Shown here piece by piece: positions 1-57,193 of a DNA stretch of 57,193 nucleotides. Where the stretch lies: NCBI GenBank assembly GCA_017467895.1, contig JAFUKB010000010.1, positions 1 to 57,193 on the forward strand, given 5' to 3'. The notes under the pieces were generated by a model, which was not told the DNA's origin, did no database searches, and worked only from the letters and a program-made list of their open reading frames with translations. Positions within the stretch are counted from its first letter, which is position 1. The number at the start of each line of letters is the position of its first letter. A program made the position numbers and the translations under genes. Origin of the DNA: Clostridia bacterium (GTDB lineage Bacteria; Bacillota; Clostridia; Christensenellales; UBA1242).

Positions 1-479
1 ACTATGAGTTTTGTTCGCGAGAGCAACAAAAACAGGCATTTATTGACCAAATAAAACTTGCAAACAAGTTGTCACTTCCCGTTGTTGTTCACACTCGTGA
101 TGCAACTCAAGACACAATGCAAATTTTAAAAGAAAATATGCATTTGTTAAAGTGTGGTGTGTGTATTCATTGCTTTAGTATGAGTGTTGAAATTTTAAAA
201 GAGGTTATTTCTTATGGCTTTGTAATTTCTCTTGGCGGGGCAATAACTTTTAAAAATGCTCGTGGGCTGTTGGATATTGTAAAGGCTTGTCCAATAGAAA
301 ATTTAATGCTTGAAACCGATTCTCCATACATGAGCCCAGAACCGTTTAGAGGCAGAAGAAATGAACCCAAAAATGTTGAGTTTGTAGCACAAAAAATAGC
401 CGAACTTAAAAACATGAAACTGAGCGATGTCGCTTTGCAAACAACTATAAACGCAAAAAAATTTTTTAAATTGCCTTAA
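1..479 (+). CDS. tatD: TatD-family hydrolase, 5'-truncated by window edge
   Basis: Frame is open from position 3 (YEFCSREQQKQAF...). Motifs LPVVVHTRDA, HCFS, LETDSPY and RNEP; lies upstream of rsmA as in Firmicutes. Confidence 0.93.
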   Translation, partial: YEFCSREQQKQAFIDQIKLANKLSLPVVVHTRDATQDTMQILKENMHLLKCGVCIHCFSMSVEILKEVISYGFVISLGGAITFKNARGLLDIVKACPIENLMLETDSPYMSPEPFRGRRNEPKNVEFVAQKIAELKNMKLSDVALQTTINAKKFFKLP

Positions 480-502
480 AAAAATAAAAAAACAGGTGAA
501 AA

Positions 503-1342
503 ATGAGTGAAATTGACGCAATTAAAACAAATAATTTTAAATTTAATAAAAAGTTTGGGCAGAACTTTATTTTTGACAAAAACTTATTAAAAGCAATTAT
601 TGAAGACAGCAACATAACAAAAGATGATGATGTTTTAGAAATTGGCCCCGGTGCTGGAACATTAACAAAAGTTATTGCTAATAGCGCAAAAAAAGTTGTT
701 TCGTATGAAATAGACTCAAACCTAAAACCAATACTCGAGCAAAACTTGCAGGGCGTACAAAACTCTAAGGTTATTTTTTCGGACGCATTAAAAACAAGCA
801 TATCTGAAATAGAAAGCAATTTTGAAGGCGAATATAAAATTGTGGCAAACTTGCCTTATTATATAACAACGCCATTAATATTTAAGTTTGTTCAAGAAAC
901 AACACGAGTTAAAACAATGAGCATAATGGTGCAAAAAGAGGTAGGCGAAAGGCTTATTGCAAAGGCAGGAGATTCTGATTATGGCTCAATAAGCGTGGTG
1001 TTAGATTTTTATGCAAATGTAAAAATTTTGAGAAATGTGCCAAGGCGAATGTTTGTGCCTGCACCAAATGTAGATTCATGCGTTGTGCAAATAGAGTTTG
1101 TTAAAAACAAGCATGAATGCAATGCGAAATTATTTGAAAAAATTGTTAAATCTGCTTTTGCAAACAGGCGCAAAACGCTCGCTAATAACTTGTCGATTGA
1201 TTTTTGCGTTAACAAACAAACAATATATGAAATGCTAAAAGAACTTAACATAAATGAGCAAGCAAGGGGCGACAGTTTAACAACCAAGCAATTTGTTGAA
1301 ATTACCAAAATATTCGACAAAAAATCCATAAAAAGTAAATAA
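503..1342 (+). CDS. rsmA: 16S rRNA (adenine-N6,N6)-dimethyltransferase
   Basis: Motifs KKFGQNF, VLEIGPGAG, VANLPYYITTP, MVQKEV, PAPNVDS and RRKTL. Confidence 0.97.
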   Translation: MSEIDAIKTNNFKFNKKFGQNFIFDKNLLKAIIEDSNITKDDDVLEIGPGAGTLTKVIANSAKKVVSYEIDSNLKPILEQNLQGVQNSKVIFSDALKTSISEIESNFEGEYKIVANLPYYITTPLIFKFVQETTRVKTMSIMVQKEVGERLIAKAGDSDYGSISVVLDFYANVKILRNVPRRMFVPAPNVDSCVVQIEFVKNKHECNAKLFEKIVKSAFANRRKTLANNLSIDFCVNKQTIYEMLKELNINEQARGDSLTTKQFVEITKIFDKKSIKSK

Positions 1343-1406
1343 AAGAATAGTTGAGTTAAAAAATATATATCATATACTTTATGGGACGATAAGTTTTGGA
1401 GGAATT

Positions 1407-2315
1407 ATGATATATAAAAAAAGCGTTGTATTAACCTCAGTTGGGCAGGGCAAAGAAAAAGGCGTGCTTAGTTTAGAATACGACGGCGGTGAACTTTTGG
1501 GCAATGTGAGGCTATATAACTTTGAAAAAGAACCTGACGGAATTTTGAGCGTTGGAATATTGCATAATGGTAATGTTTTAAAGGCTGGGCTTACGCAAGA
1601 AAATGCTGGGTTTTATACATTTAAACTTAACACAGCACAAGAAATGAATGCGTTTTCATGCGCACTGGTAAATTTTGTCAATGGTGAGCCAAGGGCGCTT
1701 TTGCATGGTGCTACTGTTGGGGTGCAAAAAACTGAAGAGCGGTTGTTAAATTCCCTTTCGGTGTTTGAAAATGGTGCAGATATTGCAACAGTTCAACAAA
1801 CTCTAGATGACAACGGAATAGAGTTTGAGGACCAAAACGAGATAAACAAATTAATTGACAAAGAAATTGCTAGCTGCTCAAATAATTGCAGTGAATGCAA
1901 ATATAGAGATGCATTTTTTAAACAAGAAGATAAAATTATTCCAAAAGAAGAGATTCAAGAAGAAAAAGAAGACACTTTTTTTGATGGCATAAAGGACCAA
2001 ATAACAACTCTCTTTGACAAATTTCCAGAAGAGGATATTTTAAAAGAGATTATACCAGATTCTAAATGGGCAAAAATAGACTACGAACAAACGGGGGAAT
2101 ATTATGTTGTTGGGCTTATGTATGAAGACGGTGTAATAAAATATGTTTGCTATGGTATTCCGGGCATTTATGGCGACGAACCTCCAAAAGAATTAAAAGG
2201 TTTTGCACAATGGTTGCCAATAGATAGCACAAAAGCAGATGGTTTTGGTTATTGGTTAACTTATCAAGATGCCGAAACAGGAGAGAATATTAAGTTGCAG
2301 TTTGAAAATGTCTAA
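1407..2315 (+). CDS. Hypothetical acidic protein with a Cys cluster
   Basis: 302-aa ORF, strong RBS (GGAGG), CxxxCxxC motif (CSNNCSEC); no function recognised. Confidence 0.75.
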   Translation: MIYKKSVVLTSVGQGKEKGVLSLEYDGGELLGNVRLYNFEKEPDGILSVGILHNGNVLKAGLTQENAGFYTFKLNTAQEMNAFSCALVNFVNGEPRALLHGATVGVQKTEERLLNSLSVFENGADIATVQQTLDDNGIEFEDQNEINKLIDKEIASCSNNCSECKYRDAFFKQEDKIIPKEEIQEEKEDTFFDGIKDQITTLFDKFPEEDILKEIIPDSKWAKIDYEQTGEYYVVGLMYEDGVIKYVCYGIPGIYGDEPPKELKGFAQWLPIDSTKADGFGYWLTYQDAETGENIKLQFENV

Positions 2316-2373
2316 TAAAAATGTTTGCCAATTTATTATTCATTTGCTAAAATGACATAGTTAGGAGATAACT

Positions 2374-2925
2374 ATGTTAATTATTGTTTCGGGCTCGGCA
2401 GGGGTTGGTAAAAATACTGTTATTACAACATTGATTGAGCGTCATAAAAATATAAAACTTTTAAAAACATGCACAACTCGTCCTCCGCGTAGCACCGATG
2501 AAGCAATGCATAGCCCTTATATTTATTTAAGCAAAGAAGAGTTTGAAAACAAAATCAAAAATGGCGAACTTTTTGAACATGAAGAAATTCACAAAAACTT
2601 TTATGGAATGCTTAATTCTTCACTTGAGGCGGTTGCTCATGATGACTGTCATTACATAAAAGATGTTGGTGTTTTGGGGCAAAAAAACATAAAAGACGCT
2701 TTAAAAAATAAAGCAAAAGTGTTATCGGTGTTTTTAACCGCACCAAAAGAGGAATTAATAAGACGCTTAAAAGCACGCGGTGACCATGACATCGATTTGC
2801 GTATTTCTCGCATGGAGTTTGAACTCTCTTATGTAAAAAATTACGATGTGGTTATTGAAAATATTAATTTAGAAAAAACTGTAAAAGAAATTGAAAAACA
2901 AATAAAAAAATATGAAAAAATGTGA
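2374..2925 (+). CDS. gmk: Guanylate kinase
   Basis: P-loop SGSAGVGKNT, TTRPPR, EEF...ELFEH, FYG and RLKARG. Confidence 0.92.
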   Translation: MLIIVSGSAGVGKNTVITTLIERHKNIKLLKTCTTRPPRSTDEAMHSPYIYLSKEEFENKIKNGELFEHEEIHKNFYGMLNSSLEAVAHDDCHYIKDVGVLGQKNIKDALKNKAKVLSVFLTAPKEELIRRLKARGDHDIDLRISRMEFELSYVKNYDVVIENINLEKTVKEIEKQIKKYEKM

Positions 2926-2950
2926 AAATTAAAGTATTTTCACATTTTTT
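2915..2950. terminator. Bidirectional intrinsic terminator
   Basis: Inverted repeat aaaaaatgtgaaaat/attttcacatttttt between convergent genes. Confidence 0.7.
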
Positions 2951-2986
2951 TGTTTAAAATTTTAATTGGTTGATGTTTTAAACAAG

Positions 2987-3304
2987 TTATGGCCTGCTGT
3001 TGCCTTGTTTTTTGTTTTTTTCAATTTTTCGAGCGTTATACCAGTTTGAAATTGTGCTGTCTTGAAAAACCTCGGCAATTTTTTTAAAAGTTTTTTTAAT
3101 GCCAAGAACTTTGCATAACTCGTTTATGTTTTTTAAAATTGTTGCATCAAATGGTGCAATGTTTTGATTGTACCAGTCGCGCTCATCGGGGTCGGTGTAT
3201 GCTTCTAAAAAGTTTTTGCCAAAATGCGCATAAAGCCTTTGAGTGCGGGTGGTAATTAAGTTGTCAATAATTTCAAAATATTCGTTTTCAGATTTAAGGT
3301 TCAT
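2987..3304 (-). CDS. Small orphan hypothetical protein (105 aa)
   Basis: Start re-assigned to ATG 3304 (MNLKSENE...), which follows GAGG; the longer track ORF runs into the next gene's promoter region. Confidence 0.65.
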   Translation of the reverse strand: MNLKSENEYFEIIDNLITTRTQRLYAHFGKNFLEAYTDPDERDWYNQNIAPFDATILKNINELCKVLGIKKTFKKIAEVFQDSTISNWYNARKIEKNKKQGNSRP

Positions 3305-3446
3305 TTTTTCCTCACTTGTTTGCAAATTTATTGTAACATATGTCTTTTTTATTTGCAATACCTTGAATTTCTTGTTTTTTGGGTTGAAAAATTTTTTAAC
3401 AATGTAGTATACTAAAATGAAAAACATTTTGTGAAAGGGATTTTTT

Positions 3447-5402
3447 ATGTCAAATTATGAAGCAAAAGATATAGTCTTACTTGAAGGTTTAGATGCCGTG
3501 CGCCTACGCCCCGGCATGTATATTGGAACAACAGGGCAAAAGGGTTTGCATCATCTTTTGTGGGAAATTGTTGATAACTCTATAGACGAAATCGCCAACG
3601 GTTTTGGTGATACAATTAAGGTAACATTGCATGCCGATGGCAGTGCAACTGTTTGTGATAATGGTCGTGGTATTCCTGTTGATGAGCACCCAACCGCGCA
3701 TGTTAGCGCACTTCAAGTTGTTTTTACCGAACTTCACGCGGGCGGAAAGTTTAACAACTCAAATTATGCATACTCTGGTGGTTTGCATGGCGTGGGTGCT
3801 TCGGTGACCAACGCACTTTCACGATGGCTTAATGTTACCGTTTGCAAAAATAAAACAAAATATTATATGGAGTTTGAATCATATGCCGACGCAAACGGGA
3901 AAATAAAAAGCGGTGCGGTTAAAACGCCTTTAAAAGAATTAGGCTCAACAACTGACCGTGGCACAACAGTTACATTTTTGCCAGATGATAGAGTGTTTGG
4001 TGAACTCACTTTTGAATTTGATATTATTGCAAAAAGGCTTGAAGAACTTGCATTTTTAAACAAAGGCTTAAAAATGGAACTTTTAGACGAACGCACGGGC
4101 AAAAAAGTTCACTACTGTTATGAGGGTGGAATTAAAGATTTTTTAATGTATGTAGACAAGGGCAAAAATCGCTTGTTCAGTACGCCAATTTATTTTTCAG
4201 CCGAAACAGAAGTTTTAAAAGCCGAATGTGCACTTGAATATACCGATGGTTACACAGAAAACTGCTTTAGTTTTGTTAATAACATTCCAACAACCGAGGG
4301 TGGTATGCACGAAACTGGCTTTAAGGCAGGATTAACTAAAGTATTTAATGAATATGCTCGAGCAAACGGATATTTAAAAGAAAAAGATTCTAATCTTTTG
4401 GGCGAAGATTATCGCGAAGGTATTTCGGTTATAATTGCTGTAAAGATGAAAAATGTTCAGTTTGAAGGTCAAACAAAAACAAAACTGGGCAATCCGGAAG
4501 CAAAAACCGAACTTGAAAATATTACAGTTAAAGAACTAACAAAGTTTTTTAAAGATAAATCAAACGAAAAAATTGCTGATGTAATTATTAACAAGGCAAA
4601 GGGTGCGGCAAAATCTCGAGAGGCGGCAAAACACGCAAAAGAGATAACTCGAGCAAAAAACAGTGCCGACAATTTTAACCTTGTTGGCAAACTTGCTTCT
4701 TGCACCAGCCGAAAAGGCGAACTTTGTGAACTGTTTATTGTTGAGGGCGATTCGGCGGGTGGCTCGGCAAAAATGGGGCGCGACAGAAAAACTCAGGCAA
4801 TTTTGCCACTTCGCGGAAAGCCATTAAACGCCGAAAAAAAGCGTATTGACCAAGTTCTTGCAAATGAAGAAATTCAAACAATTATATCTGCTCTTGAAAC
4901 TGGCATACAAGAAGATTTTAATATTGATACATTAAGATATCATAAAGTTATTATTCTCTCCGATGCCGACCAAGATGGTATGCATATTAGAAGTATTTTG
5001 TTAACATTCTTTTATAGGTATATGCGCGGGCTTATTACAAGCGGGCATGTATTTGTGGGCTTGCCTCCACTCTATAAAGTATATAAAAAAGATTACACTG
5101 AGTATGTTTATTCTGACAAAGAGTTGCCAGAGGCGATTGCTCGCTGTGGCAAAGGGTATTCTATTCAAAGATATAAAGGTCTTGGAGAAATGAACCCCGA
5201 ACAACTTTGGGAAACAACCATGGACCCAAACAAGCGCACATTAATGCAAGTTACAATCGAGGACGCTGCTCAGGCTGAAAAAATGGTTACTGTTTGGATG
5301 GGCGATAATATTGATGCAAGAAAAGAATATATTGCACAGCATGCAAACTTTGATAGAACCGATAAGTTTGCAGAAGAATATGGCTTGAAAGCGAGCAAAT
5401 AG
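3447..5402 (+). CDS. parE: Type IIA topoisomerase subunit B (ParE/GyrB family; probably topo IV ParE)
   Basis: Motifs VRLRPGMYIG, EIVDNSIDE, DNGRGIP, GGLHGVG, EGDSAGG, PLRGK, DADQDG and RYKGLGEM; the partner lacks a canonical GyrA-box. Confidence 0.85.
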   Translation: MSNYEAKDIVLLEGLDAVRLRPGMYIGTTGQKGLHHLLWEIVDNSIDEIANGFGDTIKVTLHADGSATVCDNGRGIPVDEHPTAHVSALQVVFTELHAGGKFNNSNYAYSGGLHGVGASVTNALSRWLNVTVCKNKTKYYMEFESYADANGKIKSGAVKTPLKELGSTTDRGTTVTFLPDDRVFGELTFEFDIIAKRLEELAFLNKGLKMELLDERTGKKVHYCYEGGIKDFLMYVDKGKNRLFSTPIYFSAETEVLKAECALEYTDGYTENCFSFVNNIPTTEGGMHETGFKAGLTKVFNEYARANGYLKEKDSNLLGEDYREGISVIIAVKMKNVQFEGQTKTKLGNPEAKTELENITVKELTKFFKDKSNEKIADVIINKAKGAAKSREAAKHAKEITRAKNSADNFNLVGKLASCTSRKGELCELFIVEGDSAGGSAKMGRDRKTQAILPLRGKPLNAEKKRIDQVLANEEIQTIISALETGIQEDFNIDTLRYHKVIILSDADQDGMHIRSILLTFFYRYMRGLITSGHVFVGLPPLYKVYKKDYTEYVYSDKELPEAIARCGKGYSIQRYKGLGEMNPEQLWETTMDPNKRTLMQVTIEDAAQAEKMVTVWMGDNIDARKEYIAQHANFDRTDKFAEEYGLKASK

Positions 5403-5450
5403 GATAAATTTTTAAAATAATAAAAGTTATAACAATTAGGAGAAAACACC

Positions 5451-7877
5451 GTGTCAAAAAACAACGAACCAATTCAATCATCTATGGGAATATTATATAA
5501 GACTCTTGAAGATGTTTTGCATGAAAGCATGATTCCATACACAGAACATGTTGTTATGGACAGAGCCTTGCCAAGAGTTGAAGACGGGTTAAAGCCAGTT
5601 CAACGCAGAATTTTGTATGCAATGTATACTTTAGGTTTAATGCCAGACAAGCCTTATAGAAAATCAGCAACAGTTGTTGGCGAATGTTTGGGCCATTATC
5701 ACCCACATGGCGACGCTTCGGTTTATGACGCTGCTGTTCGCATGGCACAAGATTTCTCGCTTAGAGAACCGCTTATTGACGGGCATGGTAACTTTGGTTC
5801 AATAGACGGCGACGGAGCAGCGGCTTACCGTTATACCGAAATGAAACTAAAAGACCTTGCTCTTGAACTTTTAAGGGATATAAACAAAGACACAATTCAT
5901 TGGAGTTTAAACTTTGACGATAGGCTTCATGAGCCAGACACTTTGCCGGGTCGTTTTCCAAACCTTTTGGTTAACGGCGCGTATGGCATTGCTGTTGGTG
6001 TTGCAACAAATATTCCACCACACAATTTGGCGGAAGTAATTGACGCCGTTGTAGCATTTATTGATAAACCCTCACTTGATGTTAAGGGCTTAATGAAATA
6101 TATTAAAGGTCCAGATTTTCCTACAGGAGCAAACATAATTGCTGGCGATGAACTTCGCCAAGCCTATGAAACAGGCAAGGGCAAAATTACGGTTCGATCT
6201 ACTGTTGAAATAGAAAATGTTGGAGATAAGCAAAACCTTGTTATTACAGATATTCCATATCAGGTTAACAAGGCACAACTTTTGCAAAAAATTGCCGAAC
6301 TTAAAGAAAACAATAAAGATAAACTTGCCTGCATTCAAGAAATACGAGACGAGTCTGACCGTAATGGAATTCGCGCCGTTATTAGGTTAAAAAAAGACGC
6401 AAATGCTCGTGCAGTGCTAGAATATTTGTATAAAGCAACAACTCTTCAAACCAACTTTGGCATAAACATGGTTGCTATTGCTGGTGGCAAACCAAAACAA
6501 ATGAATCTGCAAGAAATTATTGCATATTATGTTGAATATCAGCGTCAAGTTATTTATCGTAGAACTAAGTTTGATTTGGATGCTTGCAAAGAACGCGCTC
6601 ATATTTTGGAAGGGCTTTTAATTGCCATAAAAAACATTGATGAAGTTATTAAAATTATTAAACAATCTGAAAGTGTTTCAATAGCAAAACAAAATTTAAA
6701 AGATAGGTTTTTGCTTTCCGAAAAGCAAGCAGTTGCAATTTTGGAGATGAGGCTTTCTCGTCTTGTTAACTTAGAAGTTAATAAAATAAAAGAAGAACTT
6801 GCCGAACTTAAAAAACGAATTGAAGAACTTACTGCAATTTATCTTTCAAAAGCAAAACAATTTGAGGTTGTTAAAACCGAGATTTTGGAAATAAAAAAAC
6901 AATATAAAAACGCTCGCAGAACAAAACTTTTGAATCCAAACTCATTGGAATCTGAGGTGGTAGAAGAGCCAGAAGAAGTTGTTGTGCGTGATTACATGCT
7001 TGCAATAACTGCAAACAACACAATTAAGGCAATCCCTATCAAAAATTATAATTTGGCAGTTAGAGAAGTTGGCGAAAATTCTTCGCTTAACGAAATTCAT
7101 ACATGCCTAGTTAAAACATTATCTACTGACAAAATTTTGATTTTAACCAATAAGGGTAATGTTTATAAAACGGTTGTAGATAATATCCCAGAGGCAAAAT
7201 GGAGAGAACGGGGTACGCCATTTAATAAACTAGATAAAAATATTTTGCCAGATGAAAAGGCGTTGGCAATAATAAAAGTGCCAAATGAACAGTTTGAAGT
7301 AGAAAATACAAATTTGGTGTTTGTAACTGCCAATGGCATGATTAAAAAATCACCATTAAACGAATATTTAATTGCAAAAACTGTGTTCCAAGGCATTAAA
7401 CTAAAGGATAAAGATTCTGTTGTTTATGCTGGCGTGGCAGATTCTCGCTTTACTTATTTGTTAATATCAAAAAGTGGCATGGCGGTTAACATTGCCGATG
7501 ATTTAGAACCAACAGGGCGTATGACATCGGGCGTTAAGGCAATGGCTCTTGACGCACAAGATTTAATTGCGTTTGCATTGCCTGTTAAAAAGAGCGGAGC
7601 AATTACCGTTCTTACAAAACGCGGATATATTAAAAATGTATCAATAGGCGAATATGAGGTTGGGGCTCGTAATCGAAAGGGGCTTAGAATAACCGGTAAA
7701 GAAACAGGCGATATTGCATATGCAAGTTTTGGTGTTGTTCCGCCAAACTTGGCTGTTTATGCCGACGGAAAGATTAGCGTTATAAGTTCAAAATATATTC
7801 CATATGATAACCGAGCGGGCAAGGGTAGGCAGGTGTTAAAAGATGAATTTGTTTCGGCTTTTAATCCTCAAAATTAA
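5451..7877 (+). CDS. parC: Type IIA topoisomerase subunit A (ParC/GyrA family; probably topo IV ParC)
   Basis: Motifs RALPRVEDGLKPVQRRI, YHPHGD, AAYRYTE (catalytic Tyr), TNIPPHN and GPDFPTG. C-terminal pinwheel repeats lack QxRGGxG at blade 1. Confidence 0.85.
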   Translation: MSKNNEPIQSSMGILYKTLEDVLHESMIPYTEHVVMDRALPRVEDGLKPVQRRILYAMYTLGLMPDKPYRKSATVVGECLGHYHPHGDASVYDAAVRMAQDFSLREPLIDGHGNFGSIDGDGAAAYRYTEMKLKDLALELLRDINKDTIHWSLNFDDRLHEPDTLPGRFPNLLVNGAYGIAVGVATNIPPHNLAEVIDAVVAFIDKPSLDVKGLMKYIKGPDFPTGANIIAGDELRQAYETGKGKITVRSTVEIENVGDKQNLVITDIPYQVNKAQLLQKIAELKENNKDKLACIQEIRDESDRNGIRAVIRLKKDANARAVLEYLYKATTLQTNFGINMVAIAGGKPKQMNLQEIIAYYVEYQRQVIYRRTKFDLDACKERAHILEGLLIAIKNIDEVIKIIKQSESVSIAKQNLKDRFLLSEKQAVAILEMRLSRLVNLEVNKIKEELAELKKRIEELTAIYLSKAKQFEVVKTEILEIKKQYKNARRTKLLNPNSLESEVVEEPEEVVVRDYMLAITANNTIKAIPIKNYNLAVREVGENSSLNEIHTCLVKTLSTDKILILTNKGNVYKTVVDNIPEAKWRERGTPFNKLDKNILPDEKALAIIKVPNEQFEVENTNLVFVTANGMIKKSPLNEYLIAKTVFQGIKLKDKDSVVYAGVADSRFTYLLISKSGMAVNIADDLEPTGRMTSGVKAMALDAQDLIAFALPVKKSGAITVLTKRGYIKNVSIGEYEVGARNRKGLRITGKETGDIAYASFGVVPPNLAVYADGKISVISSKYIPYDNRAGKGRQVLKDEFVSAFNPQN

Positions 7878-7911
7878 TTAATATTACAAAATAAAAATAT
7901 TATGTTTAAAT

Positions 7912-7948
7912 ATGGGCAGTTGGGTGATTTTAACCGCTGTCCATTTTT
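7912..7948 (+). terminator. Intrinsic terminator
   Basis: Hairpin atgggcagt...gctgtccat followed by a T-run. Confidence 0.6.
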
Positions 7949-8185
7949 ATTGTTAAAGTTGTTTAATTGTGCGAAAAAACAAAAATATAAACACTTAATA
8001 TGTTTAAACAAAAAATGATACAACTATGGTTGTGTAAAAAAAAGTTGTTTTTTATATTCTATTTCGACAATATGCAACAATCAATGCCAAATTTATGCAA
8101 TTATTTCATTAGGGAGCCAAACTATTTAAGTGATAAAATTCATAATGTACACCAATAAGGGTGGTATACACTAAAGGAGAATTTT

Positions 8186-8548
8186 ATGCAGAAACAAGGT
8201 CTTGACGCATTAAAAAGAATGGCACAAATGGCAAAAAATAGATTAAGAAATAAAGTAAAGGAAAACAATAACAAACAGTTGAAAAAGACTGATGGTTATA
8301 AAGTTTTGTTTGGTGAGGTTGTGGATATAAAGAGTAAAATAATCTCAAAAGAAGACACCATGTTTTATGGCAAAGTCAAACAAATGCTTGACGAAGATGC
8401 TGATGTAGCAAATCCAATAGCAAGGTTAATTGATTATAAAGTTTTTAATAAACTAATGCCAGATGCAAAAGAAAGATACATATTTAACTTAATTGCTAAA
8501 TATAAAACATATAAGGTAAAATACGAACAAGAAAAAAATATTGGGTAG
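8186..8548 (+). CDS. Basic hypothetical protein (120 aa)
   Basis: RBS AAAGGAG; own terminator. Confidence 0.7.
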   Translation: MQKQGLDALKRMAQMAKNRLRNKVKENNNKQLKKTDGYKVLFGEVVDIKSKIISKEDTMFYGKVKQMLDEDADVANPIARLIDYKVFNKLMPDAKERYIFNLIAKYKTYKVKYEQEKNIG

Positions 8549-8588
8549 TTAATAATTTTATAAATTTTTATGTTATATAAAAAATAAT

Positions 8589-8620
8589 CGCGGGGGCATT
8601 TGTTTGCCCGCGCGTTTTTT
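8589..8620 (+). terminator. Intrinsic terminator
   Basis: GC-rich hairpin cgcgggggca...tgcccgcgcg plus T6. Confidence 0.7.
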
Positions 8621-8661
8621 AAGAATGCAAGAACAACACGAATGAAATGAGTGTTTTCTTA
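8618..8661 (+). repeat. 44-bp dispersed intergenic repeat, copy 1
   Basis: tttaagaatgcaagaacaacacgaatgaaatgagtgttttctta matches the reverse complement of 18218-18261 at 39/44 positions. Confidence 0.8.
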
Positions 8662-8817
8662 TATTGTTATAAAAAACAAATTGATATTTATTTTGCAACT
8701 ATGCTTATGGTGTGCTAAAATATCTTTAATAATTTCTTAATTAAATTTATTAATAATAACAATAATGTCGTTTTTTAAATAAAAATTTTTAAATATTGTT
8801 TTAAAGGATAAAAATAT

Positions 8818-9825
8818 ATGACAACAGCATTAGTTACAGGTGGGAATGGATTTATTGGCTCGCATTTGTGCGAGGAACTTGTTGCAAGAGGCGTTAAGGT
8901 TTATTCTTTTCAGCGCTCTAAAAAGGCAAATAATAACAACTTTAACCAACTTGTAGATGAGGGCAAAATTGAAGTCATTTTAGGTGATGTTACAAACTTA
9001 GATGAAAGCAAATTGCCAAAAGTTGATTATGTTTTTCATATTGCAGGCAAGGTGAGCGTTTGGGGTAAGTTAAAAGACTTTTTAAATGTAAACTTAGGTG
9101 GCACAACAGCACTATTGAATTATGCAAAAAATAACAATGTAAAATGCTTTACTTATCTTTCGTCGGTTGCTGTTTATGGTTTTTATGGTTATAAAAACAT
9201 TAGTGAAGAAGGCGAAAAAAAGCCATTTAAAAATGGTTATTCTTTAAGCAAACTTCAAACTGAGGAGTTTGTTGAAAAGTTTGGCAAAGAAAATAATTTG
9301 CCATATGTAATAATTAGGCCGGGCAATGTTTATGGCGAATATGACTACACTTCTAGTCATGAAATTTATACCAGAGTTAAAAAAGAAAAAATGATGATTT
9401 CTGCTGGTGGAAAATATGAAAGTTGCTTTGTTTATGTTGGCAACTTGGTTGAAGCAATTTTGCATACAGCGTTTAATGAAAATTGCCATAATGAAGATTA
9501 TAATGTGTCCGACAGTAATCACTCGTTAAAAAATTATTTAACCGAAGTCGCAAAGGCGTTTGGAGTTAGACCAAAGTTTACTAATGTGGCAGGCCCTTTT
9601 GCAAAAATGACAGCAGGGCTTATTGAGGGTGTTTATCATATGTTTTTTATTAAAAAAGCACCACTTATTACCCGCTTTTCGGTTTATCAAAATTGCACAG
9701 ATTATAGTTTTAGCATTGATAAACTTTTGTCAAAAGGTTATAAACCAAAGGTTTCTAGAGAACAAGGCATAAAAAGAACAGTTGAGTGGATTAACTCTTT
9801 AGAAGAATCAAAAATAAAGAAATAA
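8818..9825 (+). CDS. NAD-dependent epimerase/dehydratase (extended SDR, 3-beta-HSD-like)
   Basis: TGGNGFIG Rossmann motif, SSVAVYG, YSLSK (YxxxK) and RPGNVYG. Confidence 0.9.
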   Translation: MTTALVTGGNGFIGSHLCEELVARGVKVYSFQRSKKANNNNFNQLVDEGKIEVILGDVTNLDESKLPKVDYVFHIAGKVSVWGKLKDFLNVNLGGTTALLNYAKNNNVKCFTYLSSVAVYGFYGYKNISEEGEKKPFKNGYSLSKLQTEEFVEKFGKENNLPYVIIRPGNVYGEYDYTSSHEIYTRVKKEKMMISAGGKYESCFVYVGNLVEAILHTAFNENCHNEDYNVSDSNHSLKNYLTEVAKAFGVRPKFTNVAGPFAKMTAGLIEGVYHMFFIKKAPLITRFSVYQNCTDYSFSIDKLLSKGYKPKVSREQGIKRTVEWINSLEESKIKK

Positions 9826-9838
9826 AAAGTATAAAAAT

Positions 9839-10570
9839 ATGAAAATTAAAGAAAAAATTATTCAAGAAAAAGAATTTTTAAAAAATGGAGCAGATAAAAA
9901 CTTTGCCCTATGCTTGCTTTTTGCAACAATAATATTATTTATTTATTGCTATTTTGGCTCATATAGTTTTTTTGAAAGAACTTTTAATGGCATAGAAAAT
10001 TTAGATTATTATAAAATAATATACCATAATTGCATGGCATTTGTTTTGTTTTTTGTGCTTGGCATAATTTTCACAAAGTTTGTTTTAAAACAAAAGTTAG
10101 CCGATTTTGGCTTGCAAAAAGGCAACTTTAAACTGGGCTTAATATTATGTTTAATTGCCTTGCCAATTTGTGCCCTTTGTGGGCTTTCGTGTGTTTTGGA
10201 CGCTGACATGTCTGCCATGTATCCGCTTATTAATTTTAGCCAATATTCTTGGTGGCAAATTGTAATTTATTTTGTTTCGTACCTGCTTTATTATATTGGT
10301 TGGGAATATTTGTTTAGGGGAATCTTATTTTTTGGAGCAGAAAAAAAGTGCGGGGTGTTATGCACAATCTTAATTGGCACTTTAATTTCCGCACTTATTC
10401 ACACCAGCATTGCTGGGTTTGGCAAACCAATGATAGAAACACTATCTGCAATCCCTGCAGGCATGATATTTGGTTATGTAACAGCAAAAACGCGAAGCAT
10501 AAACTACAGTTTAATTATGCATTTTATGGTCGGGATTTTTACTGATGTGTTTATATTTTTGCTGGCTTAA
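9839..10570 (+). CDS. CPBP (CAAX/Abi) intramembrane metalloprotease
   Basis: Multiple TM helices; motifs WEYLFRG, SALIH and IMHF. Confidence 0.85.
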   Translation: MKIKEKIIQEKEFLKNGADKNFALCLLFATIILFIYCYFGSYSFFERTFNGIENLDYYKIIYHNCMAFVLFFVLGIIFTKFVLKQKLADFGLQKGNFKLGLILCLIALPICALCGLSCVLDADMSAMYPLINFSQYSWWQIVIYFVSYLLYYIGWEYLFRGILFFGAEKKCGVLCTILIGTLISALIHTSIAGFGKPMIETLSAIPAGMIFGYVTAKTRSINYSLIMHFMVGIFTDVFIFLLA

Positions 10571-11256
10571 ACAGCCAAAAAGAATAGTTGATTTAAACGA
10601 TTGTGGCGTGAGGCGTCATCAATCGTTTTTTCTGTTATAACTTGGTTTGCTTTTATGATAATTTCATTATTAATACCAAACAAGGTGTCTTTTGCAATTT
10701 TTCCAAGCAAACTGCTTGGGTTATATTGAAGCCTGCTTGGTGCAAAATCTGACTTTGGCATGCTTTTTTCAAACTGCAAAACATTAACCTGAATTTCGGC
10801 AGGAGTTGTTGCTTTTTGTTTTGGTCGATAATTTTTTGCTTTAAATGCTTGCGTTGAATAATATAAAAAACTCTTTCTAAAATAAAGGTTGGTTGGTGCT
10901 AGTTTTTGGTTGGTGTCGGTTAAAAAATGTTCAATCTTGCCTGAATTATTGATAACGCAGTCAATAATTTTGCCATAATGCTTGGCGTCTTGGTCAATAA
11001 CCGGCTTAAATAATGGCGAGTTTGCAGGTTTGCCCAAAAAGAATTTTAATTTGCTTTTGTTTGCAATAATCACACAATCGTTAATGGCTTTAACATTCGA
11101 AAATTTTATTTCAAATTCCATTTCGTCAGCATCAGATATTTTTAGACTAACAATTTTGCTAAAATCTGCGTTATATATTGCCTCAACAACAGTTCCAACA
11201 ATTTCGCCTTCGTAAATTGCAAACACCTGTTTGCCAAACAAATTTGTTAAATTCAT
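10567..11256 (-). CDS. PRC-barrel domain protein
   Basis: Two PRC-like units (LFGKQVFAIYEGEIVGTV; KPVIDQDAKHYGKIIDC) and C-terminal LLGKIAKD...IIKANQVIT. Confidence 0.65.
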   Translation of the reverse strand: MNLTNLFGKQVFAIYEGEIVGTVVEAIYNADFSKIVSLKISDADEMEFEIKFSNVKAINDCVIIANKSKLKFFLGKPANSPLFKPVIDQDAKHYGKIIDCVINNSGKIEHFLTDTNQKLAPTNLYFRKSFLYYSTQAFKAKNYRPKQKATTPAEIQVNVLQFEKSMPKSDFAPSRLQYNPSSLLGKIAKDTLFGINNEIIIKANQVITEKTIDDASRHNRLNQLFFLAV

Positions 11257-11314
11257 GCTTGCTCCCTTAAACTAAAATTGGTTGTTAAAGGAATGCCAGC
11301 CCTTTAACTTAAGC

Positions 11315-11365
11315 AGAAAAAGAAAAACCTCTTTAACTACAATATATTTATATTTGTTAAAGAGG
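11315..11365 (-). terminator. Intrinsic terminator after pdp
   Basis: Stem cctctttaac/gttaaagagg followed by a T-rich tail on the minus strand. Confidence 0.55.
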
Positions 11366-11411
11366 AAATATATTATTAAATAAAATGTCGAAATTAAAGA
11401 GAGAAATGTTT

Positions 11412-12650
11412 TTAAACAATTTTGTAGCAGGCTTCAAACAAAGGAGCAAATTCTTTGGCTTGTTCTTTATTTTTTGCAAAAATTTCAAACAAAACATCGC
11501 CAACATGAATCTCTTCTCCAAGTTTGTGGAATGTTTTAACACCAACCTTGTAATCAATTATATCGGTTAATTTTTGGCGAGTTGCACCTAACTTTCCAAC
11601 CAAAGATCCAAGTTCGCTACAGTTGATTTTTTTAAGAACTCCGTTTTGTTGTGCCTTAACAACAAAAGTTGGCTTCATGCCAAGCCCTTTAAACAAAGAC
11701 AAACTTCCGCCTTGTGCTTTAATCATGCTTTTAAATTTGCTTAAAGCCTTACCACTGTCTACTGCCTCAATTGCTAATGTTAAAGCATGTTGTTCTGTTA
11801 TGCCTTTGCCAAGCGCAATGCATTTTGAGGCTAGTTTAAGGGTTTCGTTTCTTAGTTTGCCTTGCTTGCCAGACAAAAGTTCAATGGCCTCATATGCTTC
11901 AAGGCGGTTGCCAATGTTATAGCCAAGAGGTTCGTTCATGTCACCAATTACATAGTCCATTTTTTTGCCCGCTTTAGCACCAATTTTAACCATTAATTTA
12001 GCAAGTTCCTCGGCAGATTTTTTTGTTTTCATAAATGCACCATCGCCATATTTTACATCAAGAACAATGGCACTTGCTCCGCTTGCCAACTTTTTGCTCA
12101 TAATGCTGGACGCAATAAGCGGTAGGCTGGCCACGGTTGCTGTTGTGTCACGCAAGGCATAAAGTTTTTTGTCTGCAGGTGCAAGGTTTGCTGTTGCAGA
12201 AATAACGCATGCCCCGTTTTGTTCAACTAGTTGTTTTGCGTCATTAATGGCAAGCGCAACATTAAAACCATCAAAAGCCTCTAACTTGTCTATTGTTCCG
12301 CCAGTAAAGCCAAGTCCGCGTCCGCTTAATTTTAACATTTTTATGCCACAGCAAGCGCAAATTGGTGCAAGAGCAAGTGTAGTTGTGTCGCTTATTCCTC
12401 CAGTTGAGTGCTTGTCCACCACCATGCCAAGGTCGGTTAAATCAATAATGTCGCCAGAGTGTAACATTGCATTGGTTAATGCAAAGGTTTCGGCTTCATT
12501 CATGCCCAAAATTTTTATTGCCATAAGAAGGGCACTTGCTTGATAGTCAGTTATTTGTCCGTTTGTGTAGCCATTAACAAAAAACTCAATTTCTTCTTTG
12601 GTTAATGGCTTGTTGTTAGATTTTTTTTCAATAATTTTTTTAATATCCAT
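11412..12650 (-). CDS. pdp: Pyrimidine-nucleoside (thymidine) phosphorylase
   Basis: Motifs DKHSTGG, SGRGLGFTGGTIDKLE, APADKKLYALRD, SSIMSKKLA and LDVKYGDGAFMK. Confidence 0.95.
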   Translation of the reverse strand: MDIKKIIEKKSNNKPLTKEEIEFFVNGYTNGQITDYQASALLMAIKILGMNEAETFALTNAMLHSGDIIDLTDLGMVVDKHSTGGISDTTTLALAPICACCGIKMLKLSGRGLGFTGGTIDKLEAFDGFNVALAINDAKQLVEQNGACVISATANLAPADKKLYALRDTTATVASLPLIASSIMSKKLASGASAIVLDVKYGDGAFMKTKKSAEELAKLMVKIGAKAGKKMDYVIGDMNEPLGYNIGNRLEAYEAIELLSGKQGKLRNETLKLASKCIALGKGITEQHALTLAIEAVDSGKALSKFKSMIKAQGGSLSLFKGLGMKPTFVVKAQQNGVLKKINCSELGSLVGKLGATRQKLTDIIDYKVGVKTFHKLGEEIHVGDVLFEIFAKNKEQAKEFAPLFEACYKIV

Positions 12651-12656
12651 GTAAAT

Positions 12657-12685
12657 ATAATATTAAAAAAAACTTTTTTAGTCAA
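12657..12685 (-). promoter_or_regulatory. SigA promoter of pdp (leaderless geometry)
   Basis: TTGACT-17-TATTAT, then 6 nt to ATG; no SD. Confidence 0.65.
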
Positions 12686-13520
12686 TGTCATAAATAATAT
12701 TATCTTTAATATCAAATTTTATTTTGCAAATTTCTGAGCATGAAGATAAATAAAGTCGGTTGTCTATCTCTAATAAATTGTTAAATTGTGAAAAATAAGA
12801 TTTTATGTTATCAAAATCAATGTGCTCCGAAATATACTCTTGTGCTTGTGAAAAATCACACTTGCAAAGGTGAAAAAACACGAACGGCAAAGTATATGAA
12901 TCGACAATACACATGTTGTTATTTTGATATTTTTTAATGTCGACAGAATTTTTTAAAAGGTCAAAAGAGTATAACAAAAAATAAGTGTTGTTTTTGGGAG
13001 TTTTGCATAAAACCTCAATAATTTGCTCGTTTTTTAACATTTTTTGGCATTTTTTTAAATAAAATGACTTATTTTTAAAATTAAACTCAAGCAAATTGTC
13101 TTGATTAAAAATATAAATTTTGTCGTTTTCTTCAATAACATAATTTTCGTTTTGACAAGAAAAATAATAGCAATAAAACTTGCCATCATGAAGCACATAT
13201 AAATAAGTGTTAAAAATATATATTTTTGCGCACTTAGTTTCATGCACTTGCAGAGGCATGGTTAAGTTGGTGTGAATTATCTCAATAAACAAATCATTGT
13301 CTATTTTGATTGTTTTTATATTGTTAAAATCTTGGTTAATTTTTGTGTTGATAAGATTAAGTATGCAAGGTTGTTGCAGAGTTGAGTTTTGTGAATATAA
13401 AGTTAAAGTGCTTTGGTCAACCTCTTCTAATTTTGCAACACAGTGCTTGTTTATAAAAAGGTTGTCGCCAGAGTTATTTATAATAAGGTCATTTTGAGAA
13501 AAAACATAAATGTTGTTCAT
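12678..13520 (-). CDS. Hypothetical protein (very AT-rich)
   Basis: 280-aa ORF; no motif recognised. Confidence 0.6.
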   Translation of the reverse strand: MNNIYVFSQNDLIINNSGDNLFINKHCVAKLEEVDQSTLTLYSQNSTLQQPCILNLINTKINQDFNNIKTIKIDNDLFIEIIHTNLTMPLQVHETKCAKIYIFNTYLYVLHDGKFYCYYFSCQNENYVIEENDKIYIFNQDNLLEFNFKNKSFYLKKCQKMLKNEQIIEVLCKTPKNNTYFLLYSFDLLKNSVDIKKYQNNNMCIVDSYTLPFVFFHLCKCDFSQAQEYISEHIDFDNIKSYFSQFNNLLEIDNRLYLSSCSEICKIKFDIKDNIIYDID

Positions 13521-13618
13521 AAGGTATTTTACTTGGCTTAAATAAAAAATATGTTACAAAAATGTATGTTAATAACTTTTTTGGTCAATACTCTTTTGTG
13601 TGTTAAAAGGGGATTAAA

Positions 13619-14410
13619 ATGGACAATCAATTTGTATGGAGCGATGAAGAAGTTAAAACATTGTTTAAATTTATTGAAATAAAGAAGCAGGAGGGTGTTC
13701 CTCTTGTTAAAGCATTTGCTCAGTATGCAACCAAAACGCTAAGACATGCAAATAGCGTGCGAAATTATTATTATAAGGAATTGGCTAGTATGTTAAATGA
13801 CCCGTCAAGGGCTAAAAAACTTGAAATTAATTTAAGCAATCATTCGGTAACAAAAAGCCGACCATTTTCAAAAGAAGAAGAAACAGAAATGGTTGAAAAA
13901 ATTGATAGTTTAAAAGAACAAGGCTACTCGGTTAGACGCGCATGCCTGCAACTAGCAAATGGAGATGTTTCTGATATGATTCGATTGCAAAATAAATATA
14001 GGTCAATTATAAAAGCAAAAGAACAGCCAAAAAGTATGGGACAAATTATAAAAATGCCGGTAAAACCAGAAAGAATAACTGATGATGAACTAAAGGCTCT
14101 TTTTTTAGGGCTGGTTAGACTTGTAAAGAAACAAGAGGTTGAAAGCGCTAGGGCGCTAGTGGAAAACGAACTTTTTGACGCTAACCAAAAACTGAAAAAT
14201 GCAATGGAAGAACTGGCAATAAAACATAATTATGTGGAAAAACTAAAAAGTGAACTGTTGATGGTTAAGCAGGAATTAAAGGCAGAAAAAGAAAAATTAA
14301 ATAAACTTAACCCATTGTTAATAAAAAAACAAACGGCAGATAATGTGCTAAAAAATTATTTTGATGGTCAAAAATCATTGAAAACACAGGGGATTAGTGT
14401 CAAGAAATAG
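13619..14410 (+). CDS. RsfA-like Myb/SANT transcription regulator with C-terminal coiled coil
   Basis: WSDEE...LVKAF...LRHANSVRNYYY, second repeat FSKEE, coiled-coil tail; SigF-like promoter GTATG-N14-GGTCAATACT upstream. Confidence 0.55.
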   Translation: MDNQFVWSDEEVKTLFKFIEIKKQEGVPLVKAFAQYATKTLRHANSVRNYYYKELASMLNDPSRAKKLEINLSNHSVTKSRPFSKEEETEMVEKIDSLKEQGYSVRRACLQLANGDVSDMIRLQNKYRSIIKAKEQPKSMGQIIKMPVKPERITDDELKALFLGLVRLVKKQEVESARALVENELFDANQKLKNAMEELAIKHNYVEKLKSELLMVKQELKAEKEKLNKLNPLLIKKQTADNVLKNYFDGQKSLKTQGISVKK

Positions 14411-14472
14411 TCTTGACAAAAAACATAAAATGTTTTAGCATATAACTAGATTTATAGCATTGGTTATAGGAG

Positions 14473-15249
14473 ATGATTATGAATTTAGAATATGCAAAAA
14501 AACTTAAGGAATATTTTCCACAAATATACAAAACTTATTTGCAAAAATTTTTAAGCCCAGACCAAGTTAATCAAATTTTTGCTGACCCAAATGTTGCAAA
14601 CGCTTTTAATAATGTTTTAAACTTGGTTTACAACGGTGCAACCTTTGGCAATAAGTTTGATAATCAAATAAAACAAGCCCTGTTGCAATATGAGCAAGCA
14701 GTTAACACGGCATTTGGTTTTACAGATGAATATTTAAGGCAGTTTTTACACATTTATAGGTTTTATGCTTCAAGCACATATACTGGCATTGTTGCTACTG
14801 ATGGCACATATGTTGCACAAAACGAAGCAGATTATTTTTCGAAACTCTCATATGTTTGCTGTGAGGCATGTGAAAACTTGTTTACTGATTTAAAAAATGG
14901 CAATCGTTGGTGGGAACTTGATACACCAACAACACTTCGTCGTCAGTTAATGAATGACCGTTTGGTTATACCTGTTGAAAGGTTGCAAAAACTTTGCAGG
15001 GCATATTTAGGCAGAGAAATTGATTTAGAAAAAGAACTTCATTTAAACGAAGGAAAAACAACACCTCCTCTTGATTTGGTTTCTGAACTTGACAGAAAAA
15101 TGGCAAAAAAAGGCATGTCGTTGGTTTGTGCTTGGGTTGAAGAAATAAACGGCAAACGCCAAATGGTAGAAAGTCCAACTCCACCAACTGACAATCGTTA
15201 TTACTTAAAACGCTATGTCCCAACAAGAGATTCTTCAAGGCAAGGTTAA
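14473..15249 (+). CDS. Orphan hypothetical protein
   Basis: 258-aa ORF with RBS AGGAG, promoter TTGACA-17-TAGCAT and own terminator. Confidence 0.75.
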   Translation: MIMNLEYAKKLKEYFPQIYKTYLQKFLSPDQVNQIFADPNVANAFNNVLNLVYNGATFGNKFDNQIKQALLQYEQAVNTAFGFTDEYLRQFLHIYRFYASSTYTGIVATDGTYVAQNEADYFSKLSYVCCEACENLFTDLKNGNRWWELDTPTTLRRQLMNDRLVIPVERLQKLCRAYLGREIDLEKELHLNEGKTTPPLDLVSELDRKMAKKGMSLVCAWVEEINGKRQMVESPTPPTDNRYYLKRYVPTRDSSRQG

Positions 15250-15267
15250 TAAATATTTAAAATAATT

Positions 15268-15312
15268 TAAACAAAAAACCGTAACTATGCAAAAGTTGCG
15301 GTTTTTTGTTTA
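15268..15312. terminator. Bidirectional intrinsic terminator
   Basis: aaacaaaaaaccgtaact/agttgcggttttttgttt between convergent genes. Confidence 0.75.
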
Positions 15313-15319
15313 AAAGTTT

Positions 15320-16252
15320 CTACATTTGCTTTGATATAGTAGAATGTTTAATTCTTGGCTTGATTATTATCCAAGCAGTATCTTTTATTTGTGCTCCGTG
15401 ACTGTATCGGAGTATTTCTTTTGTGGTTATTTTATGTTTTCCTAAATGAGATGGTGCAAATGATGAACCCCTATCAAAATCATAATTCGCAACAATTTTG
15501 CCATTTGGATTTAGATTTCTTTCATAAAGCATGTCAACAATTTTAGAAAAAGAGTGCCTGTTGTGTGCGTAATAATCGTAAATGTTAGATAGATATATAA
15601 AATCATATTTGCATTTTAAAACAGTGGGGAATTTGCTAAATTCTGCTGTTATAAATTGTATTGTAATGTTACCTTGGTTTAAAAGTTGTTGCAACATATT
15701 GTATGTTTTTTCATTTCTATAAAATTTGCTGTGCCTGTCATTGTGGTCAATCATAAGCATTTTGTCTTTTATTGCTCTTGCATTAAAACTGCTTGAGTAT
15801 GAGTCTGTGTCAAGGTCTAGCATTAAAGTGTCCCAAAACTGTTTAACTTGAGGACTTAAAAGGTGTGATATTTTTGCATAAATATGCCATTCAAAAAAGT
15901 CATGTTTTATAAAAATTTCATTAAATGTTTTAAAATCGAATATTTTAATTACTGCTAGTTTATATTCAATAAAATATCTAGCAAAAATGTTTGCGTCAAT
16001 AATTGTAATATCTTTGCTACCACGCAAAATTGCATTTATTGCTTGGTCGCCACTTGAGCCTACAGTTAATACTTTTTTGTTAGATAAATTTAATCTTGCA
16101 AAAACTTTTGCTAATTGCTCGTTGCTTATTGCAAAGGCTTTGCCTGTGGTGTAGTTAAAACAATCGTCATAAATCTCTGGCATAAAAAGTTTTTCATATG
16201 CCATATCGTAGTCAGTATTGTTTAAAAATTCAGTGTCTGCTTCGTTAATCAT
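15320..16252 (-). CDS. DUF3419/BtaA-like SAM-dependent transferase
   Basis: VLTVGSSGDQ...IIDAN...EYKLA and YDFIYLSNIYDY motifs typical of this class I SAM-binding family. Confidence 0.7.
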   Translation of the reverse strand: MINEADTEFLNNTDYDMAYEKLFMPEIYDDCFNYTTGKAFAISNEQLAKVFARLNLSNKKVLTVGSSGDQAINAILRGSKDITIIDANIFARYFIEYKLAVIKIFDFKTFNEIFIKHDFFEWHIYAKISHLLSPQVKQFWDTLMLDLDTDSYSSSFNARAIKDKMLMIDHNDRHSKFYRNEKTYNMLQQLLNQGNITIQFITAEFSKFPTVLKCKYDFIYLSNIYDYYAHNRHSFSKIVDMLYERNLNPNGKIVANYDFDRGSSFAPSHLGKHKITTKEILRYSHGAQIKDTAWIIIKPRIKHSTISKQM

Positions 16253-16549
16253 GGGACTCCTAAATTATTTTTTTATTTAAAGCCAAGAGATTGAGATTAT
16301 AGATGATACATGGAAATCTTTATTTTGCGCTTAGCACAAACTTATTCCACTCTTTTACTAACAAAATTTTATCATAAATATTTTATATTTTCAATATGTA
16401 CTTTTTTTAAAAATAAGGAAAAAATGGATAATAACGATTGACCGGAAAATGTAAATTGTATAATATTAAAATATATACTCAAAATGGGTATGTATAATAA
16501 AATTAAGTGAACAATAACCCACAAGGCTTTGGCGTGAACCCGCAACGCC

Positions 16550-16887
16550 CAAAATAACCAGCAACGGTTAAGACAGCATGATGGGTAAGTTAAAACAAAT
16601 TTAAGACACACATAAAAATTTGCACACAAAACTAATTATGCCCATCAAAAAAAGAAGCCAAAATGTGGTCAAGCAAAAAAGTTTTTGTAATTGTTAAAAA
16701 TTGTTTGACAACTTCGCGGGGGGGGGTACACTTAAATAGAAAAATAAAAATAGGAGAATAACATGAAAAACAAATTTGGATTGTGGTTCAACATTGTAAC
16801 CATCTGCCTATGCGTGTGCGCAATAGCCATAGGTGTTTACTCAGCAACCACAGCAAACCTAAACGCCAGTGGTAAACTAGGCTTTAC
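16550..16887 (+). repeat. Shared upstream and 5' coding block of the paralogous cassettes, copy 1
   Basis: Aligns with ~24520-24858; the first 125 coding nt differ at 6 positions. Confidence 0.9.
16705..16732 (+). promoter_or_regulatory. SigA promoter with poly-G9 spacer tract (putative phase-variable)
   Basis: TTGACA (16705-10), acttcgc, G9 (16718-26), TACACT (16727-32); spacer 16 bp. Confidence 0.85.
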
Positions 16888-18199
16888 AGCCCATGGCTGT
16901 GATGTTGATGTAAGTGGCACAATAGTAGGCCACGCAGCAGGTAACACCGCAGATGGCTTGCCAGTAACCGCGCCAGAGAGTTTGGGGGCAACAGTAGAGG
17001 TGCGTAGTGATACAAAAACACTCGACTTAGGCTCACGCTACTTTACAGACATGGCATCAACCGATGGCAGTGCAGAAGATATTGTTGTTACACTCACAGT
17101 AACAAATAAATCAAAATTTGATATAACTGCCGAGATAACTGGTACAACAGTTGCAGAAAATACAGCAATATCAATAACTGCGACACCAGAAAGCCAAATA
17201 ATTGCACAAAACGAAAGTGCAACGGTAACAATTACATTAACGCTAACCAGCACGGCAAGTAACATTGCAATGCCAAGCGCAGATAATGTAAGCATTGATA
17301 TGGAGTTTAATAAGTTTGTAGAAGAAGAATTTCCATTTTATGTAATATCAGAAGCAAATACTGACGAAAAGTTTAACTACTACGGGTATTTAGCAACAAC
17401 GATGGGGCATGCAGTAGAAGAATGTGATAGAACAACCTCGGATCTAGAATGGATTGCATTTGCAGTTCGTGGCACAGGAACCGAGGAAACAGGATTTACA
17501 ACAAAACCAGACTTTATTTCTACACATGAAGCAGAAAACCTAGAAGATGGGGAACAAGTTTATAGTCTGTCAATCACGGGAGCAACCCCTGCAGAAACAT
17601 GGTATAGTCTAAACGGCGTAGATATGACCAATGTAGACTACTCAGGCTATACTTTCTGGTTTATACAACGCTATACAACTATAGGATATTATAGTTTTAA
17701 TGATGACTGGACTGAATATGCTGAGGGCACTCCATTTAACCACTCAGCCGATTTAATGAATAATTATCAAGGAAGTGACATGCAGCAACTCTTGTCAGAA
17801 ACAAGCATGTATATATCGATGACAGGTATAGCAGATTCATATGTTTACGACAGGGCAAAAGCAAGAACAGTAAACGAAACAGATGCGGGGTTAAGTTATG
17901 GTAGTGGCTCTCAAGTGACAACATTTACATCAAAACTATGGCTATTGAATCAAAAAGAATTAGGCTTGTTGAACGGGGACGAAACAATTTATGATAATAC
18001 ATACTCAGAACCAGTAAAGGCATACGGTATAGGGAATGCTACTGGCGATGCCGATGGTAATGGGGCTTTTTGGTGGTTGCGTTCGCCTGACCAAAATATC
18101 GCTCACTATGTGCACTATGTGTACCACGGTGGTTATTTGGGTTCGACCTCTGTGGATGGCAACGGTGGCTTTCGCGCGGCTTTCCAAATAACAATTTAA
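16763..18199 (+). CDS. Exported/surface protein with C-terminal DUF6273/CLec-like (DGR-target-type) domain
   Basis: N-terminal hydrophobic signal ending AIGVYSA and a Thr-rich beta module; then YQGSDM...KLWLLNQKE...WWLRSP...GFRAAFQITI. Confidence 0.8.
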   Translation: MKNKFGLWFNIVTICLCVCAIAIGVYSATTANLNASGKLGFTAHGCDVDVSGTIVGHAAGNTADGLPVTAPESLGATVEVRSDTKTLDLGSRYFTDMASTDGSAEDIVVTLTVTNKSKFDITAEITGTTVAENTAISITATPESQIIAQNESATVTITLTLTSTASNIAMPSADNVSIDMEFNKFVEEEFPFYVISEANTDEKFNYYGYLATTMGHAVEECDRTTSDLEWIAFAVRGTGTEETGFTTKPDFISTHEAENLEDGEQVYSLSITGATPAETWYSLNGVDMTNVDYSGYTFWFIQRYTTIGYYSFNDDWTEYAEGTPFNHSADLMNNYQGSDMQQLLSETSMYISMTGIADSYVYDRAKARTVNETDAGLSYGSGSQVTTFTSKLWLLNQKELGLLNGDETIYDNTYSEPVKAYGIGNATGDADGNGAFWWLRSPDQNIAHYVHYVYHGGYLGSTSVDGNGGFRAAFQITI

Positions 18200-18217
18200 A
18201 ACAAATATAATGATGAG

Positions 18218-18261
18218 TAAGAAAACACTCGTTGCATGCGCGTTATTCTTGCATTCTTAAA
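18218..18261 (-). repeat. 44-bp dispersed intergenic repeat, copy 2
   Basis: Inverted copy of 8618-8661 (5 mismatches). Confidence 0.8.
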
Positions 18262-18262
18262 T

Positions 18263-18302
18263 AAAAACCAAGACTTTTTAAAATTTAAGTCTTGGTTTTT
18301 TT
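18263..18302. terminator. Intrinsic terminator (bidirectional)
   Basis: 14-bp inverted repeat aaaaaccaagactt/aagtcttggttttt. Confidence 0.8.
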
Positions 18303-18335
18303 GTTCTATCATATTTCAAATAAATATTTATCAAT

Positions 18336-18561
18336 TAAAAGAAAAAACACGGGCAAAAGGCGAAGAAAAGTGCTTGCAATTTTCAAGCCCCAAAGCCCGA
18401 TGAAAAAGATATAATAATCATATTTCTTCGGAGAGGGGGCTTCGCAAGAGAGTACCGACCGAGTTGAGAGAAAACGAAACTCGCGTATGGTCGGTAAAAG
18501 AAAAAACACGGGCAAAAGGCGAAGAAAAGTGCTTGCAATTTTCAAGCCCCAAAGCCCGATG
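18336..18561. repeat. Perfect 67-bp direct repeat pair (18336-18402 and 18495-18561) with a 92-bp structured spacer
   Basis: taaaagaaaaaacacgggc...caaagcccgatg is identical in both copies; lies 9 nt from the tRNA 3' end. Confidence 0.92.
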
Positions 18562-18570
18562 TTTTTTCTG

Positions 18571-18658
18571 TGGTGCGACTAACAAGACTCGAACTTGCAC
18601 GAGCATTAAAGCCACAAGCGTCTGAAACTTGCGCGTCTACCAATTCCGCCATAGTCGC
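18571..18658 (-). tRNA. tRNA-Leu (CAG)
   Basis: 88-nt cloverleaf GCGACTA...TAGTCGC-ACCA; anticodon loop TTCAGAC, long variable arm, T-loop TTCGAGT; promoter TTGCGT-17-TACAAT. Confidence 0.97.
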
Positions 18659-18712
18659 ATATATGGCATATTGTAGTATATTTTTTTTAAAAACGCAAGT
18701 GTGTTTTGCTTG

Positions 18713-19279
18713 TTAGCGTCTATAGTTGTTTAATAAATTTTTAATAAGTGTAAGTTCTGCAGTGTTTTTAATTATTTGTTCGTTTATTTGTTGCTTTAAT
18801 TTTGGGCAAATGTCATAGCCTAGAGCATTTTTTGCCAAATTAATTCCGCCTTCATGGTGATATATTAATGCTTGCAAATATAAAGCGTTTAGGTTATTGT
18901 TTGCCGAAATTGAATTTAGTTTTGTAATCATGTTGGTGATAATCTCAATGGCTTTGCGCTGATACAGGTTTACATCGCGCTCGCTGTTCGTATGGCATGT
19001 ACATTCGTCTATAATTGACCTTAAATATTCCATTGAGGCATTTTGATTTTCAATAATTGCTTTTGCGAGGGTTTCAATATCTACATCTGTTGTATATTTT
19101 AAAATGTTTTCACTTAAACTTATTGCTCCCTCTTTATGAGGAAGAATTTGCTGTATGTAGGTTTGCGAAATGCTGTTGCAGGGTTCAATGGCAAACATTT
19201 GGTTCTTCATGTTGTCAACAATTTGATAATATAAATCTAAATATTCTTTGCTATTGTCACTAAGTTTTTTTATTAACAT
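18713..19279 (-). CDS. DUF305 (ferritin-like) domain protein
   Basis: Twin motifs PHKEGAI...LAKAIIENQ and YHHEGGINLAK. Confidence 0.75.
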   Translation of the reverse strand: MLIKKLSDNSKEYLDLYYQIVDNMKNQMFAIEPCNSISQTYIQQILPHKEGAISLSENILKYTTDVDIETLAKAIIENQNASMEYLRSIIDECTCHTNSERDVNLYQRKAIEIITNMITKLNSISANNNLNALYLQALIYHHEGGINLAKNALGYDICPKLKQQINEQIIKNTAELTLIKNLLNNYRR

Positions 19280-19461
19280 AAAATATCCTCCATTTTGATT
19301 ATTATGCTGGTTGAATGTTTTTTGTTAATTTAAAATTGTTTTTTGAAATTATATTTGTTTAAAATGTAATTATTATATTTTTTTGTAAGTAAGTTTTGTA
19401 AGTGATTGAAAGGTTGCAAATTGTTATTTTAATTTGCTATAATTATTAAAAAAGGTTGGTT

Positions 19462-20115
19462 ATGTTTAAAAGATTTAGACAAATAAGAAAATTAAATAAC
19501 TCAAAACTTGTAGATGATGAGGTTTATGAAAAAGATGCTAATGGGCGAGGCATAATTGATGTTGGGGCTGAAAATTACGAAGACATTTTTTCGTATTATG
19601 ACCTTAACAATACAAATGTGTTAGATTGGGAATTTGAAGAGTTTTTAGATGCAAAAGCCGATGCAATTCCAATGTCGGAAGAACTTGCTCTTCATTTTCA
19701 TGTTAAAGATGCAACTGAACAAAAGTGCGAAGAAATTGACAAAGCGATTAAAGATAACTATAAACGCAAACTAAAAGCAATAAACAGGCAAATGCATAGA
19801 AACACAATGTTTTCAATTTATATGCTAATTTTGGCAGTTGTGGCTTTTGCAATTTATATTCCACTTGCAATGTCAAATGTTCACTTTGCTATTGTAGAGG
19901 TGTTTGATATTGTTGCTTGGGTGTTTGTTTGGGAAGCGGTTGATAATCATTTTTTAACAAGGCGCAATTTGCAAAAGGAAAGGTTAAAAAAATATCGCTT
20001 TATTAGAGCAGATATAGAGGTGTTGGAATATAAACGCAAATCTAACACGGTTAAATCAAAACAATACGGAATTAAAAAGGTTAAAGAAAACAATGCAAAT
20101 AGAACTCAAAAATGA
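19462..20115 (+). CDS. Hypothetical membrane protein (2 TM)
   Basis: Two hydrophobic helices ending IVAWVFVWEAVD; overlaps the next gene. Start could be 19456 or 19462. Confidence 0.7.
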   Translation: MFKRFRQIRKLNNSKLVDDEVYEKDANGRGIIDVGAENYEDIFSYYDLNNTNVLDWEFEEFLDAKADAIPMSEELALHFHVKDATEQKCEEIDKAIKDNYKRKLKAINRQMHRNTMFSIYMLILAVVAFAIYIPLAMSNVHFAIVEVFDIVAWVFVWEAVDNHFLTRRNLQKERLKKYRFIRADIEVLEYKRKSNTVKSKQYGIKKVKENNANRTQK

Positions 20116-20764
20116 TGAAAAAAAAGTTAAGACAATAATTGATTACTATATTTTAACGAACAAACTAAAAGATTTGGTTCGCACCGGCTGGAAACGCTGG
20201 GGTGTTAAGCGTGAAAGGGTGGAATCTGTTGCTGAACATATTTATGGCACTTGCATGCTTGCTGTTGCTATTTGGTCAGAAACCTTGCCAGAGGTTAACA
20301 TTAGCGAAGTTATTTTAATGCTTGCCCTTCATGAAACTGAAGAAAATATAATTAGCGACATAACCCCATACGACAGTGAAGAAAAACAAAAACTAAAGCA
20401 ATCGGGCGAAAAAGCGGTTAAAGCCATATTTAAAAATTTGGTGGCAAAAGATGTATATTTTAAACTTGTGCACGATTTTGATACGCTTGCAACCCCTGAG
20501 GCGATTTTTGCGCGCAAGTGTGATAAACTAGAAAGCGATTTGCAAGCAAGGCTGTATAGCGATGAGGGCGTTTTGCTTTATGAAAATGCTGATGAAATAA
20601 AAAATCATGAACAAATAGTTGAGTGGCACAATCAAGGAATAACCGATGTTGCTGACTATTTTGTGCTTGCAGATAGGCATAATTATGAAGATGGAGATAT
20701 ATTTTTTAAAATAAGCAAATATATTGAGGGCAAAAAAATAATAAAAAGTAAAAAGGGAAAATAA
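20093..20764 (+). CDS. HD-domain hydrolase (HD_3/5'-deoxynucleotidase-like)
   Basis: Motifs LKDLVRTGW, ESVAEH, LALHE, DITP and CDKLE. Confidence 0.88.
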   Translation: MQIELKNDEKKVKTIIDYYILTNKLKDLVRTGWKRWGVKRERVESVAEHIYGTCMLAVAIWSETLPEVNISEVILMLALHETEENIISDITPYDSEEKQKLKQSGEKAVKAIFKNLVAKDVYFKLVHDFDTLATPEAIFARKCDKLESDLQARLYSDEGVLLYENADEIKNHEQIVEWHNQGITDVADYFVLADRHNYEDGDIFFKISKYIEGKKIIKSKKGK

Positions 20765-21496
20765 ATGCAAAACATATTGTTTGGTGTGTCATATTTGGGG
20801 ACTAATTACGCAGGTTGGCAAAAACAAGACAATGCACTCTCTATTCAAGAGGTTATTGAAAATGCTTTTGAACAAATATGTAACAAAAAGGTAGAGATTT
20901 TTGCAAGTGGGCGCACTGATGCTGGTGTGCATGCATATGAGCAATGCTTTAATGCACAGGTTAACTTTCAACCAGTTTCAAAATTGCCACAAGCCTTAAA
21001 CTCAAAATTGCCACAAGATATAAGAATTTTGTGGGCAAAGCCGGTGGGAAACGATTTCCACGCAAGATTTTCGGCACATAAAAAAACATATATTTATAGG
21101 CTAAGCACTCAAGAAATAGAAAGCCCATTTGATTCTTTTCTTACAACATATGTTCCGCATAACTTAAATTTTAAAGCAATGCAACAGGCATGTGAGCATT
21201 TTTTGGGAGAACATAATTTTAAATCATTTTGCTCAGCACATACCACAGCAAAAGATTTTATTAGAACAATATATAGTTTAAATATTAACAAAACAGATAA
21301 TGTTTATGAGTTCGAAATATGCGGGAATGGCTTTTTGTATAACATGGTTAGAATAATTGTTGGAACACTTGTTGAGGTAGGCAGGGGCAAAATTAAACCC
21401 GAACAAATTGCAGACATTTTTGCAAAACAAGATAGAAAATTTGCAGGAAAAACTATGCCCGCAAAAGCACTCATATTAAAAAAAGTTGACTACTAA
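20765..21496 (+). CDS. truA: tRNA pseudouridine(38-40) synthase
   Basis: Motifs YLGTNYAGWQKQ, SGRTDAGVHA, FHARFSA and GFLYNMVRIIVG. Confidence 0.97.
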   Translation: MQNILFGVSYLGTNYAGWQKQDNALSIQEVIENAFEQICNKKVEIFASGRTDAGVHAYEQCFNAQVNFQPVSKLPQALNSKLPQDIRILWAKPVGNDFHARFSAHKKTYIYRLSTQEIESPFDSFLTTYVPHNLNFKAMQQACEHFLGEHNFKSFCSAHTTAKDFIRTIYSLNINKTDNVYEFEICGNGFLYNMVRIIVGTLVEVGRGKIKPEQIADIFAKQDRKFAGKTMPAKALILKKVDY

Positions 21497-21564
21497 TAGA
21501 TTATTTGTTGACTAAAACTTTTTTAATGTATTAAAATAAGTCTAAAAGGTAGGAGTAAAATCTC

Positions 21565-22203
21565 GTGAGAAAACTTAAATTAATTACAACTTGTGCTTCA
21601 CTTGTGCTGATGGTTGCCTTTATGGCTTTTGGCGTTTATGCATTGCAATCAGCAACCATGACGGTTAGTGGCACAGTTTCATATCAATGTACTAATGTTG
21701 CAGTTAAGGTTACTTATGGCCTTGTTGGTGGCACAACTTATGGTCCTTTTATTAGCCAAGAATCTGACCCAATTTCATGGAAAGATGAAAATGGCAATGC
21801 AGTTACATTCACAAACGGCGCTTTTGATGGCAAACTTCTTCCAGATGTTGCTTTTACGGAAGCAAACTTAACATGCACATATTTTATTACTGTTGAAAGT
21901 TTGCACGGCATGGCTATTGGCTTAAACTTTGGTTATAAATGGGCAAACACCGTTGGCAATGCAATCTCGGCGTCGGCAAAAGTTTATATTGGCGATGTTA
22001 ACAGCACGCAAGAAGCAACTGTTGAATTTAATCCAACAACTGGTATTGCAACGGCATATGAACTAGGTGCAAAAGCAACCCAAACATTAAAAGTCACTTT
22101 AACATTGGGTTCTACTAAATTAGATAATAAAGCGTCTGGCAATTTCCAGATGGCAATGGCGTCGGCTGTTCAGTTGACCGATGTGCCTGCAATATCTTTT
22201 TAG
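21565..22203 (+). CDS. Exported beta-rich protein; N-terminus resembles the cassette genes
   Basis: GTG start with AGGAG; AFGVYALQSATMTVSGTVSY resembles AIGVYSATTANLNASGKLGF. Confidence 0.7.
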   Translation: MRKLKLITTCASLVLMVAFMAFGVYALQSATMTVSGTVSYQCTNVAVKVTYGLVGGTTYGPFISQESDPISWKDENGNAVTFTNGAFDGKLLPDVAFTEANLTCTYFITVESLHGMAIGLNFGYKWANTVGNAISASAKVYIGDVNSTQEATVEFNPTTGIATAYELGAKATQTLKVTLTLGSTKLDNKASGNFQMAMASAVQLTDVPAISF

Positions 22204-22204
22204 T

Positions 22205-22894
22205 CTAGTCAAAATATTCTAAAACCCCAAGAAGTATGCTGTAGCATACTTCTTTTTTGTACTCTTCACTAATAAGCAATGCTTCTTCGTCAGCGTTGGA
22301 TAAATAACCGCATTCAACCAAAACCGATGGGCATTTTACAGCATTTAAAACATAGTAATCGCCAACAGAGGTTGCTTTTCGTGCTTGGTTTAAATATTTA
22401 ATAAAGTATTTTTGAATGTTGTCCGCAAGTGTTTTGCTGGGCTCGTCACTTTCGCCATAAAACACTTGTGCGCCTCGAGCATTGCCATTAAAACTGTTCA
22501 TGTGTAGTGAAATGACAAAATCAGTGTTGGCGTTTTCTATTAACTCTTTGCGCTTTTGCATATCGTCCTTTTTTTTGTTGGTTGCAAATGGGCTGTAAAG
22601 ACCACCACTTGTGGTGCGTGTCATTATAACATCAAAACCAAACTCTTGCATTAAATCGCGCAAGGTTAGAGCATAGTCCAAATTTAATTCCGACTCAATA
22701 ACCCCAGTAGAAATTCCAACGCTTCCGCCGTCAATGCCACCATGCCCAGCATCAATAACAACCGTGTATTGTGCCTTGGGTGAGATTGCAGTTGCAAGAG
22801 ATGGTATAAGTGGTACACATGCCAAGATTAAAAATAAAATAAGTCCGATTAAAATACTTTTTTTGTTAATTACAATGTAATTTATTTTTTTCAT
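22205..22894 (-). CDS. cwlD: N-acetylmuramoyl-L-alanine amidase (CwlD-like)
   Basis: N-terminal TM; motifs IDAGHGGIDGG, ESELNL, KKDDMQKR, SLHMNS and LVECGYLSN. Confidence 0.8.
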   Translation of the reverse strand: MKKINYIVINKKSILIGLILFLILACVPLIPSLATAISPKAQYTVVIDAGHGGIDGGSVGISTGVIESELNLDYALTLRDLMQEFGFDVIMTRTTSGGLYSPFATNKKKDDMQKRKELIENANTDFVISLHMNSFNGNARGAQVFYGESDEPSKTLADNIQKYFIKYLNQARKATSVGDYYVLNAVKCPSVLVECGYLSNADEEALLISEEYKKEVCYSILLGVLEYFD

Positions 22895-22977
22895 AAAATA
22901 TATATATGTTTTAAAGTAATTAATATGAAGATTTTATGATAACTTTTTCTTCCATTTAAAAGATACAAATTTAAAGT

Positions 22978-23013
22978 AAAAAGCCATATGTCCAATTCAA
23001 ACGGATATATGGC
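22978..23013. terminator. Intrinsic terminator
   Basis: Stem gccatatgtcc/ggatatatggc flanked by A/T runs. Confidence 0.6.
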
Positions 23014-23064
23014 AATTTTTTTAGAATACGATACAGTTATTATTCAGTGTTTTTATATGACTTT

Positions 23065-24387
23065 TTAACGGCTGTGCTGATTCATACGCGCCACTGCACG
23101 GCTTTTGCTTTCACTTAAAATGTGAGAAGGAATAGGTGCCTGATGAGATATGTTTTTTTCGTTGTAAGAAAGCGTGTGGTCTTTGCTTATTTCTGCCTTG
23201 CTAAGGAGCAAATATGGCAAAGAGTGGTCGCCACGCTGATAAGAGCAGGCGTCCCAACAAGGGTCGCAGTAGTAAATTCCGCCGGGTCTGTCAATTCTGC
23301 AAATTGAATGATAGCCTGTTTGTGGAAGAGTTATAAAGGTATATTCACTGTCAGTTGAGGCTTCGCTCATGTGGAGAGTGTCTTCTCCTGCAATGCAAGA
23401 TGTGTTTGAGGTGTGAATTCCTTTTAGTGCAAGCATATATTGCATGGCACGAGTGTACCCCTCGCACACACAACAGTTATACATAAATGCATTATAAGTG
23501 CCGTTTGCACCTCGCGCAGGCCCTAAAATAATTCCACCTTCAGATTTTTGCCCACGCAAGTTAGACTCAAGTGCATCATAGTTATATTTAACATTTTTTG
23601 CAAGCCAAGCATCAACCATGGCAACCGTGTCAAGTTCGGTTAGCCCCTTGCAATGCGTGGTAACCACTTCAAGTGCCTTTTTGTGAAGTTGTTGCATTTG
23701 CGCATTGGTAATTTTAATTGTGTTGTTTCCGCATGTTTCTGTCCAATGGCAAAAAAGGTCAATGTCTTTTAATTTGGCAAGAGCCTGCTCGTTTGTTGCG
23801 CCGGTTGCCGTTTTAAAACCAATAGCCTGAGGGAAAAGCAAAACATCTAAATTTGTTTCGTATAAGTTTGCATTTTCTGCAATAAATTGGTCAAAGTTTT
23901 TAATTGGCAACAAATTGTTTGAATCATAAAGTGTTAACGAGCCAATAGTTCTGTTTTGTGCAAGACCAATAACCTCGGTAAGTTCTTCGTTTCGGGTGAG
24001 TTCAAGGGTTTCAAGTTTGCTCATGCGAGAAATGTCCAAAGTTGTTATAAGCCTTTGATTGTTAATGGTTAAGTGTTTTAAGTTGGATAACTTTTCTATT
24101 TCAAAAATGTCGCTATCTTTTATGCTTTGCAAATCTCTTGATGCTTTGTAACTTGTGTTGCCGGTGGTTACAATAGAAAGTGAGGTTAAGTTTCTTAAAT
24201 AAGATAACCCCTTTAAAGAACCAGAATGATTTTTTAAACTTAAGTGAGTAACTAAATCAAGTTCTTCTTGCGAAAAAGCCGTGTCAACAAGCCCATATCT
24301 TGCGCGCTTTGGCACGCCCTTTTTTTCTAATGCTTGCCAAACTAATGTAGACAGTTCCCAAGAAAGTTTAATTTTTTCTTCTGCCAT
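23065..24387 (-). CDS. Leucine-rich-repeat plus transglutaminase-like domain protein
   Basis: LRRs (LRNLTSLSI, LSNLKHLTI, MSKLETLEL); NVKYNYD, VCEGYTRAMQYML, HSI and YYCDPCWD give a Cys-His-Asp triad. Promoter TTGACA-17-TAAAAT. Confidence 0.8.
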   Translation of the reverse strand: MAEEKIKLSWELSTLVWQALEKKGVPKRARYGLVDTAFSQEELDLVTHLSLKNHSGSLKGLSYLRNLTSLSIVTTGNTSYKASRDLQSIKDSDIFEIEKLSNLKHLTINNQRLITTLDISRMSKLETLELTRNEELTEVIGLAQNRTIGSLTLYDSNNLLPIKNFDQFIAENANLYETNLDVLLFPQAIGFKTATGATNEQALAKLKDIDLFCHWTETCGNNTIKITNAQMQQLHKKALEVVTTHCKGLTELDTVAMVDAWLAKNVKYNYDALESNLRGQKSEGGIILGPARGANGTYNAFMYNCCVCEGYTRAMQYMLALKGIHTSNTSCIAGEDTLHMSEASTDSEYTFITLPQTGYHSICRIDRPGGIYYCDPCWDACSYQRGDHSLPYLLLSKAEISKDHTLSYNEKNISHQAPIPSHILSESKSRAVARMNQHSR

Positions 24388-24519
24388 AACCCCTCCAAAT
24401 ATATATGTATTTTAATATAAAGACTCTGATTTGTCAATGTGCGATAATAAGAGTCAAAAGATTACCTTTGTTCAATAAAAAATGAAATCATGTCATAAAA
24501 AATTGACTCACGACGGCAA

Positions 24520-24858
24520 AAATAATAACGAGCAACGGCAAAGAACAACCCTCACGAGCAAAAAGCAAATTTTAATTATACATAACAATTTGCATACAAA
24601 ACCAATTATGCTCATAAAAAAAAGAAGCCAAAATGTGGTCAAGTAAAAAAGTTTTTGCAATTGTTAAAAATCGTTTGACAACTTCGCGGGGGGGGGTACA
24701 CTTAAGTAGAAAAGTGAAAAAAGGAGAAAAAACATGAAAAAGAAATTTGGATTGTGGTTTAACATAGTAACCATCTGCCTATGCGTATGCGCAATAGCCA
24801 TAGGTGTTTACTCGGCAACCACAGCAAACTTAAACGCCAGTGGTAAACTAGGCTTTAC
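24520..24858 (+). repeat. Shared upstream and 5' coding block of the paralogous cassettes, copy 2
   Basis: Aligns with ~16550-16887. Confidence 0.9.
24675..24702 (+). promoter_or_regulatory. SigA promoter with poly-G9 spacer tract (putative phase-variable)
   Basis: TTGACA (24675-80), acttcgc, G9 (24688-96), TACACT (24697-702); identical to 16705-16732. Confidence 0.85.
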
Positions 24859-25978
24859 TGCTCACAACTGTAAGGCTGACATAACTGGCACAATTTATGG
24901 CCATGCAACGGGTAATTCTGCAGATGGATTGCCAGTTGCCGAGGCAGACGCAGAAACATTTGGTACAGTGTCGCTAGATGGCGACACAAAAAGCCTATCG
25001 CTTGGAGCAACTCGATACTTTACTGATATGGCGTCAACCGATGGCAGTGTAGCCCCTATTGTAATAACACTGGCAATAACAAACACATCAAAGTTTGATA
25101 TTGTGGCGAGCGTAACAAGCGCAACAGCAACAAGCCCAGTTGCAATAGAATCTCCAACAGAAGATGTCAAGATAACTCAAAACTCAACCGAAAGCCTAAC
25201 ATTTACATTGACACTAACAAGCACAGCAAATGGAGTAACACCAAGTTCGGATAATGTAAACATATCATTGCATTTAGAAAAGTATGTTTCACCATTCTAT
25301 GTTGCAGATAACAAACTGTTTGTAAACATGGGCACAGACCCAGACACAGGCAACCCAATCAGATGGTATGCAATAGCAAAAGACAATGCTGGTACATTTG
25401 AGACATTAAAATCAACTCAAGTTACAAGTGTGGAAGCAGGCACCTATGTGTTTATCTCAGAATATATTCTTGATTACAGTGATAGTAGTCCATGCATTGA
25501 ATTTAATTCCACAGCAACTTCAAGTAACAACTATGGAGCAAATTATGAAGGTTCAATAATCCAATCATTTGTAAATGGTAATGATGCTAATTCATTATAT
25601 ACTAAGTATAAACTAGGTAATGCTAAATATGCTGATGTATATGGAAATATATTGCCATATCGTTGGGGTGAAGAAGAAATTTCGGATTATATAACGAGTA
25701 GTAAAGTTACATGTCCGGCCAGTGAGAGGCAAACATTATGGCTTTTAAGTAATGCTGAATACATTTTGTGTTTTGGTGATGGTGATACATCTGGTGTGGC
25801 TAAAATGCTTAGTACTAATTTAAACAATAATTGGTGGTTACGTTCTCCGAATAGTTATGAATCTATGGGAGGCTATTGTGATGTCTGGTATGTAAAAGAT
25901 ACCGGAGGACTTGGTTACGAGCCTGTGCCGGGAGGTCGTTTCGGCGTGCGTCCTGCCTTCCAAATAACAATATCATAA
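24734..25978 (+). CDS. Exported/surface protein with C-terminal DUF6273/CLec-like domain; paralog of 16763-18199
   Basis: Near-identical N-terminus; YEGSII...TLWLLSNAE...WWLRSP...GVRPAFQITIS. Confidence 0.8.
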   Translation: MKKKFGLWFNIVTICLCVCAIAIGVYSATTANLNASGKLGFTAHNCKADITGTIYGHATGNSADGLPVAEADAETFGTVSLDGDTKSLSLGATRYFTDMASTDGSVAPIVITLAITNTSKFDIVASVTSATATSPVAIESPTEDVKITQNSTESLTFTLTLTSTANGVTPSSDNVNISLHLEKYVSPFYVADNKLFVNMGTDPDTGNPIRWYAIAKDNAGTFETLKSTQVTSVEAGTYVFISEYILDYSDSSPCIEFNSTATSSNNYGANYEGSIIQSFVNGNDANSLYTKYKLGNAKYADVYGNILPYRWGEEEISDYITSSKVTCPASERQTLWLLSNAEYILCFGDGDTSGVAKMLSTNLNNNWWLRSPNSYESMGGYCDVWYVKDTGGLGYEPVPGGRFGVRPAFQITIS

Positions 25979-26007
25979 GCCTAATTTAATTTTTGATTAT
26001 TAGTGCA

Positions 26008-26040
26008 TAAAAAAGAAGAGCAACTTGCTCTTCTTTTTTA
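26008..26040. terminator. Bidirectional intrinsic terminator
   Basis: Perfect inverted repeat taaaaaagaagagca/tgctcttctttttta. Confidence 0.8.
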
Positions 26041-26080
26041 TACATACATCAAACGCCTATTTGAGCGTTTGATTATTGGC

Positions 26081-26357
26081 ACTGTTGCCACAAGTTTGAA
26101 CAAGCCGAAGCAGTTGTGCCCAAACACGCAAATACTCCACCAAAGCCACCTTATGGCACATAACTCTTAAACTTAGTGTTGCTACCGTCAGGTTCTCACA
26201 CGGTTCGTAAAAGACTTATTGCATAAGACCTTAATTTCAACATATTTGTGCATAAGTTCGCAAAAGACGGATTGCCCTCAGCATGCGTTATCGACCCCGC
26301 GTATAGTAGATTGCGGGTTACAAGGAACTACTAACTCCCCGCCACAAAGGCAACAGC
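26081..26357 (-). ncRNA. ffs: Large bacterial SRP RNA (scRNA with Alu domain)
   Basis: 5' GCGGGGAG...CCTTGTAACCCGCAATC...GCGGGGTCGA Alu domain; helix 8 GTGAGAACC-TGAC-GGTAGCAAC; 5'/3' ends pair (CTGTTGCC/GGCAACAG); promoter TTGCAC-17-TATAAT. Confidence 0.9.
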
Positions 26358-26467
26358 ATTAGTATTATATGTTACAAATCAAAAAAGTGCAACTGTTTTT
26401 TTGATTACCAGTTTGCACTTTTAAGAAATTTTTAATTATTTGTTGATTTGTTTAGCATGGTTATTTA

Positions 26468-28276
26468 TTAATCTAAAATTGCTTTAATACGCCTAATTCC
26501 AGCAGAAGAGGCTTCTTCTTTAATAATTTTGAAATGGTGTAAATCTTTTGTGTTTTTTGCATGTGGACCACCACAAATTTCTTTGCTTAATGTTCCAATG
26601 GTGTAAACGGTTACCTTTTCGCCATAACGGTTGTCAAACACGCCAAGGGCGCCACTTGCTTTTGCTTGTTCAACGCTCATTTCTTCAACAACAACAGGAA
26701 TTGCTTGAGATATTGCTTCGTTAACAAAATCTTCCACTTTTTTAATTTCTTCTGGTGTTAATTTGTGGTCGCAGTTAAAGTCAAAACGCAAGCGCTCTGG
26801 TGTTATGTTAGAGCCTTTTTGTCTTATGTCTGCGCTTATATATTTTTGCAAGCCTGCCTGCATAAGGTGAGTGGCTGTGTGAAGGCGTGCGTTTTCTTCG
26901 CTTGAATCAGAAAGTCCGCCCTTAAATTTTTGTTCACTGCCTTGTTTTGATTTTTCTTGGTGTTCTTTAAAAAGTTGTTTAAAGTTTGAGGCGTCAACTT
27001 GAATACCACGCTCTTTTGCAATTTCCTCAGTCATTTCAATAGGAAAGCCGTAAGTTTCATAAAGGTTGAATGCTGATTTGCCGGTGATTATTCTTTCAAC
27101 AGTAAAGTTAGGGTCAGTTTTGCGCATGAACTCTTCTTTGCGGGCAAAACCTGCAATAATTTTGTCGAATTCTTTTAATCCGTTTTCTAAGGTTTTGTTA
27201 AACTTGTTTTTCTCTTCACGAACAACTGTTTTAACAACATGTTCATTTTTTAAAACTTCTGGATAATAGTTTTTAAATTGCTCGACAATAATATCAATAA
27301 TGCCCTCTTCAAAAGGAGAGTTTGTGTCTATGCCAATTTGTTTTGCAAAGCGAATAACCCTGCGGATTAAACGGCGCAAAATATAGCCTTGGTCAGTGTT
27401 TGATGGTTTAATGCCTGCGTCGTCGCTTGCAATCATAACCACTGCACGCATATGGTCAGCAATAATGCGCATTGCTTTTTTGTGCTGACAGTATTCTTTT
27501 TGGCTAAGACGCTCAATTTCTTTAATAATTGGTTGCCAAATTGGAGTTAAGTAGTTGTCATCTAGCCCAGCAAGAACGGCGGTTGTGCGTTCTACACCCA
27601 TGCCAGTGTCTACATTTTTTTGAGCAAGTGGAACAAACTCGCCACTTTCTAAATGGTTAAATTGCATGAATACATTATTCCAAATTTCCATCCAGCGTTT
27701 GTCGCTTGGGTCAAACACTTTTGGGGCAGGAGTGTTGTTATCTACCCAATAGAACATTTCGGTGTCACTTCCGCAAGGTCCAAATTGTTCGATTGATGGC
27801 CACCAGTTGTCTTCGGCTGGCAAAAATGCAATTCTTTCACGAGAAACGCCTTGCGCCTGCCATAGTTTTGCACTTTCTTCGTCAGCAGGAACATATTCAT
27901 TGCCTGCAAAAACAGTGAAAGCAAGACGCTCAAGTGGCAGGTTTAAAACTTTTGTTAAAAACTCAAAACTCCATGCTATTGCTTCTTTTTTAAAATAGTC
28001 ACCAAGACTCCAGTTGCCAAGCATTTCAAAAAAGGTGTGGTGGTAACTGTCACCAACTTCGTCTAAGTCAGTAAGCCTAAAGCATTTTTGAAAATCGCAA
28101 AGTCTTGTTCCAAGTGGGTGCTTTGCACCAAGCAAATATGGCACAAGTGGTTGCATGCCTGCTGTGTTAAAAAGGCAAGTTGGGTCGTTTTCTGGCACGA
28201 CACTGCTACTAGGAATTTGTTTGTGACCTTTGCTAACAAAAAAGTTAATATATAAATCTTTAATATTTTTATCCAT
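26468..28276 (-). CDS. alaS: Alanine--tRNA ligase, short form (602 aa)
   Basis: Motifs FNTAGMQP, HHTFFEMLGNWS, GPCG, DTGMGVER, HTATHL, ERLRFDF and CGGPH. Start set at ATG 28276 after GGAG. Confidence 0.95.
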   Translation of the reverse strand: MDKNIKDLYINFFVSKGHKQIPSSSVVPENDPTCLFNTAGMQPLVPYLLGAKHPLGTRLCDFQKCFRLTDLDEVGDSYHHTFFEMLGNWSLGDYFKKEAIAWSFEFLTKVLNLPLERLAFTVFAGNEYVPADEESAKLWQAQGVSRERIAFLPAEDNWWPSIEQFGPCGSDTEMFYWVDNNTPAPKVFDPSDKRWMEIWNNVFMQFNHLESGEFVPLAQKNVDTGMGVERTTAVLAGLDDNYLTPIWQPIIKEIERLSQKEYCQHKKAMRIIADHMRAVVMIASDDAGIKPSNTDQGYILRRLIRRVIRFAKQIGIDTNSPFEEGIIDIIVEQFKNYYPEVLKNEHVVKTVVREEKNKFNKTLENGLKEFDKIIAGFARKEEFMRKTDPNFTVERIITGKSAFNLYETYGFPIEMTEEIAKERGIQVDASNFKQLFKEHQEKSKQGSEQKFKGGLSDSSEENARLHTATHLMQAGLQKYISADIRQKGSNITPERLRFDFNCDHKLTPEEIKKVEDFVNEAISQAIPVVVEEMSVEQAKASGALGVFDNRYGEKVTVYTIGTLSKEICGGPHAKNTKDLHHFKIIKEEASSAGIRRIKAILD

Positions 28277-28410
28277 AATATTCTCCATAAAACTTTTTGT
28301 ATTATACAACACCTGTTTGTAAAAAGCAAAAGGAATTTTAAACTTAAGGCATTAGCCCTTGCCTTTTTTTTGCAAATTTGATATGCTTTTAAGCATAATT
28401 GGAGAAGAAC

Positions 28411-28944
28411 ATGAAACTTATTGTTGGTCTTGGCAATCCAGATCGAAAGTATGAACACACATTTCATAATTTGGGGTTTATGGCAATTAACAAATTCGCC
28501 GAAAAAATTGACGCGCATTTTACAAAACGCATGTGTGATGGTTTGGTGGCTGAAGGCTATTTTGCTGGGCAAAAACTATTGCTTTTAAAACCTTTAACAT
28601 ACATGAATTTAAGCGGAATAAGCGTAAGGCAAATTGCTCAAAAATTCAAACTTTTACCGCGAGATATTTATGTTTTTGTTGACGACATAGATTTGCCTCT
28701 TGGCAAGGTTAGATATCGCGAATCGGGCAGTGCAGGCACGCACAATGGTTTAAAAAGCATAGTTAATGAACTTGGGTCAACAGAATTTAAACGCATAAAA
28801 ATAGGTATTGGCAGAGATGAGAAATTTGCTGATTTGGCTGACTATGTTTTAAGCCGTATTCCAGACGAAAAAATTGATATAATAAACTTAGAAATTTTAA
28901 CAGCGTGTGATTTTGTGCTAGATAAATTAAAAAACAAGGAGTAA
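28411..28944 (+). CDS. pth: Peptidyl-tRNA hydrolase
   Basis: Motifs LIVGLGNP, HNLGF, KPLTYMNLSG and GSAGTHNGLKS; ATG 28411 follows GGAG. Confidence 0.96.
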   Translation: MKLIVGLGNPDRKYEHTFHNLGFMAINKFAEKIDAHFTKRMCDGLVAEGYFAGQKLLLLKPLTYMNLSGISVRQIAQKFKLLPRDIYVFVDDIDLPLGKVRYRESGSAGTHNGLKSIVNELGSTEFKRIKIGIGRDEKFADLADYVLSRIPDEKIDIINLEILTACDFVLDKLKNKE

Positions 28945-28948
28945 CGGT

Positions 28949-31900
28949 TTGCAAAATATTGATAATTTTCTTGCAAATGTAGGAATAATAAAAAAGTTAA
29001 ACGAGGCGGTTAAAACCGACCTTTGTTTTTCTGTTTTTGGGGCGGGCGTTGGCGAAAAGGCTTTAAGCGTTTATCAACTATCAAAAACCAACAAAATTGC
29101 CTATGTGGCAAGTGACCAAATTGAACTATTGGAACTTGGGCAATGTTTTGCCGATTTGGGTGCAAAATTTGAAGTTGCGAATTTTGATTTGAACCCACCT
29201 TTGTTTACTCAAGTTGTTGATAATTTGCAAAAAAATGAATTAAATAAAGCATTATATAATTTTTGCTTTTCAGATGTAAATATTTTGCTTTTAAACCCAG
29301 AAAGTTTGCTGTTTAAGTTTCGCCAAAAATTAGATAAAAATAATTTTTTAAATTTGCAAAAAAATTCAAAAATTAATTATGAATATTTAATAAATAAATT
29401 AATAAATTTGGGTTATAAAAAATGCCAAAAAATTGAGCAAGTTGGCGATTTTAGCGTCAGAGGAGATATTTTAGATATTTTCTTAAATAATTATGAAAAT
29501 CCAATTAGAATTGAATTATTTGATGATGAAATTGAAAAAATATATATATTTTCATACACTGAAATGCAAAAAATTAATGAAATAGATGGTTTTACAATTT
29601 TTCCGAATAAATTATGTTTTTTTAACGAAATAATTAAAGAAAAAATAATAAGTTCATTAAAAACTTCGCTTTTAGGTTTGGGTAGCGCGGGCGATGCAAT
29701 AATAAAAAGTCATTCACTTGTTAATAATGTGTGTGAATTGTTGCAAAATAACATAATAGACTCGGATTGTGATTGTTTAATGCCATTTTTGAATAAAGAA
29801 TATGCTATTACTCAAATTTTAGATATCGCAAAGTTTGTTATAAGCGAGCCTAAAAAAACATACGATTATTTATGTGATGTTAGCAAAAGTCTGCTTGCAA
29901 GCATTGGGGATTTTATTGACAGTGGCGAACTCTTGCCTGAACATGCTGGCTATTATTTTTTACCACAACAAGCAGTTTGTTTTAAGCCAAACTTAGTTTT
30001 TTGCAATGTGGAACAAAAAGTCTTTGAAAGCGATGTAACAGATTATATGCGCACTGTTGGTTCAAGAAACTATGTTTATGACTATAAATCGCTTGCAAAC
30101 GATTTGTTCATTTATGAGCAGTCGAAATACAAAGTGGTATTGTTTGCAGGAAGTGAAGAATCTAAGCAAACGGTGGCTGACTTTTTGGTCAAATATAATC
30201 TTTTTTCTAGTGACGAACTAAACTTAAGAACTAACAAATTCCAAATTGTAATCACTGCTCAAAAATTTGCAAAGTCGGGCAGTTTTTTAGACTCGGGCAT
30301 AATTTTTATTGGTACTGATGATTTAATTAAACGCACAAAAAACCAAGTAAAAAACATAACTAAATCTGCAAAAAAACACAAAGTGTTTTATTTGCCAAAA
30401 GTGGGAGATTATGTTGTTCATGAAATTCACGGAATAGGCAAATGTGTGGCTTTGCAAAAATTAAATTTTAATGGCACCGAAAAAGACTATTTTGTTTTAG
30501 AATACTCGGGTGGCGATAAACTGTACTTGCCAAACGAACAAGCCGATTCTATTTCGGCATACATTGGTGGGGAAAATTCTCCACGCTTGCACAAGTTGGG
30601 CGGTGAACAGTTTGCAAAAATTAAACAAAAGGTTAAAGAAAGTGTTAGCAAACTTGCAGTGGATTTAATTGACCTTTATGCAAAAAGAGAAAAAAGCAAA
30701 GGGTTTGTATATTCTCAAGACAATTATTTGTTTAATGAGTTTGAAAATGCATTTAAACACACAGAAACCAACGACCAACTTCTTGCTATAAACGACATTA
30801 AAAACGATATGCATAGCACAAAAATTATGGACAGGTTAATTTGTGGCGATGTTGGCTATGGCAAAACCGAGGTTGCATTGAGGGCAATATATAAGGCTGT
30901 TTTAGATGGAAAACAGGTCGTATTCTTGTGTCCAACAACAATTCTTGCTCAGCAACATTATCAAACGGCAAAAGAGCGCTTTGATGGTTTTATGGTTAAT
31001 GTTGCAGTGCTTAATAGGTTTAAAACAAAATCTCAGCAAGAACAAATTTTAAAAGAATTAAAAGATGGCAAGGTTGATGTTTTAATTGGCACCCACAGGC
31101 TACTTTCAAAAGATGTTGTTTTTAAAGATTTGGGGCTTTTGGTGCTGGACGAAGAACAGCGCTTTGGTGTTAGTGATAAAGAAAAAATTAAAGACCTTAA
31201 AAAAAATATTGATGTGTTGACACTCTCTGCTACACCAATCCCGCGAACTCTTAACATGGCACTAACTGGAATAAGAGATATTTCAATAATAGAAACTCCG
31301 CCACGCGAACGCATTGCTGTTAAAACTTTTGTTAGCGAAGAAAGTGACACTCTGATTTTAAATGCTTGCAAGCGTGAACTTGCTCGTGGTGGGCAGGTGC
31401 TGTTTGTTTATAACAGAGTTGAACATATTTTTGAACAGGCAGAAAGGCTTAAAACTTTGCTTCCAAATGCAAGAATTGGGGTCGCTCATGGACAGATGCC
31501 AGAGAAGTTGTTAGAGCAAACAATTATGAACTTATATAACAAAGAATATGACATTTTGGTTGCAACCACGCTTATTGAAAGTGGAATAGACTTGCCACTT
31601 GCCAATACGCTAATTGTTATTGATGCTGACAGACTGGGGCTTGGGGAGTTATATCAATTAAGGGGTAGAATTGGCAGAAGTGACCGTGTTGCTTATGCTT
31701 ACTTTACTTATAACCCATCTAAAATGTTAACCCCCGACGCATATAAGCGCCTTGACGCAATTTTAGAATATACCGAACTTGGCAGTGGTTTTAAAATTGC
31801 CATGAGAGATTTGGAAATCCGTGGTGCGGGCAATATTTTGGGGAAAGAGCAACATGGTCATTTGGAAAAAGTTGGCTATGATATGTATTGCAAACTGCTA

Positions 31901-32383
31901 GAAAGTGCGGTAAAAGAACTAAAAGGCGAAAAGGTTAAAGATATTAAACCTATTAAAATTGACATTGCAATTTCCGCAATTTTGCCAGAAAGTTTTGTGC
32001 AGGCAGAAGAGGAGCGAATTAAACTTTATTCTGATATTAGCCAAATTCAATGCGATGACGACATGCAAAATATGAAAAATAAACTTTTTGATTCATATGG
32101 GCAAGTGCCAGCAGAAACTGAAAATCTGCTAAAAATTGCTTACTTAAAAAATTTATGCGTAAAACTTGGTGTTAAACGCGTTGTAATAAACGCAAATGTA
32201 TGTAAAATCTATTTGTATAAATCAAAAGAGATTATGCAAGAAGGTGTTTCAAGAGAACTTTCGCAAAGTAAGTGTGGGGTGTTGTCTTTTGAAGAGGATC
32301 CAGTTTTAACATTTGACTTGGGCCTTGCAACCGTTTTGCAAAAGTTAAATTATATTTTAGATTTTTGTAGACGCGCAGTTTGA
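28949..32383 (+). CDS. mfd: Transcription-repair coupling factor
   Basis: Motifs FSVRGDILD, GDYVVHEIHGIG, GDVGYGKTEVA, DEEQRFG, SATPIPRT and QLRGRIGR; TRCF C-terminus. Confidence 0.97.
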   Translation: MQNIDNFLANVGIIKKLNEAVKTDLCFSVFGAGVGEKALSVYQLSKTNKIAYVASDQIELLELGQCFADLGAKFEVANFDLNPPLFTQVVDNLQKNELNKALYNFCFSDVNILLLNPESLLFKFRQKLDKNNFLNLQKNSKINYEYLINKLINLGYKKCQKIEQVGDFSVRGDILDIFLNNYENPIRIELFDDEIEKIYIFSYTEMQKINEIDGFTIFPNKLCFFNEIIKEKIISSLKTSLLGLGSAGDAIIKSHSLVNNVCELLQNNIIDSDCDCLMPFLNKEYAITQILDIAKFVISEPKKTYDYLCDVSKSLLASIGDFIDSGELLPEHAGYYFLPQQAVCFKPNLVFCNVEQKVFESDVTDYMRTVGSRNYVYDYKSLANDLFIYEQSKYKVVLFAGSEESKQTVADFLVKYNLFSSDELNLRTNKFQIVITAQKFAKSGSFLDSGIIFIGTDDLIKRTKNQVKNITKSAKKHKVFYLPKVGDYVVHEIHGIGKCVALQKLNFNGTEKDYFVLEYSGGDKLYLPNEQADSISAYIGGENSPRLHKLGGEQFAKIKQKVKESVSKLAVDLIDLYAKREKSKGFVYSQDNYLFNEFENAFKHTETNDQLLAINDIKNDMHSTKIMDRLICGDVGYGKTEVALRAIYKAVLDGKQVVFLCPTTILAQQHYQTAKERFDGFMVNVAVLNRFKTKSQQEQILKELKDGKVDVLIGTHRLLSKDVVFKDLGLLVLDEEQRFGVSDKEKIKDLKKNIDVLTLSATPIPRTLNMALTGIRDISIIETPPRERIAVKTFVSEESDTLILNACKRELARGGQVLFVYNRVEHIFEQAERLKTLLPNARIGVAHGQMPEKLLEQTIMNLYNKEYDILVATTLIESGIDLPLANTLIVIDADRLGLGELYQLRGRIGRSDRVAYAYFTYNPSKMLTPDAYKRLDAILEYTELGSGFKIAMRDLEIRGAGNILGKEQHGHLEKVGYDMYCKLLESAVKELKGEKVKDIKPIKIDIAISAILPESFVQAEEERIKLYSDISQIQCDDDMQNMKNKLFDSYGQVPAETENLLKIAYLKNLCVKLGVKRVVINANVCKIYLYKSKEIMQEGVSRELSQSKCGVLSFEEDPVLTFDLGLATVLQKLNYILDFCRRAV

Positions 32384-32561
32384 AAAAAGATTAAATTTGA
32401 TTGCATTTTTAAATATAGTGTTGTATAATTCAAAGGTTAAATTTGTATACTTGCGCAAAAAACTGGTAAAAATTGTGTAAAGCAAGTAACAAATTTTAAA
32501 TAAAATTTTATTTATGTTTATTTCAAAGGCTTATAATTGCTTATAAATTTAGGAGAAAATC

Positions 32562-34280
32562 GTGAAAAAACCAATTAAAATAGTTGCATTTTTACTTATA
32601 GCATGTATGTCGTTTATGTTTGCGGGGTGTGATTTGTTTACCCTTAATGGTTCGGCGTACTATAATCAACCCGTTATAACTGCCACCTATGGCGACAACA
32701 GCAAAATTGAAGTCTCTAGAAAAGACTATTTAACCGCATTCAACAACTATGGTGCAAGTTTGATGTCTTCTTATGGCTATACAGAGGAGCAGGCAAAAGA
32801 AGCAACAGTTGATGCATTAATCAATCGCAAGATTTTGCTTAAAGAGGCAATGCGCGTTGCTCAAACTCCAGAGGGAGAAAGCGTAAAATTAACAGGCGAA
32901 GAAGTTAACGAACTTTATTATCAAACCTATTCGGCATTAATTTCTAACGCACGCGAATATGAAAGCGATATTAGAAAAGACTGGGACATGCCAGCCGAAG
33001 ACTCAATGGCGGAAGAATCAACAACTGCTTCTGTTGTTTATGAGGCTTATGAAAAACAAGCACGCCCTGTTTATGATTCAGAAAGTGGAACTTATAAAAT
33101 TAAATTGTTAGAAACTGATTCAACTCCAAATCGCAATATTTCTTTTGAAAACTATGATGAAATTTACAATGCATTCTTAGCAGAGACAAAAAACAACTCG
33201 TCAGACGCATTTGCTCGTGAGGAGTATAGAAGATATTTGGCATCACTTCAATCATCTCAAAAAATTCTTGGCACAAAATATAATGAAGAAGAATTAATTA
33301 GAGAAGAAATTGACCGCATTTATAAAAACTTAGAAGAGAACGAATATTTAACAAAATATCAAGAATATAAGCAAGATAATAACGGTTACTCTTATATTAC
33401 CGTTAGCCAAGTGCTAGAAAAATATAAGGCAATGATAAGTGCTTCAAAATTTGTTTATGAAAATGACCTTTCTGCATATGGAGAAGCAGTGCTTGGGGAT
33501 TTAAGCAAGGTTAACTATTTTGTAGATGACAATTATTTCTATGTTGCTCATATTTTAATAAAATTCGATGATGCACAACAAAAGGCATATAATGCACTTG
33601 CAACACAAAGCAATAACGGGCAGGGCTATGTTGTTTCGGCTGAGTATTATGAACAACAAAAATCAGCAATCTATTCTCAAATAAAAGCAAATGTAAGGGA
33701 CGGCGAAACAGGAGAGGTTACTTCTGAGCGTGCAGTTTTGGCAAGTGATGTTTTAAAAGAGGTTCAGGTTGCCCTTGCAAACGCTACAACTCAAGAACAA
33801 AAAGATATTGCTTTTAGAAATTTAATGTATAAATATAACGAAGATGACGGCATAATGAACGCTGCATACCCATATGTTATTGGCACAGAAAACAGCAAGA
33901 TGGTAGAAAGTTTTACCGACGCTTCAAGAGAACTTAACGAGTCGGGTGTTTATGGGAATGTGAGTGGCTTGGTTGAAAGCGAATATGGTGTGCATATCAT
34001 CTATTATATGGGACAATGCTCTAATCCTTTTGAGTTTGCTTCTGATGGAACACTAGAACTCCGCGCTGATTACACTATTGATAATGGTAATGGCGAAGTT
34101 AAAACAAGCGATGTTTTAAAACTTGACGAAACTTATTTGAATAATCTTAATAATAAAACCTTATTTGACCTTATTTATGAAGGCTTGGTGTCAGACAATT
34201 ATAGTCAATATGAAAAATTGAATCTTAACTCATTAAAAGAACAATATGATATTAATGTAATTGTTAATTCTGATATTTAA
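32562..34280 (+). CDS. PrsA-like parvulin peptidyl-prolyl isomerase lipoprotein
   Basis: Lipobox FAGC, VAHILIKF, MVESF and VESEYGVHII; position after mfd. Confidence 0.8.
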   Translation: MKKPIKIVAFLLIACMSFMFAGCDLFTLNGSAYYNQPVITATYGDNSKIEVSRKDYLTAFNNYGASLMSSYGYTEEQAKEATVDALINRKILLKEAMRVAQTPEGESVKLTGEEVNELYYQTYSALISNAREYESDIRKDWDMPAEDSMAEESTTASVVYEAYEKQARPVYDSESGTYKIKLLETDSTPNRNISFENYDEIYNAFLAETKNNSSDAFAREEYRRYLASLQSSQKILGTKYNEEELIREEIDRIYKNLEENEYLTKYQEYKQDNNGYSYITVSQVLEKYKAMISASKFVYENDLSAYGEAVLGDLSKVNYFVDDNYFYVAHILIKFDDAQQKAYNALATQSNNGQGYVVSAEYYEQQKSAIYSQIKANVRDGETGEVTSERAVLASDVLKEVQVALANATTQEQKDIAFRNLMYKYNEDDGIMNAAYPYVIGTENSKMVESFTDASRELNESGVYGNVSGLVESEYGVHIIYYMGQCSNPFEFASDGTLELRADYTIDNGNGEVKTSDVLKLDETYLNNLNNKTLFDLIYEGLVSDNYSQYEKLNLNSLKEQYDINVIVNSDI

Positions 34281-34286
34281 AAAAAT

Positions 34287-34315
34287 AAAGGCTCTCTTTT
34301 AAGAGGGCTTTTTTT
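34287..34315 (+). terminator. Intrinsic terminator
   Basis: aaaggctctc...gagggc plus T7. Confidence 0.7.
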
Positions 34316-34380
34316 AATGCTGATTAGTGCAACTATTTTTTCTTGCAAAATAAAAAAAAATGTGCTACACTGACAAAAGC

Positions 34381-35715
34381 ATGGTTAAAAGGTCACTTCT
34401 TTTTAATAAATTAAAAAGATTTAAAAAAGGCTCTTGTGTTAAAGGGCAGTTTTTTTCTGACCAACATTTGTTAAAAAATCAACTTTCTTTTGAAGATATA
34501 ACGCATGAGGAAAATGCCGAGCAAGAAATTGCAAATCAACTTGGCGAGGCAAAGCAAGAAATTGCCAAACAAAAATCTAAAAAGAAAAAAATAACAAGCA
34601 TATTATTTTTTGCGTTAAATATTGTTGTTGTTGCTGTTATATTAATTCAACAACTTAGTCAGGGCGAAGTTGAGCCGTTTTCAAACATAATAGCCAGTGG
34701 GCTCTTTAAATGGCAATACATTCCTCTTATTGCTGTTGTGTTCGCTGCAACGGTTTTGTTAGATTCTTACCGTTCATATAAACTTATGAGGCAGGCAACA
34801 AAACAAAAACGCTTTGCCTTAAATTATAAAATGATTGCTGTTGGCAGATATTGGGACTGCATTACCCCAATGTCAACCGGTGGCGAGCCAAGCCAAGTGT
34901 TTTATTTGCACAAAAACGGAGTAGATGCAGGCACGGCACTGTTTATTCCTGTCGCTAGGTATGTAATTTTCCAAATTTCATGGATAATTGTATCATTATT
35001 TGCAACAATTTATGCATCAAAAGTTTATGGCGAGGCTGACCTTGTTTCTATTGTCTCTTATATTGGTTTTGGCATAAATTTTATTCTTATGGTTGGCATT
35101 TGGTTTTTGTCAGTCAGTAAAAAACTAGGCAAAATATTGGTTGCAAAAACTTTAAAACTGTTACAAAAAATGCGCATCATAAAGAATTATGAAAAGCAGT
35201 ATGAAAAAGTCATGAAAACAGTTTCAAACTTTCAGTCGGCAATGACAGTATACACCAAAAACCTAAAAGAGTTTATTTGGTTTATATTCTTGCAAGTGCT
35301 TCAGTTGTGTTTAAACTTCTTTATGCCATATTTAATTTATTTAACTTTGGGCGGAACGCCAGATGCTACCATGGCTGTAACTATTGGTGTATATACAATT
35401 TTAATTGACCTCGCGTCGGGCATAACTCCGCTTCCTGGAGGCACGGGCATGAGCGAAGTGTCGTTTACCATTGTTTTTGCGGACATTTTTCCTAATGGAA
35501 CGGTGTTCTGGGGGCTTTTATTCTGGCGTATTATGAGTTATTATGTTTACATTGCTCAAGGCTTGCTTGTTACTTCATATGATTATATTTGGGGAAATAA
35601 AAAATATGAATGGCAAAAACGCAAATGGGAACTTGAAGCGGAAAGCAATAAGTTTAAACTGGCGCAGATTAGAGGCTATAACAAACGCAGTCGTTCAAGA
35701 AAAATTAAAATTTAA
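34381..35715 (+). CDS. Lysylphosphatidylglycerol synthase TM / flippase-like membrane protein
   Basis: ITPMSTGGEP, TPLPGGTGMSE, LFWRIMSYY and many TMs. The track start (34360) lies within the promoter TTGCAA-17-TACACT, so 34381 is preferred. Confidence 0.85.
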   Translation: MVKRSLLFNKLKRFKKGSCVKGQFFSDQHLLKNQLSFEDITHEENAEQEIANQLGEAKQEIAKQKSKKKKITSILFFALNIVVVAVILIQQLSQGEVEPFSNIIASGLFKWQYIPLIAVVFAATVLLDSYRSYKLMRQATKQKRFALNYKMIAVGRYWDCITPMSTGGEPSQVFYLHKNGVDAGTALFIPVARYVIFQISWIIVSLFATIYASKVYGEADLVSIVSYIGFGINFILMVGIWFLSVSKKLGKILVAKTLKLLQKMRIIKNYEKQYEKVMKTVSNFQSAMTVYTKNLKEFIWFIFLQVLQLCLNFFMPYLIYLTLGGTPDATMAVTIGVYTILIDLASGITPLPGGTGMSEVSFTIVFADIFPNGTVFWGLLFWRIMSYYVYIAQGLLVTSYDYIWGNKKYEWQKRKWELEAESNKFKLAQIRGYNKRSRSRKIKI

Positions 35716-35790
35716 CAATTTAGTTCAAATATTTTTTGTTAATTGAATATAAAATAAAACCTTGTCAAAAATTAATGACGAGGTTTTTAT

Positions 35791-36294
35791 ATGGCAAAAA
35801 AAAGAAAAGCACTTGTGGTTACGCTTGTTTCTGTAATAGTAATTTTGTCGCTTGCTCTTGGTGCAAGCATAACATATAATTTTATTGGTGGGTTTTATCG
35901 TAGCAGGGTAGAGCGCTATAATACAGTCTTGGGTGAGGATTTGCTTATTAATATAGATAAGGAGGGGTCTTATTGTGTTGCATGTAATTTTAGCGGAACT
36001 GTTTTGCTTGGAGTTGACATAGGTCAAAATGTATATATTAAAGTTGGAGATATATCATCGCCACTCAATTTGCGCGCAAAGGCATTTGTGTCTGGCAACA
36101 CTCAAAAAAATTGTGATATGTTCGGTTTTACAAATTGGTTGGTTGACGAAAATGATTCATATATATATTTCAATCAAACTGTTGATTCAAATGAACAAAT
36201 AGGCATGTGTAAATATGTTAGACTGAATCAAAACCTAAAACTTGAAAGCAACCTGGATTATATATTAATTATTGTTGTTGAGGCATATGCATAG
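35791..36294 (+). CDS. Hypothetical exported/membrane-anchored protein
   Basis: N-terminal KKRK plus hydrophobic helix; beta-rich body with W...DSYIYF. Confidence 0.7.
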   Translation: MAKKRKALVVTLVSVIVILSLALGASITYNFIGGFYRSRVERYNTVLGEDLLINIDKEGSYCVACNFSGTVLLGVDIGQNVYIKVGDISSPLNLRAKAFVSGNTQKNCDMFGFTNWLVDENDSYIYFNQTVDSNEQIGMCKYVRLNQNLKLESNLDYILIIVVEAYA

Positions 36295-36304
36295 TTTCTA
36301 ATAC

Positions 36305-37396
36305 TTAATTTTTTGGTCTTGCAGAATCTAACACGCTAAGGGGATTAAAAAGTGAATGTAATTCTGGGCGGTTGGCACCAAGAGTTCTTCCGTCAACGCA
36401 TTTTCTATCCATAAATAAAACCTTGTGGTTTTTGCTTGGCAAGTGGTTGTAAAAAGTTTTCATGCCCACGCCACAAAAAAGTGAAAAACCTGCCTGTTGT
36501 AATATTTTGTGTTTTTTGCATATTTCTCCATTGCTGAACACGCACCATTCGCCATAAGGATAAACATATATTTTTGTTTTTCCTACAATGGGCTCAACTT
36601 CTGCTTGCCATAACTCTACTTCTTTTAAAAATTTTTCGTCAGATATTTTATTCATGTGATAGTGTCCATAACTGTGGCTGGCAAATTGCCAGCCGTTTTG
36701 TTTTAATTTGTTTACAACTTCCTGTGCTTGCTTAGTTTCTTCTTGTCGATTTAAAGTGTTTGTGTGGCTTGTTCTATAACCCAAGATTCCATCATAGCCG
36801 GTTAAATTGATTAGACCTTTTGCACCATTAATAGAAAAATCTGGGTGTTTTTTAATAAAATTTTCTAAAATTGGAATAAATTCCAAATCGTATCTAATAT
36901 CTTGTTGGTTTTTATATTTTGTAGACGAGGCAAGATTTCCGTTTTCGTCTAAAATTATTTTATCAACCATGCCCAACCCTATTTTTTTACTATCATAATT
37001 TACATCGTCAAAACTAAATATTAATGGTTTTTTACCTTTGGGCACTTTTATCTTACATTTGCTTGCAATTCCATTTTCATCAATCTTAAAGCATGAATTA
37101 ATGTCAACAAGTGCATAATTGTTTTTATATAATTCGTTTAATATTAAAATAAATTCTTTTGATGTTATGCAATCGGTTAAATAATTTTTGCTCATGTGGG
37201 TTTTGCTTTCAAATGCTAAATCGGAGTAGGCAATTAAACAGTGCGTAAAAATATGTTCAACATTGCTTGTGTAATAATATTGACTTTCTGCAAAAACATT
37301 TTTGCAATTAAAAAAACAACTAAAAAGCGTAAAAAAAATTAAAAAACTGGCTAAAATGCATGAAATTTTTATATTTTTTAAACAATTTTTTTTCAT
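36305..37396 (-). CDS. Polysaccharide deacetylase (NodB-like), exported
   Basis: HIFTHCL, KKPLIFSFDD, FASHSYGH and YVYPYG; signal peptide. Start uncertain. Confidence 0.82.
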   Translation of the reverse strand: MKKNCLKNIKISCILASFLIFFTLFSCFFNCKNVFAESQYYYTSNVEHIFTHCLIAYSDLAFESKTHMSKNYLTDCITSKEFILILNELYKNNYALVDINSCFKIDENGIASKCKIKVPKGKKPLIFSFDDVNYDSKKIGLGMVDKIILDENGNLASSTKYKNQQDIRYDLEFIPILENFIKKHPDFSINGAKGLINLTGYDGILGYRTSHTNTLNRQEETKQAQEVVNKLKQNGWQFASHSYGHYHMNKISDEKFLKEVELWQAEVEPIVGKTKIYVYPYGEWCVFSNGEICKKHKILQQAGFSLFCGVGMKTFYNHLPSKNHKVLFMDRKCVDGRTLGANRPELHSLFNPLSVLDSARPKN

Positions 37397-37509
37397 ATAA
37401 ATATATTGTGCAATATTCAAAAAACAATACGACAAAATAATGTATAAAATTTCAAAAGCACCTAAAATATTAATAATAATTTTTGATAAACTTGTCGTGG
37501 AGTAAAATT

Positions 37510-38715
37510 ATGGAGATAGAAAATTCATATTATAAAAAAATAATATATAAGAAGAATGCCTTTGAAGATATAAAAACATATATAAAACTTAATTTTTCAG
37601 GAAAAAATATTTTGCTGGTTTCCAGCAAAAGTGTTCCCGCCGAAAATGTGACATGTTTGTTAAATAGTCTGTTTTGTGGGAGTGAGAATGTTAGCCATTT
37701 TGTTTCAAGGCAAAATTTTTCACAACTAGAATTGGATTTGCTGAAAGATAAAATATGTTCAGGTCAATATAATTTGCTGGTGTCATTTGGTGGTGGAAGA
37801 CTGTGTGATACTGTTAAATACTTTGCAAATGCTTTTGGAATTCCATATATTGTATGTCCAACAACAGCAACAAGTTTGGCTTATTTTTCTAATTATTGTA
37901 TTAATCCGTATGATTCAAGCAAGAGTTTTTATGCGCAAATGCCTAAAAAAATTTTTATTCAAGAACAAATTATTAAAAATTCTAATTGCTATTTTAATAT
38001 TGCGGGATTGTGCTTTTTGCATGCTTTAAGAGCGGTGTATGTTGAGGGGGTTATTAGCGACCATGAAAAAGAAAGATATGTTTTTATGGGGCTAGAAAAA
38101 ACATTTAACAAACTTGATAATGAACAAACAAATGTGCTCATTTGCGGTGAAGACTCAAATCTTGTTTTAATGGACTTGTTTATTGATTTTGGATTTTTTA
38201 TTGGGCTTTTAAATAAAGAAGATTACTATTTGTATAATATGTATTGCGTTTATGAAAGAATAAATCAAAATAATTTTACGAACCAACTATCTGGTAAAAA
38301 AATGTTGTTGTGTGCAAAAACATTGCTTTATGCTTGGAAAAAATTTATTGAAATAAATTCTGCAAAATCCTTGGAGAAAAACAACTATAAAAAAGTTGCT
38401 TTAATTTTAAAAAATTATAATATTTCTTATAAAAAATTAAAAAATAATGCATATTTTAATAATTTTTCCTTAAAAATAGCCACAAAGAGGAATTTTTTTG
38501 CTAATAAAGAAAATTATTATAAATTAATTAATTTACATTTATTAAAGATAAAAGAGTTTAGTCAAAAAGTCCGCTCGGTTTATAAAAAAGGCATAGAGAT
38601 TACTGATAGTGATACCAATATATTTTTTTCTTTGGCGGTTGCTCCGTATTTGTATGAAGGTAATGCAATGACTGACATGCTGGCAGGTTCGGGAATGTTG
38701 AATGCATTTTTGTGA
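37510..38715 (+). CDS. Glycerol/G1P-dehydrogenase-like (Fe-ADH/DHQS fold) protein, divergent
   Basis: SFGGGRLCDTVKY and PYIVCPTTATS NAD-binding motifs; C-terminal metal-binding His residues not evident. Confidence 0.6.
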   Translation: MEIENSYYKKIIYKKNAFEDIKTYIKLNFSGKNILLVSSKSVPAENVTCLLNSLFCGSENVSHFVSRQNFSQLELDLLKDKICSGQYNLLVSFGGGRLCDTVKYFANAFGIPYIVCPTTATSLAYFSNYCINPYDSSKSFYAQMPKKIFIQEQIIKNSNCYFNIAGLCFLHALRAVYVEGVISDHEKERYVFMGLEKTFNKLDNEQTNVLICGEDSNLVLMDLFIDFGFFIGLLNKEDYYLYNMYCVYERINQNNFTNQLSGKKMLLCAKTLLYAWKKFIEINSAKSLEKNNYKKVALILKNYNISYKKLKNNAYFNNFSLKIATKRNFFANKENYYKLINLHLLKIKEFSQKVRSVYKKGIEITDSDTNIFFSLAVAPYLYEGNAMTDMLAGSGMLNAFL

Positions 38716-38787
38716 TAATTGTTGGGCGCTAATTTTTATAACTTTAAATTTTTGTATATTAAGTAAAAAACTGGCAATAAACTTTTT

Positions 38788-39258
38788 ATGAAGAAATTGT
38801 TGGTTTTTTTATTTATTGTTTTATTATTGTGTGGAATGAACTTAAGCGCTGTGCAAAATCTTACAATTAATGAACTTTTTCCTAATGCAAGTGTTGAGGT
38901 TTTTATGGCTGAAAAAACAGACCTAAATTATCTAAACAAAATAGATAATGGGCTGGGGGAGATTATATTTTGTGATGTTAATGATTTAAACTACATATTA
39001 AAAAATTATAATAATGTTGCTGGTTTAACGCTTAAAATTAATAAAAATGTAATAAGCAAAACCGACCTTTTAGGCAAACTGTGTATTGAGCAAAAGAGTG
39101 AAGAAAATTTTGGAATTTATGGTTGGTCTAGGGTTGTTGCTTGTTTGAATGGCGGGCGCTTTTGCGTAAATTTGAGCAAAAATAAGTGTAATTTTCAGTT
39201 ATTTGAAGATAAAAACATATATTTTTTAGGTTTTCCTTTAATTTTGGGTAGTTATTAA
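38788..39258 (+). CDS. YwmB-like exported protein
   Basis: Signal peptide; IYGWS...CNFQL...LGFPLILGSY C-terminus; adjacent to the SpoIIQ-like gene. Confidence 0.55.
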   Translation: MKKLLVFLFIVLLLCGMNLSAVQNLTINELFPNASVEVFMAEKTDLNYLNKIDNGLGEIIFCDVNDLNYILKNYNNVAGLTLKINKNVISKTDLLGKLCIEQKSEENFGIYGWSRVVACLNGGRFCVNLSKNKCNFQLFEDKNIYFLGFPLILGSY

Positions 39259-39307
39259 TGTTTAAAATATCAACTTCTGTCAATAATCCTAGGCGGAGGT
39301 AAAAAAG

Positions 39308-39868
39308 ATGTTTAAAAAATTTATGAGGAAATATGGTTATTACATGGTTGCCATTGCACTTATTTTGGTGGTTGGGATTACGGCAGGACTTACAGGTAAT
39401 GACAATGAAACAAAGCCGGAAATTAGCACTCCAACTGGAAGTACTGCCATTGAAATGGTTTGCCCAATGAATTCTCCCGAGGTTTTAAAATGGTATAGTG
39501 ACACCGACTTGTTTTATAATTCAACATTAAAACAGTGGGAAAGCCATAAGGCAGTTGACCTTTCATCAAGTGTAAACGCTGATGTGTATGCGGTACTAGA
39601 TGGAACTGTTACCGATTGCTCGTATTCATATGAACATGGTTATTGTATAACAGTTTCGCACTCAGACGGTCTTGCAACAACATATTGTTCGCTGGCACAA
39701 GCGACCAACATTAAAGAAGGCGATGAGGTTAAAAAAGGGCAAAAGATTGGCGAAGCCTCAAACACTGCTTCGAATGAAAGCCTTGAAGGTAACCACTTGC
39801 ATTTTTCGGTAAGTTTAAATGGCAAAAGTGTAGACCCATCAAATTATATTACTTTTGAAAATAAATAA
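39308..39868 (+). CDS. M23 (LytM) peptidase, SpoIIQ-like
   Basis: N-terminal TM, HKAVD (HxxxD), TTYCSL, VKKGQKIG, HLHF and VDP. Confidence 0.85.
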   Translation: MFKKFMRKYGYYMVAIALILVVGITAGLTGNDNETKPEISTPTGSTAIEMVCPMNSPEVLKWYSDTDLFYNSTLKQWESHKAVDLSSSVNADVYAVLDGTVTDCSYSYEHGYCITVSHSDGLATTYCSLAQATNIKEGDEVKKGQKIGEASNTASNESLEGNHLHFSVSLNGKSVDPSNYITFENK

Positions 39869-39950
39869 TGTTGTTTTAAAATCAAATTTGCTTTACAAAT
39901 TGATAAAATCGTGATATCATATAATTCGTACCATGTATTGGAGGAAAGTT

Positions 39951-40181
39951 ATGACTATCGATAAAGTTAAAAAATTGATTTCAAATCAGTTGAATGTTGC
40001 TGAGGGCAAAATTACTGAATCGTCTCGTCTTGTGGAAGATTTGGGTGCAGACTCTCTTGACACCGTTGAACTTTTAATGGCTTTTGAAGAAGAATTTGGT
40101 ATTAGCATTCCAGATGAAGAAGCCATGAAAATGAAAACAATTAAAGATATTGTTGATTTAATTGACGCAAAAAATGCTTAG
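39951..40181 (+). CDS. acpP: Acyl carrier protein
   Basis: DLGADSLDTVEL...EEEFGISIPDE; ATG 39951 follows GGAGG. Confidence 0.96.
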   Translation: MTIDKVKKLISNQLNVAEGKITESSRLVEDLGADSLDTVELLMAFEEEFGISIPDEEAMKMKTIKDIVDLIDAKNA

Positions 40182-40259
40182 TTTTGTTTGCAAAATTATG
40201 TCATGGTGTGTTTGTATTAACAACGATTTTGTTTCAAGTTTTTAATTTCTTGAAATTTG

Positions 40260-40288
40260 AAAAACCACAATATGTTTGTGGTTTTTTT
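40260..40288 (+). terminator. Intrinsic terminator
   Basis: aaaaaccacaa/ttgtggttttttt. Confidence 0.7.
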
Positions 40289-40497
40289 AATTTATTTGTT
40301 TAAAATCAAAATAAAAAATATTTTAAATGTTTTTTAAAAAAAAGCAAAAAAAACAATTAAAAAACTAATTTTTTTATTAAAAACTTTATGTATTTTTGCT
40401 ATTTTAATAATTTTTTAACAAAATTGATTTGCTTAATCTGTCAAAGATTTGGCAATTTTTTTTGTTTGTTTACATTTTTTAAAAAAATAAAAAGATT

Positions 40498-40550
40498 TGT
40501 CGAAATTGGGCGGGAATATAATTGACTTTTTGAGTCGTGTAATATATTAT
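40498..40550 (+). promoter_or_regulatory. SigA promoter of the giant gene with upstream Spo0A-box
   Basis: TGTCGAA (40498-504); TTGACT (40522-27)-17-TATTAT (40545-50). Confidence 0.6.
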
Positions 40551-40626
40551 ATAAATATATTAAATTTATTAACTAAACGCGCAAATATTTAATTATTATT
40601 TGCTAAAAATACTTTAGGAGAAATTT

Positions 40627-43600
40627 ATGAAAAAGTTGTCTTATTTGGTTTTATCGCTAATCTTTGTGCTTTCGTGCGGGCTTTTTTCTGCATGTAATCC
40701 AAATGGCGATGGTGCAAGCATAACACTTAGCACTTCAAATGTTTCTATTTATTTAGGAGAAACCGAAAACAATTCTGTTGTTGTCAATGCATTGCCAAAC
40801 AATGTTGATGCACGAGTTCTTGATATTGTTTACGATACAACTTACATAAAAATCACTCAAAGTGAAAAGTTGTCCGATGGGTCGTTTAACCTTACAGTAA
40901 CAAGCAAGGTTGCCGATTTTGGAACAACAACTCCTATTGCTGTTGAAATTAAAGCCGGCACTGCTTCGGCGGTTTTTTATGTAGAATTGGTTTTGCCGGT
41001 TGAAGAAATTGTTGTTAATGGAACACCTCATGTGGCTTACACTGGCAATCAAACAACCTTTAATTTGTTAAATTGCATTTCGTTTGAGCCAGAAGGCACA
41101 AAACAAACAGGCGTTGAATTTATTCTAGATGATGAGGTTTCATACGCTCACATTGATGGCAATATTTTAACTATTGATTCAGGGGCAAGCCTCAATTTCT
41201 TAACAGGGCAAATACCATCGCTGAAAATTAAAGCAAACTCAACTGTTGAGGGCAAAAATTCTATTGGCGCAGAGTTTAATGTGCAAATAATTCCAAATAT
41301 TAAACTTTTGGCAGATGTTATTGATGTCACGGTTGATTATAACGGTGCTGAAAATGTTGCGCTAGAGAATTCAGACTATAATCTTTCAATTACAAAAAAT
41401 GTTATAACAGGCACATATCAAACCGACACATTTAATGTAAAAATTGCAATTCCTTCAAGTTTGGGCATTGAGGTTGATGTAGATTCTCAAACTGGTGGCG
41501 GTCTTGCTACAAATATTCTTAACTATTTAACTTATTCAAAATCAATTAGCGAAGACAGAACAAATCCTGCCAATGTGCTTGATGTTTATACTTTTGCATT
41601 TGAAGCAAGCAGTACATTGCAAGGCGAAGGATATTTGAGGTTTAAATACCAATATGAAAATTATTCTCAAGATTCAACTCTTTCAGCAAGTTTTGTTGGT
41701 GTGGCAAGTGATAATACTTTGCTTAGCCAAGTTAAAGTTAGTGTGTTAATGCCAATTACCTCAATCGAAGTTGTTACAGAATGCACATATGACGAAGCAA
41801 GCAGTCAATACATAGTTTATCAAAACTATCAAACAGGAACATATGGTGCAACACTCTCGTTTGTTGCTCAACCAGCAGGAACCTCGCAAACGGCATTGGT
41901 TCTTGTTAAGCCAGAGGGTAGCGGGCTTTTGATTTATAATCATAAGGGCGAATTGTTGGCTTTTGAGTATAATGAAGAAACTTTACGATATGAATGCCCA
42001 ATTACATCTAATGAACAACTTTATGTTAAAGGTGGCGCAAATGCAGTTGAAACCTTGCAATGCTTTAGCCTTGCGCATGGAAAGGAAGGCATTGTTAAAG
42101 AAGTAACATTTAAAGTGCTTGAAGGTGGCTCGGGGCTTGCATTTGTAGAATCCGTGGGTGATGTTAATGGCTTAGAAAGCAAAACAGTTTATATGCAACA
42201 AAGCTTAACAGGCGAGGCGATTGTGTACTCTCCTGGCGCTGTGCTTTCAGATTTCGTTTATGACACTGCCCATGTTATTGTTTCTAACACAGACACTTTG
42301 GGCTATTTTAAAATTACCTTTAAAGATTTAACTGTTGGCGAGCACATAATCAATATTTCAACAATAAATGGCTATTTGGTGCAGGCAATAGTTAATGTCA
42401 TTGAGCCAATCTCGCAAGTTAATGTGAATCTTGGCGATAATGCAAGCCATATTTCAGGCGTTGGCAATTTTGCAGTAATAGACAACGATGTTGTTAATGT
42501 TGCACTTGAAAATGGGTTCTCTGCACTTTTGAACTATGTAACTAACGAGGGTGCTAAAGTTCGCAGAGTTGAATATGGTTTTTATGAGCCAGTGCTTTAT
42601 GGTGGCATGTATGACCAAAAAATAAAATCATTAAAAAATGTTACATCTGAAACTTATTTAACCGACAACGGCATTGGCGACCATGATTTTGTTGAGGCGT
42701 CAAGCATTGTTTCAACTCAAAACTTAAACTTAACCAACCTTTTAACTGGTGTTTCAACAGGTGTAGTTGTTGTTAGAGCAACAATTTATGGTCAACATGT
42801 TGAAAATGGCAAAGTTAGCGATATCGTTGTTGCTACAAAATATATCTGTGTTGAAGTTTATAACGCTGTAAAACAAATTGAAGCAAGTGCTAAAAACATT
42901 TCGCTTCGTGCAGAAAATCAACTTGATGCAGAATATAAATATTTGGCAAGCACCACAATTAGTGTTGAAGCGCTTGCCAATGACGGTTTAATTGCAACAT
43001 ACGACAAAGTGTTTATTGACGCTGGTTTGTATACCGAAGTTCCTGCAACGGGAGAAGGCGATGACATTATAACAAGCAAGTTTACAAAAAAAGTTAGCGG
43101 AACATCAATCTTTGAAGCGGTTTATGACTACAATGCGAAAACATTAACAATAAAGGTTTTGTATGTAGATAAAGCAACTGCAGGTAGCGTTCATACAATT
43201 ACTCTTCTTGCTGGTGACTTTATTAATGTTGCTTCTGGAAAAACCGTGTTTGCTGACGACTTAAATGCTTATAATGTAAAATCATTTGTTATTAACTTAA
43301 CAATTATTGAAACAACGGTTGTTGATGATATTTCGGTTTCTAACTTAACTTTGGAAAGCGAAACCGAAACGACATACAACAGTGATGGTTCAATTAATGT
43401 TTTGGGTCAAAAAACTTATAGCACTGTTTATATTGACACTTCAAAAAGTTCATCTGTTGTTTATAAAATCTATACTCAAGTTGCACCTATTAATGCGTTT
43501 AACAAAAACCTTACATTCACATTTAATCCAAATTCGGGCTATAGCCAAGCAATGTTGGATATTTCCGCTGAAGGGACTGTAACTGTTCTTAGCAAGCAGG

Positions 43601-46600
43601 GTGGCACTGGTGTGATTATCATTGAACCAGCAGACTCTCATTCAAATGCAAAAATAGTTAGAATCCCTATTGTTGTTGCCGATGGCAATTCATGGGAAAC
43701 TGCTTATGAAATTTCAAGTTTGTCGGAAGTTATTGATGTTAACAAACATTATGTTTTAACTAATCCAACAACCTATCTTGCTCCAAACACACTATTGGAA
43801 GGAAAAACATTTAATGGTGGTTTGTATGGCAAAAGAGCAACCGAAACTTCTGACGCTTGTGCAACAATCAAACTTGATGGAAATCCTTTGTTTACATTGT
43901 TGGGCACATCAGCACAAATTAAACATTTGAATTTAATTGGCGATGTAAACTCAAAAGATATCACTATTCAAAGAACTAATGCTGGTGGTACAACTGAAAC
44001 AAAAACATTCAATAACGGGTTTGTTGCATATGAAAACATGGGCATAATTGCAAGTGTTAAAGTGACAACTTATGTAAATGCATATGGCGTTTATGTCCCA
44101 AGCACACTTTATGCAAAAACAGACATATCTTTTGTTGGTGGTTTGGTTGGCGAAAACTCAGGCATTATATCAAATTGCACTTTTGCTGGGTCAATTAACA
44201 TAACAAATGCTCCTGCCGATGTTAAAGCGAACGCAATTTCAGCAATCAATAATGGAACTATTGAATCTTGCAAAATAATTGTTGCAAAATTTGCTAGCGA
44301 TGTTGATGCTAATAGAATTGTAGTAGATTCCGAAAATACTACTGAAACTGTTTATGTAAACGGTGTTGTTGATTTGCGCGATGGAACGAGAAGAACAAAC
44401 TCAACCTTTGATGATTCGACCTTAAGTTACATTACAAAACAACGCTATGATGGCGACAAGTATGTTTTAGATAAAAATGTGTTTATTAGAGACAACGAAG
44501 GTCATTCTTATGGCGAAAAAGAAAATGCTTATGGAATATTGTTCTATTACAAAGCATTAAACGAAAATAAACAAAAAGCCATTGCCGAATTTAATACCAT
44601 TAAATTTGAAGACTTATTTGACTTTGCTAATTTGGCAGGCGATGAAGCCGCCAAAACAGAAGTTGCAAAACAATTAAAAATTACTGCACTAAACTCAGAT
44701 GGCACAGTTTGCAATTTTGTTTCGGTTGGTGCAAATGCTATTGAAATTAAAGGTGTTGGCGAATTTAAAATTAAAATTACTAGCGAGTTTGATTATACAA
44801 TCTTATTTGAACTTAATATTTTATCTGTTTATTACACCTCAGGATTCAGCATTAACTATAATGGCGCAGATTTATCTAGTGAAGACACATTGGCTATTGT
44901 CCATGGTCAAACACGAGAGGTTGTTTCATCTTTGAATAATAAAATCACACTTAATGGCGAGGTTATTGACCTTGTTGCCAATGACTTTATTATTGCATTT
45001 ACGCTTATTCATGGTGGCTCAACAGTTGATAATGCATCTGAATATATAACAAACAATAAACTTGGTACACACACTGTAAATATGTTGTGGACGTGGAATG
45101 AATCAACAAAAGTATATGCAAACATTGATAGCGGTTATGGATTGTCGTATAATTTGTTGTTAAATAAGATAATTGGCTTGTTAGACACAGAGGGCAACGC
45201 TAAGCAACTGTTTAGCATTCAGTTGAAAAACGGAACTACAAATATTTCAACAAATTTAACCGATGGTTCGATTGAGCCAAAAGATACCTTTGCGTTTGAA
45301 GCAACAATTACAACTGATGTTGATGATGACTATATTGCCGTTGTTGATAAAACAAGCGGGGCGCTTAAAGGCGTAATGGTGTTTAATCAAACAAATTATG
45401 ACTGTACAGAATATTTTGTAATTGAAGTTGCTCAAGTAAGTTCTTATACATATGAAGTAAAAGTCACCCTTGACTTAAACAAGTTCTATGGCGAAGGCAG
45501 TGCCAACATAATGGACTTTATTAATAAAAAGTACACTGTTGTTGTTTATGCCTTTAACAATGCTGGTGCGGATTCTACTCGTTATGAACCTTTTGCAAGC
45601 GTTAATTTTACTTTGCTTCCTCAAACCGTTTCAAATATTAATACAACATTATATAATGTAACTCAAACAACAGTTACTGGTGTAAGTGTAAGCGAAAGAG
45701 AAACTGCAACTTCGGTAATTATGCCTTCTGAATCGGGAATGTTTGTTATTGATATGTTCCCATCTTATGCAAGTTTTGATTATTTAGAGGTTGTTGCAAC
45801 TTCTAACACAATGTCAAAATTAAGTTACAGGCTTGAAGAATATGACCCAAGAATTGTAGAAGAATGCGAAGATGAAACATTGGGTTGGGTGTCAAATTAC
45901 CGTACAGTAACTTCAAACATTGATGGAACTGGCAAAAAATTATATGAAGCCATCTCGGATAAAAACGGAATTAGAATTTATAACAATAACTCATACAACT
46001 CTGATTTCTATAATGCTTATGCAGACAAGTTTAATGAACATATTAACAACATTAATAATGTTGGCAAATATTTTATCAAAATTTTTGCTGATAGTTCATT
46101 TGACGCTGACACAATCTTTACAATAACGGTTAATGCATACTTAAATGGAGAATGCTTAACTGCACAATCGGTTTTCACGCTTTATATGCGTATGCCAGAA
46201 GCACCTCAATTAACTATTGATGGGCAAACAAAAGTATATAAATTGGTGGGTGAAGAAATTATTGCCGATGTCTTGGTTTCTGATGATCAAATAAACTTTA
46301 CTCCATATATTGCTCGCAATAACGATGATAACAACTTAAGTGCTCTTGATGGCAAAAATGTTGAAAACAAAGTGTTTATTACTTGGTGGCAGGTTAGTGA
46401 AAATGTTGACATAGGCTATAAACGCTATAAAGTTTCTATCTATTTTGCTGAGTCATATGATTACAGCGTTGACTCAACACAACTTAAACTTGTGGTAGAA
46501 ACAACTAAGATTTTTAATGGTAAATCTATCTTGGTTTCATCAGATGTTTATATCTATATGGTAGATTTCTTGCCAGAGCAAAACGACATTAGTGTGTTTG

Positions 46601-49600
46601 ACGCCATTGATGGAGTATTTAATGTTACAAGTTTAAAAAAGAGCGAGTTGTCGCTTGCCGAGTTAATGTTGTCTAATGTTAACGCAACTGAAAACTTTAT
46701 TAACACATTTAATTCAAACTATTATTTCCCTGTTATAACTGAAGACAGTTCTAATAATTCAACTGGCTTTGTGTTTGGTAAAAATGAGTACACTGTAACA
46801 GTAGGCAAAGAAACATATATTTGCAAAAATAAAGCAGAAGTGCTGGCTTCATATTTGTCGTTTGTAAATGGCGATGAGAAAACTGCACTTGCTATATATC
46901 AATATAATGCTATTATTGGCGATTATGTTTTGGTGCTTAACCAAGACAACTTCAATCGCATTATATTTAGCATTGACCCTGCAACAGGAAAATTATATGT
47001 TCAAGGTGGCGATGTTACTGGTACTGTTGAAATGGCACTAGATATTCAATATAGAATGCCAGACAACACAATTTATACTTATGAGTATAGATTTAGCATA
47101 GTAAACAGCCTTTATACAACAGAAGATTTACCAGTTGAAATTGCAAATAATACCGATTTCTTAAATATTAACAATAACGATAAAGCATATGACTACATTT
47201 TAACTAAAGACCTTAACCTTTATGACTATACTGCTATTACTAGCACCGATAAGATTAAATCTTTAGATGGAAATAATCACACTATTAATATTTGGAATTA
47301 TGCAAAAGTAGAAAGCGGTTCGGCAGTCTTTGCATTGTTTAATCAAATTTCTGCTAATACTACAATAAAAAATTTAACAGTTAACCTATATTATTTAAGC
47401 GAGATTGAAGTAGGCGACGCAATAACCGAGGCACAAGTAGCAGGCTTTGCAATTACAAATAACGGTGCAATTTACAACTGTGAAGTTATTGCATATAAAT
47501 CAACAGTTAACACAACAGCCTCTAGTGTTTTAGGCTTAAAACTTAACAAAGATGTTGAAGCAACAGTTGCTGGTTTTGTTATAAATAATGTTGGCTCAAT
47601 TACCAACAGCCGTGTTGGAGCAGAGTCAAAACTTGTTACTCAAATTTCGTATATTGAAGATATCGAGGGAAAGGTAACCGACCACAAGGTTGAAGAAACT
47701 ACAATATTAGCAAAACCATTAACAATTCTTGCTAGCGGAACGGTTTCTGGCTTTGCTGTTAATAATACTGGTGTTATTGCAAGTTCGTTTGTTAAAAACT
47801 TAACAATTCAAAACACTTACTATAAACAAGAAACAAGAGTTACAACAGGTTTTGTTAATAGCAATAGTGGAACAATTTCTCTTTGTTACACAGAGGGAGG
47901 CTTTGCTAACGACAATGATATTCAAGCATCAATCTATGGGCTTGAAGGCTCTGGAATTATGTCAGGCTTCGTTTATTTAAACAGTGGCAAAATTAGCGAC
48001 TCTTACAGTAATTTAATGATTACTAACACTCGTGACCAAGTTGGCCGTTTGGGTGCAGGTTTTGTTTTTGAAAATGAAACAAGTGGTATTGTTGAACGCT
48101 GTTATTCAGCATCAAAAATTATTATAAACAATGTTACTCAAATGAATTTTGCCGGCATTAAAGATTTTGGTGGCTACAATAATTATGGAACGGTTAAAAA
48201 TAGTTATTATTACATAACAAACAGTGCCGACCAAGTTGCTATTGAAAGCATGATGAACACTGAAATAAATTCGGTTTCTGTTGCCGATGACGATAAAAAC
48301 TTTTATGGCTTTAGTTTTGCAACAACAAAAAATGCAGGCACATGGAAAATGACTAGTCATGGACCTAAACTTGTTAGCCCAGACGATATTGCACATTCGG
48401 TTAGAGCAAAGTACGAACGCCCAGAAAGTGTTCAAAGCGAACTTAATTATGTGTTTGTTTATTGTGAAGGATATGAACTTGGCACTGCAAACAACCCAAT
48501 AATTATCCGTAATGCCGAAGAATTTAATTCGGTTTTGGGTGGTTCAACCAGCACTGATATTAAGGCTAATTATGGAAATGGCAAAATATATGGTGCTTAT
48601 AGATTAGTTAATAATATTAACATGTTAGAACTTGTTCCAGAAGAAGAACAACAAACTGAATATAAGGTTAATTTGCTTTCAACAAAACTTATTTTAACAG
48701 GAGAATATTCAGAAAGCAGTAACCGTAATGGTTCTTTAAATGGCAATGGCTTAACAATAAGCAATTTGGCCATATCTAACTCAAGCACACAAAGTGACGG
48801 GTTTGGCTTGTTTAAGTCGGTTGAAAACGGCGCTAGCATTGCAAACTTAAACATAACACTTTCAAGCGGTGGTGTAACTGCCGACCATACTGTTTTTGTT
48901 GGTACTTTGGCTGGTTCATTGGTTGATTCGTTTGCATATAACATTAGCATTGCTTCGCAAGATAATAAACAAAGCGTGAGCGTAATTGGCGCAAATATTG
49001 TTGGCGGTGCTTTTGGTAGAGTTGTAGGCGCTTCATACTTGTCAAATATTTACACGGAAAACATATCAGTTACTGCAACTTATAACAGCATTACTCCAAA
49101 AACTACAGGCTATAACGACGCTTTAATTCTTCAAATAGAAAATATTTATGATAGGAAATCGCAAGGCTTTGCTGATGTATCTTTGGCTGGTGGCATTGCT
49201 GGCGTAGTAGATATATATACAAAAGAACAATATGAAGGCAATATAGTTTATGCTGAGCAGGTTCTAGACACTAATGTTCAAAGCATGCATGTTAAAGGTG
49301 GCTTAATTGTTGAAGGCATGAGCGCTGGCGGTGTGTTTGGTTATATTGGCGAATATGTTGTTGCTAAAGATATTGCACTTGAATTAACTAATGATGTTAT
49401 CGAGTCAAAAATAACCGCATATAACTGTTATGCGGGTGGTATTGCCGCATATTCTGAAGGTTATTTATATCAAATAAAATCAGAACATACTTCAACATGG
49501 CAAACTGCTATTGAAAGCAATTATCATAATTATTACACTGCAACCAACTATGAATCCATTGACAGAGGCAATGAAAAATTGTTCGTGTCTAGTGTTGGCT

Positions 49601-52600
49601 ATAAATCAAAAGCCACTGGCGGACTTGTTGGCGTGTTAAATGGCGGAAAAGTTGCAATCGCTTACTCAAAATTGAATGTTATTTCAAATTCAAAATATGC
49701 GGGCGGTGCATTTGGTTATGTAAGCATAGCGTATTCAAAGGAAGAGGGTTCAGCAACAAAAAATGCACTCACATTAAGTGAGGTTTATGCAAGTGGCGAT
49801 GTTTATTCTGAACTTGTTGCCTCATATATTGGTGGTGTTGCAGGCTATTTTAATGATGCAAGTGCAACTATTGACAAAATCAATGCGGTAAATTATTGGG
49901 GCAAAAACTCTTATGATATGTTTGCCGAAACAAACGAATGCTTTAATGTTTATGACCAAACAGGCATAAATATCGGTGTTATATTCAACACAAATGCAGA
50001 AATTCGAGAGGCAAATGTAAACACGCAAGAGGGCGAAGAAGGCTATTCAACAAAGAGCATATTCTCAATTCAAGGCGTACAGTTTGAAGGCGAAACGGCA
50101 AAAAAATTCAAAACAAACCCATCAAACTCAATGCAAAGTTATTATGACTATCAAGGCGTAACAACCGATAGTGGTGCTCAAGTAGATTTAATGTTTAAAC
50201 AAAACGGTTGGTATAATAATGGCAACTGGAGCCGTCAAACATTAGAGGCACTTCCTCATATTGAATATATAAATTCAAGCAATATATTAGAGATAAGAAG
50301 TACGGCAGATTTCTATTTGTTCTCTCTTTATGGAAATGACCCAGATAACCTGTTTGTTATTAACGGTAAAGAGCGCGACGATGGTTCAAAATTAATAGAT
50401 TGCCGAGGCTGGCAAACAACTTATGCGGGACTTAGAGCAAACATTATTGGTGCAACCAATGAAGATGGTTTTGAAAACTTAAATGTAACATTGTTTAGAA
50501 CTGCAAATGGCGCGTCAATTTCTAACCTATTGTTTAAAGGTAGCACTGCCGCTTTTGTAAATCAGGCAACAAGTTGCAAATTTAAAAATATTGCATTTAC
50601 TGAATCTACATTTGCAACTGTAACTGGTGGAAATTTAAGTGGTGTGGCAAATGTTGTTTCAGGTGCAGGCTCTGAGTTTGACACAATAACATTTGACAAG
50701 TGTAAAATTATTGGCAGTGCGGCAGATAACGCAGGCTTCTTGTTTGCAACAACAGGTAATGAAGGCTACACAGATATTAAAATTTCTAATATTAAATTAA
50801 ATAATAGTGAAGAGAATAACTATAGCGTAAGCAGAGAATACTCTCGTACTACACTTAACTACGGCTTGTTGTTTGGTTCTGCTTCATGTGCGGTTAACGT
50901 TGGCTCGGTTAAACTATATGATAATATGTCTGTTAACATTGTTAACGGCAATAAAGATGATGACACAAACCATGCGGTTAATGTTGGTCTTATTGCTGGG
51001 TATGCAAAAGACTTAACTTTATCACTCAGTGACCTAACTTTAGAGGTTGAAGATGAATCCGAGGGCAGTGCATTGGCAGAGCAAGGGTTGGTAGTAAAAG
51101 GTCCAGACCTTGTAACAAATCAAAAATATAAAGCACAAGCAACATTTAATGTTGGTGGAATTGTTGGTCAGGCTATCAATTTAAAAGTTTCTGCAAACAA
51201 CCCAGATGTAAGCAAAACTTCGGTGTATTTTGCACCAGCCATTTCTGTAACCAATATGCAATCGGCAACCAACCTTTATTTGGGGACTTTGTGTGGCATA
51301 GCAGACAAAATTGAATTAAGTGGTAATGCTTTGTTCATATTAGGCCAAAAGAACCTTGGAGAAGACAAGGTTGAGTTTACTTCATTAATCTATGACATGG
51401 CAGAAGGCGATGTTCATGAAGAATATACCGAAACCATTACAGCAAATAACTCTATTGGTGGTGTTGCTGGACAAATTGACTCATTAACCGATGTTGATTC
51501 GGCAGGTGCTGGACTTGAACCATTTATTTCTTATTATGGTGACATGGTTGCTGGCACAGCAAAGACCTCAAAAACATCTTATATGAATTTGGGTGGTTTG
51601 TTTGGCGTTGCAGGGTCAACCGAATCTGGTTCAGTGCTTAAAAATGCATTCTTTGATGGCACTATGAGTTTTGGCAATAATATTGTTGACAATCTAAGAC
51701 TCGGAGGCATTGTTGGCTGTATTCCAGTGTATAATGAATTAACAATATATAATGTTGTTGCATCGGGCGAAATATTACTTTCTAGCAAAGACGGAGATAT
51801 TGCTCTAGAGGGAAACCGTTACGCTGGTGGCTTGGTAGGATTCGTTGAAGGGCATTCTAGTGGCAAGCCAGAGAACAGTGGAAAACTTATTATTGGCAAC
51901 AAAGACGGCGAAGTAATTGATGGAAAAACTTATTATTATAAGACAGCAGTTATTACAACACTTTATACTAAGCAACATTATGCAAACATTGACGCCATTG
52001 CAAAAATAGGCAGTGGAGCAACCGTTGAAATTGGAACTGTTGATGGAATTTCTCTTGCACAATATTCTTCAACATTAACATTGTGCACAAGTTCGCGTTC
52101 TCATGAAAACGGCTCAGGGGCAGTAAACTATGTAACAAATTACTCTTATGCCGATATTACAGGCAACTATGAACAAGGCTCAAAAGTAGTTACAAGCACG
52201 GTGTTCCAAGCAGTTGGTGGCGATTCAAGCACATTTACTGGCACAAAATTAAATCCTTACATTTTAAGAACAAATGGTGTTTCGTCAAAAGATGGCTATG
52301 CGTTAACCGATCCATTCTTTGCAACAGTTGATACATCTAAAAAGACTTATTCACTTGAAAGCAAATCATCTAGAAAGTTGTATGTTTATGTAGAAAATGA
52401 TGTAAATTTCATAACTTATCAATTCTCATTAAACAACACATTCTTGTTTGCCGATGGCAAATCAATATATGCAGGTGTAACACCAATTAACGAGGTTGAT
52501 GATAGAAGTGCAGTCTCTGGCGTTATTGCAAAAATATATATTGACACCAACGAACAACAATATAAAGAAAATTTCCAAAGCACAGATTCTTATGCTGGCT

Positions 52601-55600
52601 TTGTAAATGCAAACAGAGGCATAATTTATGCTTGTTCGGTTCAAGAATGTATGAACCAAACAAACGAAATGAACTATTCAACTCAGTTCTATGGTTATTT
52701 CTCTAATACAACTGCTACGGCGACTGGAGAATACACTGGCTTTGGTGGGTTTGTAAGTTATAACGAGGGTTACATTTTTGGTTCTAATGCAAATGTTTAT
52801 TTCTCAAAAGATAATTCATTGCCTGCAAGTGCATTTGTTGCAAATAACCGCGAAACAGGTAATATTGCATACTGCTATGCTAGTGGTGTAAACTATGCTC
52901 CTAGCGGAGATTTGTTTACTACCTCAACTCCGGGTGAGTATTCCGAAAGCAAAGAAGACTTTAATATTTGGCTTGGTCTTGACGAATCGGTAAGTGATTA
53001 CACTGGCTATGAAACTTTTATGTCAAGCGTAGCAAAAGATGCAGACGGTTATTATGTTGGCGATTTGTATGATTTTGGTTATTGGGCTAACATGATTACA
53101 GTTACCTATTCCAACGGAACTACTCCAGTTGATACAAAAGCAATTAACTGGGTAGTTGATGTACTTAAAGATCGTTGGCAAGATGCAACTGGTGCAGAAG
53201 ATGAGGTAGAACAAAAAGAAGCAATTATTGAAGAACTTTACGAACAATATTGCACAAGCGTTGCTAATGGCACTGGCTCAATTAAACAAAAACATAATTC
53301 AGAAGGCGAACTTGTTCCTGCATTCCAAGGCACTTATCAAAATTGCTATACAATTTCAATGGCAAAAGGCGAAAATGTTAATCCAGCGTTGCCAAAAGAT
53401 GATGGAAATATTGTATACGGCGAAGAACTTGCGTCTGAAGTGCAATTAGACAGCGCAAATGATACTAATCTTTACAACGCAATTAGTGGCAGTGTAGATT
53501 CAAAACTAATTGAGTTGGATCAAAGTTTAGGTTATGGCTATTATAACTGTGATCCAGATTATAACTGGAACTATCCAACACTCTCCGGTGGCGCATTTAA
53601 ACACTTTGACTTTTTAAAGCGTTGCACTCTTTGTGTGTATGATGCCGAAAATGAAATGTATGAAATAAAAGACAAAGCAAAAGTTTCAAGTTTAGAAATA
53701 AGCGGAGTTAAGTTAGACGGGCACACTATTGTTCGTGATACTTCTCTTGATGATGCTAATGTTAACGATTACTTTAAACAAGTATTCTATGTTCAAATAC
53801 CAAACCTAAAGGTTTTAAGAAATCTTCAAGGATTTATTGATGGCTTAGATATGGTAGGCGACGGCGTATATACATATCAATATAGTAAATTTGTTGTTAT
53901 ATCAGATTTAAATTTTGGCTATGAAGGTAGCACACTTGGAACATCACACTTTATTAATCATCTTAGCGATAATAGTTCTAATCCAGTTAAAATTGAAATC
54001 GATGCATATAATAATGCGTTTAGAAATATTACATTAAAGAATTGTAATTTGATTCAAGACATTGCGTCTAATGGGCAACAAATTGAATTAAGAAAATTTG
54101 TATTCCAAAACATTAACTTGCAAAAATCTAATGGTTTGATTGGCTCAATATCAAACAATGTTACAATTAAAATTGTTGAATTTGGGCAAAGCACAAACGC
54201 TTTAAATGAACAAGAAGAGATCTTAATTTCTCCTCCAAACACAGGAGCACAAAACGATAATGTTGTTGGTATTCTTGTTTCAAAAAATAATGGTGGAACA
54301 ATTTCCGACTGTAAACTAAGCACAATTATTAGAACAGAAGGTACCACAGAAACCAAAGATTATATAATTGGCGGTTTGGTTGGTCAAAACATGGGAACAG
54401 TTATAAACTGTGAATTTAGCGGAAAAGTTATAATTAAAGAATCAACTGAAAAACTCAATGTTATCTTTGGTGCGTTTGTGGGCGAAAACGGAAGCGCAGA
54501 TAAATCTGGAACCATTTCATTGTGTTTGTTAAAAGAAGGTAGTTCAAATATTTACTATCTTTCAGAAGGTGGCTCAATTTATTTAAGCAATGAAGATGAA
54601 AGAGTAGAAGACGACCCAATTTTAACGGCGCTTGACACAAATGGCAACGAACAACCAATTGAAATGAAAGCACAAATTTATGTTGCAACAAAGGGCGAAG
54701 CGGTTGTTGGTGGCATTGCCGGAAAACACACAAAAGGAACAATTAATCAATGTGTTACCTTTGCAAGTGGCGAAAACACAGATGTTCAACAAAATTTAGG
54801 CATTTTGGTTGGCGATGAAGAATATCAAATGAAAGCCTTTGTTGGCGGAATTGTGGGTGAAGTTAAAAATGGTTTAATTCATGACTCTGCAAACCGAATG
54901 AACATTTCTGCTTTGGCTGTATGGCAATTAACAACAAGCAATCCTGACGCGGCTCAATATAAATACAAGGTAAGCGCAGACGGAATTGAACTTGGCATTG
55001 GCGATATAAACGACAAGAACCTTGCTGTTTACTATGAAGATGCAGACCCTACTCCAATTATGAAGTTTGATAATAAGGGCATGATTTATGTTTATCGCGA
55101 AATGACTTCACTTGCGTATGCTGGTGGCATTGTTGGTTATGGTTTAACAACTACCTCGGTTGACCCTGATGACGAAGTGTCAAACGTAAGATTAATCAAC
55201 TATGGCGAAATAATGGGCGGTTATAGGGCAATAAAGCCTGTAGCAACAATTACTGCAACAATAGGCGACACTACTGGATTTGGTGTGACATTCTGGGGTG
55301 CATTCGCTGGTGCTGTTGCAGGCGCAATCGTTGGTGGTGTAAACATCGCAAATGTTATTAAAAACACAGCAACGCTTGGCGGAATTGCTAGTGCAGTTGG
55401 ATATTTTGCAGCACAAATTGCAACCGAAATGTTAAAAGCCGCAATTCATACACAAACAATTTTGAAATGGGTTGGCATTGCGGCATTTGGATTGTCAGCA
55501 ACCTTAATGGTGACAATGTATCAACTTGCAGCAAACATGGTAACTACACCTACATTTACAACAAGGGGAATTATTGGTAACAGTTTAAATTATTATAAAG

Positions 55601-57193
55601 ATGTCAATTTTGTACAGTTAATGGTAAACGCAACAGATGGATATAATGATGCAACTGTAAAAGACATGATTATTAAAGCACTTAACCCAGATGACAGCAA
55701 TTTCCCTGCAGATTACTACGATTTGGTTGGCTCAAATGCAGCGGGCGCATATTCAATGTTCTGGATGGCAGCAACAGTTGAAGGTGGCTTTAGAGAAAAC
55801 AAAATTACCTATAATGCAAAAATAGGCGAGGTTGATAGTTACACCGAAGTTGTTAATAAACAACTTGGCGAAAATGCACACACTTATCTGGCACTTGAAA
55901 CATTATTAGAAGTAGAAAAACCGTTAAAAAATTATTCTTATGATGGAATTTGCCCAACATTGGTTTCAGAAAGCGGAGAAGGTGTATATCAAGTTTATTC
56001 TGCAGTTGACAATTTTGACGCAGATAAAACAATGCACGCAGGTAATATAGAGAACTCAAAACTTGCATATGTTAATGTTGCAGACAAATATAAAGGTTTG
56101 TCAGCTGTACCAACTCAAGACGCATGGGGCAATCAGTTTGATGTTGATGAAGATGGCTATTTTGTTCCTAGTGTTGGTTTAAAATCTGAAATTGACCCAG
56201 ACAATATTTCATCTATTGCTGAAGATGGCTACGCAATGTATATCATTAAAAACCCATCTGAGTGGGAAGATGTTGTTTACACAATAAACAAGCGCTCAAT
56301 AGATGAAACCAATAGCGACCCTAACTATAAATCTTATTATTTAAAAGCACAAATTCAAATTAACTTTGTTGGTGGTTACAAATATTTAGATGTTAGCGAT
56401 AACTCATTAAATAAATTTGATGGAAAAATAACATCAAAAACTGCTTATGAATTTAACAATTTAGTGTTAAAAAATAAAGGTTATGATAGTTTCGGCTTAA
56501 TTAAATCAACATCGGGTGCAACTTTAACAAATATTTATGTTAAAGGTATGGTTACTGTTTCAAGTGTTATGCCAATAGCAGATGCCCCAGATACTCCAAT
56601 AAGTGGTGGTATTTTGATTGGTAAAGTAAATGCCGATGCGGAAAAGGTTGAAGTAACTCAATCTAATATTTCAATAGGAACATTTGAATTTGACTCAACA
56701 GCATTGTCTAATATCTCTCACTTTGGTGCAATTATAGGTCATGTTGAATCAAATACTAGTGCTCATGAAGTGCTTGTTCAAAATATAACAATTAACACTC
56801 AATTTAAAGGTGCAACATCGGCAATGATTGCCGGTGACACAGCAGACACTGATTCAACTAACAAAGCATTTGGTGCTGTGATTGGCGCTGTTACAAAACT
56901 AGACGAAGACACTCATGGAGAAACGATTATTGATAATGTTGAGTTAAAAGGAAACATTGAACTTGGCTCTAACTTTAACCGTGTTGGTGGCTTTGTGGGT
57001 TATGTAGGTAAAAATGCATTAGTATCTCTTGGAAATGCTGGTGGGAATGTTACCAACATGACAGTAAAAGCAGTTGCAAAAGCAAACACTAGCGTTGGTG
57101 GAGTTCTTGGCTATAACTGTGGGACATTTAACATTAAAGGCGAACTTACAATAGCAAATATTACAACACTTATGATATCAGCCGATGTTTCAT
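40627..57193 (+). CDS. Giant surface lipoprotein (>5,522 aa, 3'-truncated) with Ig-like and GLUG/beta-helix repeats
   Basis: RBS TAGGAG, then MKKLSYLVLSLIFVLSCGLFSAC lipobox. Frame +1 reads open wherever I translated it, and the track has no closed ORF in that frame. Repeats FVGGLVGENSG (44131), GTANNPIII (48481), IGGLVGQNMG (54367) and VGGVLGYN (57094). Confidence 0.92.
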   Translation, partial: MKKLSYLVLSLIFVLSCGLFSACNPNGDGASITLSTSNVSIYLGETENNSVVVNALPNNVDARVLDIVYDTTYIKITQSEKLSDGSFNLTVTSKVADFGTTTPIAVEIKAGTASAVFYVELVLPVEEIVVNGTPHVAYTGNQTTFNLLNCISFEPEGTKQTGVEFILDDEVSYAHIDGNILTIDSGASLNFLTGQIPSLKIKANSTVEGKNSIGAEFNVQIIPNIKLLADVIDVTVDYNGAENVALENSDYNLSITKNVITGTYQTDTFNVKIAIPSSLGIEVDVDSQTGGGLATNILNYLTYSKSISEDRTNPANVLDVYTFAFEASSTLQGEGYLRFKYQYENYSQDSTLSASFVGVASDNTLLSQVKVSVLMPITSIEVVTECTYDEASSQYIVYQNYQTGTYGATLSFVAQPAGTSQTALVLVKPEGSGLLIYNHKGELLAFEYNEETLRYECPITSNEQLYVKGGANAVETLQCFSLAHGKEGIVKEVTFKVLEGGSGLAFVESVGDVNGLESKTVYMQQSLTGEAIVYSPGAVLSDFVYDTAHVIVSNTDTLGYFKITFKDLTVGEHIINISTINGYLVQAIVNVIEPISQVNVNLGDNASHISGVGNFAVIDNDVVNVALENGFSALLNYVTNEGAKVRRVEYGFYEPVLYGGMYDQKIKSLKNVTSETYLTDNGIGDHDFVEASSIVSTQNLNLTNLLTGVSTGVVVVRATIYGQHVENGKVSDIVVATKYICVEVYNAVKQIEASAKNISLRAENQLDAEYKYLASTTISVEALANDGLIATYDKVFIDAGLYTEVPATGEGDDIITSKFTKKVSGTSIFEAVYDYNAKTLTIKVLYVDKATAGSVHTITLLAGDFINVASGKTVFADDLNAYNVKSFVINLTIIETTVVDDISVSNLTLESETETTYNSDGSINVLGQKTYSTVYIDTSKSSSVVYKIYTQVAPINAFNKNLTFTFNPNSGYSQAMLDISAEGTVTVLSKQGGTGVIIIEPADSHSNAKIVRIPIVVADGNSWETAYEISSLSEVIDVNKHYVLTNPTTYLAPNTLLEGKTFNGGLYGKRATETSDACATIKLDGNPLFTLLGTSAQIKHLNLIGDVNSKDITIQRTNAGGTTETKTFNNGFVAYENMGIIASVKVTTYVNAYGVYVPSTLYAKTDISFVGGLVGENSGIISNCTFAGSINITNAPADVKANAISAINNGTIESCKIIVAKFASDVDANRIVVDSENTTETVYVNGVVDLRDGTRRTNSTFDDSTLSYITKQRYDGDKYVLDKNVFIRDNEGHSYGEKENAYGILFYYKALNENKQKAIAEFNTIKFEDLFDFANLAGDEAAKTEVAKQLKITALNSDGTVCNFVSVGANAIEIKGVGEFKIKITSEFDYTILFELNILSVYYTSGFSINYNGADLSSEDTLAIVHGQTREVVSSLNNKITLNGEVIDLVANDFIIAFTLIHGGSTVDNASEYITNNKLGTHTVNMLWTWNESTKVYANIDSGYGLSYNLLLNKIIGLLDTEGNAKQLFSIQLKNGTTNISTNLTDGSIEPKDTFAFEATITTDVDDDYIAVVDKTSGALKGVMVFNQTNYDCTEYFVIEVAQVSSYTYEVKVTLDLNKFYGEGSANIMDFINKKYTVVVYAFNNAGADSTRYEPFASVNFTLLPQTVSNINTTLYNVTQTTVTGVSVSERETATSVIMPSESGMFVIDMFPSYASFDYLEVVATSNTMSKLSYRLEEYDPRIVEECEDETLGWVSNYRTVTSNIDGTGKKLYEAISDKNGIRIYNNNSYNSDFYNAYADKFNEHINNINNVGKYFIKIFADSSFDADTIFTITVNAYLNGECLTAQSVFTLYMRMPEAPQLTIDGQTKVYKLVGEEIIADVLVSDDQINFTPYIARNNDDNNLSALDGKNVENKVFITWWQVSENVDIGYKRYKVSIYFAESYDYSVDSTQLKLVVETTKIFNGKSILVSSDVYIYMVDFLPEQNDISVFDAIDGVFNVTSLKKSELSLAELMLSNVNATENFINTFNSNYYFPVITEDSSNNSTGFVFGKNEYTVTVGKETYICKNKAEVLASYLSFVNGDEKTALAIYQYNAIIGDYVLVLNQDNFNRIIFSIDPATGKLYVQGGDVTGTVEMALDIQYRMPDNTIYTYEYRFSIVNSLYTTEDLPVEIANNTDFLNINNNDKAYDYILTKDLNLYDYTAITSTDKIKSLDGNNHTINIWNYAKVESGSAVFALFNQISANTTIKNLTVNLYYLSEIEVGDAITEAQVAGFAITNNGAIYNCEVIAYKSTVNTTASSVLGLKLNKDVEATVAGFVINNVGSITNSRVGAESKLVTQISYIEDIEGKVTDHKVEETTILAKPLTILASGTVSGFAVNNTGVIASSFVKNLTIQNTYYKQETRVTTGFVNSNSGTISLCYTEGGFANDNDIQASIYGLEGSGIMSGFVYLNSGKISDSYSNLMITNTRDQVGRLGAGFVFENETSGIVERCYSASKIIINNVTQMNFAGIKDFGGYNNYGTVKNSYYYITNSADQVAIESMMNTEINSVSVADDDKNFYGFSFATTKNAGTWKMTSHGPKLVSPDDIAHSVRAKYERPESVQSELNYVFVYCEGYELGTANNPIIIRNAEEFNSVLGGSTSTDIKANYGNGKIYGAYRLVNNINMLELVPEEEQQTEYKVNLLSTKLILTGEYSESSNRNGSLNGNGLTISNLAISNSSTQSDGFGLFKSVENGASIANLNITLSSGGVTADHTVFVGTLAGSLVDSFAYNISIASQDNKQSVSVIGANIVGGAFGRVVGASYLSNIYTENISVTATYNSITPKTTGYNDALILQIENIYDRKSQGFADVSLAGGIAGVVDIYTKEQYEGNIVYAEQVLDTNVQSMHVKGGLIVEGMSAGGVFGYIGEYVVAKDIALELTNDVIESKITAYNCYAGGIAAYSEGYLYQIKSEHTSTWQTAIESNYHNYYTATNYESIDRGNEKLFVSSVGYKSKATGGLVGVLNGGKVAIAYSKLNVISNSKYAGGAFGYVSIAYSKEEGSATKNALTLSEVYASGDVYSELVASYIGGVAGYFNDASATIDKINAVNYWGKNSYDMFAETNECFNVYDQTGINIGVIFNTNAEIREANVNTQEGEEGYSTKSIFSIQGVQFEGETAKKFKTNPSNSMQSYYDYQGVTTDSGAQVDLMFKQNGWYNNGNWSRQTLEALPHIEYINSSNILEIRSTADFYLFSLYGNDPDNLFVINGKERDDGSKLIDCRGWQTTYAGLRANIIGATNEDGFENLNVTLFRTANGASISNLLFKGSTAAFVNQATSCKFKNIAFTESTFATVTGGNLSGVANVVSGAGSEFDTITFDKCKIIGSAADNAGFLFATTGNEGYTDIKISNIKLNNSEENNYSVSREYSRTTLNYGLLFGSASCAVNVGSVKLYDNMSVNIVNGNKDDDTNHAVNVGLIAGYAKDLTLSLSDLTLEVEDESEGSALAEQGLVVKGPDLVTNQKYKAQATFNVGGIVGQAINLKVSANNPDVSKTSVYFAPAISVTNMQSATNLYLGTLCGIADKIELSGNALFILGQKNLGEDKVEFTSLIYDMAEGDVHEEYTETITANNSIGGVAGQIDSLTDVDSAGAGLEPFISYYGDMVAGTAKTSKTSYMNLGGLFGVAGSTESGSVLKNAFFDGTMSFGNNIVDNLRLGGIVGCIPVYNELTIYNVVASGEILLSSKDGDIALEGNRYAGGLVGFVEGHSSGKPENSGKLIIGNKDGEVIDGKTYYYKTAVITTLYTKQHYANIDAIAKIGSGATVEIGTVDGISLAQYSSTLTLCTSSRSHENGSGAVNYVTNYSYADITGNYEQGSKVVTSTVFQAVGGDSSTFTGTKLNPYILRTNGVSSKDGYALTDPFFATVDTSKKTYSLESKSSRKLYVYVENDVNFITYQFSLNNTFLFADGKSIYAGVTPINEVDDRSAVSGVIAKIYIDTNEQQYKENFQSTDSYAGFVNANRGIIYACSVQECMNQTNEMNYSTQFYGYFSNTTATATGEYTGFGGFVSYNEGYIFGSNANVYFSKDNSLPASAFVANNRETGNIAYCYASGVNYAPSGDLFTTSTPGEYSESKEDFNIWLGLDESVSDYTGYETFMSSVAKDADGYYVGDLYDFGYWANMITVTYSNGTTPVDTKAINWVVDVLKDRWQDATGAEDEVEQKEAIIEELYEQYCTSVANGTGSIKQKHNSEGELVPAFQGTYQNCYTISMAKGENVNPALPKDDGNIVYGEELASEVQLDSANDTNLYNAISGSVDSKLIELDQSLGYGYYNCDPDYNWNYPTLSGGAFKHFDFLKRCTLCVYDAENEMYEIKDKAKVSSLEISGVKLDGHTIVRDTSLDDANVNDYFKQVFYVQIPNLKVLRNLQGFIDGLDMVGDGVYTYQYSKFVVISDLNFGYEGSTLGTSHFINHLSDNSSNPVKIEIDAYNNAFRNITLKNCNLIQDIASNGQQIELRKFVFQNINLQKSNGLIGSISNNVTIKIVEFGQSTNALNEQEEILISPPNTGAQNDNVVGILVSKNNGGTISDCKLSTIIRTEGTTETKDYIIGGLVGQNMGTVINCEFSGKVIIKESTEKLNVIFGAFVGENGSADKSGTISLCLLKEGSSNIYYLSEGGSIYLSNEDERVEDDPILTALDTNGNEQPIEMKAQIYVATKGEAVVGGIAGKHTKGTINQCVTFASGENTDVQQNLGILVGDEEYQMKAFVGGIVGEVKNGLIHDSANRMNISALAVWQLTTSNPDAAQYKYKVSADGIELGIGDINDKNLAVYYEDADPTPIMKFDNKGMIYVYREMTSLAYAGGIVGYGLTTTSVDPDDEVSNVRLINYGEIMGGYRAIKPVATITATIGDTTGFGVTFWGAFAGAVAGAIVGGVNIANVIKNTATLGGIASAVGYFAAQIATEMLKAAIHTQTILKWVGIAAFGLSATLMVTMYQLAANMVTTPTFTTRGIIGNSLNYYKDVNFVQLMVNATDGYNDATVKDMIIKALNPDDSNFPADYYDLVGSNAAGAYSMFWMAATVEGGFRENKITYNAKIGEVDSYTEVVNKQLGENAHTYLALETLLEVEKPLKNYSYDGICPTLVSESGEGVYQVYSAVDNFDADKTMHAGNIENSKLAYVNVADKYKGLSAVPTQDAWGNQFDVDEDGYFVPSVGLKSEIDPDNISSIAEDGYAMYIIKNPSEWEDVVYTINKRSIDETNSDPNYKSYYLKAQIQINFVGGYKYLDVSDNSLNKFDGKITSKTAYEFNNLVLKNKGYDSFGLIKSTSGATLTNIYVKGMVTVSSVMPIADAPDTPISGGILIGKVNADAEKVEVTQSNISIGTFEFDSTALSNISHFGAIIGHVESNTSAHEVLVQNITINTQFKGATSAMIAGDTADTDSTNKAFGAVIGAVTKLDEDTHGETIIDNVELKGNIELGSNFNRVGGFVGYVGKNALVSLGNAGGNVTNMTVKAVAKANTSVGGVLGYNCGTFNIKGELTIANITTLMISADVS

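What the first reader, a model, noticed from the sequence alone, without database searches (positions are those of the whole stretch)
16550..25978. Candidate multilayer surface-variation system: phase-variable, modular, DGR-target-like adhesin cassettes
Seen: two genes 8 kb apart share ~200 bp of upstream sequence, an identical poly-G promoter and a near-identical N-terminal export segment. Both have the same Thr-rich module (RYFTDMASTDGS) and a CLec/DUF6273-like C-terminus ending in the same 14 nt (TTCCAAATAACAAT), but their middles are barely alignable. A third gene carries only the N-terminal-type module. Known: WWLRS...GxRP C-termini typify DGR targets, and promoter homopolymers give ON/OFF switching. 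Inference: a dispersed family of interchangeable ligand-binding tip proteins, chosen by slipped-strand switching and diversified by DGR retrohoming in trans and/or module swapping. I do not know this combination as a described system.
Basis: partly seen in the sequence, partly recalled or inferred. Interest (0 to 1): 0.85.

Follow-up and report, generated by a model that had tools for sequence, protein, structure and literature searches.

The report
Phase-variable lectin gene family, DGR-linked
The two genes belong to a family of about 30 exported lectin-like proteins in a small-genome gut bacterium; most carry a run of nine Gs inside their promoter, and about a third are rewritten by retroelements, so the cell surface can probably vary in several ways.

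Summary
Genes A (16763-18199) and B (24734-25978) share about 170 bp of upstream DNA, an identical promoter TTGACA-ACTTCGC-G9-TACACT, 43 of their first 44 residues, and a DUF6273 C-type-lectin-fold C-terminus.

They are not a pair. The 871-kb genome holds 19 such poly-G promoters (17 G9, 1 G10, 1 G8+A) and 28 DUF6273 gene ends. The family covers at least 4% of the assembly and lies at 29 of 96 contig ends. G/C runs of 6-7 are depleted (3 seen, about 37 expected) and G9 is enriched (20 seen, 0.2 expected). Three congeners use the same design, with G7-G10.

The genome has two textbook DGRs (RT, TR, adenine-only mismatches) that rewrite five family members, some of them remote. A third template, not assembled, is implied by five more.

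Neither window gene has a cognate TR. A carries a decayed VR-like scaffold; B has no DGR signature. Paralogues are mosaics with sharp breakpoints.

Tract-length switching at a single locus was not shown: only contigs were available, and no RNA data.

Verdict: a new variant that combines known mechanisms.

The parts
16595..16704 (+). Conserved block upstream of the gene A promoter, shared with gene B (24565-24674) and with many paralogues.
   Evidence: Alignment. blastn finds 80-95% identical copies on C8, C22, C24, C28, C30, C34, C40 and others.
16705..16732 (+). Gene A promoter: TTGACA, 16-nt spacer, TACACT. The G9 tract lies at 16718-16726.
16763..18199 (+). Gene A, 478 aa. Residues 5-30 form a hydrophobic helix (signal or anchor), 34-189 a beta-sandwich, and 188-478 a DUF6273 / C-type-lectin-fold domain.
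17036..17071 (+). RYFTDMASTDGS motif of gene A, inside the beta-sandwich.
17313..17345 (+). Mosaic breakpoint. Upstream of it, gene A is 92-95% identical in DNA to paralogues on C34 and C23. Downstream, that similarity ends.
   Evidence: Contig joints 17341/17344 -> 25304-25311 in three runs.
18056..18181 (+). VR-like segment of gene A. It has the NNC/NNT codon scaffold of the 'VR3' class, but 12 of 75 template-fixed columns are changed and no TR is found.
18182..18195 (+). Shared 14-mer TTCCAAATAACAAT, which encodes FQITI. It lies 3' of where TR/VR homology ends in the family.
21565..22203 (+). Gene C, 212 aa. It shares only the family's N-terminal 55 residues and has an ordinary promoter without a G tract.
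24565..24674 (+). Conserved block upstream of the gene B promoter.
24675..24702 (+). Gene B promoter, identical to that of gene A. The G9 tract lies at 24688-24696.
24734..25978 (+). Gene B, 414 aa, with the same architecture as A. Block 24719-24976 is 97% identical to C15 and block 25049-25564 is 91% identical to C41. The C-terminal 150 aa are unique.
25958..25971 (+). Second copy of the shared 14-mer.

Best explanation
SHOWN. Genes A and B are two members of a family of about 28-30 paralogues in an uncultured, small-genome gut bacterium of the Clostridia. Each protein has three parts: an N-terminal hydrophobic export/anchor helix, an Ig-like beta-sandwich, and a C-terminal DUF6273 domain with the C-type-lectin fold. 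Nineteen members, including A and B, are preceded by a near-identical promoter in which a G9 run fills most of the spacer between TTGACA and TACACT, giving a 16-nt spacer. One member has G10 (17 nt). Three sister species use the same design with different flanks and -10 boxes, and their tracts range from G7 to G10.

INFERRED. Slipped-strand mispairing in the G tract changes the spacer length, and with it the transcription of each gene independently (phase or 'volume' variation). A population would therefore display changing subsets of lectin-like surface proteins.

Two further layers act on the same family.
(i) SHOWN: two DGRs in the assembly rewrite the last ~120 nt of five members at template adenines. 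Five more members share a third, unassembled template.
(ii) SHOWN as a pattern, INFERRED as a process: paralogues exchange blocks by recombination at the conserved 5' block and at the end of the beta-sandwich.

In the window itself only the promoter layer and the mosaic layer are visible. Gene A carries a decayed VR-type scaffold and gene B carries none, so neither is a current DGR target of any template in the assembly.
For: Family and promoter:
- 9 exact and 19 relaxed promoter matches in the genome, and 0 of 40 relatives with this exact pattern.
- 30 DUF6273 matches, made up of 28 gene ends and 2 TRs.
- The family covers 34.8 kb, 4.0% of the assembly, and lies within 300 nt of 29 of 96 contig ends.

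Selection on tracts:
- G/C runs of 3-5 match expectation.
- Runs of 6 and 7 are depleted: 2 against 31.9, and 1 against 5.5.
- G9 is enriched: 20 against 0.2.
- The three non-promoter G9 runs include two in-frame coding tracts, one in a WecB-like epimerase gene and one in a large ORF. The organism therefore keeps poly-G at other loci of the contingency type.

Sister species:
- 50 of 66 family loci have a G>=6 tract within 330 nt upstream, and 40 of those 50 are G9.
- Lengths by genome: SIG415-type 27 G9, 1 G8, 2 G10. HGM11346-type 6 G9, 1 G8, 1 G7, 1 interrupted. HGM11367-type 6 G9, 2 G8, 1 G10, 1 G7.
- G9 gives a 16-nt spacer in all three promoter designs (read).

Fold:
- Model pLDDT 66.7.
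- The C-terminal domain matches the DUF6273 domain of 9qa6 at Z 14.8, 190 residues aligned, rmsd 3.6.

DGRs:
- RVT_1 matches at C44 and C30 and a bAvd-like ORF in DGR2 (27 bits, below the 40-bit cut-off).
- Mismatches at template adenines. TR1: 17 of 17, 25 of 27 and 15 of 17. TR2: 21 of 21 and 19 of 20.
- VR3 class of five genes: 75 invariant columns contain a single A. 46 of 51 variable columns lie at codon positions 1-2. The 126 nt just upstream have only 4 invariant columns.
- In congeners, TRs match poly-G-promoter genes L050, L039 and L043.

Mosaics: and the contig joints.
Against: - No length variation of the G tract at a single locus was seen. Only assembled contigs could be laid. They break in the repeated promoter region, and no indel at 16718-16726 or 24688-24696 is among the 12 indel rows shown (12 more were hidden).
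- The one clear orthologous promoter pair between two congeners has the same length, G10 against GGGAGGGGGG.
- The mode is G9 in about 80% or more of the tracts in three of the four genomes (6 of 10 in the fourth). This could equally mean a fixed, selected spacer.
- MutS is present in 40 of 40 relatives, so loss of mismatch repair cannot be invoked. Its absence from this 90%-complete genome is probably incompleteness.
- No RNA data exist, so which tract length is ON is unknown.
- Surface location rests only on the N-terminal helix and the fold. No sortase, lipobox or wall-binding signal was identified.
Confidence: 0.68

Rival explanations
1. The G9 run is a fixed structural part of a family promoter, for example a spacer of set length or a regulator site. 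It is conserved because the whole 5' block is homogenised by gene conversion. It does not act as a switch, and expression is controlled by ordinary regulators.
For: - G9 is the state in 17 of 19 promoters here and in 40 of 50 tract-bearing loci in relatives.
- No tract indel was seen in the contigs of four runs.
- The one orthologous pair has equal length.
- MutS is present in all 40 relatives.
- A subset of family genes without tracts sits next to divergent XRE-type regulators.
Against: - The tract is kept while its flanks and -10 box differ between paralogues and between species (ACTTCGC / ACGGCGC / ATTGGCT / ACGC; TACACT / TAGAAT / TATAAT).
- Lengths G7, G8 and G10 do occur.
- G6-G7 runs are about 12-fold depleted genome-wide, as expected if such runs are unstable enough to be harmful.
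- In-frame G9 tracts occur in unrelated genes.
Confidence: 0.22
2. Gene A, and less likely gene B, is a live DGR target of a template repeat that lies in the unassembled ~10% of the genome.
For: - Gene A keeps the frame, length (26 codons between WWLRSP and G-x-R) and NNY codon pattern of the VR3 class. 77% of its codons end in C/T, and only 1 of 26 residues cannot be reached from AAY codons.
- A third template certainly exists or existed and is missing from the assembly.
- The genome is 871 kb, against 1.0-1.7 Mb in congeners.
Against: - Gene A differs from the VR3 class at 12 of 75 columns that are invariant in five class members. Members left out one at a time differ at 1-7. Homing from that template would erase such differences.
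- Gene A's VR is at most 66% identical to any other member.
- Gene B has the lowest NNY fraction but one (0.61), and 5 of 31 residues (E, M, W, K, E) cannot be reached from AAY.
Confidence: 0.1
3. The genes are remnants of phage receptor-binding proteins (prophage cargo), not cellular surface proteins.
For: In the papers read here, DUF6273 is described mainly as a DGR-target domain of phage proteins (passages of PMC10743442 and PMC11792537).
Against: - About 30 copies are scattered among housekeeping genes. In this window they lie beside truA, an amidase, tRNA-Leu, SRP RNA and alaS.
- Each copy has its own promoter and an N-terminal export helix.
- Contigs with family genes show no phage structural genes in what was read.
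Confidence: 0.03

Closest known systems
Vlp variable lipoprotein family of Mycoplasma hyorhinis. The system is named in the reference list of PMC11868660. Its promoter poly(A) mechanism is recalled, not read here.
   Same: A small genome, a multigene surface-protein family, each gene with its own promoter, and a homopolymer in the -35/-10 spacer that would give independent, combinatorial switching.
   Different: Here the tract is poly-G, the proteins are lectin-fold rather than repeat lipoproteins, the host is a walled gut Clostridia lineage, and part of the family is also DGR-diversified.
Neisseria meningitidis porA / opc promoter-spacer poly-G / poly-C tracts (recalled; my literature search for them failed on a syntax error).
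   Same: A G/C homopolymer sets the spacer length, and one-base changes grade transcription.
   Different: Those are single genes, not a 19-promoter family. There is no retroelement layer.
Campylobacter / Helicobacter poly-G contingency loci (search listing only: PMC8355987, PMC2823697).
   Same: A low-GC genome with some tens of G8-G10 tracts and a mode near G9.
   Different: There the tracts are mostly intragenic and mismatch repair is absent (recalled). Here 19 of 25 tracts of G>=7 lie in promoter spacers, and MutS is present in all 40 relatives.
DGRs with C-type-lectin-fold targets: Bordetella phage Mtd, Treponema denticola TvpA (PDB 2y3c), and DUF6273 targets of Faecalibacterium phages and 'tentaclins' (passages).
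   Same: RT plus TR, adenine-specific mismatches, a VR at the C-terminal end of a CLec/DUF6273 domain, and more than one target per element.
   Different: Here the targets are cellular and belong to a ~30-member family. Three templates serve at least 10 dispersed genes, and some targets also carry a slippery promoter. The large survey read here states that it could not detect remote targets (PMC8144416, passage).
N-terminal DUF6273 domain of the Thomasclavelia ramosa IgA peptidase (PDB 9qa6; PMC12402451, passages).
   Same: Best structural match to the C-terminal domain of gene A (Z 14.8).
   Different: That domain is fused to an M64 peptidase on a sortase-anchored protein. No function of the domain is stated in the passages read.

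Membership tests
DUF6273 (Pfam PF19789), C-type-lectin fold | Profile match above the curated cut-off | tested here: met
   Gene A 38.9 bits and gene B 31.4 bits, against a cut-off of 23.5.
DUF6273 (Pfam PF19789), C-type-lectin fold | The fold matches solved DUF6273 / CLec domains | tested here: met
   Gene A residues 188-478 against 9qa6, Z 14.8. Lcl Z 7.4, TvpA Z 6.3, CEL-IV Z 5.3. The model has pLDDT of only 66.7.
DGR (for the genome) | A reverse transcriptase next to a template repeat | tested here: met
   RVT_1 at 75 and 70 bits, at C44:1698-2789 and C30:374-1450, with TRs at C44:1215-1332 and C30:1681-1795.
DGR (for the genome) | TR/VR pairs that differ almost only at template adenines | tested here: met
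   17 of 17, 25 of 27, 15 of 17, 21 of 21 and 19 of 20 mismatches at TR adenines.
DGR (for the genome) | Accessory Avd protein | tested here: inconclusive
   The DGR2 ORF C30:1852-2340 scores 27 bits for bAvd, below the 40-bit cut-off (E 7e-6). DGR1's contig ends before any such gene. A stand-alone PF05635 gene on C28 has no RT or TR nearby.
DGR target (genes A and B of the window) | A cognate TR in the genome that differs from the gene's 3' end at adenines | tested here: not met
   No such partner was found for either gene in the 871-kb assembly. The assembly is 90% complete.
DGR target (genes A and B of the window) | VR codon signature: NNY codons and A-free fixed positions shared with co-templated paralogues | tested here: inconclusive
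   Gene A has the scaffold, but 12 of 75 fixed columns are changed. Gene B has an NNY fraction of 0.61 and 5 of 31 unreachable residues.
Simple-sequence-repeat phase-variable promoter (contingency locus) | A homopolymer of 7 or more bases between the -35 and -10 boxes | tested here: met
   G9 at 16718-16726 and 24688-24696, within TTGACA-16 nt-TACACT.
Simple-sequence-repeat phase-variable promoter (contingency locus) | Tract length varies at one locus within a population or between strains | tested here: inconclusive
   Only contigs could be laid, and no tract indel is in the rows shown. Lengths differ among paralogues, G7-G10. The one orthologous pair has equal length.
Simple-sequence-repeat phase-variable promoter (contingency locus) | Expression changes with tract length | not testable with these tools
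TasA / camelysin (Peptidase_M73) fibres with a SipW-type signal | Profile match of the N-terminal domain, and a SipW-type peptidase in the genome | tested here: inconclusive
   No Pfam or NCBIfam hit. PF12389 has no match in the genome. sigpep_I_arch scores only 32 bits against a cut-off of 51.85. The Atlas features search gives a camelysin cluster at 0.90, which is a lead only.

The most novel reading that the evidence does not exclude
A genus of genome-reduced gut Clostridia runs a three-layer programmed repertoire on one lectin family.
- Each of ~20-30 genes has its own slippery G-tract promoter. The 17-nt spacer state (G10) is ON and the default G9 is low or OFF.
- Three or more DGR templates rewrite the binding tips of ten or more dispersed members in trans.
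- Recombination at conserved junctions reshuffles stalks and tips.

The layers may be coupled. Of the five DGR targets with a poly-G-type promoter, three have a 17-nt spacer: C22, plus L039 and L043, which are orthologues of each other. Across all promoters seen, only a few percent have that spacer. This would fit DGR diversification concentrating on the members that are switched on.
Probability: 0.2. Interest if true: 0.85.

Novelty: new variant of a known kind. Interest (0 to 1): 0.66.

Why it matters
Promoter-homopolymer switching and DGR hypermutation are each well known, but in my searches they are treated as separate strategies. The searches were: 'diversity-generating retroelement' with 'phase variation' (38 papers, 25 listed), with 'slipped-strand' (2 papers) and with 'contingency' (20 papers, 15 listed). 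I judged these by titles and abstracts only, and none described both mechanisms acting on one gene family.

Here both sit on one family that takes up at least 4% of a roughly 1-Mb genome in an uncultured commensal lineage of animal and human guts.

If the switch works, these bacteria control which lectin is shown, what it binds, and which stalk carries it. That would be a compact model for how very small genomes keep up with hosts, phages or partner cells.

There is also a practical point. This family causes nearly a third of the contig breaks in the assembly, and remote DGR targets of this kind are missed by contig-based surveys (PMC8144416, passage).

Tried and rejected
1. Loss of mismatch repair as the cause of slippage: rejected. 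MutS_V and the MutL domain were not found in this genome, but MutS is present in 40 of 40 relatives, including all 10 congeners. The absence here is probably incompleteness.

2. Read-level tract variation. The look-up of sequencing runs listed 15 runs, 13 of them holders, from 7 studies. All are kept as Logan contigs, and no RNA holder was listed. I laid X1, X3, X7 and X9 (4 of 15). Contigs break around the repeated promoters, and no G-tract indel is among the 12 indel rows shown, with 12 more hidden. X7 had no cover at 25568-25898. Nothing can be concluded about switching or expression.

3. Metagenome pattern scans. The exact promoter gave 0 hits. The relaxed pattern gave 10 contigs, all in unrelated contexts and none in this family.

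4. A third template repeat. A motif scan for WWLRSP-coding DNA, an AAC-codon-density scan and an all-VR blastn found only TR1 and TR2.

5. The PF05635 gene at C28:9582-9869. It lies beside recR/ybaB-like genes and has no RT or TR nearby, so it was not counted as part of a DGR.

6. A TasA/SipW fibre reading of the N-terminal module: no support, and only an Atlas lead at 0.90.

7. Foldseek against the PDB gave no match at E <= 0.001. The VIA-align wide search was used instead. For the N-terminal beta-sandwich only generic matches at Z about 7 came back.

8. Rfam on the long 5' leaders and on both DGR loci found no riboswitch or leader family. It found only the start of 23S rRNA on C44 and one sub-threshold sRNA hit.

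9. Orthologous promoter comparison between two congeners gave only one clear pair (98.2% over 705 nt), with equal tract length.

10. The 43-nt repeat downstream of gene A does not fold better than shuffles (z -0.9).

They might hold target lists that bear on the novelty claim. Complex prediction, the search for homologous proteins, the search of protein representatives and the second structure job were not used.

Full report
WHAT IS AT THE COORDINATES

The window has three forward-strand ORFs of interest: A at 16763-18199 (478 aa), C at 21565-22203 (212 aa) and B at 24734-25978 (414 aa). Between and around them lie ordinary genes:
- a DUF305 protein;
- an HD-type hydrolase-like ORF and a truA-like ORF (both named by eye from the translations; neither was scanned against a family library);
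- an Amidase_3 cell-wall amidase and an LRR/transglutaminase-like protein;
- tRNA-Leu at 18571-18658 and a large SRP RNA at 26083-26355;
- alaS, pth and mfd-like ORFs further on, also named by eye.

- The regions upstream of A and B align at 89% mean column identity.
- Both carry the identical 28-mer TTGACA-ACTTCGC-G9-TACACT.
- The first 44 residues differ once, and both contain RYFTDMASTDGS.
- Both end in a DUF6273 domain above Pfam's cut-off.
- The 14-mer TTCCAAATAACAAT occurs twice, with none expected.
- Gene C shares only the first 55 residues with the family.

IT IS A LARGE FAMILY, NOT A PAIR

The window is contig 1 of an 871-kb, 48-contig genome rated 90% complete.
- The exact promoter occurs 9 times (8 G9, 1 G10).
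- Allowing four free bases before GC, it occurs 19 times: 17 G9, one G10 on C22, and one G8 followed by A on C13. None of 40 relatives has this exact pattern.
- Pfam DUF6273 matches 30 places: 28 gene ends and two template repeats.
- Family DNA covers 34.8 kb, 4.0% of the assembly, and lies within 300 nt of 29 of the 96 contig ends. Many members are therefore split between contigs.
- A few members have no G tract and sit next to divergent XRE-type regulator genes.
- One member, C38, has the family N-terminus but a different 917-aa body.

THE TRACTS LOOK SELECTED

G/C runs of 3, 4 and 5 occur as often as base composition predicts. Runs of 6 and 7 are depleted (2 against 31.9, and 1 against 5.5). 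G9 is enriched 100-fold (20 against 0.2). This is the pattern expected if G runs of six or more are unstable enough to be purged except where instability is useful.

Of the 20 G9 runs, 17 are family promoters. Two of the other three are in-frame coding tracts, one in a WecB-like epimerase gene and one in a large ORF.

SISTER SPECIES USE THE SAME DESIGN

Relatives are titled as Clostridia, Clostridiales or Eubacteriales MAGs. The runs that hold the window's DNA are labelled animal gut metagenomes, some of them bovine.

DUF6273 is expanded in several congeners: 29, 29, 13 and 9 matches in G004, G005, G001 and G010. It is not expanded in most of the family or order. Five congeners hold many G>=8 runs.

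Of 66 family loci fetched from genome contigs, 50 have a G>=6 tract within 330 nt upstream, and 40 of those are G9. The rest are G7, G8 or G10, plus one interrupted GGGAGGGGGG.

The flanks differ between species:
- TTGACAAYYGGCT-Gn-TAGAAT in G005;
- TTGACAACGC-Gn-AGA/ATA-TATAAT in G001 and G010.

In each design G9 gives a 16-nt spacer and G10 gives 17. The tract is therefore conserved as a tract, and not merely as part of a copied block.

WHAT WAS NOT SHOWN

I could not show length change at one locus.
- Only assembled contigs were available, and they break in the promoter repeats. No tract indel is in the rows shown.
- No RNA run was listed.
- The single clear orthologous promoter pair between two congeners has equal length.
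- Loss of mismatch repair cannot be invoked.

THE PROTEINS

An AlphaFold model of A was built on a 13-sequence family alignment: 3 sequences from this genome, 7 from G005 and 3 from G001. It has mean pLDDT 66.7. It shows a helix at residues 5-30, a beta-sandwich at 34-189 (pLDDT about 80) and a C-terminal domain.

Foldseek found nothing at E <= 0.001. The wide structural search matched residues 188-478 to the DUF6273 N-terminal domain of the T. ramosa IgA peptidase (Z 14.8, 190 residues aligned, rmsd 3.6). Below that came other lectin-fold domains: Legionella Lcl (7.4), Treponema TvpA (6.3), PvdO and CEL-IV.

The beta-sandwich gave only generic matches at Z about 7. A TasA/camelysin reading was considered but found no support.

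Papers read in passages describe DUF6273 as a C-type-lectin-like domain that DGRs diversify in phage proteins (PMC10743442 and PMC11792537).

DGRs ARE PRESENT AND ACT ON THE FAMILY

Two RVT_1 genes exist.

DGR1, on C44, has:
- a target gene ending at 823;
- a TR at 1215-1332 on the same strand;
- the RT on the opposite strand (1698-2789);
- the start of 23S rRNA at the contig end.

Its TR matches three VRs: C44:680-797, C21:683-800 and C35:4335-4454. The mismatches fall at template adenines in 17 of 17, 25 of 27 and 15 of 17 cases.

DGR2, on C30, is bAvd-like ORF, then TR (1681-1795), then RT (374-1450). It matches C30:41-155 (21 of 21) and C22:2477-2591 (19 of 20).

The C30 target continues from contig C36 through a 28-nt end overlap, and it has an ordinary promoter. 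The C22 target has the genome's only G10 promoter, and the C35 target has a G9 promoter. Both lie kilobases from any RT on their contigs. Remote (trans) targeting of poly-G-promoter genes is therefore real in this genome.

Both TRs encode runs of Asn codons, and their homology with the VRs ends at GGCGTGCGTCCGG / GGCGCGCGCCCTG.

In congeners, TR-like loci likewise match family genes that have poly-G-type promoters (L050, L039, L043) at 76-90% template-adenine mismatches.

A THIRD, UNASSEMBLED TEMPLATE

Five genes (C3, C27, C42, C5:43675, C9) share a 126-nt 3' segment with these properties:
- 75 columns are invariant, and only one of them holds an A;
- 46 of 51 variable columns are at codon positions 1-2;
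- the 126 nt just upstream share only 4 invariant columns.

I left C39 (one extra codon) and C5:610 (looser fit) out of that count. No matching TR is in the assembly.

THE WINDOW GENES AND THE DGRs

Gene A has the same length and codon scaffold as this third class. However, it differs at 12 of the 75 fixed columns, whereas class members left out one at a time differ at 1-7. It is at most 66% identical to any other VR. I read it as a former or diverged target.

Gene B has the second-lowest NNY fraction (0.61). Five of its 31 residues cannot be reached from AAY codons. Apart from a 25-nt WWLRSP-coding match, it has no similarity to either TR.

MOSAICS

Gene A is 95% identical in DNA to C34 and 92% to C23 across 16862-17319, and then the similarity stops. 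Gene B is 97% identical to C15 over 24719-24976 and 91% to C41 over 25049-25564, and then diverges. Contigs from three runs join A near 17341-17344 to B-like sequence near 25304-25311. This fits paralogues built from the same blocks.

CONCLUSION

Its promoter layer is strongly suggested but not demonstrated. Its DGR layer is demonstrated for the family but not for the two window genes. The module-swapping layer is supported as a pattern.

Each mechanism is known. Their combination on one family, in a ~1-Mb gut Clostridia genome, was not described in any paper my searches returned, judged from titles and abstracts only.

Noticed in passing
G000 C46:6380-6388 and C20:33520-33528: In-frame G9 tracts inside coding regions. 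One is in a UDP-GlcNAc 2-epimerase (WecB)-like gene and one in a large ORF. They are candidates for translational phase variation of surface glycan synthesis.
   Followed up: partly
L032 (G001:C3, about 57360-57367): A G9 tract encodes the GGG of motif I (F-x-G-x-G) of a C5 DNA methyltransferase-like ORF in a congener. It is a possible phase-variable methyltransferase (phasevarion).
   Followed up: no
window 18218-18260: A 43-nt repeat just downstream of gene A has 45 blastn hits on 24 contigs, with five in tandem on C37. It often follows family genes. It does not fold better than shuffles (z -0.9).
   Followed up: partly
window 18372-18388, 18531-18547 and 18571-18658: tRNA-Leu(CAG) lies on the minus strand. 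Upstream of it a short stem-loop sequence is duplicated about 160 bp apart, which may be a partial duplication or an old integration scar.
   Followed up: no
window 23065-24387 (-): A 440-aa protein with N-terminal leucine-rich repeats and a weak match to a Mycoplasma 'MAG6410 family transglutaminase-related lipoprotein' model (24 bits, far below the cut-off). It lies between the two family genes.
   Followed up: no
G000 C36:2400-2750, C30:6450-6740, C5:42000-42330: Family members without a G tract have ordinary promoters and a divergently oriented XRE-type helix-turn-helix gene. This looks like a second regulatory class within the family.
   Followed up: partly
G000 C38:7749-10502: A 917-aa protein has the family promoter (G9) and N-terminal module, but a different, non-DUF6273 C-terminal body.
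   Followed up: no
G000 C44:3261-3338: DGR1 lies directly beside the start of a 23S rRNA gene. Together with the family gene on the other side, this explains why its contig is only 3.3 kb long.
   Followed up: no
L104, L106, L108, L111, L112, L113 (metagenome contigs): The promoter form TTGACAA-N4-GC-G9-TACACT also occurs in unrelated metagenome contigs, twice upstream of a signal-peptide protein. G9 in a 16-nt spacer may be a recurrent design beyond this genus.
   Followed up: no
L039 / L043 (G001 and G010 orthologues), G000 C22: Three of the five DGR targets with a poly-G-type promoter have a 17-nt spacer, from G10 or from an interrupted GGGAGGGGGG. A sixth target, the C36/C30 gene, has no tract. 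Among all promoters seen, 17-nt spacers are rare. The numbers are small, and two of the three are orthologues.
   Followed up: partly
G000 C20:1-876 and C30:6741-8066: Two members of the '31-residue' VR length class have 87% NNY codons. This hints at a further, fourth template class.
   Followed up: no
L065 (G010): A G7 run sits 4 nt before the start codon of a family gene, in the place of the ribosome-binding site and not in the promoter spacer.
   Followed up: no

Follow-up and report, generated by a model that had tools for sequence, protein, structure and literature searches.

The window, by which we mean the whole stretch of 57,193 nt that was analysed, contains two copies of a cassette in which a run of nine G residues lies between predicted promoter hexamers, each copy standing before a gene for a DUF6273 protein. 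The features, all on the plus strand, are as follows:

16640..16704, plus strand: A/T-rich upstream block conserved among cassettes (…AAAAAAGTTTTTG.AATT.TTAAAAAT.GT), from alignments of the two window copies and of the 19 cassettes of this genome
16705..16710, plus strand: -35 hexamer TTGACA, perfect consensus, read from the sequence and found by consensus scan
16711..16717, plus strand: non-G part of the spacer, ACTTCGC, 7 nt, read from the sequence
16718..16726, plus strand: G9 homopolymer adjoining the -10, the proposed slippage tract, from the sequence and run counts
16727..16732, plus strand: -10 hexamer TACACT (TAnnnT), from the sequence and consensus scan; the same in 19/19 cassettes of this genome
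16752..16756, plus strand: Shine-Dalgarno sequence AGGAG, 6 nt ahead of the ATG, taken from the sequence itself
16763..18199, plus strand: paralogue 1, 478-aa secreted protein with a conserved N-terminal signal/anchor and a C-terminal DUF6273 domain (E = 1e-09)
24675..24702, plus strand: cassette copy 2, with TTGACA at 24675-24680, ACTTCGC, G9 at 24688-24696 and TACACT at 24697-24702
24734..25978, plus strand: paralogue 2, 414-aa DUF6273 protein

The cassette is called a promoter by its predicted hexamers, which are conserved across the 19 cassettes of this genome and across the genus. The spacer of copy 1 totals 16 bp (TTGACA-7 nt-G9-TACACT, 16705-16732), and a consensus promoter scan independently returned TTGACA-16-TACACT with 10/12 matches. 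Sequence and scan bear out the first-pass annotation, which had described TTGACA-acttcgc-G9-TACACT with a 16-bp spacer here, and its remark that the window holds no comparable G/C run besides copy 2 also stands: runs of at least 8 occur in the 57-kb window at two loci only, 16718-16726 and 24688-24696, giving 4 overlapping matches where 0.16 were expected and 0 of 100 shuffles reached 4. The A/T-rich block at 16640..16704 is possibly an UP-element-like region. The two window copies match almost perfectly over a stretch that begins ~130 nt before the -35 and reaches ~140 nt into the coding region, and beyond it the genes diverge; the first ~45 codons of paralogue 2 are nearly identical to those of paralogue 1, and the remainder is ~39% identical.

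Shifted registers that would give 17 bp with G9, taking TTTGAC as the -35 or ACACTT as the -10, were rejected as poor matches. An invertible promoter (inverton) was also dropped, since good flanking inverted repeats were not found around 16400-16900, where the repeats are weak (complementarity of 79% over 19 nt, 76% over 17 nt and 90% over 10 nt). The promoter region has no Rfam match; the only ones in the window are a tRNA at 18574-18658 and a large (Bacillus-type) SRP RNA at 26083-26355, both on the minus strand.

The genome to which the window belongs (G000, with the window as contig C1) comprises 871 kb in 48 contigs, has 34.6% GC and is 90% complete. It contains 19 poly-G cassettes, of which the window holds two. 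Genome-wide, G/C runs number 181 at length 5, 2 at length 6, 1 at length 7, 3 at length 8, 20 at length 9 and 1 at length 10, a spectrum that is bimodal and far above chance. Nineteen of the 25 runs of length at least 7 sit in a cassette of the form TTGACAA-4 nt-GC-Gn-TACACT; the others include three inside open reading frames and one near an ORF start.

By tract, the 19 cassettes are 17 G9, one G10 and one G8. The G10 cassette, at C22:1101, precedes an intact 462-aa gene and has a 17-bp spacer. The "G8" cassette, on C13, has a substituted A after eight G's; its spacer is still 16 bp, and it shows that substitution does interrupt the run. Spacers are 16 bp in 18 cassettes and 17 bp in one (contig C22). 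The TTGACA hexamer is unchanged in 19/19 cassettes of this genome and in 12/12 aligned cassettes across the genus, and the non-G part of the spacer differs among copies of this genome by substitution (ACTTCGC, ACGGCGC, ACTTTGC, ATGGCGC) while keeping a constant length of 7 nt. Eleven of the 19 cassettes lie within 600 nt of a contig end, from which it is clear that the repeated 5' block breaks assembly.

For 18 of the 19 cassettes a readable downstream ORF begins with a near-identical N-terminus (MK[KN]KF.LW.NIVTICLCVCAIAIGVYSATTANLN, or the MKKSIWISITTL… variant), and the nineteenth cassette sits 116 nt from a contig end. Searching with tblastn found 22 paralogue N-termini in this genome, 15 with a cassette within 300 nt upstream and 7 without. 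DUF6273 was found, at the C-terminus, in all four full-length family members scanned, the one behind the G10 copy included. Across the family the 5' block is nearly identical, and the full proteins are 27-57% identical. The members without a poly-G cassette are at G000 C5:10111, C5:11808, C5:42326, C26:5970, C30:6741, C36:2760 and C41:16984. Two of these, C5:10111 and C26:5970, share a conserved block of another kind upstream (…tatgaaaacatttcaaattttgctttgcgtattcaaaaatgtgtgttaatatgttatatgaaat…), perhaps an ordinary promoter or a regulator site.

The spacing preferred by ordinary promoters of this genome was taken from all combinations of exact TTGACA, a spacer of 12-23 nt and a TAnnnT hexamer differing from TATAAT at no more than 2 positions, a criterion that TACACT passes; poly-G spacers were left out. 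For spacers of 12 to 23 nt the counts are 20, 21, 17, 16, 14, 82, 29, 17, 15, 10, 19 and 10. The peak of 82 at 17 bp is about five-fold over a background of ~16 (range 10-21), 18 bp forms a weak peak of 29, and ordinary TTGACA promoters of this genome show no enrichment at 16 bp (14 against the background of ~16). With ordinary promoters peaking at 17 bp and 16 bp at background, G9 is off the optimum and G10 would be optimal. The first-pass claim that copy 1 lies "one G from optimal" therefore agrees with the promoter statistics of the genome itself, 82 at 17 bp as against 14 at 16 bp. TACACT is a weak -10, and 16-bp spacers function in many bacteria, so that G9 could be a low rather than an off setting, or could be the working state.

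Relatives in the same genus were scanned with a flexible pattern over 11 genomes, the present one included, and spacers were tallied by hand count of the printed rows. Poly-G promoters occur in 9/11 genomes with the present one included, that is, in 8/10 sister species; genomes of the sister species measure 1.0-1.7 Mb. No poly-G promoter was matched by the flexible pattern in G006 and G009, and a reversed-pattern control over the 11 genomes gave zero matches. Matches per genome are 41 in G005, 23 in G010, 19 in G001, 19 in the present genome, 10 in G002, 4 in G008, 3 in G003 and 1 in G004; G007 has 9, nested matches included. Counts of 16-bp and 17-bp spacers by hand are 18 and 1 in the present genome, 35 and 1 in G005, 16 and 1 in G001, 14 and 2 in G010, and 10 and 0 in G002; the remaining genus spacers are mostly 15 bp, as in six of those in G010. 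The arrangement of 7 nt followed by G9 is carried by 10/10 cassettes in G002 and 34/41 in G005. Tracts range from G7 to G10 in the four sister genomes with the most cassettes, and G003 has G11 and G14. Counts across kin and paralogues are not independent, and the genus tallies, like the order-wide ones given below, were parsed by hand.

Two layouts were seen in the genus, both with a 16-bp total: 7 nt, G9 and the -10; and ACGC, G9, 3 nt and TATAAT. In an alignment of 12 cassettes from eight genus genomes the hexamers are in register, the run is displaced by 3 nt, and the flanks have a mean column identity of 48%; the total spacer is 16 bp, or 17 bp in three G10 copies. Wherever the downstream genes can be seen, they encode a signal peptide of the same kind. 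A run that remains uninterrupted at 9 or more while its flanks have fallen to 48% identity has been kept for a long time, as would be expected if mutability were the reason for keeping it. G023, from another genus of the same family, carries 13 cassettes built as TTGACA-AAAATGC-Gn-TA[AG]AAT, one of them ending in AGAATA, with tract lengths of G7 (one), G8 (two), G9 (eight), G10 (one) and G12 (one).

In the wider order, a TTGACA–G≥8–TAnnnT promoter was found in 68 of the 401 genomes sampled, with 0 matches to the reversed-pattern control in each of the 401. Spacers were parsed by hand for 128 unique sites among the matches listed. Among these the run adjoins the -10 at 74 sites, 70 of which have 6-11 non-G bases, and the tracts of these 70 listed sites are as follows:

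6 non-G bases: G9 ×1
7 non-G bases: G9 ×12, G10 ×3, G12 ×3, G15 ×1, G18 ×1
8 non-G bases: G8 ×1, G9 ×7, G11 ×2
9 non-G bases: G8 ×2, G9 ×22, G10 ×6, G11 ×1
10 non-G bases: G8 ×2, G9 ×4, G10 ×1
11 non-G bases: G9 ×1

Among the matches listed, G9 is thus the commonest tract at each of 7, 8, 9 and 10 non-G bases, and the total spacer of the 70 listed sites is 16 bp at 13, 17 bp at 12, 18 bp at 24 and 19 bp at 15. The idea that a tight G9 mode marks a selected ON length was dropped, since G9 is the mode whatever the rest of the spacer; the mode is probably set by the way poly-G tracts mutate and not by selection for a particular spacer length. The tally further suggests that, in consensus, most poly-G promoters lie to one side or the other of the optimum.

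A fixed-layout scan of all species representatives gave at least 116 loci. The TAnnnT hexamer adjoins the run at 83 listed sites, with 16 G8, 46 G9, 9 G10, 5 G11, 3 G12, 2 G13, 1 G14 and 1 G19. The taxa among the matches listed include many gut Clostridia, Treponema, Lachnospiraceae, Bacilli, Armatimonadota and Saccharibacteria; seven of the species-representative loci are the same DNA as G023 loci and were not counted as independent. By a crude rule, a signal-peptide-like start was found in 40/53 readable downstream ORFs as against 121/587 control ORFs from the genome of the window. JGI metagenome contigs, scanned for the cassette of this genome, yielded 6 loci, none from this organism, in Armatimonadota-like and Lachnospiraceae-like cassettes with G7, G9 and G10. 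When 154 cassette sites were compared, 12 pairs were alike on both flanks, seven of them identical duplicates of the same DNA. Four flank-alike pairs have equal tracts, all G9/G9 (three paralogue pairs of the present genome and one cross-record pair); the sole flank-alike pair of unequal tract is a cross-species pair in Lachnospiraceae, outside this lineage, with G10 in one member and G9 in the other.

Our preferred reading, to which we give a probability of about 0.6, is that these are switch promoters operated by spacer slippage, with G9 low and G10 high. They would make up a family-wide contingency system in which at least 19 genes for secreted lectin-type (DUF6273) surface proteins each have their own sigma-A-type promoter, with a spacer of 7 ordinary bases plus a G9 adjoining the -10. 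Replication slippage would add or remove one G and so change the length of the spacer. At the resting G9 the spacer, at 16 bp, would be one below the usual 17 bp and the promoter weak or off; a slip of +1 to G10 would bring it to 17 bp and full activity. Switching would be independent for each gene, heritable and reversible, and a clonal population would then display different subsets of the family. With G8-G10 in the 19 cassettes, the tracts fall within the range of at least ~8 units that is associated with hypermutable homopolymers, and tract length differs among paralogues (the G10 of the present genome; G7-G12 in G023) and among species. The phase-variation reading of the first-pass annotation is supported in part, by the position of the run in the spacer, the preference for 17 bp, the existence of length variants and the long-kept run; the further assignment of G9 as OFF and G10 as ON is one that we infer.

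Mismatch repair bears on how mutable such tracts might be. A search of the 871-kb genome found neither MutS_V nor MutL (DNA_mis_repair) domains, but at 90% completeness this absence is unsafe and reflects either a binning gap or a real loss. MutL is present in 36/36 family relatives, cassette-bearing genomes included, so mismatch repair may damp slippage. Given these two facts, no conclusion was drawn on loss of mismatch repair as a cause of hypermutability.

A parallel in family organisation is the vlp system of Mycoplasma hyorhinis, a surface multigene family in a small genome, with a homopolymer in each promoter spacer and combinatorial expression; vlp genes have a highly conserved promoter and signal-peptide region followed by divergent mature parts. 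The present family likewise has many paralogues, each with its own homopolymer promoter, a conserved block of promoter plus signal peptide, and divergent mature regions. The vlp tract is poly-A and its products are lipoproteins with internal tandem repeats, whereas here the tract is poly-G and the products are DUF6273 lectin-type proteins; the two systems are analogous, not homologous.

Poly-G spacers themselves have precedents. Passages of PMC7864442 report that tp0126 of Treponema pallidum has a poly-G between -35 and -10 for which 17 nt was shown experimentally to be optimal, that most tprL molecules carry 9 G's, that several paralogous tpr genes each have their own tract, and that function was shown with reporters and fragment-length analysis. 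The cassettes resemble tp0126, as described there, in having the poly-G within the spacer of a sigma-70-type promoter of a surface-protein gene. In tprL, by the same account, the run overlaps the -10 rather than lying in the spacer, whereas the runs described here are spacer runs of predicted promoters. T. pallidum is a spirochaete pathogen with a handful of loci; the present organism is a Gram-positive-type gut commensal with 19 cassettes, and a sister species has up to 41. The same passages (PMC7864442) describe a poly-G between -35 and -10 in Neisseria meningitidis porA, with expression dropping away from 17 bp. That is a single locus in a Gram-negative pathogen, in contrast to a multigene family with a common cassette.

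The spectrum of runs can be compared with that of Campylobacter jejuni, for which parts of PMC3401435 give 303 G5, 18 G6, 0 G7 and 4 G8 with a mode at 9, report tracts shown experimentally to switch, and attribute the mode to mutational patterns, G8 undergoing mainly insertions and G11 mainly deletions. Like C. jejuni as portrayed there, the present genome has low GC, many G/C tracts, a mode of 9 and a scarcity of lengths 6-8, the profile of a phasome, and the order-wide mode at G9 whatever else the spacer holds agrees with that case. Most C. jejuni tracts (80%) fall within reading frames and affect translation, unlike the present case, in which 19 of the 25 tracts of at least 7 are in promoter spacers. 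The mechanism proposed here is already known as promoter-spacer phase variation of the porA, tp0126 or vlp type and is not categorically new. The notable feature here is how many cassettes there are per megabase.

Of 14 public runs listed, 12 from 7 studies contain part of the window and supply the population data, all of them assembled contigs from animal gut metagenomes and none of them RNA. Contigs of four runs, from four studies, cover 15300-26000 and have a consensus of G9 at both window tracts, contigs being unable to show minority lengths. Among 12 of the 14 indel rows for the contigs of these four runs, none falls in the tract of either window copy, though minor variants are lost from contigs. 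Single-base indels do occur at 24707-24727, which is 11-31 nt downstream of the tract, at summed depths of ~70-870. The contigs of the four runs break at the repeated cassette; in run X6, depth over the unique flanks is ~35-39x. In practical terms, such cassettes break assemblies, and the consensus tract length in a metagenome-assembled genome masks the state of the population.

Within each of the five genus genomes richest in cassettes, the pattern of 16 bp in almost all cassettes and 17 bp in 0-2 would be compatible with the look of a mostly silent archive that has one or two members expressed, and would fit a working 16-bp state preserved by selection equally well. We hold only tentatively, and at less than even odds, that these species keep a largely silent archive of 10-41 lectin-type genes per ~1-Mb genome, each parked one G-slip from optimal spacing. 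The contrary reading takes G9 (16 bp) as the working state, with the whole family expressed and slips to G8, G10 or longer dimming single genes. G9 is the consensus in 17 of the 19 copies of this genome, in both window copies in four populations and in most cassettes of five genus species, and the two layouts both keep the 16-bp total, a conservation that selection on a working promoter would produce. A design poised one slip from ON predicts the 16-bp total equally, however, and the ordinary promoters of this genome have their five-fold peak at 17 bp with no enrichment at 16 bp (14 against ~16). Moreover, other families of the order place the same G9 in 17-, 18- and 19-bp spacers, 18 bp being the commonest among the matches listed, so unless RNA polymerases are widely different in what they prefer, G9 is not the optimal length in all of them. 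We consider G9 unlikely to be the working state.

It could also be that the G run serves as a fixed element, of the promoter or for binding a regulator, that was duplicated with the cassette; its length would then be no switch, and the copies would be alike through recent duplication or gene conversion. The uniformity of the tract speaks for this (17/19 G9 in the present genome; 7 nt plus G9 in 10/10 cassettes of G002 and 34/41 of G005), as do the contigs of four populations, whose consensus at the window copies is G9, and the clear homogenisation of the cassette and signal-peptide region when compared with the remainder of the gene. Yet homologous or analogous cassettes carry anything from G7 to G18, and the displacement of the run by 3 nt between species, with the hexamers in register, argues against a position-specific protein site. 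The run also persists uninterrupted at G9 or longer across species with 48% flanks, while runs of 6-8 are almost absent from this genome; long runs with a near absence of 6-8 are, in the parts of PMC3401435 that treat them, the signature of tracts kept for mutability in C. jejuni. A fixed element is accordingly quite improbable in our judgement. Least credible, to the point of being nearly negligible, is an artefact of assembly or of Illumina homopolymer reading: every dataset is a metagenome-assembled consensus and poly-G runs are error-prone, but contigs of four independent studies, dozens of genomes assembled separately and JGI contigs of other taxa all show the same G9, and lengths other than 9 were assembled too.

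Phase variation by simple repeats is textbook material for pathogens (Neisseria, Campylobacter, Treponema, Mycoplasma), and in gut commensals attention has gone mainly to invertible promoters. A full-text literature search found no report of poly-G promoter switches in gut Clostridia or before DUF6273 proteins. If the slippage switch works as proposed, a large share of the secreted surface proteins of this lineage would be under stochastic control gene by gene, which would bear on how uncultured small-genome gut bacteria might meet host antibody, phage and changing ligands. Should the archive reading be true as well, any population consensus would have 0-2 genes at the 17-bp setting, the set would be among the densest of phase-variable genes per megabase known, in a commensal rather than a pathogen, and poly-G promoter switches would be in use in about one in six genomes of the order, G9 being the length at which tracts everywhere come to rest by mutation.

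Some further observations concern the cassettes and their surroundings. The leader is 100-210 nt long in about half of the cassettes, compared with 30 nt in the window; the long-leader copies are those at L007:1530-1700 and on C8, C15, C22, C28, C29, C35, C38 and C39. Long leaders start with GTGAAAAG-type repeats, and some continue to TTCACTATT-type repeats; the reverse complement of AGTGAA occurs within the repeats, and folding of the leader is therefore possible. The C13 cassette has a second G8 run 116 nt downstream (G000:C13:8139-8146), inside its long 5' leader. In G023, cassettes at L001:1520-1570, L006, L012 and L022 have the -10 inside an inverted repeat (TAAAATGACCTTGCAA … TTGCAAGGTCATTTTA), which would place a hairpin right at the 5' end of the transcript; nothing alike was seen in the present genome.

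The three intragenic G9/C9 runs of this genome (C46:6380-6388, C3:44001-44009 and C20:33520-33528) are candidates for translational phase variation. The one at G000:C46:6380-6388 is in frame in a UDP-N-acetylglucosamine 2-epimerase (Pfam Epimerase_2, E = 6e-117) and encodes GGG; another in-frame run encodes PPP in an M16-family peptidase; and a third is in frame in a 932-codon BspA-type LRR protein that has a weak DUF6273 match. The genome also encodes two reverse transcriptases of ~360 aa. Among the population data, all four runs have a depth peak over the bin that holds the tRNA, as expected for a conserved gene. In run X6 one contig has 2482 nt of different sequence between positions 22936 and 22981, close to the 3' end of the minus-strand gene 23065-24387, which reads as a strain-level replacement or insertion.
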